A stretch of DNA of 61,314 nucleotides, counting the filler, from Jimgerdemannia flammicorona (lineage: Eukaryota): NCBI GenBank assembly GCA_003990765.1. It is 3 parts of 3 records of this genome, joined end to end, with 100 filler letters (N's around TTAATTAATTAA, not from the genome) between each part and the next. Parts side by side here need not be neighbours in the genome. Positions count along the whole stretch, not along the records: positions 20,477 to 40,847 come from RBNJ01001697.1; 2 more parts are not named here. The stretch is one strand, 5' to 3'. Positions 1 through 61,314 of this stretch are shown in pieces; position 1 is the stretch's first letter, and each line of letters begins with the position of its first letter. The notes beneath the pieces were generated by a model. The model had not been told where the DNA came from. It made no database searches and saw only the letters and a list, made by a program, of their open reading frames with translations. The position numbers and the translations under genes are program-made.

Positions 1-34
<34 letters not shown>

Positions 35-112
35 GTTTATTTATATAAAAGCATTTACCAAGAATGTCCAAGATGACCTTGCCGCATAGACCACAAGGGG
101 CTAAAAACATAC

Positions 113-3100
113 CTTGGAATTTCTCAATAGAGCCCTGGCTAAACAGAGCAATTGCCTCTGCCCTTGGCTAAAATTGCCGCCACCCTCACTCACGGGGTGA
201 TCCAACGTGGTGAACACGGCGTGGTCGTTACGACTAGCAGCAACGATCGTCTCCTCGCTTTGCGAATCATCTCTCGTGACTGAGGACGCTGAGGACAAGG
301 GGCGGGTCTCTATCAACTGGACACGACGAAGGGAGTCCCAGATATCATTGTCATCATGCTCGTGGAATGGATCAAGGTTTGAACGAACCTAAATGGACAA
401 ACCGAATGACAGTTTTGTTAACGACTGATCCATTTTCATTTCAGGGCGACGGACGAATGGAACACGGGTGAAATAGGTACCGTGCCAGTGAACAGCATAG
501 GGTCTTGTGGAATGATGGTCATTCGGGACCGGAGGTCCTCAACGCCAATCGATGTGATGTCAACACCGTCGATGTGGATGCTGCCTTCGGTGGGCGTGAC
601 GAATCGAAAGAAAGAGATTGCGAGCGTGGATTTACCCGAACCGGTTCTACGATAGGTCGGAAACGTTGGAGGCGAGTTATTACAGACAAACGAACAGCAC
701 AGTCTTTTCTGTATTTAGTAAGAAGCTGAGCATGTAAACCCACCTTCCTACAATCCCGAGCTTTTCTTGAGGTCTGACATCGAACGATATGCCACGGATT
801 ACCCGTTCCAGGTCAGGTGCATATTGGATCACTAGGTCCCTAACTTCAATCCGCCCCGCAGTCGGCCACGCGGCCGGTGGACGATGGTTCTCGATGATTG
901 CCGGTGGTTCTTGCGGCATAACAACGTATTCTTGAACCCGCTCTACGGCGTTGAGGTCCATCTCGACTATATATTCCAATTGCAAAGGGTTACGCGAGCC
1001 AAAAAAAGATAGCTTTGCATATTTCAAACATTCTTTGGTGATTAAAGCAGCCAGAAAAGCACTACAATACCTTGGGTGTACTGGCGCACAATCCAGTTCA
1101 CTTGGAAGACAAACTGTAGCGCATAGGTCAAAGAAAGACCGACCATTCCGGCATCCATTCTGTCGAGGTTCAACAGGATAAAAATTCCAGCCAGAAAGGC
1201 AACACAAGCACCTATTGAATCTGCACGACTGGATCATGAAATCCAGATTAAAAAGAAGAATGTAAGCAACATGGCATTCGACTTCCTAATATTCAAATTT
1301 CGTTCTTAGTAAAGTTAGATTACTCACATAGACAACCAACGATTACACATCCACGTCAAATAGAAAGTTCTGTTATTGTTGTCGATTCGTTTATATATCT
1401 CGGCCATAAAGCGAGATTGCTCGCCGAATGCCCGAATTGTGGCGACACCACTGAAGAGACGCAAAAAGGGTTCCATCAAAATTATGAAACTTCGTCAAAT
1501 GAGAACGGAAAATACAATACGAACACAACTCTTATCACTGCAACCTACATGAGCGTTTCACCAAAGTGAGAGTACAGAGGACTCTTTGTGACTGAATCGA
1601 GACGTTTGAGCTCACGAGAGCATCGAATGTATCGTCTGCCAATATACAAATAGATGAAGACTGAGAAAAAAAATAGATGGCATCGTGAGAGACGTAAGTG
1701 AGCAAGGGCCAAACTGCTGCACACCATGTTCAAGATACACCTTACAAAACCATGTATACATACCAATTGGCATGGCAGCCAACAGAAATTCGGGAGTGAT
1801 AACGCTAATGACCACAAGCACCGCCGACACGGCCAGAATGTACATAAGCAACGAACCACAGCTACTCGACAACCTGGAGTCGATGGTCTCAAAATCCTAC
1901 AACAATTTCGTTGTCATTCAGTATTGCTACTTCGATTTGAAAATCCCACAAGCCCAACAAAACAAGCCTGTGCTTACCTTACTGAAACGATTCATGATTC
2001 TGCCAACAGGGGTCGTATCAAAGAACCGCAACGGAGCGTTGATGACCGCATCAAGCAGCTTTACGTAAAGGATTCTCGAAGCCTTCAGGCTGCCAAAGTA
2101 CTGCACCGACATACGCAGAATTTGAGCAAAGATTGTGGAGAGAGTGATAATGACGTAGACACCAAGATAGTAATCAACATTGATCTCTTTAGGCGTTGAT
2201 GGACCCGTTTCGGATCCATTGTTGCCTGCAAAAGTGGCGAAGCTCCGGAGATTGGATGATACGGTATCGAACGCCGGGAAAACAATTTGATTCATCAACT
2301 TCTCTGCCGGGCCGAGGGGCATGTAGGTATCATGTACTGTAATGGTCGACATCGTAAAATTTTCCGCAGTGGGTACGGAGTAAACCGATGACCAGATCTT
2401 GAGCCACCAGCCTTCGCTCACTACGCCTAGACGAACCACCAGAAACATGAAGAGCACGACCAACCAGAAGAATAGGCCGCCAGAAGCCTTGTAATACATC
2501 CCGTAGATTTGCATCCTTACTTGGCCTTGCTCACGTTTCTCTTCTTGGATCAGAGTGTGCGCCTTTTTATCGACCTTGGCCGGCTCCGCGGCTGCAGCAT
2601 CTTGTGTGTGACCGCTCGTCTCACCACTCTCGTTGTCAATAATGTTCTTGATAATATCCTCAACGACCGGTTCATGACTGCTAGATCCCTTTCCGATTTG
2701 CTGGGCCTTGAACTCGTCCTCATCAATGTTATCACCGTCCGCCAGGACCACGCTCAACAGCAACCTGTCGCTCAAAACTTCCGAAACCTTCTTCTGAAGC
2801 ACAATCTCGCCGCGGTCTACCTTGACAACGAAGTTCGCGCCGGACAAACACAACCTGACATGGTGTGTGACAAGGATCCTCGTCCTCCCCTTCATCAACG
2901 GTCCCATCAAGCACTTCTCGTAGATATGTCTCGCCGTGTGAGAATCCACGGCGCTCAAACAGTCGTCTAACAGCACGTGTCTCGCGCGCGAGTAGACCGC
3001 GCGCGCCAGACTCACGCGCTGCTTTTGACCGCCGGATAGCGTGATGCCCTTCTCGCCGATCTCGGTATTGTCGCCGTCCTCGAAAATCTCCAGATCTCTC

Positions 3101-6100
3101 TCCAGCCCGCAGACGGACAGCACCTGCTTGTACCGCTCGTCCTCGTGAAGCTGACCGAAAAGGATGTTCTCGCGGATCGTTGCGTGCTGGAGCCACGCGG
3201 ATTGGGAGACATAGGCCACACTGTTCGGGATTAGGCCGGTCTGGGGATCTACAAGTTTCGGCGACTCCGAGGTCGCTCGCGGCAGGTAGACCTTGCCCTG
3301 AATCAGATCCATCTCGCCCAGCAGAGCCATCAGCAAAGATGTTTTACCACTGCCAGTGGCGCCGCAGATGAGCGTCATCTCACCCACGGGGAAGGAAACT
3401 TTGAGGTTACGGAGAGCGAAGGAGGTCCCGTCCACGACGAGAGCCGGAACCAATTGATTATTGGTTTTCCTTGCATTCTTCGCGGCATCGGCGGCCTCGA
3501 CGGAGGCAGAGTGCCACTGAAACGTGGCGTCTTTGAATCCAATCTCAACTGCTCTCCCCTCATCATCAAAGCCGTCACGAGCGCTATCAACGAGCTCCCT
3601 TTCCGCCAAAAACTTCTCGATCCTGCGCAGGCTCACTTTGGCGGTGACCAGCTCCATAAGCATCTCGGGAAGGGCGTTGAGCGGCAGACGCAAGCGGTCA
3701 AAGAGGGCGATACTGGTGAAGGCGACGACAGCCGTCAGCTCTCCGTGCTGGAGCTTGACAAAGGAGATAAAGGTGACAACCGTGACGACGATGGGAGAGC
3801 CGAACCAGAGAAGGGTGAAGCAGGCGTTGGTAATGAAGATACTGATTAGGCGTCTGATTTCAAGTTCGCGGGAGGCGAGGATGCGGGCTCGGAAGTTACC
3901 GGACCAGGCGAAGAATTTGATCATACGAATGCCTTGAAGCAGCTACATAGAATAGACGATTATTTATAACGGAATGCATGTGACGAGCCAATACAAAATA
4001 TGAACCGTTTTCAGCAAAACAGGGTCCGTGACTCTATGGCTTCCACACTCCCAGATACACCAACAGAAACAAGAAGCTGCCTCATTCATTCGACTCTCAC
4101 CTCATTCATCAGTGATACCCTCTTGTCTCTAGCGCTCATGAGTTCCTCCTGACACTGATCATATCTCTTCTGCGCGAGCTGGTTCAACGGCATTGTGATG
4201 ATCATGACCGACATCCCGACGAAACAGGACCAGCCTAACAGGGTATACAGGAAGTAGATACCGATGGCGATGGAGACGGGCGAGTTGTAAAGGAAGTAAA
4301 GAAATCCAAATATCCCAGCGATGCGGTGGGTGTCGACGGCCTAGATGGATTGTTGCGAGGAAATGCATCCGTTCATGTTGAGCATGCCTGTCGTTCCTCA
4401 AATAAAAGGACCTCGAAAAGCGGAAATTGCAAATATTCCTACCATCAAATTGGTGATCTTGCCCGTGTCGGCACTGTTCTCGTCCTTTTCGTTATTTTTC
4501 TTATCCTTCTTATCATCCTTTCCTTTCCCATTCGATTCTGCCGTATCCTTCTTCGGATCTTCCGCACCGTCATTTTCGCCCTTCTCCTTCTGTACCATGC
4601 CGGTCATATCCCTCCTCCTCAAGCTCTTTGCGTAGAGCTCGCTATCCAGCATAGCCCTAATCCTAAGCTCGAGCGATCTCGCGTACAAAAACATTTGACT
4701 CGCATACACAGTCCTCCAGAGCGCGACGACCATCATGCCCACAATGTACAAGTAGGCGAGTTCGCGCTGTGTGGGGTCGCGGCGGCGCTCGGGCGATTGC
4801 ATGAAGGCCAGCAGTCTCGATAGGAGGACAGGGTTGGCAAAGTCGAGGAGCATGTAGACGACCGAGAAGTAAGACTGCCGCAGGATATCGGGTCCGTTGG
4901 CGGCGAAGATGCGCCACAAGAGAGACGACTGGTGGCTCGTGCGGAACTTTCGGTACAGGTTGACGGCACGGTCACTTGGGACAAGCTCCCACAGGTCTGT
5001 GGCGGATAGGGTCTTGGTATTGCCGAGGCGAATCATGCCGTCCATCCAGGAGAAGATGAGCCAGGAGAAGACGGAGGCCGTAGATTCGGCGCTGGCGGCG
5101 TGCTCTTCCTGTGATGCGTGGACGTTTCATTATAAAAGAGCCGTGCATATTATATACTATATCTTGAAAAAAAAAAAAATACATACCGAACTAAACCCGA
5201 TACCAGTCTCCCGTGTGACAGCCCAAACTAGCTCTTTAGGTATAGTGAATGAGACAGTCAGAAGCACTAGCACATTGACAAAATTTGCGACGCCGCTCAG
5301 CAGGAACTCGACGGACAAACGATCCTCGGGGGCCGTTTCATGGATCAGGGATCTGAGTTCGACAACGGCAAAGATGGCTATGAGGCCGTAGAAAGTGCGG
5401 AGGAAGGGCTGGATGCTCGCGGACCCGATCTTGTGTCGCAGGGCCAGGAGGGTCAGCAGCGTCGAATAGGACTGGACAGGTTGGATAAGATGAGGTGTTT
5501 AAGTCGGTGTGGGATTTGGAGTGAGCGATGAAGATTCAACGCTATGGCCGCTGATGTGCAGGTCTTTGAGCGCAATCCAGGCCTGTGAACTCCTGCCCAA
5601 TTGTCTCAACGTAAACGCAAAGCCTCCCTGAAGCTTGTACACATGTAAACCCAAGCCATCGGCGTAGTATTTACGCTCTATTTCCCAGCGTTTCAAGCTT
5701 GTGCCCCTACCATCCCTACCCTTTACCGATTGTACTCACCCAAGCAATCAACGAGCCCACCGGACCAACCAATATAGGCCATTCCCGAGTGCCGCCGCCG
5801 TCTTCCTGCGAGCTGCGGGACCTCCAAAAGACCAGTGCGGACCACACGGCGACCTGAGCGGCCGAGAAGACAAAGAGGGCTACGATGCTCCTTGAGATCC
5901 TCCGCTCGACTGTCGGATAGTCTAGTTGTTTTATAGTCTCCTCATAGAAGGGCAGAGAGGTTGTGATGGTTTGCTCCGAGTCTTGTTGCTGGGGGACGGA
6001 TTGGTATGGCGATAGGTGCGAGTGGCGACGGCCGAGGAGGTATGTGAAGAGGGAAGACAAGACGGAGAAGGCGATCACGGCGAGTGGAAAGCCGCTGTAG

Positions 6101-6506
6101 AGGAAGCTGAGGGGTGGAGGGATATAGCCAATTAGAATGATAGCTTACTTTGGCTTTAGACATTTCGTTATGCGATCGATCATTTTTTAGCGATCAGCAG
6201 GACATGCATGACTTTGCATCGGCATTCCTCCCTCGAAACTCTCGCGCCCTCCACAAACAGCGCTTACCACTTACATTTCACGGAAGCAGGGGGTCACATC
6301 ATATGTAGTTCCGTTGTACCAATGCTGTCGAAGAAAAGGCGACAATATTGAGGCACAGACTAGGTTGTTTTGACACCACCAAAGCAACGTTCGGGTGCGA
6401 CACGTGGGGTGACTACGAGTCAGCACGAGGGGTAACAATTGCCCGAGAGTTTCGAAGATAACGTTACCTCACAGAATGGATGAACTTGCCACTCTTGAAT
6501 CGCCAT
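113..6506 (-). CDS. ABCC/MRP-family ABC transporter (Ybt1/Ycf1-like; TMD0-TMD1-NBD1-TMD2-NBD2), 3'-truncated by the contig end
   Basis: Exons read by hand with GT-AG junctions in frame (minus strand): 6506-6468, 6324-6275, 6106-5740, 5471-5187, 5108-4443, 4340-4101, 3942-1978, 1896-1764, 1660-1549, 1450-1328, 1228-1071, 966-744, 646-481, 388-113. Motifs: TMD0 DVTPCF; NBD1 Walker A GATGSGKT, signature LSGGQKQR, Walker [31 protein letters not shown]2 [30 protein letters not shown]. The NBD2 Walker B exon lies beyond base 1. Confidence 0.95.
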
Positions 6507-8142
6507 TCTTCGTTCTGTTGGCGAGTGTAGGAGGTGTGTGCCGTTATGAGAGATTGCGGAGGCTTATAAACAATTTTGCAGTTACCCGAAATGGCGACAA
6601 CCGATCGGATTTTATGTGTGGTGGTTCAGGTACCACTTACATATCATCTCAACGCGGATACTCGACTACGCGGCCACCCACAATTTGTCATTGTTTTGAA
6701 TAATCATCCGCTTTGGTGCCGAGTTTGCGTCGCGCCCCACGTCAGATGTGGGTAAATACATGACGATGAGTGTATTGTACTGGGGTAGCTAGATAACAAG
6801 GGTTCCATCAAAAAAAAAAAAAAAGCTACCATCGAACGATGCGTTGTAGTTTCTTTGTTGTGTGCTGCGGAATGGCACAAGGAACAATGATTTCCCATGT
6901 TTCACAACCCAATTTCATTCACCGATTGAACTGCGGCCCGTGGCTGTCAACGTATTTTGGTACCGAAATCCCATGCTTATGGTTGATAAAGTGTTGATTC
7001 CAATATCCAATGAATTAATGAATTGCAGGAATGCAACTCGTGAACCGGCACACACTTTTTTTTTTTTCAAGAAGCACACCTGTCGGCAAGCAAGCCGCGA
7101 CGTCCTCCCCCCTTAGCTATTCAAACCTCCCATTCGCGCCTTCCGTTCTGCCCGTCTTGCCCACGAGCAAAGGGAAACCTGTGACGTTGAGATGCCAGTG
7201 TAAGAAAGGGAGAGAAACGGTCGGATAAGGGTGATGCAAGATATTCTGCCAGCAATGCTGGTGGTCAGCGACGAGTGTTGATGAGGGCGATGTGGAGCCA
7301 ACGAGGTGAGCGGAACGCATTCAAAAGAGCAGGAGCTTGAGCCAATCGTAAACGCATATCAAGCCGGACCTTATTCTTGGCATTGGCCATTGTTTCAGTG
7401 TAGGTACTATTCAATATGTGTTTTCACGTTTGTGCAGCCATCGCTGAAGTATCGTAAGGTCACCAACTAAGCAAACATCCGTTCGGCATTGTCCGTACAC
7501 TGCTAACTTCTTTCGCGCTTTAGGATAGTTCTACCATTACGCGGGTAGCTCTCGATCCCTCAGCCACTTCCCAAAGCGATCAGCCGACTTCTACTGGCAG
7601 TGACCTTTGAAGAACAAACTAGTCCAAAAGTCATACTTTCTCCGCACCTGTCATAGATCAAGTATTTTCCTGTATATTCACATAGTCAAACTCTCCATCG
7701 ACATCAATAAATTTCCTACAATCATTGTCATTCCTCCGTTTCTGCTTCTCACATTTACTTGAATTTGTCGCCTTTGTTATTTCTTTAATAAGGAGCCCCG
7801 ACATCGCGTTGACCATGAGGCGGGAGGATAACGGAGCTTGGATGCCTATGAGACGTGTAATCAGGGTCATTGGGTCGTTGGGTTACGCGTCCTGGATCCT
7901 TTCTTAGAGCGATACGGTCCCTCCACGTACGAGGCATAGATCAGTGGGCAACTTCGACTGCGCACTCCATAGCAAGCGTCAAAGGCTAACCAATCGTCTT
8001 CCGTTATTTCTGATGCTCTGGGTAAAGGATGTGGAGATAGTGTTGGGCTTAGCCGAGCTTTCGTTTTTTATGCAGGCCAAGTTATGCCTTTTATTATAGA
8101 CTTGTCACGGACGGTAATAAACTGAAGCGAGGCTTTGTCTTC

Positions 8143-8143
<1 letters not shown>

Positions 8144-8216
<73 letters not shown>

Positions 8217-8230
8217 AAAGGAAAAAAAAA
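8144..8230 (+). repeat. long poly(A) tract
   Basis: About 70 consecutive A, followed by an A-rich tail, in intergenic DNA. Confidence 0.9.
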
Positions 8231-8978
8231 GATATTGTCCAGAAAATACAACACGAGATTTGAGAAATCCTGCGGAAAAAAGTAAGTCGTCCGCAGGAAA
8301 ATGCCGTGTTCGGGAAGAGGTTATAGATGACGGCATTAGATCGTCATCCAGGTGGTCGAGGAGCCAAATCTGGCCGTGCGCGGAGGCTATGACACATTTT
8401 GCTCTTTGGTCTTTGGGTGGTCATTGATCCAACGTGCCACAATAAAATTTTGCTGAACGCGCCATGTCACGCCAACTGCCATAAACACGCGCATTACGGC
8501 CAGGTTTACCGTCGCCGCCATGCTTCAAAGCAGGGTCCGCGGAGGAGTCTCCATGCAGATGCAGGGTGAATGATGTATTGGCTTTTTCATAAATTTGTTA
8601 CTTTGAGTGTGACTGACGGCGGTATAAGTTAGTAAACGAGTTACGGATCGTAGCACCAGCGAAGAGCGAACAAAATCCATGGAGTACGCAATAAAATAAA
8701 GGCTTGCGTAAGTGGCACAGCACAAACACGTGTCGCGGCTAATACGGACTCGGAGCTTATACTTCACATCCCACACCTTATTAGCGACAAGAATTGTCTA
8801 GAGCTATGACGATGGGATGGAAAATTCCCCTGCCCTGAAATGGTCTCGATTTAGCAATATACATGTCATCGCGACGTCGCCTGCCACGAGGACTTCCACA
8901 ACCAGAACCTAGCGTGCCCTTAAAAGAACCACCATTTTCGTCATCGGATCTGAACTTCAAATTTCGCGACTTTACCCC

Positions 8979-9749
8979 ATGTCCACCATCAAAACGCAAA
9001 ATGCAGTGACAAGCGACGTGTGGCTGGTCAACCAGCACGCAATCGAAGAGGAACGCGAAACTCACCATAACACAACCACCTCGCCAGAACTAAAAACCTC
9101 CGCACTCCCCATCGAAAAACACAAATTGGCCAACCAACCCTCGCCAACCGACGCCCTTATCGTCTCCGGATCTCATTCCCCCGAGCGTGAGGGCCTGTTC
9201 ACGACCCTCAAGCGCAAGGTCCGCAAGGTTACCAGCTTTTTGGACAGCGACGGCGAGATCACCGTCTACCGTAATCCGCCGCCCGAGCCCGCCGCGACCG
9301 TCCCCGTCCCCGTCACTTACGCCACCACCCCTTCTCCCACTATTGTGCCGAACCCAACCATGGGCGTCGTTTACCCGCAGTCGGCCGTCTACGGGCAACC
9401 AGGTGTCGTATACGCGCAGCCAGGGATGGTCTACGGGCAGTCGATGGGTACCACGTACGTCTACCCGACGGGGATTGGGAGCGGTTATTACGGCGCTGGC
9501 GCGTATTACGGCGCTGGGGGGTATTATGGGGTTGGTGGGTATAACGGGATCGGCGGTTATTACGGGGCTGGTGGGTATTTGATGCAGCCCCAGTACAACT
9601 CGACCACTGCACCGTTGGCCATCTACGGTGGATACGGGGTAAACGCGGGAGCGATACCAATCGGACTGCATGCGGACGGGACGAAGAAGTATCCCACCAC
9701 GCAGTATGTTAGCCTGTTGAGCGACCAGTGGCAGAGCGATATTTTATAA
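8979..9749 (+). CDS. Hypothetical low-complexity Pro/Gly/Tyr-rich protein; the 3' end may be spliced
   Basis: 256-codon ATG ORF with GC-rich codon usage like the ABC gene. Contains VY(P/G/A)Q repeats and five G-Y-Y/N-G-x-G-type hexapeptides. Possible donor GTATGT near 9704. Confidence 0.7.
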   Translation: MSTIKTQNAVTSDVWLVNQHAIEEERETHHNTTTSPELKTSALPIEKHKLANQPSPTDALIVSGSHSPEREGLFTTLKRKVRKVTSFLDSDGEITVYRNPPPEPAATVPVPVTYATTPSPTIVPNPTMGVVYPQSAVYGQPGVVYAQPGMVYGQSMGTTYVYPTGIGSGYYGAGAYYGAGGYYGVGGYNGIGGYYGAGGYLMQPQYNSTTAPLAIYGGYGVNAGAIPIGLHADGTKKYPTTQYVSLLSDQWQSDIL

Positions 9750-10424
9750 TTATTGTGGCCTCGATGTAGTTTTTTTTTTAATCGGTTCCAAAGACAATCG
9801 TCGGTTCTCATCAACAATATGAGCTGGCGAAAGAAGCCCGTTGTAAAAATATGTCAGAATATATGTAAATATTTCAATGTCGAAAATCTGCACTTCGCGC
9901 ACCAACAAAGTTTCCGAAGGTGCCCGTCACGTGAAATTCGGGATCTACTTTGCTACCTGGTTTGCCAAAGGCGCCATGCCATCCACCTAGCTAGGTGCAT
10001 TAATAATGGTAAGAAAAGGAACAAGGCGCTATGACGTCATTGGAATTTAGTATACATAGGCCCTCCGTCCCAACTTCCAGTTCGTCATTCTGGGACGCGA
10101 TTCGTACCTCTCTAGTCTATAGAATTGTCTTTCACTTATTTCAGAAGCTGTCAGAAAATAGTAATAATATCATGTCTTTTGAGCACTATTATGATTTGTT
10201 AGTTACTAATAGCAATTGAGATTGAACTTGGTCAACTTTGCATATCGCTTCAAAAACTCGGCCAGAATGCTCGTTGCTCTATCATCGATGCTTTTTATCT
10301 ACACAGGGCATATACTTGCTTGAAATAGCCACAGTGGACAACTAGTACAGTTCTAACATACTTTCGAGATTCAAGGTCGCGCTCTGCTTATGAGGCTTTG
10401 ATATGGCGTGAACCCCTTTGTCGA

Positions 10425-10462
<38 letters not shown>

Positions 10463-11548
10463 CATACGTGCACAAATCATGGTCTGATCAGGGGGTAATA
10501 CAAGCGTCGAGTGAGCCAAAGCCAAGAACTAATCCAAAGGCGCGGTGGCCCATTTCTTATTCGGTCTCCCATTTTTCAGTGCCATCAATACTAACCTAGT
10601 CTTAGGAATCAAATAATAAAAAGAACAAGGGCTTGCCAATTAGCAAATGAGCTGTCAATATAATATACATCTTTACAGCTCGATTCGACTGAAGTTGTTT
10701 TCGAAACTGACGCTGGTAGTATTGGATTTTTGTGGCGAGAGCAGCGCCGGTGTGATGACAAGGTGCGACCTTCATGCGGATTACAGATTTTGGAGCATGT
10801 ATCCATGACAACTAAAATGTTAAGTGAAATCACCAGCCATGGCAATTGATGCGTTTAATCGGTCCTTTGGGAGATGTGGGAGTTGTCTTCAAGCGGAAGT
10901 TCTGGATGTCGACACAGTAATTACTAGCGCTGCAGCAACGATTGTTGTTCAGACCCTTGAAATTGGGGGAGGGAGGATAGTAATTCGATACGCTGTTGTT
11001 TATTCCAAGGATTTATACCAATCGTCCATGTGAGGCTGAGACGATGGCTTGAAAATAAATTGCCGTATCCAATGTAATTGAAGCAGTTTGGAGATGGCTT
11101 CGAGACCTATTGCGTTTTCTGAAAACCATATTATTTCTGCTTTGCTTGGGTATCAGTTCGGCATTTGGCGAGCCAATTACAAATTCCAGTTTCTTGCAAA
11201 TTTGGCCAACAAGCAAGATATAAAAACGAACATACCATTCCAAAAGGGTGATACAGGATGGAATATATTAGCAAGGACGATAAGCGGAAGACAGCATAGA
11301 GTAGTTGCCGTGACATTAAAAAGTTCAAGTCTCACTACAAAGTGGGGAATTAGAGGTACGACATCGCAAAGTAAATCGAATCCGTGTTATAAATTACAGA
11401 GTAAAAGAGTCAATGAAACGGTCATCAGAAAGATGGCTGCCCAAAAAGCGGCGGCGGGCCTCGTGACGGAACCACGGGAGATGGGGTTCACAACTCGACT
11501 TAAAGTGGGTAGTGGGTATAATAGGTGTAATAAACGGAGATAGCCTGC

Positions 11549-11962
11549 TCAAACGTGGCATATATAATCTAAACCGCAGTAAGTTCCAGATTGACAGCAG
11601 CCGCCTGCACAAGCAGGACCGCCGGACAGACAATTTATTTTCTGACATGATCCAGGAACACAGACGTAGCCAAGAGGGCAGCAACCGGCTCCGTCTTGGC
11701 AAGGAAAAGAGTCTGCGATGCAGTTGCTTGCAGTGTAACATTTAGCACCATGGGAGCACTGAATAGAAGCGGCGAGGGGTGTGTATGGGGGTGTGTGGCC
11801 GCGTTTGGAGAGGGCTTATAATAATAAGCTTAGACAATTTGTCAAATAACCGCTCGATTACAAAAGAAGAAGGAAAGGCGACGGCTTTAGACTCAACATA
11901 CGATAGTTCCAATAGAGCAACAACCATTTCCATCAGCACAAGCATAGTAATCGATCAGGCAG
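11549..11962 (-). CDS. Spliced cysteine-rich repeat protein (partial model, possibly a pseudogene)
   Basis: Exons 11962-11902 and 11758-11549 join in frame through a GTATGT...CAG intron to give CLIDYYACADGNGCCSIGTI|CSHGAKCYTASNCIADSFPCQDGAGCCPLGYVCVPGSCQKINCLSGGPACAGGCCQSGTYCGLDYICHV*. The first exon is unresolved, probably within 12000-12200. Confidence 0.7.
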
Positions 11963-12486
11963 CTGGCGACGTTAAGGAGTGCAACCTCCAAGCTGACATT
12001 TGAGAGAAAAAGACTTCGTTTGAAGGTGGGTATTGGGACTCTGGCGGCGGTTTGCAGTCGCTGCGGTCAAAAGGGGGCGACGAAGTGAAGGAGAGCGCAA
12101 AGGACTGTCAAATAGGAGATACGGGGCATGAGAAAAACTGATTGATGAAATGAATGCTGGCAATAACGAATTCATTTTATAGGGATTTGCTGTTTGGCTA
12201 CGCAATGGAGGAGTGTATTCCGGAAGAATTCAAAGAAGACGTGCGATGAGCATGTAGCATGAACGGAAAAGGCCGGACTAGAAACACACATGAATGTTAG
12301 TCGTGTATAGCGTTCTGGGTCGTATAATTAACGGGATTTTCATCTGGTATTTATATCATGTGGCATTATGAATGGCTTGCCATCAAGCCGATGGCAAAGG
12401 GAGAGGTCGTAATGTTTTCTCTATTTTGCAAGGCTAATGCCTTGTTGTAATTTAAAAAGTTTGTGATGTTTACAGGAATATTACAG

Positions 12487-12661
12487 TGGCGATTGCTACA
12501 GAGCATCGACTTGCTACACGAAATACAGCTATACTACCTATTGTCTGAAATGATGACTTTGAAGTCAAACGCGGCCTGATTTTCATTTTCATTTTCATTT
12601 TTTTTTTTTTTGTCATTTCCTTTGGCTGTTCGACCTTTTTGATAAATCTGGATGGCGGCGA
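12487..12661 (+). repeat. dispersed repeat, copy 1 (copy 2 at 16789-16911)
   Basis: TGGCGATTGCTAC...CTACCTATTGTCTGAAATGATGACTTTGAAGTC...GCGGCC...GATAAATCTGGATGGCGGCGA matches the second copy with substitutions and an insertion. Confidence 0.75.
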
Positions 12662-13683
12662 GCGGTAGCGCTTTACGCAATCCGAGAGAAACATATGTCC
12701 AAATAAGATTCATTTTTTATTTTATTTTTTATTTTTATTTTCCATCACACACTAGAGCTTGAGTTAGCTGTTTCTAAACTGTTACATTTCTGGTATCTCT
12801 ATAGGTCAAGCACCAAATCACAACTTGTCAATCTCACATCAAGGAAATATTTATAGAGCGGTTCGATCACATGTTCAGCGATGTAGAATTTCCTACCAAG
12901 CTTACCTCCAGCGATCTAGCAAGAGCATGCCAGGCATCAGTTCAACACCTTGCGAAAAAAAAAATTCTTTACTTACGTGACCCAACTACCAGCAAACTCA
13001 TTCAAGCCTTTCACAGGCAAATGCATCCAACGCTCACTTTATTATTTGATCCTAAAGCGCAACCCTCTATTTGCAAATGTTCTCGACTCCAACAGACACA
13101 TCATGCTGAACACCCTCGCTGTTTGCACTTTTGCAAGTATCTTTAATATTCTGTTTTTATTTTTGTTTTTTCAGTTTGGAATGGCTTGCAAGAACTATTC
13201 AGTATTTCATCCATTTATACTAGCTGGAATTTGTCATGAGGCCAGAACAGTTTCCCTTCACCTTCAGTGAAAAGATGCACAAACCAATGTACACGAAGTG
13301 GGTCAGCATCGTTAAGAAAATGGAGGCGCACATTGACTTGTTGACCATAGAGAAAGATGCAAGTATAATTGGGTTGGAGAGAGCTGTGGATGAAGAAGAG
13401 TATGGCATTATTACTCCAGGCTTGCCATTGACCCTTGTGGACTCAGATTATGAGCTCGACGGATCTTTCGCGCTTCGTAAACCCAACGCAATTTATATGG
13501 CTGTTCCCCACACAATTCTTTTTATGTATATACTTTTCATGCAGTCCGAACATTCTTTCTGTCCTTCCGGCACTATTCTGAATAATCTAATAAAGTAATA
13601 CATTTGCGAAGTACGCGTACCGGTTCATTGGAAAATGCAGTTCTGATCCGGAAGTGTCCTTGTGCTGGTTCGCGCTGTCCTGG

Positions 13684-13980
13684 TCCGGACCCGGACCCGG
13701 ACCCGGACCCGGGCGCCTACTCTCTAACTATGGACTGCACAAACCAGAACTGCCCCGGACCTGGAGCGAACTTTCTCACCACGGGCTGCACGAACCAGAA
13801 CTGTCCCAGAACTCTCTCTTCACGGACTGCCCGGACCAAAACTGCACCAGATCTGGGATCTGGACTGCATTGACCCGGCTATATATTCGCGAACTCGTGA
13901 CGAACTACCTGTTCGCAAAAAAACCTGTTCAGTTCGTAGTCAGGACATAGTGGTTCAAGAGCTGTTCAGTTCGTACAACT
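13684..13980. repeat. CCGGAC tandem array plus short repeated motifs; possible DNA-transposon/MITE subterminal region
   Basis: (CCGGAC) about x4 at 13684-13712, repeated CTGCAC(A/G)AACCAGAACTG, and CTGTTCAGTTCGTA x2. Confidence 0.55.
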
Positions 13981-14229
13981 GACAAAATTTTTCATGAACG
14001 ACTTGAACTGAAAGTTTTTTTCCTGATGCGAATCCAAAGAAATTCAGCCCAACTCATAGAAGTATATACATTGAAGGAGAGGAGGAAGATTCCTCGGTCA
14101 CCAAAAAGATATGGAAGGCTGTGACAGACCCGTAGTTGTGCTAACGAACGCATGCCACAAGATGGTGTGGATACTGTTTTTGGCGACGAAAGCCATCTCA
14201 TGGATCACCTGGCCAATTAAACAGCCAAG

Positions 14230-14359
14230 CACACAAAGCAACTAACGAATGCACACAAAACACACACAAAGCAACTAATTCACACAAAGCAACTAATTAA
14301 ACAGGTCAAGCACACAAAGCAACTAACGAATTAAACAGTCAAGCACACAAAGCAACTAA
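14230..14359 (+). repeat. five copies of a 16-nt core CACACAAAGCAACTAA
   Basis: Copies start at 14230, 14263, 14281, 14311 and 14344, with irregular and partly repeated spacers. Confidence 0.9.
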
Positions 14360-14569
14360 CGCAGAAGCCACCGCAAGAGTTAGACAAACGTTCTCATACT
14401 ACTGCCCCGACTCGAGCCCTTCCATATCTGTATTGTGATGCTCCCAGTTAGTAGGTATTGATAGCACAAATAACTACAGACAAAGACAAATATGTTGTGA
14501 CTTAAGATTGCGACCACAATTTATTTAAGCCCCCGAGACCGACCAGATTGCGCTCTTCGCTCGATTCAC

Positions 14570-16037
14570 ATGGGAAACGAATCAAGCAAACAGAAGACGT
14601 TAAATGGAAAGGCGAGCAGAGTCGCGAAAGGCGCGGGGGCTGCTGGTGGCGCTCTCGTTGCCTCGCCGCTAGTGATCATTGCATCTCCCTTGTATTTGGG
14701 TCCGCAGCACTTTATCGAACAAAATACCACCGGATTGGGAATTGTGCCCAACGCAGTGGCTGGGTTAGTAGCAGGAGCGTTGGCTGCACCCTTCTTACCC
14801 CTCGTTTTGCCCTTCATGGCGGCAAAACAAGCGCTCAATGGTGCATCGGGACAAGAAAAGGTATGGAATGAGTTATCCTCCTCTCATCGCAAGATTCGTT
14901 ACATTGAACCAACTTTAACACTCAGTCCAAAACGTGCCCAGTCGTCGCCTGTCGGTGACTATATTGCAGCTTCAGTGGCGGCAAACGAAGCGTTCAATAC
15001 AGTTCCACCAAGAAGTGTGGTGTCTCAAGGGGCCATCGAAGAAGTTCGCGAATATTTCGGAATGGATTGCGATAATTGCTATAATATTGCCATAGTCGGT
15101 GGATCAGGACAAGGAAAGGTAGGAATAAATGAAGTTGACATGTCAGATATGTTCCTAGTATCGCAAGTTTCGTTATATTTATCCAATTTTAACACCTAAC
15201 CAAAATGCTTAGTCGTCGCTTATTAACGGTCTCAGTTGGGGAGGACGAGACAGCCTCTGGCATTAAGTCTTACCAACACCCTGACTTGAATACGCTTGTC
15301 CTGTGGGATTTACCTGGCGGTGGCGCTGAACGCAATCCAGGAGAACCATATTTCCCTGATAAGATGATGTTCGCTTTCGATGCATTGATAGTTGTTACAT
15401 CTGCAAAGTGAGTACTAATTAAAATGTCCAAATAGAATTTCCTCGTTTATGTAATTGAGTTACCGACTTTAAAATACGTGCTTTCATACTACAGGTTTTT
15501 GCAGATTGAGCTTGATATCGCAAAACAAGCAAACGAGAAGGGAGTACCAATATATTTTGTACGGAACAAGGCTGATCAGGTAGAGAGACCTGAGATCTTG
15601 AAATTATATTTGCATTTAAAGCTACTGTTTGCTCACGTATATCATTTTTTCGTTCTAAACTATGCAGAGCATTGAGTCAAAGCTACGCAAGAACAGCAAG
15701 ATGACCTGGGAACAAGCGGCTATGGAATTACAAAAAGAGGTGAACTATGACGAATTCTTTGCAAGTTCATCTTTGAATAGGTTCTCATTATTATCATTAT
15801 TTTCTAATATGGTTTCAAATAAAACAATAGGTTCACAAGAACATTCGGGGGCAAATCGAAGCGACCGGATTGGAACTCGACAAATTATTTATCCTTTCAG
15901 CTTGGCATCTTCAGGAACTTGTTGAGCTAATGGTCAAGAGCAAAGAGCCATCGGCTACGCTCCATTTGATGGACGAGTTCCGGCTTGTTGACATGTTAAT
16001 CAAGGAAACAATATCCTATAGATCCGCCGCCTCGTAA
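14570..16037 (+). pseudogene. Immunity-related GTPase (IRG/IIGP)-like P-loop GTPase, frameshifted in this assembly
   Basis: Exons 14570-15118, 15213-15407, 15495-15579, 15668-15739, 15831-16037. G1 NIAIVGGSGQGK|SSLINGL, G2 VGEDET, G3 LVLWDLPGGG, G4 YFVRNKAD, G5-like FILSA, N-terminal MGNESS. The frame breaks between SSLINGL and VGEDET near 15234. Confidence 0.8.
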
Positions 16038-16229
16038 AATACCTTCGTATTTAGCTTTGGCGGTCATTCCATACAATTATATATATGGCAAGAATTCATT
16101 GTAGACCCCATTAAATACTATATTCAAGGACCAGATTCTTCCTCTTTTGCTTCCATTACGTTTCATCAGTTTATATTGCGCCCTCCTCTCTTCGAATATC
16201 ACGTACATGTATAGTGGTTAACTGATCTG

Positions 16230-16294
<65 letters not shown>

Positions 16295-16788
16295 AGGACT
16301 GATCTCTCTCGCACATTTTTCTGTGCAAAATACGCTCAAATAAAAAAATATTGACATTGATCATTGTATTTCATACTTCTTCATCTGGCGACATGGATAT
16401 GATGGGTATGAAAAGGGCAGAAAAATAATTCATTCATAATCCACCAAACAATGAGCGATGAAAAAGGAGGGATATTCACTGCACGCCGAACGAGATAAAT
16501 TACAACAGGTCAGTAAAGTAACAGTCGATTAATAGCACAGCGGTTCTCGTCAATTTTTTAACCCTATCCGTCATATTTTCAATCGACACGGCCAACACCG
16601 TGCGATCGTACAGATTGAATAGTGACAAGATTTCTCTCAACATCTTGTACCATTCAGGGGCGGATTGAGCGGAGCCAGATGTCTGACACCAGGTTTGTCA
16701 CAATTCCCTTGTGCCAAAGCCTGGACAATATATTCTAGAGGTCGATGTTTTGCAATCCTAGAAGTTTGTGATCACCAGATTATTTCAA

Positions 16789-16911
16789 TGGCGATTACTA
16801 CCAAGCGTCAATTTGCCACACGAAACGCGGCTACCCTACCTATTGTCTGTAATGATGACTTTGAAATCGAAGGCGGCCAAGAAATTTGAGATAAAGTCTG
16901 GATGGCGGCGA
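16789..16911 (+). repeat. dispersed repeat, copy 2 (copy 1 at 12487-12661)
   Basis: TGGCGATTACTAC...CTACCTATTGTCTGTAATGATGACTTTGAAATC...GCGGCC...GATAAAGTCTGGATGGCGGCGA. Confidence 0.75.
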
Positions 16912-17027
16912 CAACAGCTAAGGATGCAGGGATATAAGGTCCCAGGTACCATTGTCAATGAGTGAGTTATATTCCTCATCTATCGTTTCTCTCCATTTCT
17001 TACTGTTTGAGAATGTTATGGCTTCAT

Positions 17028-20000
17028 TGTAGGACTGAGGTTCTCTAACCATTGCTATGTATATTGTAATGGTGACCTCAGAATGATGACATCAGCACAG
17101 GAGACAGCCTTTCCTTACAAGCCACCAGATCAGAGTATAAGAAGATTATATGGCATGACTCATCTGGGCTACAAGATGAGCAATGATGACCAACCATGAG
17201 TTATTGTGACCACAAGACAGATATCTTGAGGAATATAAAAGAAGGATCAAGAAACTGCAGTAGCAGTAATCCAAACAAAGCTTACAGAAATAGTTCTAAA
17301 GACTTACTATAAATAAAATGTCTATTGCTTACCAAATCTCAAGGTCTAGAAACTACCAAGGTCCCTCAGTCTAGGATAGGATGTTCTAAGACATCAGAAG
17401 AGCTATGGGGACCCACACAAGAAGGACTCCTAGCCTTAATCTGGATTCTGGTGACCCTTATTATTATATTCTCTACTGCTATAAAATGGAAACAAGGATC
17501 ACTATTACTACTGAATATCTCTAGATATAGTAGAAGTATAAAATAGGAAACCTCCTCTGCCAGGAATTCCCTCAGGCCAGTTCTCAGAAGATTCAAGATA
17601 TCATCTCTATAGATATATATAAAATAAGAATAGTAAAGAAGATTTATCAGATCTTCAGATATGTACCATAGTCAATTCCCAACTTAGAGTACACTAGGAT
17701 CTCAGACTTCAAGGAACTGTTAGCCCACTATATCAATGTACTAGAGGCTATAGTGGTTACAGAGACTCAGTCCACTATCACTCTCAATAATGATGAAGTA
17801 GAGAACATCTGATATCTCATCCTCTAGAACAACTTAGATCAATTTATACAAGAATTGATCTCAGCATTCCAAGGCCCCAGTATCTAAAGAGAATATCATA
17901 GATTAGAGAGCCCCCACCACTATTGAATGTAATGATGTTATTAGTGATGATATCATTCTATATAATATGTGTGAAGTATGTAAAATACATGACATATATG
18001 AAACAGATAAAACATTCATGGACTTTATCTCCTTTGAAGACATCCTGTCTCTGATCTCTAGCCTTAATGATAGTAATAAAGATAAAGCCTCTATAGTCCT
18101 GAACATTCTACTTTAAGTTCTTGATAATACTGAATTTTCTACCAGTATCCTTTTTCTATATAACTGTTATTCTTCTGGTATTCTGATCTTACATAACTCA
18201 GAAATTCTTCTGATATTCTTTTCCTATACCACCAAAATTCTACTAGCATTCTAAACTTGTACAATTATTTATACAGATACTTGAACTTATACTTATAACT
18301 GTAGTTTTCTGTATTCCAATATTTTATTTGGTTATTGAAATTTATATTTAGCTTTATAACTTAGCAACTATTAAATTATATTTTATATAAATACCTCTTT
18401 TATTTCCTTTGAAATAAAGTTAGTTCCAGTTCACTTACTCTCAATTTCATATAAGCAATCTAAGAGATAACAAGATAGTTTAAAGATAAGAAGTTTGAGA
18501 ACTATAAGATCTTAGGAAGGTACTCCAATAAGAACTTGCTTATAACAAACTTATAGTTAGTCTAAGATATATACCTTAGAGAGAATCTGATATATTTGAA
18601 GGACTCAGTGACTACTATGTGACAACTTAGTACTTATTGGCTAGTGATTCAAAATGAATCTCTTACTTTCAAGCTAAAAAATGAACAATCACCACAATAA
18701 CTACTCTGACTACAAGAGTTATCCCTATAAGAATTCAAGACAAGATGGAAATGTATTCCCCTATATTCTATAGATATACTACTGAAGAGTCAATTCTGAC
18801 CTTCATTGAAGACTTTGAACAATTTGTTACCATATAAGTCCTTACCATAGATGCACAATTGGCTCTTCTACTAGTCAGCCTCAGAGGACCTACCAGAGAT
18901 AAATTCAATGCAGCTACCATTACTGATGCTGGTGCAGCCAAACTTGCCAACATAAAGACCTTCCTCAGAACTATATACTATACTGAAGAGATCAAGTAAG
19001 CTCTTAAGGATTAACTCAATACTATCTGCCAGAGACTCAGTAAAGATCCCAACTCATTCTATATTTAAATCTACTATCAGATTGTCTTGGCTAGCTATGA
19101 TGATGTCCTTAAGGAACAAATAGCTGATTTAATATTTCTCAAAGGAGTTTACTATGAAATTGTCATAGCAATCCAGTCTACCTCAGCTGCTCTGACTCTT
19201 GACCAGAAAGTGGTCTTTATATAGAGATATTAAACTATCAGACACCCCACCAAATACTTAATAGAGAAAATAACTAGTATCAAGATAGAGCCATTAAAGT
19301 CAACTAGTATCATACCCACTACAGTTATAAATAGACAACCATTCCCACCTATCCCCAAGGTAGCTAAAACTGATCCAGTAGAGGAACTCACCAAGCAGTT
19401 TATCAAGATGACTGCATACTTTGGTGATGTTATTAGAGAAGTCTGAAGTACCAACAGGAGATCAGTACAGAGATTTGCAGCTACTATAGAAGAATACAAT
19501 ATCACATGCTTCAGATGTAGAGAAAAAGGTCACTATACAAAGAGTTGCATGACTGAAACAAGATACAAAGTCCAATCAAGCAATGCTACTAGAACTAGAG
19601 AACAAACCAATACAGTAGTCATTGAGGAGATTAGTGATACTGATGATAAAGATACTATGAGAAGTCTGAATTCTACTCTGTTACTGAAGGTACCAGAACC
19701 TGGTCCAAGCTCTATGACAAGAAGAGCAACAGCAAGTTAGTTGAAAGATTAAAGAAGACCCCAGCTGTCACTATTCAAAGTAAGACCCAACCTGAGGAGA
19801 TTGACCAAGACATAGAGTTAGATGAAACTACCTGCCAAATTATTGAAGACACTATTTCATTCTCAGGGGAAAGTGAAAGCAAGAAAGAACAGAAGCTGTG
19901 CAAGACCAAGATCCACCAGTATGATATCTATAAGGATCTCAAGGAATAGAAGATCAATGCTATTTTTGGACAACTAGCCAAAGTCTCTGCCTTTAGATAG

Positions 20001-20345
20001 CAGTTGAGAGTAGAACTTACAATTACTGTCAAGAACTAAGAGTACAAGATCATAGAAGCTCACAATGTATAAGAAGAATCTGAAAACTTAGGTAAAGAAT
20101 CTGAAGATCAGTACAAGACATCAGCCTATACTCTATATCAGATCAAAGATTGTATCTTTGATGCTATTATTGATATCAGTACTAGAGGATACCTTATAAG
20201 TAAGAAGATAATTGACTACCTAGGCTGGAACATTGAAAAGTCAACCAAAATAGTCTATGTTACAGTAGATAGTATATGAGCTACCCCCCTAGGCAAGATC
20301 TGAGAAGTCTCTATCAAAATAGAAGGAGTTACTATCTCAATAAGC

Positions 20346-20349
<4 letters not shown>
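17028..20349 (+). mobile_element. Degenerate Ty3/gypsy-like LTR retrotransposon (putative 5' LTR, gag, protease), truncated at the contig end
   Basis: CCHC zinc knuckle CFRCREKGHYTKSC at 19507-19548. Decayed retropepsin DAIIDISTRG at about 20160-20190, then PLGKI*EVSIKIEG. Many stops and CpG-depleted. Tentative LTR from TGTAGG at 17028 to TGTGACA at 18624, with TATAAAA near 17233. The superfamily is tentative because RT and integrase are absent. Confidence 0.75.
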
Positions 20350-20376
<27 letters not shown>

Positions 20377-20476
20377 NNNNNNNNNNNNNNNNNNNNNNNN
20401 NNNNNNNNNNNNNNNNNNNNTTAATTAATTAANNNNNNNNNNNNNNNNNNNNNNNNNNNNNNNNNNNNNNNNNNNN
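20377..20476. other. artificial contig linker
   Basis: 44 N + TTAATTAATTAA (stops in all six frames) + 44 N = 100 bp. Confidence 0.97.
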
Positions 20477-21040
20477 TCGAAAGGCCCCACCGAAATATTG
20501 TCCGCCCCAGCCCCGATGACCGCCCCCAGCCTGGCACCCCACTGGTTCACCGTAATCGCCCTTCCTCCTATCTGTGATGGCCATCTCCCCTCCCATCCCG
20601 ACAACACCCGAAAAGCAGTCACCTACACCAGAACCGCGCTCGCCGGGAAGCTCGCCAAAGCCAGAGGGCCCCACCACAGGCACCGAGGACCTGCAGGTAA
20701 CCTACACTGAGCACTTGACGCCCAAGGTCGGCCGACTCCCTACGTAGCCCGAGACACACCGAGACAACTCCTTGTTGGCGACGGCAAAAGGAAGAAGGCG
20801 CCGCACCAAAACGGGTACACCCCAGACGCAGCCGAAGGCACCAGAATCCGCGAAAAAGTGGAGGAAACACCGATCTGACACCGATAAAGGGACAACTCAT
20901 CACCATTGCCCTCCTCCCACCATGCCCTTGCAGGCACAGCAAACCAACCCGAGGTAGAGGGGGTAATAATAGGGGAAAGGGGACTCGGAAGGTTGCCTAC
21001 CAAACCTTGTGACTGGTAAGGTAGCGGAGAAAGGAGGATG
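20477..21040 (-). mobile_element. 5' end of a CpG-rich (young) putative LINE inserted into the RT region of an older LINE
   Basis: The minus strand begins CATCCTCCTTTCTCCG, resembling the CATCTTTCTCCG start of the full-length LINE at 29132. It directly follows the RT codons IRDGTAW of the older copy. Confidence 0.6.
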
Positions 21041-24000
21041 CCAGGCTGTCCCATCTCTGATTAGCTGACTCTCTACAAATTCTCTCTGTTTGGCCCCCAG
21101 AACCTGTTGAACCACTCCCTGCAGCCTAGTCACCAGCACCTTCATGACTAGCTTGTGATATATATCCAGAAGCATAATCAGCCTTCAGTTTTTCCATTCC
21201 TCTCTCCTCCTCTTATTCTTAAACAGCAGAGCCACAAGCCCCAAGCTCTGCCCTCCAATCCATACCCTAGAGCCTGTCACTTCATCACACATTACTGTCA
21301 TTTCTTCTAGAGCCAGCTTGATCTCTGCCATTCTCTTCCAGAAATCCCACTATAGGCCATCTCCCCCTGGTGCAGTCCCTGAGCTTGTCAACAGTAGAAC
21401 TCACTGAATCTCCTCTCTCTAGAGAGTAGTACCAAGTTTATCTAAATCTGCTACCAGATCAAAGTGCTATTTTTCCAAGTGTCTGTAAATGTCCGACACT
21501 CTCTTCCCACTATTCTCCTCACTCTACAAGCATTTTCACCACTTGCTCAACTAGTCTAGAATTTCTGATATCCCAACAACCAACTCTCCATCCTCATCCA
21601 GAACCCCCTCCCACTGCTGCCAGACTCTTCTCACCTGTAACATCTGTGACAAAAACTTAGTAGGCTGTTCCCCCTCCTCCAATTTCTGTTACTGCAGTCT
21701 GGCAGCCATACCCTTAACCTATAGGTCCTCCTCCTGCTGCAGAATGCCCTTCAGCTCCTCCACCTCCAGCCTAGCCCACTGTATATACCAATCCCCCTCC
21801 TCTCCCTCATTTGCCAGATCCATCTAAGTTACCAATAACCTCACCAACCTCTGGGAGGCCAACCTTATATGCTTCCTCCTCTGGGCACCCCACACTCTTC
21901 CTGCCTTCCCCCAGTACCATTGTGTCTCAGATTTCAATTGTATCCAGCAATCCCTAATCCCCAGTCCCACTGCTCTCCAACTAATAATTCTAGAGCCAAT
22001 GTCTATCACCTATGCCTCCTATAGAGAGGTCACCTAGCAAAGAGGTATTCAGTCACCAATGTCTAGGCCCTCCCTCTCACCCCAAAATACCCCCATCCCA
22101 ATAGACCCCAGTGATCTAACTATGGACACCAAACAGTCTCTAATGTCCTCCAAATATCAGCTTCCCAGCAATCTACAGTCAACATCCAGTCAATCTTCAA
22201 GCCTAGTCCTACTATCCAGTAGGTGAAGACTCTGCAATATCTCTATCCAAGTCTCCCAGCATTTACTGGAGAGCTCAAAATTTGACCTCCTCTCAGGCTT
22301 CTATATCCCCACTTCTATCCATCATTCCCCTACCCCCATTAGTTCTGTCTATCTTTCCATCATGTATTATGTTAAAGTTCCTCTCTAGAAAATCAATCTC
22401 TGCCTCCACCAACACTCCAGACATGTAGCCCTCAGATCTATTCCACTCTCTCCCTCCTTTCTGCTGGACAATAGCATAACTCAATCATCAAAGGCCTACA
22501 GCCTGGCCACTACCAAACTCTCCACACTAACCTGCTCTCCCAATGTCTAATATCACCAATATCCCCCTTGCTCTTTCAAATCAGAATGCCCACACATTCT
22601 CTCTAAACAGCCACACTATCCCATTTCTTTGTCTATTTCTGACCATTCAAGTCCCCATCACACCCAATATCCTGCTGTAAGAATAAGTCAGCATCTGCCC
22701 CCTTCAGCCATCCAAAGATATTCTGCCACCTCACAGCCCCTCATGGCCCATTGACATTCAGAGATAAGATTCAAGTTGTATCATTCATAATGAAAAATGT
22801 TGTTTGAAGTACAGCCATCTACTCTACAATTCCATACTTGTTACATCCCCAGCAACATTTATGTTCCTCTCTACCTCCAGTTCATCTGCCTCCCTCTGTT
22901 GAGTCTCTAATGCCTCTAAGATCTCCTGATAATCCATACCATCTACAGTCTCCATCTCTGTATAGTACTCCTTACATATTATCTGATACTTCATAAGTTC
23001 TTTTCTTGGGACCCATATATAATTGGCTCTGTTTTTCACAATTACTAGCAGTGCCACCTCTCTGGCATCATTTACCTGATATGCCTTGGTCTCCAACAAT
23101 ACTACCATTATCTCATCCCTGCACCTCCTCTCTATGCAAGATTTCATCCCAGTGCCTCTTACTCTATACCTGGATGTCCTCTTCTCTCAGATCCTCAGCC
23201 ACTATATTCTCCAGCATCTTCCACAGCCATTTCTCCTTGAGCTTGACCTCTGCCACTCTCTGGGCCACTCCCATCCTCCCTTCCACCTGCCCCCCCTCTG
23301 CATTCCTCCTTGCTGACTCATCCCAGTTCTCCTCCAGAACATCTTGCAATTTATCATCTCCTCTAGCCCCACCTGGTACTCTAAACTGAGGGCCCTCCCC
23401 CTCTACCATCTCTGCATCATTCACAATGATACTCAGCCCCACACTCTCCCCCCCTCCTGGGATTCCCTCTGGTTTCACCCCCTTCTCCCCTGCCCAGGCA
23501 CTTGCCTTTGATCCAGCCACATCATTGGTATTCCCCCCAGCTACCCCCCCTCTCAACTTAGCCAGCAGCTCCTTCAGAATGCACCTCCCTTGTGCTCTCT
23601 ACCAGGCTGCCTGATCCAGCTGCACCTTCTTGCCATTGATAATCTCAACAACCATCTTGGCCTCATACTCCTTCCAGGCCAACTTCCTCCTCTCCACCAC
23701 TCCAGCCAGATCCTCCAATGCCTCCAGTAGGTTCCCTTCTTCCTCCAGTGTCTCTTTCACTCATGAGACCTTGTACTCTACAAGTCTCTACTTAAGAACT
23801 GCTGGCCAGTCTCTTGCCTTCCCCATATTCTCCTTGTCTACCAGCTGTACCCTGATGTCTACATCTTCTGTCCTGAACTCAGTAACTTCTCAGATCCTGA
23901 ATTCTATATCTACAATCTCTCTGTACTCCTTGACTGCCTTAATAATCAACCCCTTGGCCATCTCCTTTGACACTATAGGAACATCCAGTACCATCAGTTG

Positions 24001-24792
24001 TATTACTCAAGGATCCAGTATAAGCACCAGGCCATGGGGATCACTACCCCCCCCACTACTACTCCCTTCTATATTGTCTCCAGCAGCACCTCTTTCTTCT
24101 CAAAGTCTACCTCCACTCCTTCCAGACTCTTCAAAAACTTCACCAATGCAGCTCCCTTCACCTCCTAGACCAGAAGCCCCAGAATCATCCTTACTATCAC
24201 TGCCAAGCCACTGAAACAATGTGATGGTGAATTATGACCTTGATTTCTTAAGTAATGATGCTACTACCAGGCCCATCACACCATCCACCAGGTCTCTAGG
24301 CCTTGTGCCCCCCTGTCCAGCTCTAGTATCAACCATCACATCTAGATTTTTTTCCAGATTAGTAGTCCTCTTATCATCAGCAGTCCCACTCCCCCCAGCC
24401 ACTACTCCCCCAGCCCTGCTGCCCTCACCACTATGGGCCACTCCTCCAGCACCTACAGCCCTTGCAGTCTCCTTGCCCTTCCTCAGCCAGTCCTCCAGTT
24501 CTGTCATTAGTTGATCTCTCTTCACCTTTTCTGTGAAGCTCATTCTCCCAATCCCCTGTCTCCCAGTACTTCCTCCTCACCTTCTACATCCTCCTGCCAG
24601 TAAGCCCCTCATACTTCCCCCCAAGCCATAACTCCTCCCTACATATTGCCAGTCGAATACACTAGGGCTGCCCTGCCCAGCACATATCTTGGAATACTCA
24701 TTGGTCACTATGACACTAGTACCTTTTCTCCAAAAACAAAGTCTGGATGGTTGCCAGAAGTTTGTGTAACCTGAATGTTACTGGAGAAAGGC
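21041..24792 (-). mobile_element. Degenerate L1/Tx1-clade LINE (5' UTR, ORF1 about 24711-22824, ORF2 from 22788 into RT)
   Basis: 5' motif CTTTCTCCAGTAACATTCAGGTTACACAA; homology to ORF1 and ORF2 of the 29132 copy; many TAG/TGA stops. Confidence 0.9.
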
Positions 24793-26147
24793 AGTCAGAA
24801 TCACTCCCATGATCCAGCTCTTTCAGTGGTATTCTCTCTCTCTACTCTCCCACCCAGCTTTATCAACAACTATTTCTGAAGCTACCTCCCTATGCTCTCT
24901 CTCAGGCTGCCCAATCTAGATGTATTTGCTTACTATTCACAATCTTTACCACTGTCTTAGTCTCAAACTCCTTCTAGGCCAGCCCTCTCTTCTCCACTAT
25001 CTTAGTCTCAAACTACTTCTAGGCCAGCCCTCTCTTCTCCACTGCTTCAGCCAAGTCTTCTAATACCTCCAGTATGTTCTCCTCCTCCTCTGGTATCTCT
25101 TTCACCCTTGAGACCTTATACTCCACTGGTCTCCACTTAAGTACTGCTGGCCATTCTCTTCTTTTTCTAATATTCTCCTTGCTCACCAGTCTCACCCTAA
25201 TATTCACATCTCTTATTCTGAACTCTGTGCTCTCCCAGACCCAGAACCTAATATCTACTACATCACTATACTCCTTGATAACATCAACAATCAACCCCCT
25301 GGCCTCCTCCATCTTTACTGAAGGTACATTTGCCACCACCAGCAGCACTACTCAGGGGTTCCAGCACAGATACCAGGTTATAGAGATTGTCACTCCTCCT
25401 ACTACCACTCTTTTCTCCAATACTTCCAATATTAACTCCTCCTTCTCAAAGCCAACTTTCACTCCTTCCAGACTCTTCAAGAAACTCATTGACACCACTT
25501 CTTTTATCTTCTGGACCAGAAGCCCCAGAACTATTTTGGCTATGACCACTAAGCCTTAGAAACATAATATGATAGTGAATTCAGACACTGATTTCTTGAG
25601 TAACAGTGCACCACTAGACCCATTATACCATCAGCAATATCCCCAGCCCTTGGACCCCCTCTCAGCCATCAGCTGTCACATTTGGATTTTTTTTCCAGAT
25701 TAGCAGTCTTCCCTCTATTAGCAGTCCCACTCTTCCAAGCACCTACTTCTCCAGCCCCTACTTCTCTAGCCCTACTGCCACCACTACTATGGGTCTTTTA
25801 CTAGATTCTATAACTCTCTCCTTTCTCTTACCCTTCTGCAGCTATTTCTCCAATCCAGTCACCAGATATTCTGCCTTGATCTTGTTGACAAAGCTCATCC
25901 TCTCAGACTCCTATTGGCTAGACCTGCCTCTACTACCTTCTTGTCTACCAGTGAGAGTAATCAACAGACTCTCTCCCAATCTATGACTCCTTTCCACATG
26001 CTATCAGTTGAACACACCGGGGCCACCCTGCTCAGTATACTCTTCAAAATACTTATCTGTTACTATATTATTAGTATCTTTTCTCCAAAAACAATATTAA
26101 AAGTATTGACAGAAGTTTGTGTAACCTGAATTGTACCAGAGAAATGG
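24793..26147 (-). mobile_element. Degenerate LINE 5' fragment (5' UTR and N-terminal ORF1), interrupted by the 21041-24792 copy
   Basis: 5' motif CATTTCTCTGGTACAATTCAGGTTACACAA. ORF1 peptides SFLKSLEGVKVGFE and VVDIRFWVWE are visible. Confidence 0.85.
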
Positions 26148-29100
26148 ATTTTTAAATTGATTGCCAATGATTAATATACTCTCTACCACTTATTTTAATA
26201 ACTTCTATTACTCATTATAGTATTTTTTACTACTTATTCCAACTATTCAACATTCTCTCAACTTATTACTTACTTTTCTATACCTCAATTTATTACTTAT
26301 TCTAATATATCTCAACTTGTCACTTATTCCAACATATCTCAACTCATTATTTGTTCTAATATATCTTAACTTATTACTAATTTCACTACTTATTCCAGTT
26401 AGTAGAGAAGAAAAAAAAAAAAAAACAGAAGATTTGAAGTTTTTATAATTCTTCTCATTATGTCATCTGAAACCTCACTCTCTCTTTCTATATTTCTAAT
26501 ACTCCTTTTTTTGTAGCAGGGGGGTGGGGGGGTTTCTACTCATTCTAGTACTCTCTACTACTCATTTCAGTACTCTCTATCAGTTATTTCAATATCTTCT
26601 ACCACACCTTCTACCACATCTTCTTTATCTCTTTCAATTCAACATAGCCTTATCTTGACTCATTATATCACTCACTCAATACTGTATTGCTCATTTTATC
26701 CATCCAATCAATCAGTAGAATAATTAATTCTGATAAATCAAATAAATTAATTGATTCACTTATATTAATTATTTTATCTTATATACTCTATCTTGCCTAC
26801 TGGTAGGTTCACAAATAAATAATAGTAATAGTTAATTTTCTTATATATTGTATTTTATCCTGCTCTATTCTACTCAATAATTATCAAAAGAGAGAATATT
26901 CAAGGTAAAAAGTACTTTCAGTTGACAATGTTAAATTCTTTCTTATATAGATAGTATATAAGCTACTTATCAAAGATAGCAATAATAGTAATAATAGTGA
27001 TATTAGTGATGACAGTGATGATAGTGATGACAGAGATGATACATATTAATAATAGTAATAACAGTAATAATAGTAGTGGGAGGAAGTTCTGATAAAAAAT
27101 TATAGAGATACTTCTGGTCTTATTATTTATCAATCTTATAGCTATATATATAACAGCCTTTGTAGAGTAGCTGATAGTGGATATAGGTTATAATTGAATG
27201 ATACATTTTTATCACAGATAACCAATTTCACTTTAAGCTAATTTTTTTTTCTTAGAGTCTACAACTCTAAAGTGAGATCTGCTAACTTCATTTACAACAT
27301 CTGATCAAGATGAAGAAAGACTGGAGAATAATTCAAGAAATACTTTTGATAGCTAAGTTATTGAATCAGTATATTATATAGTAGAGATCTCAAAAGAAAC
27401 AGAAGTAAGTCTTTATGAGTATTCTTGTACTCTTTATTTAAAAAATATTTTTTCCAAACTTATATACAACTCATGACTCAAACTGCAATCTATTCTCAGA
27501 TCAAGGCTCAGTTCTACTATTGGATAATTCAAGTTTGACCATATTTAGCTTCTAATAAATTAAAGAGATTCAAGAGTAAGTTATTCAGTTTGAGTAACAC
27601 CAGCTTGACTATTAAGACTTTGGAGTCAATATCCAAATTGAAATTAATTATTCTTAATCAAGTAATCTACTGGTCAGCAGAAGTCTTTAATAATAAAGAA
27701 AACTATATCATCATTAATAAATATAGAGAGATAATTATAATAGTAGTGAGAAGTCTCCATGATGAAGAACTTTGCCACTATATCAATTAGGTTTATGAGA
27801 ATTGTGTTAAATATTGAGTAATAGGGAAAAGGGGTATAATAAGCAAGAAGAGAGAGTTTGGAAAGAAATTGGATATATGGCAATATTGGTAAAGAGTGGA
27901 TATTTTGATTTTTCCAAATTTCTCATATTAAATAACTTTTTGAAAAAATTAACTAATTTTATTAAAAATATCTAGAGATATATAGAATACTCTATCTCTA
28001 CTGAAATTTCAGAAGTAAAGTCAAAGAGTAAGTTATATACAAGTATGATACAGCCTACATAATAATAATGGCTATAATCTTGAAATCTTTGACCAGATTG
28101 CTAGAGTGAACAGCAGGCCAGCTTAGCAATAGCTATATATACATTCTTGATGCAATTCAGTATATCATATAAGTAGTGATCTGAATGAGTCAGTTCAAAT
28201 TGATTTAAATTATAACTGTTTCTGATTAGAATGGATCTAAATTTATTATATGATTAATTTGAATCAATTTAAATTTATTATATAATTAATTTGAATTAGT
28301 TCAAATTGTGTCTGCTCTGATTCAAATCTTTGAATAGCTGATTTGAATTACTAGATTTAAATCACTAGATTTGAATCACTAAATTCAAATTATTGAATTT
28401 GAATCACTTTATAAGAGGGTTTACTTTTTAGGGTAACTGTTACATAGTTCTGGAAGGGTGTTCTAGAAGTTCTGGATATTCTGGAAGACCGTTTTCTTAA
28501 GGTCAAGATCAATTTCATATGGAGTACATCCTCTATGCTTATTGATTTTAAGTTTGGGTTGACGTCTCTACCAAAGTTCTTTTTTGGACTAGTTCTGGAT
28601 GTTCAGGATTTTCTATATTTCAGGAAGTTCAAGAAACTAAGACCAGCTTAGTTGAATTGGTGTATCACTGCAGACAATACCCAATTAGGAAATTTCATAA
28701 TGGGGTTACCTAACAGAGAGTGGATTTACTTAAGAGTGGTTTGTGGGTTATTAAATGGGTTTATTCACTATTCATGATATTGCTATACTAGGAGTAGTTG
28801 TGTGAAGGAATATTGTGGGGAAGTATTCAGAAATGTTCTTGTGTATTTGAGTCTGAGATTCTGAGGTCTGGGGGAGAGGATATTTATATTAGTGAGGGAC
28901 TATCTGGACTATGCTAAATATGGATGTAGCACTTAGTGTCTTATTGAGTTGGAATGCAGTCACGTAGTACAAGTGTGATCTGACATATCAAGAGATCATC
29001 TGACTACTGAGTCAGTTCACAGTCATGTCATACAAGGCTAATCTAACTATACTATGACTGCTAAGCTATTTATAGGTTTAGACACTATCTGGTAGTCTTC

Positions 29101-29213
29101 AATGACATCACCAACAATGACATCATCTCTGCATCTTTCTCCGGTAACATTCAGGTTACACAACCCTTTGGCAACACTTTCAACACAGTTTCTGGAGAAA
29201 AGCTACTAGTATC

Positions 29214-31242
29214 ATGGTGACCAATGAGCATCCAGAGGTGCGTACTGGGCAGGGTGGCCCTGGAGCATTTGAATGGCAGCAAGTGGGGAGAGGCCCCAGC
29301 TTGGGGGGCAGTATGAGGGGCCTGCTGGCGGGGGGCCATGGTGGAAGAGGGGGCGGAGCTGGAGGTCAAGGGTCTGGCAGGGTGAGCTTTGCAGAGAAGG
29401 TGAAGGGGGGTCGGCAGGGAGCTGGCCTGGAGAGCTGGCTGAGAGGGGGGAAGGTACCGGTGGTGGCTTCCAGGCAGCAGCCTCTTGGGGGCACCTCTCT
29501 AGCAGGCCATAGGAGTGGAGCTGGGGGGGTAGCGGCTGGGGCGGGGACTGCTGATGGGGGGTGATGGGGGATCTGGAAAAAAATCTAGATGGGACTGCTG
29601 ATGGTGAGCTGAGTGGTGGAAGGGCACGAGGCCCGGGGACATGGCAGATGGTGTAATGGGACTGGCGGTGGCTCCGTTACTCAAGAAGTCAATCTCGGCA
29701 TTCGCAGTCATGCTGTGCTTCTGGGGCTTAGCAGTGACGGCAAAAATGGTGTTGGGGCTTATCGCTAAGTAGGTGGTGGGAGTGGCTTCGGTGAAGTTTC
29801 TGAAGAGACTAGAGGGGGTGGAGGTGGGGTTTGAGGAGGTTGAACCGCTGGAGGAGGCGCTGAAGGTAGGGTTGGTGGTTGGGGAGGTGTGCGTTCCGAT
29901 GGCGAGGTATCTGAAATGGGATCTGAGGGTGGTCCAACTGCTGGTGAAGGGAGTGCCCACGGCGACGGCAATGGAGACGAGGAAGAGAGTGGAGGATGTC
30001 ATGGCAGAGTATGGAGAGGTGGTGGATATCGGATTCAGGGTCTGGGAAGAGATGACGCTCAGGACTGGGGATGTGGATGTGAGGATTCGGCTGGCTGGGA
30101 AAGAGGCTACTGGGAAGATGAGGGACTGGCCTTTGGTGTTGGTCTGGGGAGCTTTCCTGTGCAAGGTGACGCAGGTGAAAGGAAGTGAAGAAGAGGAGGA
30201 AGATTTATTGGAAGTGCTGGAGGAGCTGGATGGGGCTGTGGAACGGCGAGCTAAGGCCTGGAAGACTTTCGAGGAGTCGACGCTCCTGGAGGTGGTGGAT
30301 GGAAAGAGGATTTGAGTGGACAAGGTGCAGTGGGAAAGGGCTCAGGGGCGGAAGAGGCAGAAGGATCTGATGGCTAAGCTGGGGGGTGGACTACAGAAGG
30401 ATGCAAGCATGAAGACGGGTGCAGAAGGGGCCAGAGTGAGTGTCTGGGCTGGGGAGAGGAGTGGGAACGATGGGGCAAAGTCAGGGAAGGCTAAGGAGGC
30501 GAAGATTAGTGACCCATATGCTGACGGCACCTTGGAGGTTTGGGATGATGGCTGGGAGAATTCCCCCACCCCTTCCCCTCTTATCAGGCATGGCCCGGCT
30601 TCCAGGAACAAGTCTGGGGAGGACATGATGATGCTGGGGACCCAGCAGGTGAAATTCAGCATTCCGGAGGTATTGGACGGGGACCGAGTAGTGGCAGCAG
30701 GGGAGGAGGAACTGGTGGATGTCCCAGAGGTATGGGATGAGGATGCGAGTGTGGGAGCTGACACCACGATGCTGGATGGAGGGAGGCCAGTGACCCCTGG
30801 TGGAAAGGAGGTGGGGAACCTACTTTAGATGTGCCGGATGTTGAATAACCTGGCAGCAGAAGAGCTGGGGGAGGTGGACTTGCATGGGATGAGTGACGAG
30901 CACTGGGCAGGAATTTTGCAGGGGGAAGGAGTGGCGATGGTGCTGAAGGCAGAAATCCTTGTGGTGTATCTGGAGGAGGAAGGGTATGAGGTGGATAAGG
31001 AGAGGGAGGTGGAGTTGGTGGTAGTCGCTGGGGAGAAGGCTGAGTACTGTTGGAACAGGTGCCATGGGTTGCAGCTTTGGCAGGAGGCTTGCATCGAGTA
31101 CTGAGAGGAGTTTGAGGAGAAGGCTGATGAGGAGATGAATGAGCTGTTGGCGGGACTGGAGGCTCAGAGGGCTGAAGAGGAGGTGGTGATGGCTGAACAT
31201 AATCTGGACATAGCACAGGAGAAGAGGGGCATGGAGCAGTAG
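29214..31242 (+). pseudogene. LINE ORF1 (Gly-rich N-terminus, RRM-like core, acidic C-terminus), disrupted
   Basis: VQLLVKGVP...EYGEVVDIGFRVWE...RTGDVDVRIRL core. Premature stops near 29562, 29770, 30313, 30826 and 31102. Confidence 0.85.
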
Positions 31243-31272
31243 GGATTGATTGAGAACAAACCGTATTTTACT

Positions 31273-34200
31273 ATGAATAGTACAACTAACATTTTTTCTT
31301 TGAATGTGAATGGGCTGGGGGGCGCAGTTCGATGCAGGAACATTTTTATTTAGTTGAAGGGATTGGAGGCCGATCTCTTCCTCTTGCAGGATGTCAGGTG
31401 CGAGGATGATGCTGATAGGATGGAATGGACCAAAGAATGGGGTGGTATGGCAACTTGGAACAGCAAGGTCGGGATTCTGGTTCGGAAAGGCAGAGGGGAG
31501 ATAAAGGATGTGAGGAGCTGGGGAGAGAGACTGGTCTGGGGTGAGTGGATTCGTGCAGGTTGGGAGCCGGTCACTGTTGGCTCCTGTTACTGCCCTGCTG
31601 TGCAGAGGGAGCGTGTGGATTGGGTGAAAGGGCTCCAGGAGAGTGGGATCCTTGCTGAAGCTGGGTTGGATATGCTTGGAGGAGACTTCAATATGGTTCG
31701 GGATGTATGGCTGGATAGAACTGATGGAGGACAGGGTGCAGAGAGCAGGAGTGGGGGGTTAGCGACATGGGAGGAGGTTGAACAGCTAGGGGCACTAGTG
31801 GATGCTGGTAGGGAGCACTGGGGGGACAGAAGGGTATATACGCATTGGGCTGGAGGCCTGGGGACAAGGATTGACTGGATTCTGACAGCCGACTGTTGGG
31901 GCCGTGATATTTGGAAGGTGTTAGAGGTAGAATGGTGTCCGTGGTCAGATTACTGGGGCCTCTTGGGACAGGGGTGTTTTGGGGGAAGTAGGGATGGGCC
32001 TGGACATTGGTGCCTAAATTCCTCCTTGTTGGATGATGAGGCCCGGTGGGAGGAGTGGGCAAATGACATTCAGCTGAAGGTGGCGAATTGGCAGCAGGAA
32101 GGGGCCACGATTGAGGTTCGGTGGATGAGGATGAAAGAGAGGGCCAGGATGTATTGGAGTGAGGCTGGCAGAGTGGCTGGGAAGCAGTGTAGGCAGAAGG
32201 TGCATTGGGCTTCTACTAGATTGGCCAGGCTCCTGGAGGAGTGGGCAAGACTGAAGGCAGTGGAGGGAGAAGAGGATTGGAGAATAACGAGGGTAAGGAT
32301 GGAAGTTGGGGAACTGCAACAGGTACTGCGGGAAGAGGAAGAGTCAAGGGTGCAAGGCCTGGTGGCATGGCTTCGTTGGCAGGGGCTGGAGGAAGGGGAG
32401 AGGCCTTCCAAGTTTCTCACAAGGACACTTCAAGCAAGAAGGGCACAGCAGCAGTGGGAAGGGGTACTTGGCTCGGATGATGTACTAGTGCATGGGGTAC
32501 AGGACATCCTTAGAATGCTGAAGGCACGATGGAGTGGCTTGTGGAGTGAGGAGGAGGGTGGGGCGGACGCTACAGCCATTGACCAAATATTAGAAGATTG
32601 GCACCCACTGCAAGCTGAGGGACTAGGTGACCTGGTGATGCCTGTAAAGGAGGACGAGATCCACCAGGTTCTTGCCATGACAGCCTTGGGTACGGCGCCT
32701 GGGGAGGATGGCCTCCCTTGGGACTTCTGGAAGCGAATGGTTGGAGTCCTGGGCATATTGGGGGAGTTGACAGCACTGTGTGACTCTATATTGCAGTCAG
32801 GGAGATGGGTGGGGGAGCAAGACCTTGGGCTGGTGATGCTGCTTTATAAGAACAAGGGAAGGCAAGAGGATTGGAAGAACTGGCGGCTGATAATATTGCT
32901 AGATATGGACAGGAAGTTGGTGACTAAGGTGGTAGTCACAAGGCTACAGAAGGTAGTCCAGCAAATCGTGGGTGTTGAGCAGCGGGGCTTCATAGGGGGT
33001 TGGCTTATTAGAGATGGCATGGCCTGGATACATAGAGTTATTGAGGGTGCTCGAGCCTGTGGACTAGATGGGCATCTCGTCTTCTTGGATCAGGAGAAGG
33101 CTTATGACCGGGTGCGGCAAGTCTGGCTGGCTAAAGTATTGGATAGAATTGGAGTCCCGGGCCCATTTTGGTCGGCAATGGTCAGCCTACTGGAAAGGAG
33201 TAGGGCTGCACTAGTGTGCAATGGGCATCGAGGGGTGGCTTTCCCTCTGAGTAGGGGAGTGCCCCAGGGGGACCCACTGTCCCCATTTTGTATGCTCTTT
33301 CCTTGGAACCTCTGATGGACAGGATTCGGCGGAAGATCGTGGGGCTCTCTATCTATGGCATTGGCTGGAAGGTTGGAGCCTTTGCGGATGACATGGTGGT
33401 TGGTTTGGGAGGGATTGCAGATGTCGAGGAGCTCCGAAAGTCAGTGGAGTAGTATGAGGCGAACTCTGGGGTGAAGCTGAATTGGCACAAGTGTGAAACA
33501 ATGGTGCTGGACAATGGCTTGGTGGGTGGAGAGGTTATTGGAACAATTGTCCCCACCGGAGAGGCAGTGCGGTACTTGGGCATCTATTTGTTGGTTTATG
33601 GGTCTGTTTTGCCCAGGCTGTGGTGGGAGCAGAGGATTGGAATTTGGGAGGAGGACCTGCAGGGTTGGGGGGGTCGACACTTCTCTCTGACAGGAAGAAT
33701 CTCGATTTTGAATGTATACTGGCTGCCGAAGCTGTGGTATTTGGCCTATCATCTGGACTTCCCAGCCTGGGTAGTGAAGAGATTGGTGAAGGTGGCCAAG
33801 GGATGGATTTGGGCTGGCAGACAGAGTCAGATTGGTTGGGAGACTTTGTCCCTACTGGTGGCGAGAGGCAGTCTTGGGCTGGTGGACTTCCCCAAATGCC
33901 TACACTGCTTGAGGGCTTGGTGGCTGAGGAGGGCGGCGGAGTTGCATGGAGGGGGCTGGGTCCCTCTGCTGCAGAAGATATGGGAGAGGCAGACGTCGCC
34001 TAAAGGCTTGACTGGTGATCTTCTTTCATTGGTTGGGCATCAGAACACTGCGCAACTGAGATACAAAGGCTTCTGGTGGGGGATAGCCGAGGGGGCACAC
34101 TGCATTGGTATTCGCTGGCAAGGGGATGAGGGGGAGAGGGCTTGGGACCCGGTGTTGTGGAGATGGGATAGCATTCTTCTGGGAGGAATGCCTTTACTGG

Positions 34201-34928
34201 AGTTTAACATTTGTGATGGCATCGAATGCCAAAGGGGTCCGGGCCAGGATCTGTGGCCTAGTGGTTGGCAGGGTGTTGGAATTGGTGAGGAGTGGGACTG
34301 GCATAGGGTTTGGACCTGGAGTGCCGCAGTGAAACAGTGGATGCCGCCAAAGTACTGGGTAGTCTGGTGGTGTATTCTGAGGAGGAATGTGATGCTTAAC
34401 TTCCACTCAGGACACCTTGTGGTAGGGGGCTGTTTTGACTGCGAGGAGTGCCATAATGTCGGGCAGGAAGGGGGATTGGTACAGACGCCGGAACATTGGC
34501 TTGGGGAGTGTGAGGTGTTGGGTGACTTTTGGCAGGCCATTGGGGACCGCTTGGGGGTAAGGCGTAGGGGTGATGATATATGGGGGAGGTGGGAGGACCT
34601 GAGGGATCGATTGATAGGAGGGGTTGGGGAAGAGTGGATTACTCTAGGCTGGGCATTAGTTATTTGGGTTGGGCTGGCCAGTCACTGGTTATTTGTATTT
34701 GAGAAGGAGAAGCATCCGAGCTTGGGGAGCCAGTTAGCGAGGTGGCAGTTCCTTATGGAGGATACCTTGACAGGCTGGTGGCTTGGTTGGGGGCTGCAGG
34801 GGGGTCAGAGGCACCGCTTGGTGGTGAAAATCTGTAGTCAGAGTGGTGGGAGGGTTGGAGTTGTAGGTGATAGGGTGGTCTTTATACGTGACGAGGTGGG
34901 GTGGGGCCACCTGATGGGGATCGGATAG
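31273..34928 (+). pseudogene. LINE ORF2 (APE endonuclease, reverse transcriptase, C-terminal Cys/His finger), disrupted
   Basis: SLNVNGL, LLQDV, GGDFN, RIDWIL, APGEDG, LDQEKAYD, GVPQGDPLSP, AFADD, YLGI, CEEC...EHWLGEC. Stops at 31351 and about 33450; frameshift near 33290. Confidence 0.93.
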
Positions 34929-37900
34929 TAGGTGGTGATATTGTAAACTTATTCATAGACTGGTAATAAAGACGGAGTCCAAGGGACTATAAAAAAAAAA
35001 AAAAAAAAATGACATCATCTCTGATGAAGGAGTCATCTAGGTAGAGTGGTTCGTGGATTACTTCTCCTTGTTCGCTGAGGTAATAATACATTGGAACTTT
35101 GTCACCATCCCACAGGATAGCATCATCTGTCTTGTATGCTGGACAAGGTGTTGATGGGTAAAGGAGGGGTGCATCATCTTTGCTTTCATTGAATTCACTG
35201 TCTGCATACCTTCTATAAGTTACAGCACTATGAGTTGCAGAGTTGTAGTAAGCTGGTGGCTGTGGCTCATGTCACTCATACTTGGGTGGTGGAGTGGTTG
35301 GTTCAATCTCGAGGGTTGTCTGAAGGTATAGGTTGTGTTCTCATTATAGTTGAAGTAATTGGGGGTAAATGTAGGTTGGTATTCGTGTCAGTGGTCATTG
35401 TCCCAATAAGTCTTATATGTGGTTATGAACTGTTATAAGTTCATCAGCAAGATTGGCAGTGTGATCAGAGTTGGTAGAGATCCTTGGCTTGAGGTCATGT
35501 CAGCATCAGAGGGATCATTGTCTTCTGCTTCATCTTCATTGAAGTGGATTATATCATAGACATCCTTTATAGTATATCTGACTTGAGGCATTTGTAGAAT
35601 ATGGTCATTGGGGTGTGGGAAGGTTCTGTCTGTGGTCTGGACATACTTGAGATACTTGTGGTTGAGTTCTTGTATCATGTCATCGATTTGACGGTAGGAC
35701 AGAGTAGCAACCATTTCGCTGGTAGTAACATGGAGGTGAGGAATAAAGGTGCTGTACTCATAGAAGAGTTCTCAGTATTTGCAGGCAATGAGTTTTTGGT
35801 GTTGAGACATCTGAGTAATGTCTGTATCATAGTAGTGTTTGACCATGTCTTTCAGGAGGCAGTTGATCTGGTAGTAGCTTGAGATTTGTCCGATTCGGTG
35901 GGCCTTGCTAATCATGTTCAGAGCTTTCCATCAGGCTTCCATGAAGTAGAGGGGTGCTAGACTATGGATATTCATAAGGGGCAGAGGGGGTGTGGCTCAG
36001 TTGACAATGGCATTCCAAATATCATCATGGATATAGTTGTAGATCTCAGTGGTCATGTTTATATATGTATGTTCAGAAGTTGTAGTTGTTGTTTGTTTTG
36101 GTTTTCTGTTTCGGCACATCTTGGTACTTGGTATATATGTATTTGGTTCTGATTGGTAAGATTCTGTTTATGTAAATCTTGTATTCCATGACTTCGTATT
36201 GACTCAGCTTTGTGCACTGTGACTTTGGTTTGACTCAGCTTTGTGATCTTGCAGGTGATTTCCAGATTTGTTCAGAGGTTGCATGTGATTTCAGTGGCTT
36301 GTTCAGAGGGTGATGTGTGATTTTGGTGGCTTGGAGGTTGTGCGCTTATACACTTGACTTGAACCACCCAATTCAAATCTCAAATTTGAACCTATTATAT
36401 GATTTATCAGTATATATAAACAAAAGAACATATGAGCAAAATATACAAATGCTTATATATACTATATCAATATCAATAGACCAGTCATCAATATTTTATT
36501 GTACTGATGATACTTTAAGTCAGACTTCTTTAAACAATGTTCAATCTTCTTTAAATAATGTTCTACACTATACTCCACATTCTGAAGTCTGGTAATATTA
36601 TACTTAGACTAGTGAAAATGAATTTACTTATAAGTATTGTAAGTAATTTTTTTTTTTTTAAAAAAAAAGTAAAACTTGTAATACTTTGAATATATTTATA
36701 GTTTGTTTGATAAATGTGTAAAATTTTTAAAATACAGACAGAAGTACAAGACACATGGTGGCTCTACTACAAATATAATAAAGTATTTAAAAGCTCAACA
36801 TTCAGATAAAATATAATTAAATATAGTATTAAGTAAAATTGATATTCTAGCTGTAGTAAGTAGATGATCTCTCTTTAATTTTAGTATAGATTCAAAAATA
36901 TATCTTTTATACCTCTTAAGTTTTTTTTTTTTCTTTTTTTCTGAAAAACAATTTAGCTATATTCTACATCAGAGTTTCAAAATTGACTTCTCCATTTGAT
37001 TATATAATAAAGACCAACCATTTATAGTTATTGAGAGTACTTCATTACAAAGTCTCTTTGGCCTTATCAAGTCTAATTTATATACTCCAAGTACTGATAC
37101 TATTCATAATAATATCATGAAGATCTATAAAAAAGAATATAATAATCTCTGTCAAAAACTCCAGATAAAAGTGTTCAGATTGTTATATATCAGTAATATT
37201 AGGGATATCATTGAATCAAATATGGTTGCTAACTGTATTTCAAATTTTACTACAGAGTACTGTAGGTAAAATTTTATTCATAATTGATATCTGGACATCT
37301 CTAAATATCATTTCATTTCTTAGTATTACTGGACATTAGATTGATATCAATTAGTAGCTTCAAACTCTCACTTTTGACTTTATGAAGCTTGAGGGTCCTC
37401 ATTCTGGAGAAAATATTACAGAAGTATTCATAAACTATATTCAAGAGCTTGGAGTTACAGAAGTTTTTAATTTTAAACTGATATTAAAGAAGAATCAAAA
37501 GAAAAAAACATGTTTTTTTACTTTTAATTATTAACTACTTTCTATATAATTTTATATGAATATCAAAATTTTGAAATGTAGATATTGTTCATTACAATGG
37601 ATAATACTTCTAACAATATTACATTTCTCAACATTTTGGCAACCAAACTTCAAAAAGAAAATATAATCTTTAATATAGACAATAACTATATACAGTATTA
37701 GGCCCATGTTCTGAATCTTGCTGCTCAAGATTATCTCTCACAACTCTTTAATACATAATTGGAGTGAAATTGACATAAGCTCTAATACTATTTCAAAGTT
37801 GCACAAATTGATTATTATAATCTGATCACTACTACTACAGCAAAGAAAACTTGCTTAACAATATAAAGTAATTAATCTTGCTCTAAAAGAACTTATTTTG

Positions 37901-38640
37901 AATATTAGTATATATTAGCACTCACTATTTACAATGATTGAACATGCACTAATACTTACTATAGTAGGTTACTAATAATAATATTGGAGAATAGTATCAG
38001 ACTTATTAACTAATATTAAATTATTCTAATATAATTCAGGTACTAGATTCTACCACTGCTGCAGATAGAGAAATATAAGATATGGTAATTGAGGAGAGTG
38101 AGTGGGAGAAATTAAGAGAAGTTATTAAAGTTTTGCAAGTGACTAGAGGAGTATTTATCAGTATTTTTGCTGATTTAGTATTATTTTGCTCATCTCTTTT
38201 TATACTTTTACCCATTATTTTATCCTAATATTTTAATGAATATATGTACAAAAGAAGATGTTTGGCAAAAGTTTCCAATAATATATTCTACAATTCTAGT
38301 GTATAATCTCTTGATTGATCAACTTGAGGACCTATTAGACTCATTAGAGAATAATTGTATATCTCTCTTGAGACAAAAGGAAGCCATTGATATAGCTCTG
38401 AAGAAGCTTGAAAAATATTACTCAAAAACAGGTGCTTCTGTATTTTCCATAAGTACAAGTGAGTCAAGTATTGCTCTCTATAAATTAAAATAAGAAGTTT
38501 CATCATTCTGATTATAATTTGGATGTCTGATCAGTTTTAGATCTATAATTGAAGCTTCAATATCATAAAGATCAAGGCTGGAAAAAGCAATTCATTGAGG
38601 AGGCAGAGCAAGCAATTACTAATATATATTAGAAAACAGC

Positions 38641-40491
38641 TCACACCAGTACCATTCGGGTTACACAACCTTTAGAAAGCACTTATAATATCGTTTTTGG
38701 AGAAAAGAGACTAATAATATGGCAACCAACAGGCAATCTGAGATGTGTACTAGGCAGGGTGGCCCTAGTGCTTTCGACTGGCAGCAAGTGGAGAGAGGCC
38801 CTGGACTGGGGGGAGTTATGAGGGGGCTGCTGGTGGGAGGATGTGGAAGGAGAGGAGGTAGTGGTGGAGGACAGGGGTCTGGGAGAGCAAGCTTTGCAGA
38901 GATGGTGAAGGGGAGACAGCAGGCATCTGGGCTAGAGGGATGGCTAAGGAAAGGCAAGGAGATGGAGAAGGCAGTAGCACATGAGGGAGTAGCCCTTAGT
39001 AGTGGAGGCAGTGGAGCTGGGGGTGTAGTGACTGAGGTGAATGTGACAGCTGATGGTGGTGAGACTGCCAATCTGGAAAAAAATCCAGATGTGACTACTG
39101 ATGATATGGCTGAGTGGCAGGGGCTTGGAGAGCAGGGGGTTTTGGTAGATGGTGTGATGGGCCTAGCAGTGGCCCCATTACTCAAAAAATCGATCTTGGC
39201 ATTCACAATTATACTGTGCTTCCAGGGCCTAGCAGTGATAGTGAAAATGGTGCTGGGACTTATTGCTAAGCAGGTGGCTGGAGCAGCATCAGTAAAGTTT
39301 CTGAAGGGATTGGAGGGAGTGGAGGTGGGCTTTGAGAAGGCTGAGCCTTTGGAGGAGGTGCTGAAGGTTGGATTGACTGTGGGGGAGGTGTGTGTCCCAA
39401 TGGTGCACTGCCTGAGATGTGATCCCATGGTAGTACAACTGCTGGTAAAAGGGGTGCCCATGATGACAGTGGTGGAGACAAGAAGAAGAGTTGAGGAGGT
39501 TATAGCAGAGTATGACAAGGTGGTGGACATTGACTTCAGGGTCTGGGAAGGGACCTCACTCAGGACTGGGGATGTTAACATGCAGATTCAGCTGACTGAA
39601 GAGGAAGCCATCAGGAAGGCAAGAAACTGGCCTTTGGTGATGGTCTGGGGGGAAATCTTATGCAAGGTGATAAGGGTGAAGGGGAGTAAGGAGGAGGAAG
39701 AGGATTTGTTAGAAGCATTGGAAGAGCTGAGTGGTGTGGTAGAGAAGTGGGCAAAGGCTTGGAAGGCTTTTGTGGAATCAACACACTTGGAGGTGGTGGA
39801 TGGGAAGTGGATTAGGGTGGACAAGGGGCAGTGGAAAAAAGCTCAGGGACATAAGTATCAGAAAGAGCTGCTGGCTAAGCTGGAAGATAGACTTTAGAAG
39901 GATGCAGGTGGAATGGTGGAGACCAGGGGTGCCAAAGTGAGTGTCTGGGCCAGCAAGGATGGCAGGAGTACAGGGAAGGTGGCAGGGGAGGATAGGAAAG
40001 TAACTGACAATGATCCATATGCTGATGGTACATTTGAGGTCTGGGAGGAGGACTGTGAGAGATTGCCTACCCCTCCTCCTCTTATCAGGTAAGGTCCAAC
40101 TTCCCGAAGCAAGATGGTAGAGGATGTGCCAATAAGGGGGGCCCAGTGAGTGCAGTTTAGAGTTCCTGAGGTAGTGAAGGGGGGACAAGTGGTGGTGGTT
40201 AGAGAGGAGGAACTGGTGGATGTCCCAGAGGTATGGGTTGAGTCTGTGAGTGCTGGGGCTGATACCATGATGTTGGATGGAGGGAGACTGGTGACTCCTG
40301 GGGGGAAGGAGGTGGGGAATCTGCTTTGGATGTGTCAGATGATAAATAACCTGGCAGCTGCAGAGTTGGGGGAGATGGACTTAAGAGTAATGAGTGATGA
40401 GTATTGGGCATGGATCCTGCAAGGGGATGGCATGGAGTTGGCATTGAAGGCAGAGATCCTTATAGTATATCTAGAAGAGGAAGGGTATGAG
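38641..40491 (+). mobile_element. LINE 5' portion (5' UTR and ORF1 from 38719), inserted into the hAT transposase and cut by a later insertion
   Basis: 5' motif CCAGTACCATTCGGGTTACACAA; 392 open ORF1 codons (38719-39897) homologous to the 29214 ORF1. Confidence 0.9.
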
Positions 40492-40847
40492 TAGTGCTCC
40501 TAACGAGTCAATTTAATCCGGATTGGATTCGGATTGATTCGGATTGAATCCCATTCGGATCAACTCGGATGGGATTCGAATCCCATCCGGATGGATTCGA
40601 ATCGGATTCGAATCGGATTCGAATCGGATTCGAATCAACCATTGTTTTGATTTCCAAATTAGACAATTAAATGTTTACATCAATAACTTGATGAATAATC
40701 ATCCAAATTTGATGATCATAGTGTCATTTGAAAGCCCTTAATAAGGCCTATCTAATGATACCAAGAACATTGAAATCGGATCATGCGTTGCTGAGTTATG
40801 AAGGAAAACGTCTGAATCGCCGATTTTGGAAATTCTTTGATTTGCCG
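40492..40847 (+). mobile_element. Left end of a young TIR element (hAT/MITE-like) with GGATTCGAATC subterminal repeats
   Basis: Begins TAGTGCTCCTAACGAGTCA, similar to the 28174 end, and interrupts LINE ORF1 right after the codons EEEGYE. CpG-rich palindromic repeats at 40516-40636. Confidence 0.65.
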
Positions 40848-40947
40848 NNNNNNNNNNNNNNNNNNNNNNNNNNNNNNNNNNNNNNNNNNNNTTAATTAAT
40901 TAANNNNNNNNNNNNNNNNNNNNNNNNNNNNNNNNNNNNNNNNNNNN
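40848..40947. other. artificial contig linker
   Basis: 44 N + TTAATTAATTAA + 44 N. Confidence 0.97.
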
Positions 40948-43900
40948 TTTTTTTTATAGTCACTTGGACTTCCCTTTATTACTGCTATTAATACAATCAT
41001 CTAATCTCCTATAATATACAATGCCCACCCCTACCCTATCCCCCTAGGGGGCTCTCTACCTCCTTGCAATAAAAGACCACTTTGTCAGACACTATGTATC
41101 ACCACTCACCCACCACTCTGTTTACAGATCCCTTCCACCAGTCAGCAATATTGCCCACTCTGGGGACCCCAACCAACCCACCACCCAGTCAGCAAATCAC
41201 CCAACAACCCCTCTCACCTTAATAACTTCTCCTGAACACCTATCTGTTATCTCTCTTCAAAAACAAAGAGCCAATATCCCGCCAGCCCTACCCATGCTAC
41301 TAAAACCCACCCTACAGTGAGCCAACCATTGCCAACACTCCCCACTAGATGAGATCTCAAATCCTCCCAGCGACCTTGCTCTCCATCCAGCCTCCTCACC
41401 ACATCCATCCGGTCCCCTACTGCTATCCAAAAGTCCCCAAGAACTTCACACTCTCCCAGCCAATGTTCTGGCATTTGTATAAATCCCCCAACTTGCCCTA
41501 CATTATAACACTCCTCACAATTGAATTAGCCACCATTCACCAGATGCCCAGTATGGAAATTTAGCATGACATTCCTCCTCAGAATCTGCCACCATACCAC
41601 CCAGAACTTAGGAGGAAGCCACCTCTGCACCTCAGCACTCTATGACCAGACTCCTGCCCAGTCCCACTCCTTGCCAATCCCCACCACCTGCCAACTACTT
41701 GGTCAAAGATCCTGGCCAATTTCCCACTGACACTCCACCTCATCACCAATGTCAAACTCAGCAAGTGGAACACCCCCCAGAAGGAGTCTGTCCCACCACC
41801 ACATAGCTGGACCCCACAGCACCTCCCCCTCATTTCCTCACCAGTGCAGGTCTATCCAGTGTGCTCCATCTACCACCCCCCATCAGAAGCCCTTATACCA
41901 TAGCCATTGGCTTTCAGTCAGGCCCACCAGAGAGAGCAAATCTCTGGAGGACCCCTGAAGGGCAAACCTCATCTCCCACACCTTCTGTATCAGCAGCACC
42001 CAGCCTCCTCCCTATAGTTCAATAGCTCTTTTCAACCACCAGGCTCACAGGAGTGCAGCCACTTAGAGAAATCCACAAGGTCTAGTCCACCTCTAACCAC
42101 TAGTGTTGCAAGAGTATCCCAACTGATCTGGGACCTCCTCCCTGCCCAAATCAAATCCCTAGCCAGTTTTGTTAGTCTCTTCACCACCCAAGCCAGGAAA
42201 TCTAAGTGATAGGCCACATACCATAGCTTGGGAAACCAGTAGATATTCAGAATTGACACCCACTCTGCCAGAGAGATGTGGCGACCCCCCCAACCTTGAA
42301 GAGCCTCCCCCCAAATGGCCACTCTCCTCTCCCACCATACTCAAGGCAAAACAGATCCATATACTGAGAGAAAGATGCCCAAATACTGCACCACCTCCTC
42401 TGTGGGGACAATTGTTCCAATGACATTCTCTCTCACTAGTCCATTCCCTAACACTATTGTCTCACACTTATGCTAGTTGAGTTTCACCCCCGAGTGTGCC
42501 TCATACCATTCCACTGTCTCCTTAAGTGCCTCAACATCTGCCACTAATCCAAGTCCAACTACCATATCATCTGCAAAAGCCCCCACCTTCTACACTACAC
42601 TATACATAGAGAGCCCTGCTACCCTCCAACATATCCTATCCATCAAGGGTTCTAATGAAAGGGCATAAAGGATGGGAGACAGTGGGTCACCCTGAGGAAC
42701 TCCTCTTCCTAAGAGAAATGCCAAACTCCAGTGTCCATTATACATTAGCACCACCCTACTGCCCTCCAACAAATTCAACATAGAAGCCCAAAACTGTGGG
42801 GGAACACCAATTCTGTCCAGCACCTTGCCTAGCCAAACCTGCCAAACATGGTCATAGGTCTTCTCCTGGTCCAAAAAGACCAGTCTACCATATAGTCCAC
42901 AGGCCCAGGCCCCTTCAATGATGCTGTGCACTCAGGCAGTCCCATCCCTGATAAGCCTGCCTCCTACAAAGCCCCTCTGCTCCTCCCCCAGCACCTGTGG
43001 GCAACCTTCTGTAACCTTGCAACAATCACCTTAGTCACCATCTTCCTGTCCATATCCAGAAGCATGATCAGCCTCCAGTTCTTCCAGTCCTCCCTCCTCT
43101 TCTTATCTTTGTACAATAAGGCCACCAGCCCCAAGTTCTGCTCTCCAACCCACTTGCCATTCAGAAGAACATGGTCACAGAGGGCAGCAATCTCTCCTGA
43201 AACTCCAGGGACCTTTGTCATTTTCTTCCAGAAGTCCCAAGGTAACCCATCCTCACCTGGCGCTGTCTCCAGCTTAGTTGCTGTAAGAACTCTCTGGATT
43301 TCCTCCTCTTGGACCAGTAAGATCAAATCACCCAATCCTTCTACTTGCAGTGGCCCCTACTCCTCCAGTGAGTCTTCAATCACCTCTTCATCAGCACCCC
43401 CTTCCTCCTCACTCCACAGATCCCTCCATCTTTCCTTCAGTACTCCCAGGATCTGTTGCATGCCATGCACCATATCTCTCTCAGCATCCAAGACCCCATC
43501 CCATTGGTGTTATATCCTCCTAGCCTGGAGGAGCCTTGACAGATATCTAGTAGTCCACTCTCCCTCCTCAAGCCCCTGCCACCATAGTCTGGCAGACATT
43601 CCTTTCATACAAATCTCCTCCTCAGCTCGCAATATATGTTGCAGCTCTATTACCTCCAATTTTACCTGCTCCAACCTCCAATCCTCCACCTCTTCAGAAC
43701 AAAGCAACTCAGCCCACTCCATTTACAATCTAATCAGCCTATTGGAAGCACATCTCACTCTCTTCCTTCTCTGCCTCCTAGTCTCCCTACCGGCTCCTCC
43801 CCAATAAACCCTCGCAGCCTCCTTCAGCCTCATCTACTGGACACCCACAGATGCACCCTCACTTATCCAGATAGTAATCTTTACTTGGATGTCTGCCACC

Positions 43901-46817
43901 CATGGGTCCCACAAACCCTGCTCAGCCAGCAGAGAGAAGTTAAGGTGCTAATGTCCAGGTCCATCTCCACTCCCCCCAAACTGTTCCTGCCCCAATAGCC
44001 CCCAGTGATCAGACCAAGGGCACTACTCTACTGCCAAAGTCCTCCAAACATCAACACCCCAACATTTGGCCATCAGAATATAGTCAATCTATACCCAGTC
44101 CATTTACCCAGTATGTATAGACTCTCCTCTCACTCCACCATGTTCTGCCCATATCTCCTAAGGAGCTAAGGGTCTCCACCTCCTCCCACTTATCCAGTCC
44201 ACCACTCCTTCCACCTGCACCCTTCCCTCCATCAGTTTGATCCAGCTGTGGATCCTATACCATATTAAAGTCACCCCCCAGAACATCAACACCTTTCTCC
44301 AAGAAGACACCCTCCTCTAACAGATTCCTAATCCACTCAATCCACTCACCCCTGACCACAGGGCAGTAGCAGGAGCCAACCCTCACTGATTCTCACCCAG
44401 GTTGATGCCATTCTCCCCAGACCAAACAGTCACCCCAGCTCTGAATTCTACTCAAGTCCCCTCTACCCTTCCTCACCAGAATCACCACTTTGCCATTCCA
44501 AGCAGTAGCTCCTCCCCATTCTCTAGTCCACTCCACTTGGTCTATCTCATCCTCACACCATACATCCTGCAGTAAAAAGAGATCAGCCTCCAATTCCTTA
44601 AGCCAAGTAAAAATGTTCTTACATCACCCAGAACCCCACAATCCATTCACATTCAGAGAGAAAATATTAGTTGTACTGTTCATAAGGAATAATATTGATT
44701 TATCAGTTACAGCCTCTACAAATCTGCATTCAACTCCTCTTGTACCAAGTCCAAGTCATGTTCAGCAGCCAGCACCTTCTCCTCAGCTGCCCGTGCCTCC
44801 AACCCTTCCAGAAGTTCAGCCATTGCCCCATCCTCCTTTTCCTCAAAGTCTTTATGATACTCCAGGCACACCTCCTGCCAGAGCTACAAACTATGCCACT
44901 CTGCCCAACAGTAGGCAGCCCTCTTACCAGCAACGACTGCAAGCTCTGCCTCCCTCTCCTTATCAACCTCATATCCCTCCTCCTCCAGGAAGATTGCTAG
45001 AATCTCTGCCTTCAGCACCCCCACCACTCTCTCTCTCTGTATAATCTCTGCCCAATGCTCCTCACTCATCACTCTCAGGTCCACTTCCCCCAACTCCTTA
45101 GCTATGAGGTTATCCATCACCTTGCTCATCCACAGTAGGTTTCCCACCTCCTTCCCTCCTGGCATCCCTGGCCTCCCGGCATCCAACATCATAGTATCTG
45201 CCCCCACACTAGCTGTCTCATCCTATCCCTCCTCAGGGACATCCACCAATTCATCCTCTCCAATAGCCACCATCTGTCTACCCTTTGCCACATCAGGAAC
45301 CCCAAAGTGCACCCACTGGGCACCCTGCATCAGCTCATCCTCTGCTGCCCAACCTCTCACAGCTGGACCCTACCTGACCAGAGGGGGAGTGTCATCTATG
45401 ACTGGGTCCCAGACCTCAAAAGTATCATCAGCAAATGGGTTCTTGAGTGGTGCCTTCACAGCCCCTTCCTGGCCCTCCTCCTTATCACCTCCTCTCTTGC
45501 TAGCCCAGACACTCGCCTCCATTCCCCCAGACTTCTCAGGGCCCCCAGCCTTCATTGCATCCCCTCCTTCTATGCTCGCTAGCAGCTCCTGCTGCCTCCT
45601 GCGCCCCTGAGCCCTCTCTCACTGCTTCTTGTCAGTCCGAATATGCTTCCCATCAACAATCTCCAGATGCATTGACTCCTCAAACAATTTCCAGGCCTTT
45701 GCCCTCCTCTCAACAGTGCCACTCAACTCCTCCAGGGCCTTCAACAGGTTCTCTTCCTCCTCTTCACTCCCTCTCACCCTCAATACCTTACAGACAAAGG
45801 CCCCCCACATCAACACTGAGGGCCAGTTACTCATCTTCCCTGTGGCCTCTCATCCAGCCAGTCTAATCCTAACATCCACATCCTCTGTCCTGATGGAGAT
45901 CCCCTCTCACACCTGGAAGCCAACATCCACCACATCACTATACTCCACCATCACCTCCTCTACCCTCCTCCTAGTCTCCTCCTTTGTCACTGTAGGCACT
46001 TCCATCACCAGCAGCTGCACCACCTTAGGGTCCCACCTCAGACAGTACACCATGGGGACCACCACTTTCCCAACTGCTACTCCAGTCTTCAGAGCCACTT
46101 CCAGTAGGCCTGCCTCCTCAAAGCCCACCTCAACTCCCTCCAGACCCTTCAGGAACTTCATCGAGGCAGCCCCAGTCACCTGCTTTGAAATAAGCCCCAG
46201 GACCATTCTCACTGTCACTGCCAAGCCTCAGAAGCACAGTATCACACAAACTCTGAAATCAATTTCCTGAGTAATGGTGCCACCACCAGCCCCATTACAC
46301 TATCAGCCAGGTCTCCCTTCTGCATCGAGAACCCCTGCCCCACTCTGCCATCAGCCATCACATCTCTTTTGTTTTTCTAATTCCCCATCACACTTCCATC
46401 AGCAGTCCCACCCCCAGCCACAGCACCTCCAGCACCTATGCTTGCCACCCCCACCTGAGTACCTCCCCCCCTCCCAAGACTCACTTTGTCCTTCCCTTCA
46501 GCAGCACCAGCCCTAGATTCAGCCAGGTCATCCACTCCCCTTCACCTTATCCACAAAGCTTGGGGGGCCAGGCCTCTCCCTATGGCTACCAGATACTGGT
46601 CCACCTCCAGAGCCCTCGCCACCCTTCGACCCTCCAAAGGCCCCCATCTCCATGCCATAACCCCTCTCCACATTCTGCCAGCTGAAAGCCCCAGGTCCAC
46701 CCGACCCAGCATGCCCATCAGAACTCTTGCTCAATGATATTGTTATAATACCTTTTCTCTGAATTGTATCAAAAAACCATTGCTTGAAGTTGGTATAATG
46801 TAAATTGTAATAATATG
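40948..46817 (-). mobile_element. Essentially full-length degenerate L1/Tx1-clade LINE (ORF1 about 46740-44716, ORF2 from 44683)
   Basis: Poly(T) at the contig start, preceded on the minus strand by AATAAAGGGAAGTCCAAGTGACTAT. RT motifs DQEKTYD and GVPQGDPLSP; EHWLGEC. Confidence 0.92.
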
Positions 46818-49800
46818 CAATCACCCTGCCTCTGCTACACTGAACCCTACTCTCTTCAGAACAGCCTCCAAATAACTCTACCATACTCTGTCATAGGCCT
46901 TCTCTTGATCCAGAAAGACCATCCAGCTATCTACCTACCAGCTCCTACAGCCCCCCAAGACATTCTACACTCAGACAGTACTATCTCTGATCTGCCTCTC
47001 CTTGATGAAGCCTTACTGCTCTTTACCAACTAGTACACCAATATACTGTTGCATCCTCCCTGCCAGAATCTTTGAGACCAGCTTTCTATCCACATTCAGC
47101 AGTATGATAGGTTGCCAATTATGCCATACTCAGTGATTTATATAGAAGGGAAACTAATCTCAAGGAACTATTGTCAATCTAGCTGCTCTCCTTCAGAGCA
47201 AAGTTAGCCATCTCCACCAACCAGCCACCAAACTCTATCTGGAACTCCTTCCAGACTTCCCAGGACAACCCATCTTCTCCAGGCAATGAACCAGTCTGTA
47301 TCTTCCTCAATATCTTCAATACTTCATCTAAAGATACCTCCCCCATAACTATCTCCTCTATCTTGGGCAATACTGTCACTGGCCAATTGTTCATCATATT
47401 GTCATTGTCCTCCCAGAGTACTGTATTCTCAGCATGCTCCCTGCTATCCTGCCAGAGAGCCTGCCATTGTCTCGATATCTCTCCCAATATGTCAGCAATC
47501 TCTGAGACCTCCACTCCATCTTCCTGCAAGACTGAGGCCCTGCTATGTCATACCCTCTTGGCCTTCAAAATACTAGATAGATATTTAGTCAGCCTCTCTC
47601 CTTCTTCCAACCATCTAGTCTGTAATCTGACCAGCAGGCCATCTACCACCCTGTTCTCTGATGCCCTCAAATCTGCCTGCAACTCTGCCACCTTCACTGT
47701 CAACTAGTGGTACATCTCTCCAGATAAGTTTCCCCCTTCTAATAGCTTCAGTTGCCATTGCAGCCCCTGCTCTACCCTCCTTTCCTTATCCTTCTGCTCC
47801 TTCTCAGCCACTTCTCCAACATCACACCAGTAAGCACCTGCCAAATGTTTAAATTTACCCCACTATTCTGCTATCAGCTGCCCATCATTCTGCCATCACA
47901 CTACCTCCTGTCTTACAACTGCCACAAATTATTCCCTCTTCTTCTTCCTTCTGAGTAAGGCCATATTGAGACACTAGTGCCCTCCACCACTGTCTGCTTC
48001 TTGGAATCTACCACATATCTCTACTCCCCAATGATCAGACCAAGGGCACCAATGCACCTCTGCAATGTTCAGCACATTACTCCAATACTCAGCTACTAAC
48101 ACCCAGTCTATTTGTATCCCAACTAATCCTTTACCAACTGGGTGCCACTGGGTGAAAGGTCCTGACTTATCCCCCTGATGCTGATGAATGCCATCCACCA
48201 ATTCCATGTCACACTCCACCTGAAACCATCAAGAGCATCTAGAGGGCACCATAGCTCCTGCCCCACTATTGGACCTATCCAGTGTTTGATTACACACCAT
48301 ATTGAAGTCCCCCCCCAGAATGTCCAAAACAACTACCTCCCAATCTTCCCAAGCCTGCCAACTCTCAACTCATTGCTTTTGCTCTCTGCCAACTACAGGG
48401 AGGTAAATTGAGCCTACTGCCAAACCATCACCTGCCCCTTCTTTTAGTCTTCTCCACACCAATCTGTCACCATAGACCTCTACCTCCACCAGCTCACCTT
48501 TGCCTACACTGATCAAGATGCCCACCTGTTTATTCCAACCTGCTCCACCATACCATTCTTTACTCCATACCTCATAGTCTTACTCTCCATAAGCCCAAAT
48601 ATCCTGAAAAAAAACAATATCATATCTCCTGACTTTAAGCTATTGAAATAGCCACTATCTCTTAACACCATCACACAATCCATTGACATTGATTGATAAA
48701 ATATATAAACTATTCATTATCATCAAAGAAATTGTTTAAAGCTCAGCTGGAACTGCCACTACCTTCTCAGCCCTTCCTCTAATGATCTCTTGCTGGTCCT
48801 CACAAATTGCCCTCCAGATACAATTGCCATTCACACTGCTGCAGAAAAGATCCACGCTTTCAGCTGCCACCTTCCTGATTTCTGTCATTCTGCTCTCATC
48901 AACTTCATATTCTTCATCATCCAGAAGAGCCACCACCATTACCATCACCAGCTTGGGCCCCTGCATGGCAATATTGAGAAATCCTTCTCATGCCTCCTGA
49001 GATCCATAAAAAACATCTACTTCCTTGATGTCCTCCTCAGCAAGTTCCTCAAGTACTGCCTGATACCAGTTCTCTGCCATCATTGCCAGGGGCCCAGGAG
49101 TCAATGGTCTAGGGGTCCTGCTTAACTCTTGCAGCTACTCTCTGTCTGCTGACACATCTGAGACCACATCCACCAGCTCATCCTCCTCTGCAACCTTCTC
49201 CAAACACACCACCTCCCCAGCCTCAGGGCACTTCCAATGAACATTCACCACCCCAGCCATACAGGTATTCTCTATCTGAGTCTCCAGTATAACTTCAATA
49301 ACATCCTCAAAGCCCCCATCTCCCACTTCCTCTTTATCTGCCCACTTTCCTCTTGTCAGTGTATGCTCTGAGCTTTCCACACCACCCAACTGGGAGAAGG
49401 ACACCTCTGCTACTTCTACTCCTTCCATCTGATTCTCAACCACCTCTGCTCTTGTCTCCTCTTCCAATGCTACCCCCTGAAGGGCTGCCTGCAGATGCTC
49501 CCAATTCCCTTTTCTTTACCTTTTCTGCTTGCCATCAGCTTGAATCCAGACCCAATCCTTGGTGAACTCTTCTCACTTCCTCTTTCACAGCTCCTTGGCA
49601 GCCTCTCTCTCCTCCAGAGCAATCACCAGCTCTTCCTCCTCCTGTTCTGCTCCTTTCCTCCTCCACACCTTACACTCTTGTCCTCCAATCTGAATACCCT
49701 CAGGCCAATCTCATCTCAGCCCAGTCACCTCAGTTACAGAATTACCTCACAGTTGTCATTCCTCCTTTTGGTGTCCTCTCAAAACATGAATCCAAAATCC

Positions 49801-50740
49801 ACTATCTCACCATAGCTCCCCAGTACCTCCACCACCATCTCCTTGGTCTCCTGTCTGTCCAGAGTCAGCAGGCCTTCCACCACCAACTGCACAGCATATG
49901 GGTCCCACCTCAAACATCTCACCATCCTAATCTGAATGCCCTTGACAGTCAGCTCTTTCTCTAGTGCCTTCATCATCACATCCTCCTCCACAAATCCAAT
50001 CTCCACTGTCTAGGCCAATGGGATAAACTTCAAGAACTCTGCCCCAGCTACTTCATCTCCCACCAGTCTCAGGACCTCCCTAGCTGACATCACCAATTCC
50101 AGAAAATTTGCCAAAACTGCCCATGTTGACACCGACTTGTAAAAGAAGGGCTGCACCACTAGCTCGCTCGTCCCAGCTGCCAGAGTCACCTTCCCTTTGG
50201 TCCCAGAGACACCAGCAGTTACTTCACCAGCCACAACTATACCACCAGCAGTTCTCTCCCCAGCCACCAGCCTAGCCCCAGAAGAACCAGTCCCTGATAT
50301 CACACTACCAGACCCCTGTCACCTGACCCATCACCTGACCCCTCCCCCTGTCAATACTATGCCCCCCCTGCTCCACCCCCAAGGGCCTGGCTGCAACCCT
50401 CCTACTCCTCACCACAGTATACCAGGCCTCAATTCCACCAGACCTCCCCTGACCACCAGTCCCTCCCACAGCTATGTCAGTCTTTGCAATAGCTGCAAAG
50501 CTCTTGAGAAGGCCCAGACCAGACCTCCTCCTCTCCAGACACTCAGAGCTAGAGAAACCTTGACTAGCCATAATACCAAAACTTGACAGTTTTCACTGAA
50601 ACTTGTTGTGCCTTATAGATAGACTCCCACCACATGATGTAAACCAGTGTGTTCAAAATAAAAACTTGAAAATGTGTTGTCTTTCACTAAAAGATGTCTG
50701 TGTGGCTTAGCTCACTCTGAGTGGTTTGAGCAAAAGAAGT
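46818..50740 (-). mobile_element. Degenerate LINE of a second, divergent subfamily (ORF1 about 50571-48736, ORF2 from 48717), cut in RT by the preceding copy
   Basis: CLRWDPYAVQLVVEGL ORF1 core, IDWVL...CPWSDH endonuclease, LPGEDGLSWE; different 5' UTR. Confidence 0.85.
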
Positions 50741-51315
50741 CTTCCTTCATCTAACCCACCACTTCTGCCTCTCATTCCTCTCCCACTATCAGTTCTATCT
50801 ATCTCATTATCTTATACTATGTCAAAATCTCCCCCCAGGCAATCAATCCCAGCCTCACCCATGACACCAGCCTCTCTCAGGCCTCTGACCCAATCTATGT
50901 ATTCCCCCCTCTCAGCTGGGCAATAACATGATCCAACTGTCAAAGGGTTCCATCCAGGTCTCTTCTATACTCCCTATACTAACCTACTCCCCCAATGTTT
51001 AATGTCTCCAATATCCCCTATCCTCTTTTGAACCAGAATGCCCACCTGCCCAGTTCATACAGCTACCCTACCCCATTCTCTAGTCTAGTCCAGTAAGTCT
51101 ATGTCAGCCTCATACTATACATCCTATAGTAAGAAGAGATCTGTATCCAGTCCTCTCAGCCAGCTAAAGATATTCCTTTATTATGCTACTCCTCTCAACC
51201 CATTCACATTCAAAGAAAAGATTCTAGTTATACTGTTCATATTGAAAAAATGTTTGATATTTAAGAGCCCAGTCTAGAATTCCATACTCATCCCATCTCC
51301 AGCCAGATCTAAACA
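50741..51315 (-). mobile_element. LINE fragment (ORF1 end and ORF2 endonuclease start) that hosts two later LINE insertions
   Basis: MNSITRIFSLNVNGL from about 51240; GDFD and DRTD follow. Confidence 0.8.
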
Positions 51316-51316
51316 C

Positions 51317-54300
51317 TTTTTTTTTTTTTTTTTATAGTCGCTTGGACTCCTTTATTCCACTAGTCTAGAAGAGAATGCTATCCAAGTATCTCTACAATTA
51401 CCTTGAAAACAACAATGAACCCAACCCTCAACTATTCATAATAATACAAAGAAGGACCATTTAGCCCACCCCATTCAGCTCACCCCTTCTTTCTACCTCA
51501 CCCCCTTCTCACTAAGTACAAGGTGTTCCTGACTTCTCTGAACAATATCTAACACCTTCTTCATGGCCCCCAACTGGTGCCTCTTCCCCTGATACCACCA
51601 TCCTTGCACTACTTCCAAGAGTAACCCCTTCCACCACTCCACTAATTCTCCAATACCCATCCAGGGATCCCTCTCAAACACCCATTGCCAGTGTACTGCC
51701 ATCAGTACCCAGATGCCGATAATCCGACCCTGGCCTCCCCAGATGTCCCCAATTTCTCCCACCAGGTGACGCTTGATCACTCGACAAGTGGGGCCCCCTG
51801 CCCACTCCCTCTCCTCCCCCCAATAACCCTCCAATGTCTGCCAAAATTCTTTAACCCCTGGACAGGCTGCCAGAACATGCTCCGGCATCTGCACTACTCC
51901 CCCATCCAGCTCACAACACCACTCACATTCCCTTATACCGTCTTCCACCATCCACCCTGTCCTATACCCCAGCATGATGTTCCTCTGCAGAAATTGCCAC
52001 CATACCACCCAGAACTTGGGCGGGGCAATCTTGAGTAGAGAGATCCCCCAACCCCAAATCCGAGCCCATTCCCATTCTTCTCCAAACCCAGCCTTCTGCC
52101 AACCAACTGGCCACCTCTCAAGCGGACCCATCCGGATCCACTCCATCGCCCCCGACAAAGAGTATTCCACCAACTGGCGGCCGCCAATCCGAATCACACC
52201 AAGTCACCACCATTGTCAATCTGGGTCCTCTTCTTCGCCAGGTTCTGGGCCCATGAGGCCCATTGCCAGCCAAGCTTCCACAATACCCCACCAAAATCCC
52301 CTATAACACAACCTGCTAACCCTTCCAACCTGGAGCAAACCTCACATATCCTTCTGAACTTCACTCCAGGGGCAGAACTGCACTTCTCAGTTGTCCATCA
52401 CCAGTTTGCTCCAGCCCTCCCCTCCTAATTCAGCCATCCGACAACCCCACCAGCCTCGGAGCACCTTAAGCCGCCTTCTGAAGTCCACCAACCCCAGACC
52501 GCCATCTGCCCTCATCATCACCATAATTTCCCAGCTAATCTGCAATCTCCTTCCCTGCCACAGCCATCCTTCGACCACCTTCTTCAGCTTTTGAACCACC
52601 CATCCTGGAAAGTCCAGGTGGTACCCCAAGTACCACAGCTTTGGTAACCAATATACATTCAAAACTACAATTCTCCCAACCAAGGAGAAGCCCCTCCCAG
52701 ACCAGCCCACCAAGGCATTCTCCCACTTCTGTATCATTCCACACCACCACTCTTTTGGCAGCACCATCCCATAAACTGAGAACCAGATACCCAGATATCG
52801 AACTGCTTCCCCAGGTCTAACCAAATGTCCAAAATGTCCATGCTCCCCCAACCCAGCTCCAAGCTCCATAGTCTCGCACTTGCCCCAGTTCAGCTTCGCT
52901 CCAGCCAGCATCTCATACTGTCCCACCCCTTCCTATAAGCTCGCCACATCTTCCACACTGCCTAACCCTACTACCATATCGTCTGCAAAAGCCCCCATCT
53001 TCCAGACCACATTCCCCATTTTCAATTCAGTAAGCCTCCCCTTCAACCATGCCAACAAGGGCTCCAAAGATAAAATATAAAGCAGGGGTGAGAGAGGATC
53101 TCCCTGTGGCACACCTCGCCCTAAGAGGAACTCCAGGCCACTCCACCCATTCATCAACACTGCAGCCCGGCAACCTTGCACCAGACCCATCAGCTTTCAA
53201 GCCTCCTCCAGATCAAACCCGACCTTCCGTAGAACTGCCTCCAAGTAGTTCCACTGCACCCTGTCATAAGCCTTCTCCTGATTCAAAAACACCATCCTTC
53301 CATCTACCTGCCGGCTTCGACAACCTTCCAAAACATTTTGTACCCATACTGTGCTGTCTCTAATCTGCCTCCCCTTCATGAACCCTTGCTGTTCATCGCC
53401 CACCATTCGGCCAATCCATTGTTGCATTCTCCCTGCCAGAATCTTGGAGACCAACTTCCTATCCACATTCAGCAACATGATGGACCTCCAATTTCGCCAC
53501 ACACATCTGTCCCCTTTCTCCTTATAGAGCAGAGAGACTAGCCCTAAGGAGCCATTGCCAATCCAGCAGCCTTCCCCCAGTGTAAAGTTCGCCATTTCCA
53601 CAAGCCATTCCCCAAGCTCAGTTTGAAACTCCTTCCAGAACTCCCAAGGCAGTCCATCCTCCCCCGGTGATGAACCAGTCTGCACTTTCCTCAGAACCTC
53701 TAACACTTCTTCAAGGGACACCCCACCCATTACTGCCCCACCAATTGCCGGCTCTGCCACCACTGGCCAGCTGTTGACCAAATTGTTATTGTCCTCCAGT
53801 GCTGCCTCTCCCTCTGCCAGCCCTCCATCATCCTGCCATAGGGTGCACCATTGACCAGAAACCTCCCCTAGCATGTCTGTGATATCGGTCACCTCAGTGC
53901 CATCCTCCCGCAATACGGAAGCCCAGCTGTGCCTCACCCTTCTGGTCTTCAAGACGCCAGACAAGTATTTGGTGGGTCACTCTCCTTCTTCCAACTGCTT
54001 GGCTCGCAATCTTGCCAGCAACCCATCCACCACCCTATCTTCTGCAGCCCTCAAATCTGACCGCAACTCTGCTACCTCCTTGATCAACAGGGAGCGCCGT
54101 TCCCTAGAGGTATTCTCTCCCTCTAAAAGTCTCAACCGCCAGTGCAGCCCCTGCTCTACTCTCCTCTCTCTATCCTTCTGCTCCCTTCCCGCTACCTCTC
54201 CTACATTACGCCAATATGCACCTGCCAGATGTTTAAATTTCCCCCACCACTGTGCTATCGACTGGCCACTATTCTTCCACCGTACCACTTCCTGTCTTGC

Positions 54301-54764
54301 AATTTCCACAAACTGGTCCCACTCCACCTGTCTCTTGAGTAGCGCCACATTAAGTTGCCATCTGCCTCCACCACCACTGGCCACCTGGAATCTCCCACAC
54401 ACCTCTACACCCCAGTGATCTGACCAGGGACACCACCATACCTCAGTCGAATCCAAAACATTACCCCAGCATTCTGCCACCAGAATTCAGTCAATCCTTG
54501 TACCCACCAAATCCTCACCAACCAGATGCCATCTAGTAAATAGCCCTGATTTCTCACCTTGACGTTGTCATACTCCATCAACCAATCCCATTTCCTTCTC
54601 CACTTGAAGCCACCGTGAGAGCCCTGTAGAGACCGCCATGCCGACTCCACCATCAGACCTATCTAATGTCCTGTCACGAATTATGTTGAAGTCTCCTCCC
54701 AAAATGTCCAGCCCAATCTCCTCTTGGCCTTCCCACTCCAGCCAACCTTCCACTCATTGGTTTT
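51317..54764 (-). mobile_element. 3' part of a second-subfamily LINE with poly(A), interrupted by the LTR-like unit
   Basis: Poly(T) at 51317-51333; AATAAAGGAGTCCAAGCGACTAT; GGDFN, WSDH, NQEKAYD, GVPQGDPLSP, AFADD, CEWC...EHVLAAC. Confidence 0.92.
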
Positions 54765-55599
54765 TGTAAGCGCACAACCTCCAAGCCACCGAAATTACAT
54801 GTCACCCTCTGAACAAAGCCACTGAAATCACACACGACCTCTGAACAAATCTGGAAATCACCTGCTTGATCATGAAGCTGAGTCAAACCGAAGTCACAGC
54901 ACACAAAGCTGAGTCAATATGAAGTCATGGAACACAAGATCTACACAAACGGAACCTTACCAATCAGGACCAAATGCATATATACTGAGCACTGAGATGC
55001 ATCGAATCAAAGAACCAAAACAAACAACAACCACAACTTCCAAACACACAAACATGACCACTGAGATCTACAACTGCATCTGTGCTGACATTTGGAATGC
55101 CATTGTCAACCGAGCCACACCCCCTCTACCCCTCATGAATATCCATAGCCTGGCCCCCCTCTACTTCGTGGAAGCCCGATGGAATGCCCTGAACATGCTT
55201 AGTGAGGCCCACCGAATAGGACAAATCTCAAGCTACTACCAGATTGGCCGCCTCTTAGAAGATATGGTCGGACACCACCACGATACAGATATGACCCAGA
55301 TGTCTCAACACCAGAAGCTCATTGCCTGCAAACATCGAGAACTCTTCTATGAGTATAACACCTTTATTCCCCGCCTCCGAGTTACTACCAGCGAAATGGT
55401 TGCTACCCTGTCCTATGGCCAAATCGATGACATGATACAAGAAATCAACCACAAGTACCTCGAGTATGTCGAAACCACAGACAGAACCTTCCCGCACCCT
55501 GACGACCATATCCTGCAAATGCCTCAAGTTGGATATGCCATGAAGGACGTCTACGATATAATCCACTTTGATGAAGACAAAGTAGAAGACAATGATCCC
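54765..55599 (+). mobile_element. Second, less mutated copy (5' part) of the ORF-containing LTR-like unit
   Basis: Starts TGTAAGCGCACAACCTCCAAGCCACC, the reverse complement of the 36350 end, and stays colinear with 36350-35510 until the LINE junction. Confidence 0.88.
54919..55599 (+). CDS. Unknown protein encoded inside the LTR-like unit (N-terminal 227 codons, truncated by a LINE)
   Basis: Open frame with no stops. The same frame is conserved in copy 1 (for example MVATLSYxQIDDMIQE.NHKYL), where the stops arise from C-to-T changes. Confidence 0.7.
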
Positions 55600-58500
55600 C
55601 ACCTTTCTCCTGTATAATTCATGTTACACAAAACTTCAAGCAACAGTTCTCGACACAACTAGGAGTAAAGGTACTAGCAATATGTCTTCAAGCAAGAGTT
55701 CCGACGGGTGTACTGGGTTGGGGGGAGCTGGGGCTTTCAGCTGGCAGCAGGTGGGGAGGGGTTATGGCCTGGGGATGGGGGCCTTTGGAGGGTCGAATGG
55801 TGGTGAGGGCTCTTGAGGAGGACTGGCATCAGGTGGTATTGGTGGAAAGGCTGGTCCCTCGAGCTTTGCTGACAAGGTGAAGGGGAGTGAATGGCCTGCT
55901 AGAGACAGGGCTGGTGCTGCTGTGGGGAAGGGCAAGGCGAGCCTTGGGAGGGAGGGAGGTCCCCGGGCTGGGGGTGCAAGCGTAGGGGCTAGAGGTGTAG
56001 TGGCTGGGGGCATGACTGCTGATGGGAGTGTAATGGGGAATCAAGAAAAAAAAAGAGATGTGACGGCTGATGGCCAGGGGGGGCAGGGGGTCCCAATGCG
56101 GAAGGGGGACCTGGCCGATGGTGTCACAGGGCTGGTGGTGGCCCCATTGCTCAAGAAGTCATCTCGGAGTTCGCGGCCACCTTGTGCTTCTGAGGCTTGG
56201 CGGTGACAGCGAGGATGGTCCTGGGGCTGATCTCGAGGCAGGTGGCTGGGGCAGCTTCGGTGAAGTTCTTGAAGGGACTGGAGGGGGTTGAGGTGGGATT
56301 TGAGGAGGCGGGCCTGTTGGATAAGGCCTTGAAGATGGGAGTGGTGGTTGGGGAGGTGACAGTCCCCATGGTGAGGTGCTTGAGGTGGGACCCCAGGGTG
56401 GTGCAGCTTCTGGTGAGGGGGGTGCCCATAGTGACTAAGGAGGAGACGAGGAGGAGGGTGGAGGAGGTGATGGTTGAGTATGGGGACATGGTGGACATTG
56501 GCTTTCAGATGTGGGAGGGGATGTCTATCAGGACAGGCGATGTGGATGTCAGGATTAGATTGGCAGGGAAGGAGGCCACAGGGAAGACGAGTGATTGGCC
56601 GTTGGTGCTGATGTGGGGGGCCATCGTTTGCAAGGTGTCAAGGGTGAAGGGGAGTGAAGAGGAGGAGGAGGACTTGTTGGAGGCATTGGAGGAGCTGGGT
56701 GGTGCTGTGGAAAGGAGGGCGAAGGCCTGGAAACTGTATGAGGAGTCGACGCATCTGGAGGTTGTGGGCGGGAGGCGTATCCATATGAGTAAGAGGTAGT
56801 GGGAGTGGATTCAGGGACGCAAGAAGCAGAAGGAGCTATTGGCAGGTATGACTGGTGGGGGGAAGCAGAAGTCAGGTGAGGCTGAGGAGGCTGGAGGCGC
56901 TGAGGCCAGTGTCTGGGTGGGTAAAGGGAAGGAGGAGGTGGAGGTGAAGGAGGCAGGGGCTGAGAAGGGGCAGGACCAGGACCCGTTTGCTGATGGCACA
57001 TTTGAAGTGTGGGAGCCAGAGTTGGATGCCACCCTGCCCCCACTCATCAGGAGGGGCCCAGTGGGGAAGCGAGGGAGGTCAGAGGACACATGGATGCAGG
57101 GGGCCCAGCAGGTGTGTTTTGGGGTCCCTGATATGGCTCAAGGGGGTCAGGTGGTAGCTGTCGGTGAGGATGAGCTGGTGGATGTCCCTGAGGAGGAGTG
57201 GGATGAGGCTGCTAGTATAGGAGCTGATACCATGATATTGGATGCAGGGTGGCCGGGGACTCTGGGAGGGAAGGAGGTGGGAAACTTGTTGTGGGTGCGC
57301 AAGGTGATGGATAACCTCGCGGCAGAAGCCTTGGGGGAGGTGGACCTGTGAGCGATGCCTGAGGAGCATTGGGCAAGGATCCTGCATGGGGATGGAATGG
57401 TAGAGGTATTGAAGTTGGAGATTCTGGCGATTTTGATAGAGGAGGAGGGATATGAGGTGGACGAGGTGAGGAAGGCAGAGCTGGGGGTGGTCGCTGGTGA
57501 GCGGGCAGATTACTGTTGGGCAGAGCATCATGGTCTGCAGCTCTGGCAGGAGGCCTGTCTGGAGTATCGCAAGGATTTTGAGGAGTGTGAGGATGGGGCT
57601 ATGGTCGAACTTCTGGGAGAGTTGGAGGCGCGGGAAGCAGGGGAGAGGGAGCTAGCTGCTGAACTCAACTTGGACTTAGCACAGGAGAGGCAGGATGCGG
57701 ACTTGTAGAGGATGGGCCCTGACATATAACATTATTCCTTATGAACAGTATAACTAACATTTTTTCCTTGAATGTGAATAGGCTGAGGGGCTCTGGGCAG
57801 CGCAGGAACATTTTTACTTGGCTCAAGAGATTGGAGGCTGATCTCTTTTTATTGCAAGATGTTCGATATGAGGAAGAGGATGATCGCATAGAGTGGACTA
57901 AGGAGTGGGGGGGGGCTGCTGCTTGGTTTGGAAAGGTGGCAATTCTGGTGAGGAAGGGCAGAGGAGACTTGGGGGGGATTCAGAGCTGGGGCGATCGCTT
58001 GGTCTGGGGAGATTGGCATCGGCCAGGGTGGGAGTCAGTGAAGGTGGGCTCTTGCTATTGTCCTGCGGCTAGGGGTGAGAGGACTGCATGAATTAGGGGA
58101 TTGCTGGAGGAGGGTATTCTCCTGGAGGAAGGGGTCGATGTTCTCGGTGGGGACTTTAATATGGTTAGGGATCAGCAGTTGGATAGGACTGATGGCAAGT
58201 GGGGTACTGGAGGTCGAAGTGGAGGTCTGGATGCTTGGGAGGAGGTGGAGATGCTGAGCTCCTTGGGGGATATGGGCCGAGAGAGGTGGGGTGACAACAG
58301 GGTCTACACGCATTGGGTGAATGGCCTGGGCATGAGGATTGACTGGATTTTGACGGCAGAGTGCTGGGGGCCAGATGTTTGGAGGGCATTGGAAGTAGAG
58401 TGGTGCCCATGGTCTGATCACTGGGGACTATTGGGACAGGGGCAGTTTGGGGGGAGTGGAGATGGACCCGGACATTGGCACCTTAACTCCTCCCTGCTGG

Positions 58501-61314
58501 CTGAGAAGGGGCTGTGGGAATTATGGGTGGAGGACATTCAGGCAAAAGTTGGTATCTGGAAGCATAAGGGTTTGCCTGTGACTGTCCGTTGGATGTGATT
58601 GAAAGAGGCTGCAAGGGTTTATTGGGGAGAGGCTGGTAGGGAGGCTGGGAGGTAGAGAAGGAGGCGCATGAGGTGTGCTTCCAGTAGGCTGAGGAGACTA
58701 CAAGTTGATTGGGCAGATTTGCTCACTATTGTAGGGGTGGAGGATTGGAGGTTGGAGAGGGCGAAATTGGAGATAGTGGAACTACAACAGGTGCTAAGGG
58801 AAGAGGAGGAGGCGCATATGCGGGGCATGGCTACTAGGCTGCGGTGGCAAGGGCTTGAGGAGGGTGAGCGGCCCACTAGGTACTTATCGTGACTTCTCAA
58901 AGCTAGGAGGGTGCATCATCAGTGGGATGGGGTCCTAGATGCTGATGGGGGCATGGTTCATGGCACACAACAAATCCTGGGGGTCTTGAAGGAGAGGTGG
59001 CAGGGTTTGTGGAGTGAGGAGGAAGGGGGTGCAGATGAGACAGAGATTGCAGATACACTGGAGGAGTGGGAACCACCGCAGATTGATGGATTGAGGGACT
59101 TGATCTTACCGGTCCAGGGGGAGGAGATCCAGGGTATCCTGGCAGCAACTAAGCTTGGGACAGCACCAGGGGAGGATGGATTGCCTTGGGACTTCTGGAA
59201 GAAGATGGTGAATGTCCCTGGAGTGTTGGGCGAGATGGCTGATCTTTGTGACCATGTCCTTCAGAGTGGTACATGGGTTGGAGAGCAGGATCTGGGACTG
59301 GTGGCCCTACTGTACTAAGATAAGGGAAGAAGGGAGGACTGGAAGAACTGGAGGCCGATTATGCTTTTGAATATGGACAGGAAGATGGTGACTAAGGTGA
59401 TTGTCACTAGGCTGCAGAAGGTTGCCCAACAGGTGCTGGGGGAAGAGCAGAGGGGCATTGTTGGGGGTAGGCTAATAAGAGATGAGACTGCTTGGGTCCA
59501 CGGTGTCATTGAAGGGGCCCGGGCCTGTGGACTGGATGGGAGGCTGGTCTTTCTGGACCAGGAGAAGGCCTATGACTGGGTTTGGCAGGTGTGGCTGGGG
59601 AAGGTGTTGGACAGCATTGGAGTCCCCACGACATTTAGGGCCTCTATGTTGAGTCTGCTGGAAAGTAGTCGGGCTGTGCTGATGTGTAATGGTCACCGCG
59701 GGAGGGCGTTTCCCTTGGGAAGAGGAGTACCTCAGGGGGACCCTCTATCCCCTATTCTCTATACTCTGTCACTGGAGCCGTTGATGGATAGAATTCACTG
59801 GAAGATAGCAGGGCTCTCTATCTATGGTATAGTGTGGAAGGTGGGGGCCTTTGCTGATGATATGGTGGTTGGACTTGGGTCTGTGGTGGATGTAGAGGAA
59901 CTTCGGGAGATGGTGGAATGGTACAAGGCTCATTCCAGGGTGAAACTCAACTGGCATAAGTGTGAGACAATGGTGCTAGGGAATGGGTTGGTGGGTGGGG
60001 ACATCATTGGAACAATTGTCCCTACTGGTGAGGTGGTGCGATATCTGGGCATCTTCCTCTCTGTCTATGGTTCTGTCTTGCCAAGGGTGTGGTGGGAGAG
60101 CAAGGTGCATAGTTGGGGGGAGGCCCTTCGAGGTTGGGGAGGCCACCATATCTCTTTGGCAGGGCGGGTGTCGATCCTGAAGTATACTGGTTCCCTAAGC
60201 TGTGGTATGTGGTGTATCATCTGGACTTCCTGGCATGGGTGGTGAAGAAGCTCATAAAGGTGGCTAGGGATTGGATTTGGGCGGGGAGGAGGTACCAGGT
60301 CAGTTGGGATACTCTTGTGAGACCGGTAGTCAGGGGAGGTCTTGGCCTGGTGGATTTCCCTAAGAGGCTGCACTGCTTGAGAGCCTGGTGGTTGAAGAGA
60401 GCTGTGGAATTGCGAGGCAGCAGTTGGGTGCCTCTGCTGCAGAAGGTATGGGAGATGCGTACATCCCCTCGAGGGTCCTCCGGGGATCTGCTCTCTTTGG
60501 TGGGGCTGAATGGAGTTCGGAGGCTGTAGTTTAAGGGGTTTTGGTGGGGAGTGGCTGAGGGGGTGCACCGTATTGGCCTGCACTGGCAGGGTAATGAGGG
60601 AGAGGCAGCGTGGGGGCCTAATATGTGGCGTTGGGATAGACTGCTCCTGGGGGGTACTCCCTTGGCTGCATTCGATATTGGGGAGGGAGTGGAGTATCAG
60701 CAGGGGCTTGGCCAGGATCTTTGGCCGGGTGGCTGGCAGGCAGTTGGGATTGGCGAGGAGTGGGACTGGGCGGGCATCTGGTCTTGGAGTGCTGAGGTAC
60801 GGCAATGGCTCCCTCCCAAGTACTGGGTGGTATGGTGGAGAATGTTGTAGAGGAATGTTATGCTGAATTTCCGCTCAGGGCATTTGGTCGAGGGTGGACA
60901 ATTTGACTGCAAGGAGTGTTATGGTGTTGGGCAAGCTGGGGGTTATGTACAGACACCGGAACATTGGCTGGGGGAGTGTGAGGTCTTGGGGGAGTTTTGG
61001 GCAGAGATAGGGGATAGACTGGGTATTGGGCATCAGCAGGTGGGGGAGGGGGGTCGCTGGGAGGACTTAAAATCTTGGCTTGTGGGTGGGGTGGGAGATA
61101 GTTGACTCACTGTAGGATGGGTGTTGGCCATATGGGTGGGATTGGCGGGCCATTGGCTTTTTGTATTTGAGGAGAGGCAGCAGCTGGGGCTAGGTGCAAA
61201 GGTGTTATGGTGGGAGGAGCTGGTGGGGGATCTGCTGACCAGATGGTGGGTGGGTTGGGGTCCTCAAGGAGGATGACATCGGGGTTTAGTGATGAAGATC
61301 TGTGAGCAGAGTGG
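55600..61314 (+). mobile_element. Near full-length degenerate L1/Tx1-clade LINE (ORF1 55682-57708, ORF2 from 57741), cut by the contig end
   Basis: 5' motif CACCTTTCTCCTGTATAATTCATGTTACACAA; LLQDV, GGDFN, WSDH, DQEKAYD, GVPQGDPLSP, AFADD, CKEC...EHWLGEC. Confidence 0.93.

Follow-up and report, generated by a model that had tools for sequence, protein, structure and literature searches.

A 365-codon gene under purifying selection in the U3 region of a chromovirus LTR from Jimgerdemannia flammicorona

Long terminal repeats (LTRs) are regarded as non-coding DNA; solo LTRs count as remnants that are inert or have at most a cis-regulatory role. The closest described elements are fungal chromoviruses, for which the available text of PMC2864245 gives TG..CA ends, a 5-bp target-site duplication (TSD), a plus-strand priming site (PPT), the order PR-RT-RH-IN-chromo and, in families of Postia, Phanerochaete and Tuber, a dUTPase; a figure legend there marks an 'add. 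ORF' without a position. Extra conserved ORFs of unknown function, present in most copies, are described as aORFs of LTR retrotransposons and include env-like sense ORFs, Grande gene23, RIRE2, Retand and Boty (PMC7264820; PMC11963269); gene23 is described as nuclear and as having its own promoter. Bdelloid ORF3s (PMC5408684) and Retrosat2 ORF0 (PMC3485330) are of the same type. The vertebrate retrovirus MMTV carries sag, which encodes a superantigen, and naf in its U3 together with a second U3 promoter, P2 (PMC9412291), and foamy viruses carry Tas/Bel1 and Bet as 3'-end accessory genes with their own internal promoter (PMC8003144). Exact-phrase searches of the open-access literature turned up no gene reported to lie entirely within the LTR of a retrotransposon; one may be described in subscription papers or supplements.

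The window, the whole stretch of 61,314 nucleotides that was analysed, contains two copies of the LTR examined here. Their features are as follows.

36350-28410, minus strand: solo LTR copy 1, whole unit, with TSD AAGTG on both sides
36351..36355, minus strand: 5' TSD AAGTG of copy 1
28405..28409, minus strand: 3' TSD AAGTG of copy 1
35008..36350, minus strand: 5' part of copy 1, LTR nt 1 to about 1345, within U3
36132..36237, minus strand: putative promoter-like module 5' of the ORF in copy 1, with TGAGTCA at 36237 and 36206 (31 nt apart), CCAAT at 36156 and TATATA at 36137
35008..36056, minus strand: 5' part of the U3 ORF in copy 1, dead, ATG at 36056
29131..35007, plus strand: LINE with endonuclease and RT remnants and a poly-A tail, inserted into the ORF
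35008-35022 and 29116-29130: 15-bp TSD of the LINE, AGAGATGATGTCATT
29078..29115, minus strand: last codons of the U3 ORF in copy 1, family stop TAA at 29080-29078
28410..29077, minus strand: core LTR of copy 1, with TGACTCA at 29014, TATAAATA at 28888, AATAAA at 28765 and the end CTTATA
54765..55599, plus strand: LTR copy 2, nt 1-834 only, then LINE-related DNA
55054..55599, plus strand: U3 ORF codons 1-182 in copy 2, stop-free

With the LINE and one LINE TSD taken out, copy 1 measures 2,049 bp. Its termini are TA..TA where other copies have TG..CA, and its core ends in CTTATA where most copies have CTTACA. An earlier note on this DNA had described a solo-LTR-like unit of about 2 kb with a 5-bp TSD, TG...CA-derived ends and TATAAATA followed by AATAAA near the 3' end, all of which are found here, as is the open frame that it reported in copy 2 from 54919. 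Copy 2 is 86% identical to copy 1, and its remainder cannot be seen because contig and window end at the same point. Both ORF copies in the window are broken. In copy 1 there are six stops before the LINE, and the main frameshift, formerly placed near 35475, is a 10-nt deletion at about 35342; the formerly read C-terminus '...QIVSKPINSLAVIV*' arises from a second deletion, of 1 nt, at 29090.

Comparison across the LTR family, here called family A, places the start of the ORF at LTR nt 289 (window positions 36056 and 55054; ATG in 78/80 copies) and its stop at a conserved TAA (77/79 copies), giving 365 codons, or 412 from stop to stop. The gene lies in U3 as had been proposed, with a length of 365 rather than about 400 codons. 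The start first suggested, about 155 bp in, is not conserved: the codon at nt 154 is ACG in 40, ATG in 26 and another codon in 8 of 74 copies, and a net frameshift separates nt 154 from nt 289 in 12 of the 74. The ORF (nt 289-1386) is located wholly 5' of the main TATA box of the LTR (nt 1577) and of AATAAA (nt 1701), with a U3/R border predicted from these motifs. Base shuffling of the ORF, repeated 2,000 times, never left more than 203 codons open in one stretch (mean 75). The antisense in-register frame was rejected as a gene, being a shadow with four stops.

The internal region between paired LTRs has the order gag(zf-CCHC, weak)-dUTPase-PR-RT-RH-IN-SH3-chromo, with the chromodomain at the integrase C-terminus (PF00385, E 3.9e-17). 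The pol order PR-RT-RH-IN is that of a Ty3/gypsy chromovirus, and the LTR pairs, with TG..CA termini and a TSD of 5 bp, also fit this class. The PPT, AAGAAGGGGAGAGT, lies directly 5' of the 3' LTR, and a conserved TGGTAGCAGCGG begins 3 nt after the LTR in the PBS position; no exact tRNA partner was found for it, and there is one imperfect candidate tRNA-like site. Among 68 copies, 45 could be read on both flanks, giving 17 with the PBS, 14 with the PPT, 14 solo LTRs with a TSD and none of any other kind, and one full element spans 10.7 kb with the TSD GCCAC/GCTAC. LTR pairs thus flank gag-pol with a PBS and PPT, the arrangement that the earlier note had wanted checked. Its alternative, in which an integrase would mobilise a gene cassette that is not autonomous, is refuted, as is a non-autonomous LTR cassette (TRIM/LARD or inverted-repeat unit). 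We conclude, with a probability of about 0.97, that the unit is the LTR of an autonomous Ty3/gypsy element bearing a chromodomain and a dUTPase, and that its U3 holds a real gene of 365 codons needed in transposing lineages. The family probably has thousands of copies in the genome. An Rfam search of the element gave no match. Contigs of four runs cover the whole element, ORF included, a coverage with no bearing on expression.

The ORF is under purifying selection like the RT. Shared non-deamination variants in 28 copies comprise N=3 and S=24 (S expected 6.7, p=4e-12), compared with N=0 and S=16 in the RT control, while the shifted frames of the ORF (30:1 and 21:1) and the 3' non-coding LTR gave no signal in this analysis. 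Pairwise divergence in 27 DNA-selected copies is 0.080/0.036/0.150 by codon position, and none of the 27 has a frameshift inside the ORF, with shared indels present on both of its flanks. This dN/dS-type comparison, together with the gag-pol between the LTR pairs, supports the earlier reading of an LTR-borne accessory gene in U3. The signal sits in variants common to several copies. Differences within LTR pairs of one insertion (157 N, 94 S, 16 stops) follow neutral deamination decay, so a dN/dS near 1 across copies needs careful reading as a refutation. This count covers six of eight pairs; L191/L190 and L194/L195 (47 N, 75 S, 3 stops) were excluded, as they have the appearance of recombinants or of separate insertions. 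Transitions make up 97% of the differences within the six pairs, and at CpG sites about 25% of copies differ. Inserted copies, both window copies included, decay by C-to-T and G-to-A changes.

The encoded protein is strongly acidic (pI 4.3, net charge -48), contains no cysteine and has no transmembrane segment; its highest 19-residue hydropathy is 0.86, and it thus lacks the signal peptide or transmembrane segment of env-like ORF3 proteins. The gene had been called unrecognised, without gag, protease, RT or integrase motifs, in agreement with the lack of a Pfam match at E<=0.5. PHROGs, NCBIfam and PDB sequences likewise gave no match (one hit at E 0.57 in a second PDB search), the best ESM Atlas score of 0.81 was within chance, and AlphaFold2 with a 3-row alignment yielded no usable fold (pLDDT 32.5). 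The metagenome protein P0124 is a homologue, 67% identical over aa 115-364, with in-frame indels only; it retains 32/33 W/Y/F residues, where neutral simulations (2x2,000) gave a mean of 21.5 and a maximum of 30. Of 5,172 candidates in the genome 150 were scored, and none of these was a closer relative of P0124. P0126 (E 1.6e-4) was rejected as a relative, being a repeat protein that matches over 38 residues. Viral, JGI metagenome and prokaryote contigs contained no locus related to the ORF and viral contigs none related to the RT, and tblastn of the ORF against 25 metagenome chromo-integrase loci and 30 sister-family loci gave no hit. The missing family match, the broken window copies and the stop-free state of only 4/27 DNA-selected copies would fit a non-functional passenger, a gag or transposase remnant or a non-autonomous gene cassette. 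This reading is very improbable and is ruled out by selection at the level of the RT, by LTR pairs that hold gag and pol separately, and by the conserved distant homologue.

A sister family, B, has an RT 48-49% identical to that of family A, the same PBS start and the same domain order. Its LTRs are 790-830 bp, and a 276-codon ORF ends right at the PPT; a first assumption that this ORF lay inside the LTR was wrong. Stops interrupt each of the three frames from pol to the ORF ATG. The family B ORF, too, shows selection (12 N, 17 S, S expected 7.4), and its protein likewise has an acidic tail. The ORFs of A and B are no more than probably homologous: hhalign gave a probability of 0.9% (E 0.06), profile comparison with shuffles about 1 in 100, the whole-protein local score was reached by 111/3,000 shuffles, and the global N-domain score, with ends chosen after seeing the alignment, by 0/5,000. 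At the DNA level the family A LTR and the family B tail resemble each other only in the TATA boxes and one 25-bp patch. The genome has a third chromovirus family, with short LTRs, in which we could see no such ORF, and the gene is therefore not needed by all.

A TATA-like box lies 72-75 nt 5' of the ATG in both families. In family A, TATATA is found 75 nt upstream in 76/77 copies, with CCAAT, two TGAGTCA sites and an A/C-rich leader; in family B, the 8-mer TATAAATA, which also forms the TATA box of the family B LTR, is at -71/-72 in 15 of the 17 copies that could be anchored. TGASTCA occurs four times in L016, once outside the LTR (1.16 expected; 4/200 shuffles reach four), and two of the sites, 31 nt apart, are a probable small duplication. 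Such promoter motifs, short and A/T-rich, would decay slowly anyway. The gene is likely to form a self-contained cassette, with a promoter of its own within LTR nt 1-288 and a transcript that stops at the LTR poly(A) signal, giving an mRNA of about 1.5 kb; if so, any LTR, whether 5', 3' or solo, could express it. The family A LTR comprises a cassette of about 1,390 bp and a core of about 675 bp. The pre-PPT ORF of family B and the like distance of the TATA-like boxes suggest that an internal cassette was swallowed into U3. The odds lean towards entry through relocation of the PPT to the 5' side of a post-pol internal cassette, with family B retaining the earlier layout; that an undescribed fungal retrotransposon regulator family had its whole cassette (promoter, gene and poly(A) site) captured in this way is possible but doubtful.

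The best overall explanation of function, at somewhat less than even odds, is a putative nuclear regulator of the element's own transcription. A domain of about 170 aa at the N-terminus, apparently common to family B and including a short basic stretch, would be joined to an acidic, aromatic-rich tail serving as an activation surface. Such a regulator would act like foamy-virus Tas, which carries an acidic activation tail, from an internal promoter. With 21 D/E vs 14 K/R, the N-terminal domain lacks an overall basic character, which is unusual for a DNA binder, and activation domains are usually less conserved than this tail. Ranked second, as an unlikely and speculative reading, is an anti-silencing factor or host-defence antagonist, an acidic decoy or DNA mimic that would bind and block a host methyltransferase, chromatin or RNAi factor. 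The heavy host mutation of copies evident in the transition and CpG figures, a family nevertheless at thousands of candidates, and a very acidic protein with near-invariant aromatic residues favour it, against which the protein matches no family or structure, P0122 has no GW/WG motif, and the copies are silenced and mutated all the same. A negative regulator or copy-number control, in which the protein, or upstream transcription across the main promoter, damps the element, is quite improbable given the very high copy number and an acidic aromatic tail that fits activation better than repression. The upstream transcript would nonetheless cross the main TATA box, and the MMTV U3 ORF also encodes the repressor Naf (PMC9412291). 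Improbable too is a CERV- or Rev-like cofactor of RNA export, the particle or reverse transcription, possibly made from a spliced message: a precedent is the LTR retrotransposon Cer1, whose gRNA export requires CERV, the product of a spliced mRNA (PMC10309623), and the U3 ORF is selected as strongly as the RT, but the strongly acidic protein lacks an RNA-binding signature and the equal distance of the TATA-like boxes in two families favours a dedicated promoter.

Family A shares its termini, TSD, PPT, domain order and dUTPase with the fungal chromoviruses and differs from those described in the available text in its 2.06-kb LTR with a complete selected U3 gene. The aORFs are described, in the portions of the sources at hand, in the internal region, whereas the family A ORF lies wholly inside the LTR and is thus present twice per element and also in solo LTRs; no homology to the aORFs was found, and the U3 protein has no transmembrane segment. 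If a whole cassette of such a regulator was captured, each solo LTR would suffice by itself to supply an activator or anti-silencing protein acting in trans, and this may have driven the expansion of the family to thousands of copies. This small orphan protein offers an entry to retrotransposon self-regulation or evasion of host silencing in a repeat-rich genome. MMTV likewise has an ORF in U3, with no sequence homology to this one (no Pfam match at E<=0.5); the candidate second promoter of family A is a set of motifs, and the host here has no adaptive immunity. The foamy-virus layout is the pre-PPT layout of family B, whereas in family A, with no homology detected to Tas/Bel1 or Bet, the gene has probably moved into the LTR. 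With a complete U3 gene selected at the level of the RT, family A extends the retroviral arrangement of MMTV to a fungal retrotransposon, and family B represents a plausible route in, from internal ORF to U3.

The window holds two copies of the LTR, both associated with LINE DNA:

36350-28410, minus strand, LTR unit copy 1, flanked by two AAGTG copies
29131-35007, LINE inside copy 1, with a 15-bp TSD
54765-55599, LTR copy 2, the first 834 nt of the LTR, followed by LINE-related DNA to the contig end

Without its LINE copy 1 is 2,049 bp long and has AAGTG on both sides, and it is the solo LTR that the earlier note had suspected in a ~2-kb solo-LTR-like element. One LINE family forms a nested cluster in window 20600-61314, with at least six copies or fragments in both orientations and strong GC skew; the clustered copies are 65–76% identical to the LINE interrupting copy 1. 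A different, apparently younger repeat (20643-21036, 394 bp) matches L038:1856-2249, a locus of the same genome, at 96%, and an ABC transporter gene lies at 1927-3942 on the minus strand, with best named matches in Mortierellaceae (66–71% identity) and other early-diverging fungi, which makes a host of Mucoromycota type probable.

Searching the 231-Mb assembly with the LTR DNA gave 4,773 candidates, 40 of which were scored and yielded 42 matches, nearly all 87–88% identical, and an RT search gave 2,774; these candidate totals do not count copies as such, yet they suggest that the family (family A) has thousands. LTR copies are ~2.06 kb long with TGTAAG..CTTACA ends. The flanks could be read for 45 of the 68 examined copies: a PBS follows the LTR in 17, a PPT precedes it in 14, and the other 14 are solo LTRs with a TSD. 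Two contigs carry both LTRs, separated by an internal region of ~6.3–6.5 kb coding for gag (weak zinc knuckle), dUTPase, protease, RT, RNase H, integrase, SH3 and chromodomain. The LTR pairs thus flank gag-pol with PBS and PPT, a point the earlier note had left to be checked, and its non-autonomous cassette gives way to an autonomous chromovirus, which as an element is nothing unusual within its known superfamily. At another locus (L025) two elements lie head to head: ~280 bp beyond an LTR comes the 5' LTR end of a second one, inverted and with its PBS.

Within the LTR the ORF spans nt 289–1386, with the main TATA box at 1577 and the poly(A) signal at 1701. Because the ORF ends upstream of both, it lies in U3, in agreement with the earlier proposal, the borders being drawn from motifs. 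Its limits required correction. The conserved start is nt 289 (ATG in 78 of 80 copies) and not ~155 bp into the LTR, where the upstream ATG is ACG in 40/74 copies and 12/74 are frameshifted between it and nt 289. The family ORF has 365 codons instead of ~400; copy 1 carries two frameshifts within it, a 10-nt deletion at ~35342, which is the actual lesion formerly placed near 35475, and a 1-nt deletion at 29090, of which the long C-terminus of the copy 1 frame is an artefact.

An ATG with no stop or frameshift is found in 4 of 27 DNA-selected copies, or 26 of 75 including protein-selected ones. In all 27 the ORF is free of frameshifts, and shared indels occur on both sides of it. Divergence per codon position is 0.080, 0.036 and 0.150. 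When the mutation classes were treated separately, shared variants without C>T and G>A comprised 3 nonsynonymous and 24 synonymous changes in the ORF (6.7 synonymous expected; p=4e-12), compared with 0 and 16 in the RT control and 30:1 and 21:1 in the shifted frames; the non-coding LTR part gave no signal in this test. For the dN/dS comparison suggested earlier, the signal of purifying selection lies in the shared variants, with the frame kept. Within an insertion, the LTRs differ from each other by 3.6–7.0% (six pairs; two further pairs were omitted as discordant), 97% of differences being transitions, and those within the ORF (157 nonsynonymous, 94 synonymous, 16 stops) fit neutral deamination, which expects 149, 99 and 19 (p=0.55). 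Selection in shared variants together with neutral decay within insertions indicates that selection acted in transposing lineages, while inserted copies decay. The LTR pairs L191/L190 and L194/L195 show mostly synonymous, lineage-like differences and are possibly subfamily recombinants or assembly chimeras.

Among 1.84 billion representatives, only the metagenome protein P0124 and a fragment of 95% identity matched the ORF protein, apart from one spurious hit to a repeat protein. P0124 is 67% identical over residues 115–364, with all indels in-frame, and retains 32 of 33 aromatic residues, against a mean of 21.5 and a maximum of 30 under neutrality. No match was found in family databases, PDB or Atlas, and the AlphaFold2 model was unusable (pLDDT 32.5).

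A sister gypsy family (family B), with RT 48–49% identical to that of family A and the same PBS start and gag-dUTPase-PR-RT order, has a 276-codon ORF after pol:

L282:8072-8974, sister family locus with the post-pol ORF
L247:2299-3126, sister family locus with the post-pol ORF

Here the LTRs are 790–830 bp and the ORF lies between pol and the PPT, its stop codon abutting the PPT; it is also selected (12 nonsynonymous, 17 synonymous, 7.4 expected; 19 copies) and its protein has an acidic tail. The N-terminal domains of the two proteins align colinearly at 20–23% identity. The hhalign E value is 0.06, profile comparison against shuffles gives ~0.01, the whole-protein local score is matched by 111 of 3,000 shuffles, and the global domain score is reached by 0 of 5,000, with domain ends picked afterwards. 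The significance is mixed, and the proteins are probably, not certainly, homologous. A third chromovirus family of this genome has short LTRs, and no comparable ORF was seen in it. The PBSs of both families (e.g. L032:3145-3165 and L282:1426-1447) begin with ACTTGGTAGCAGC, for which no exact primer tRNA partner was found; two other loci (L083, L084) hold clusters of several tRNA genes and are perhaps organellar or bacterial contigs within the assembly. Ahead of gag and in frame with it, family A has a ~280-codon frame without ATG (L035:278-1113, ~125–960 nt past the 5' LTR), immediately preceded by a shared 1-nt indel. It shows a coding pattern (0.058/0.048/0.113 per codon position, 13 copies), weak similarity (25–31%) to the corresponding sister region and no Pfam match; one possibility is that it extends Gag at the N-terminus, through splicing or a non-AUG start.

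Every reading frame between pol and the U3 ORF contains stops, so the ORF needs its own message. In the simplest reading, a putative promoter in LTR nt 1–288 and the LTR poly(A) site would express it, turning every LTR into a complete cassette. TATATA lies 75 nt upstream of the ATG, and farther upstream come CCAAT and two TGAGTCA sites; we take the TGASTCA motif to be an AP-1/Gcn4-type site. In family B a TATAAATA box lies 71–72 nt upstream of the ORF start in 15 of 17 anchorable copies (20 fetched). The sister layout, with the ORF internal and before the PPT, suggests an origin in which an internal cassette of promoter and ORF would have become part of U3 once priming shifted to a new PPT on its upstream side, and the sizes agree (~1,390 + 675 bp in family A versus ~800 bp for the sister LTR).

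The ORF protein (pI 4.3, net charge -48; no cysteine or transmembrane segment) is of mixed charge over residues 1–170 and acidic, proline- and aromatic-rich in the remainder, features for which acidic activation domains offer a comparison. The leading candidate function, at a probability of roughly 0.4, is regulation of the element's own transcription. Anti-silencing ranks second and is rather unlikely; a role as RNA export or particle cofactor is improbable, and that of a repressor slightly more so.

In the papers cited here, extra ORFs of LTR retrotransposons sit in the internal region (PMC7264820, PMC11963269, PMC5408684, PMC3485330), and fungal chromoviruses bearing dUTPase are already known, with "additional ORFs" listed in supplements (PMC2864245). 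Other papers describe an ORF in U3 plus a second U3 promoter in MMTV (PMC9412291), foamy-virus Tas made from an internal promoter (PMC8003144) and CERV as an export factor from a spliced message (PMC10309623). Exact-phrase matching in the open-access literature found no report of a retrotransposon with a gene wholly within its LTR. In contrast to the extra ORFs described in the internal region in those papers, that of family A is inside the LTR; the novelty is a selected orphan gene in the LTR, a variation on the accessory-ORF theme.
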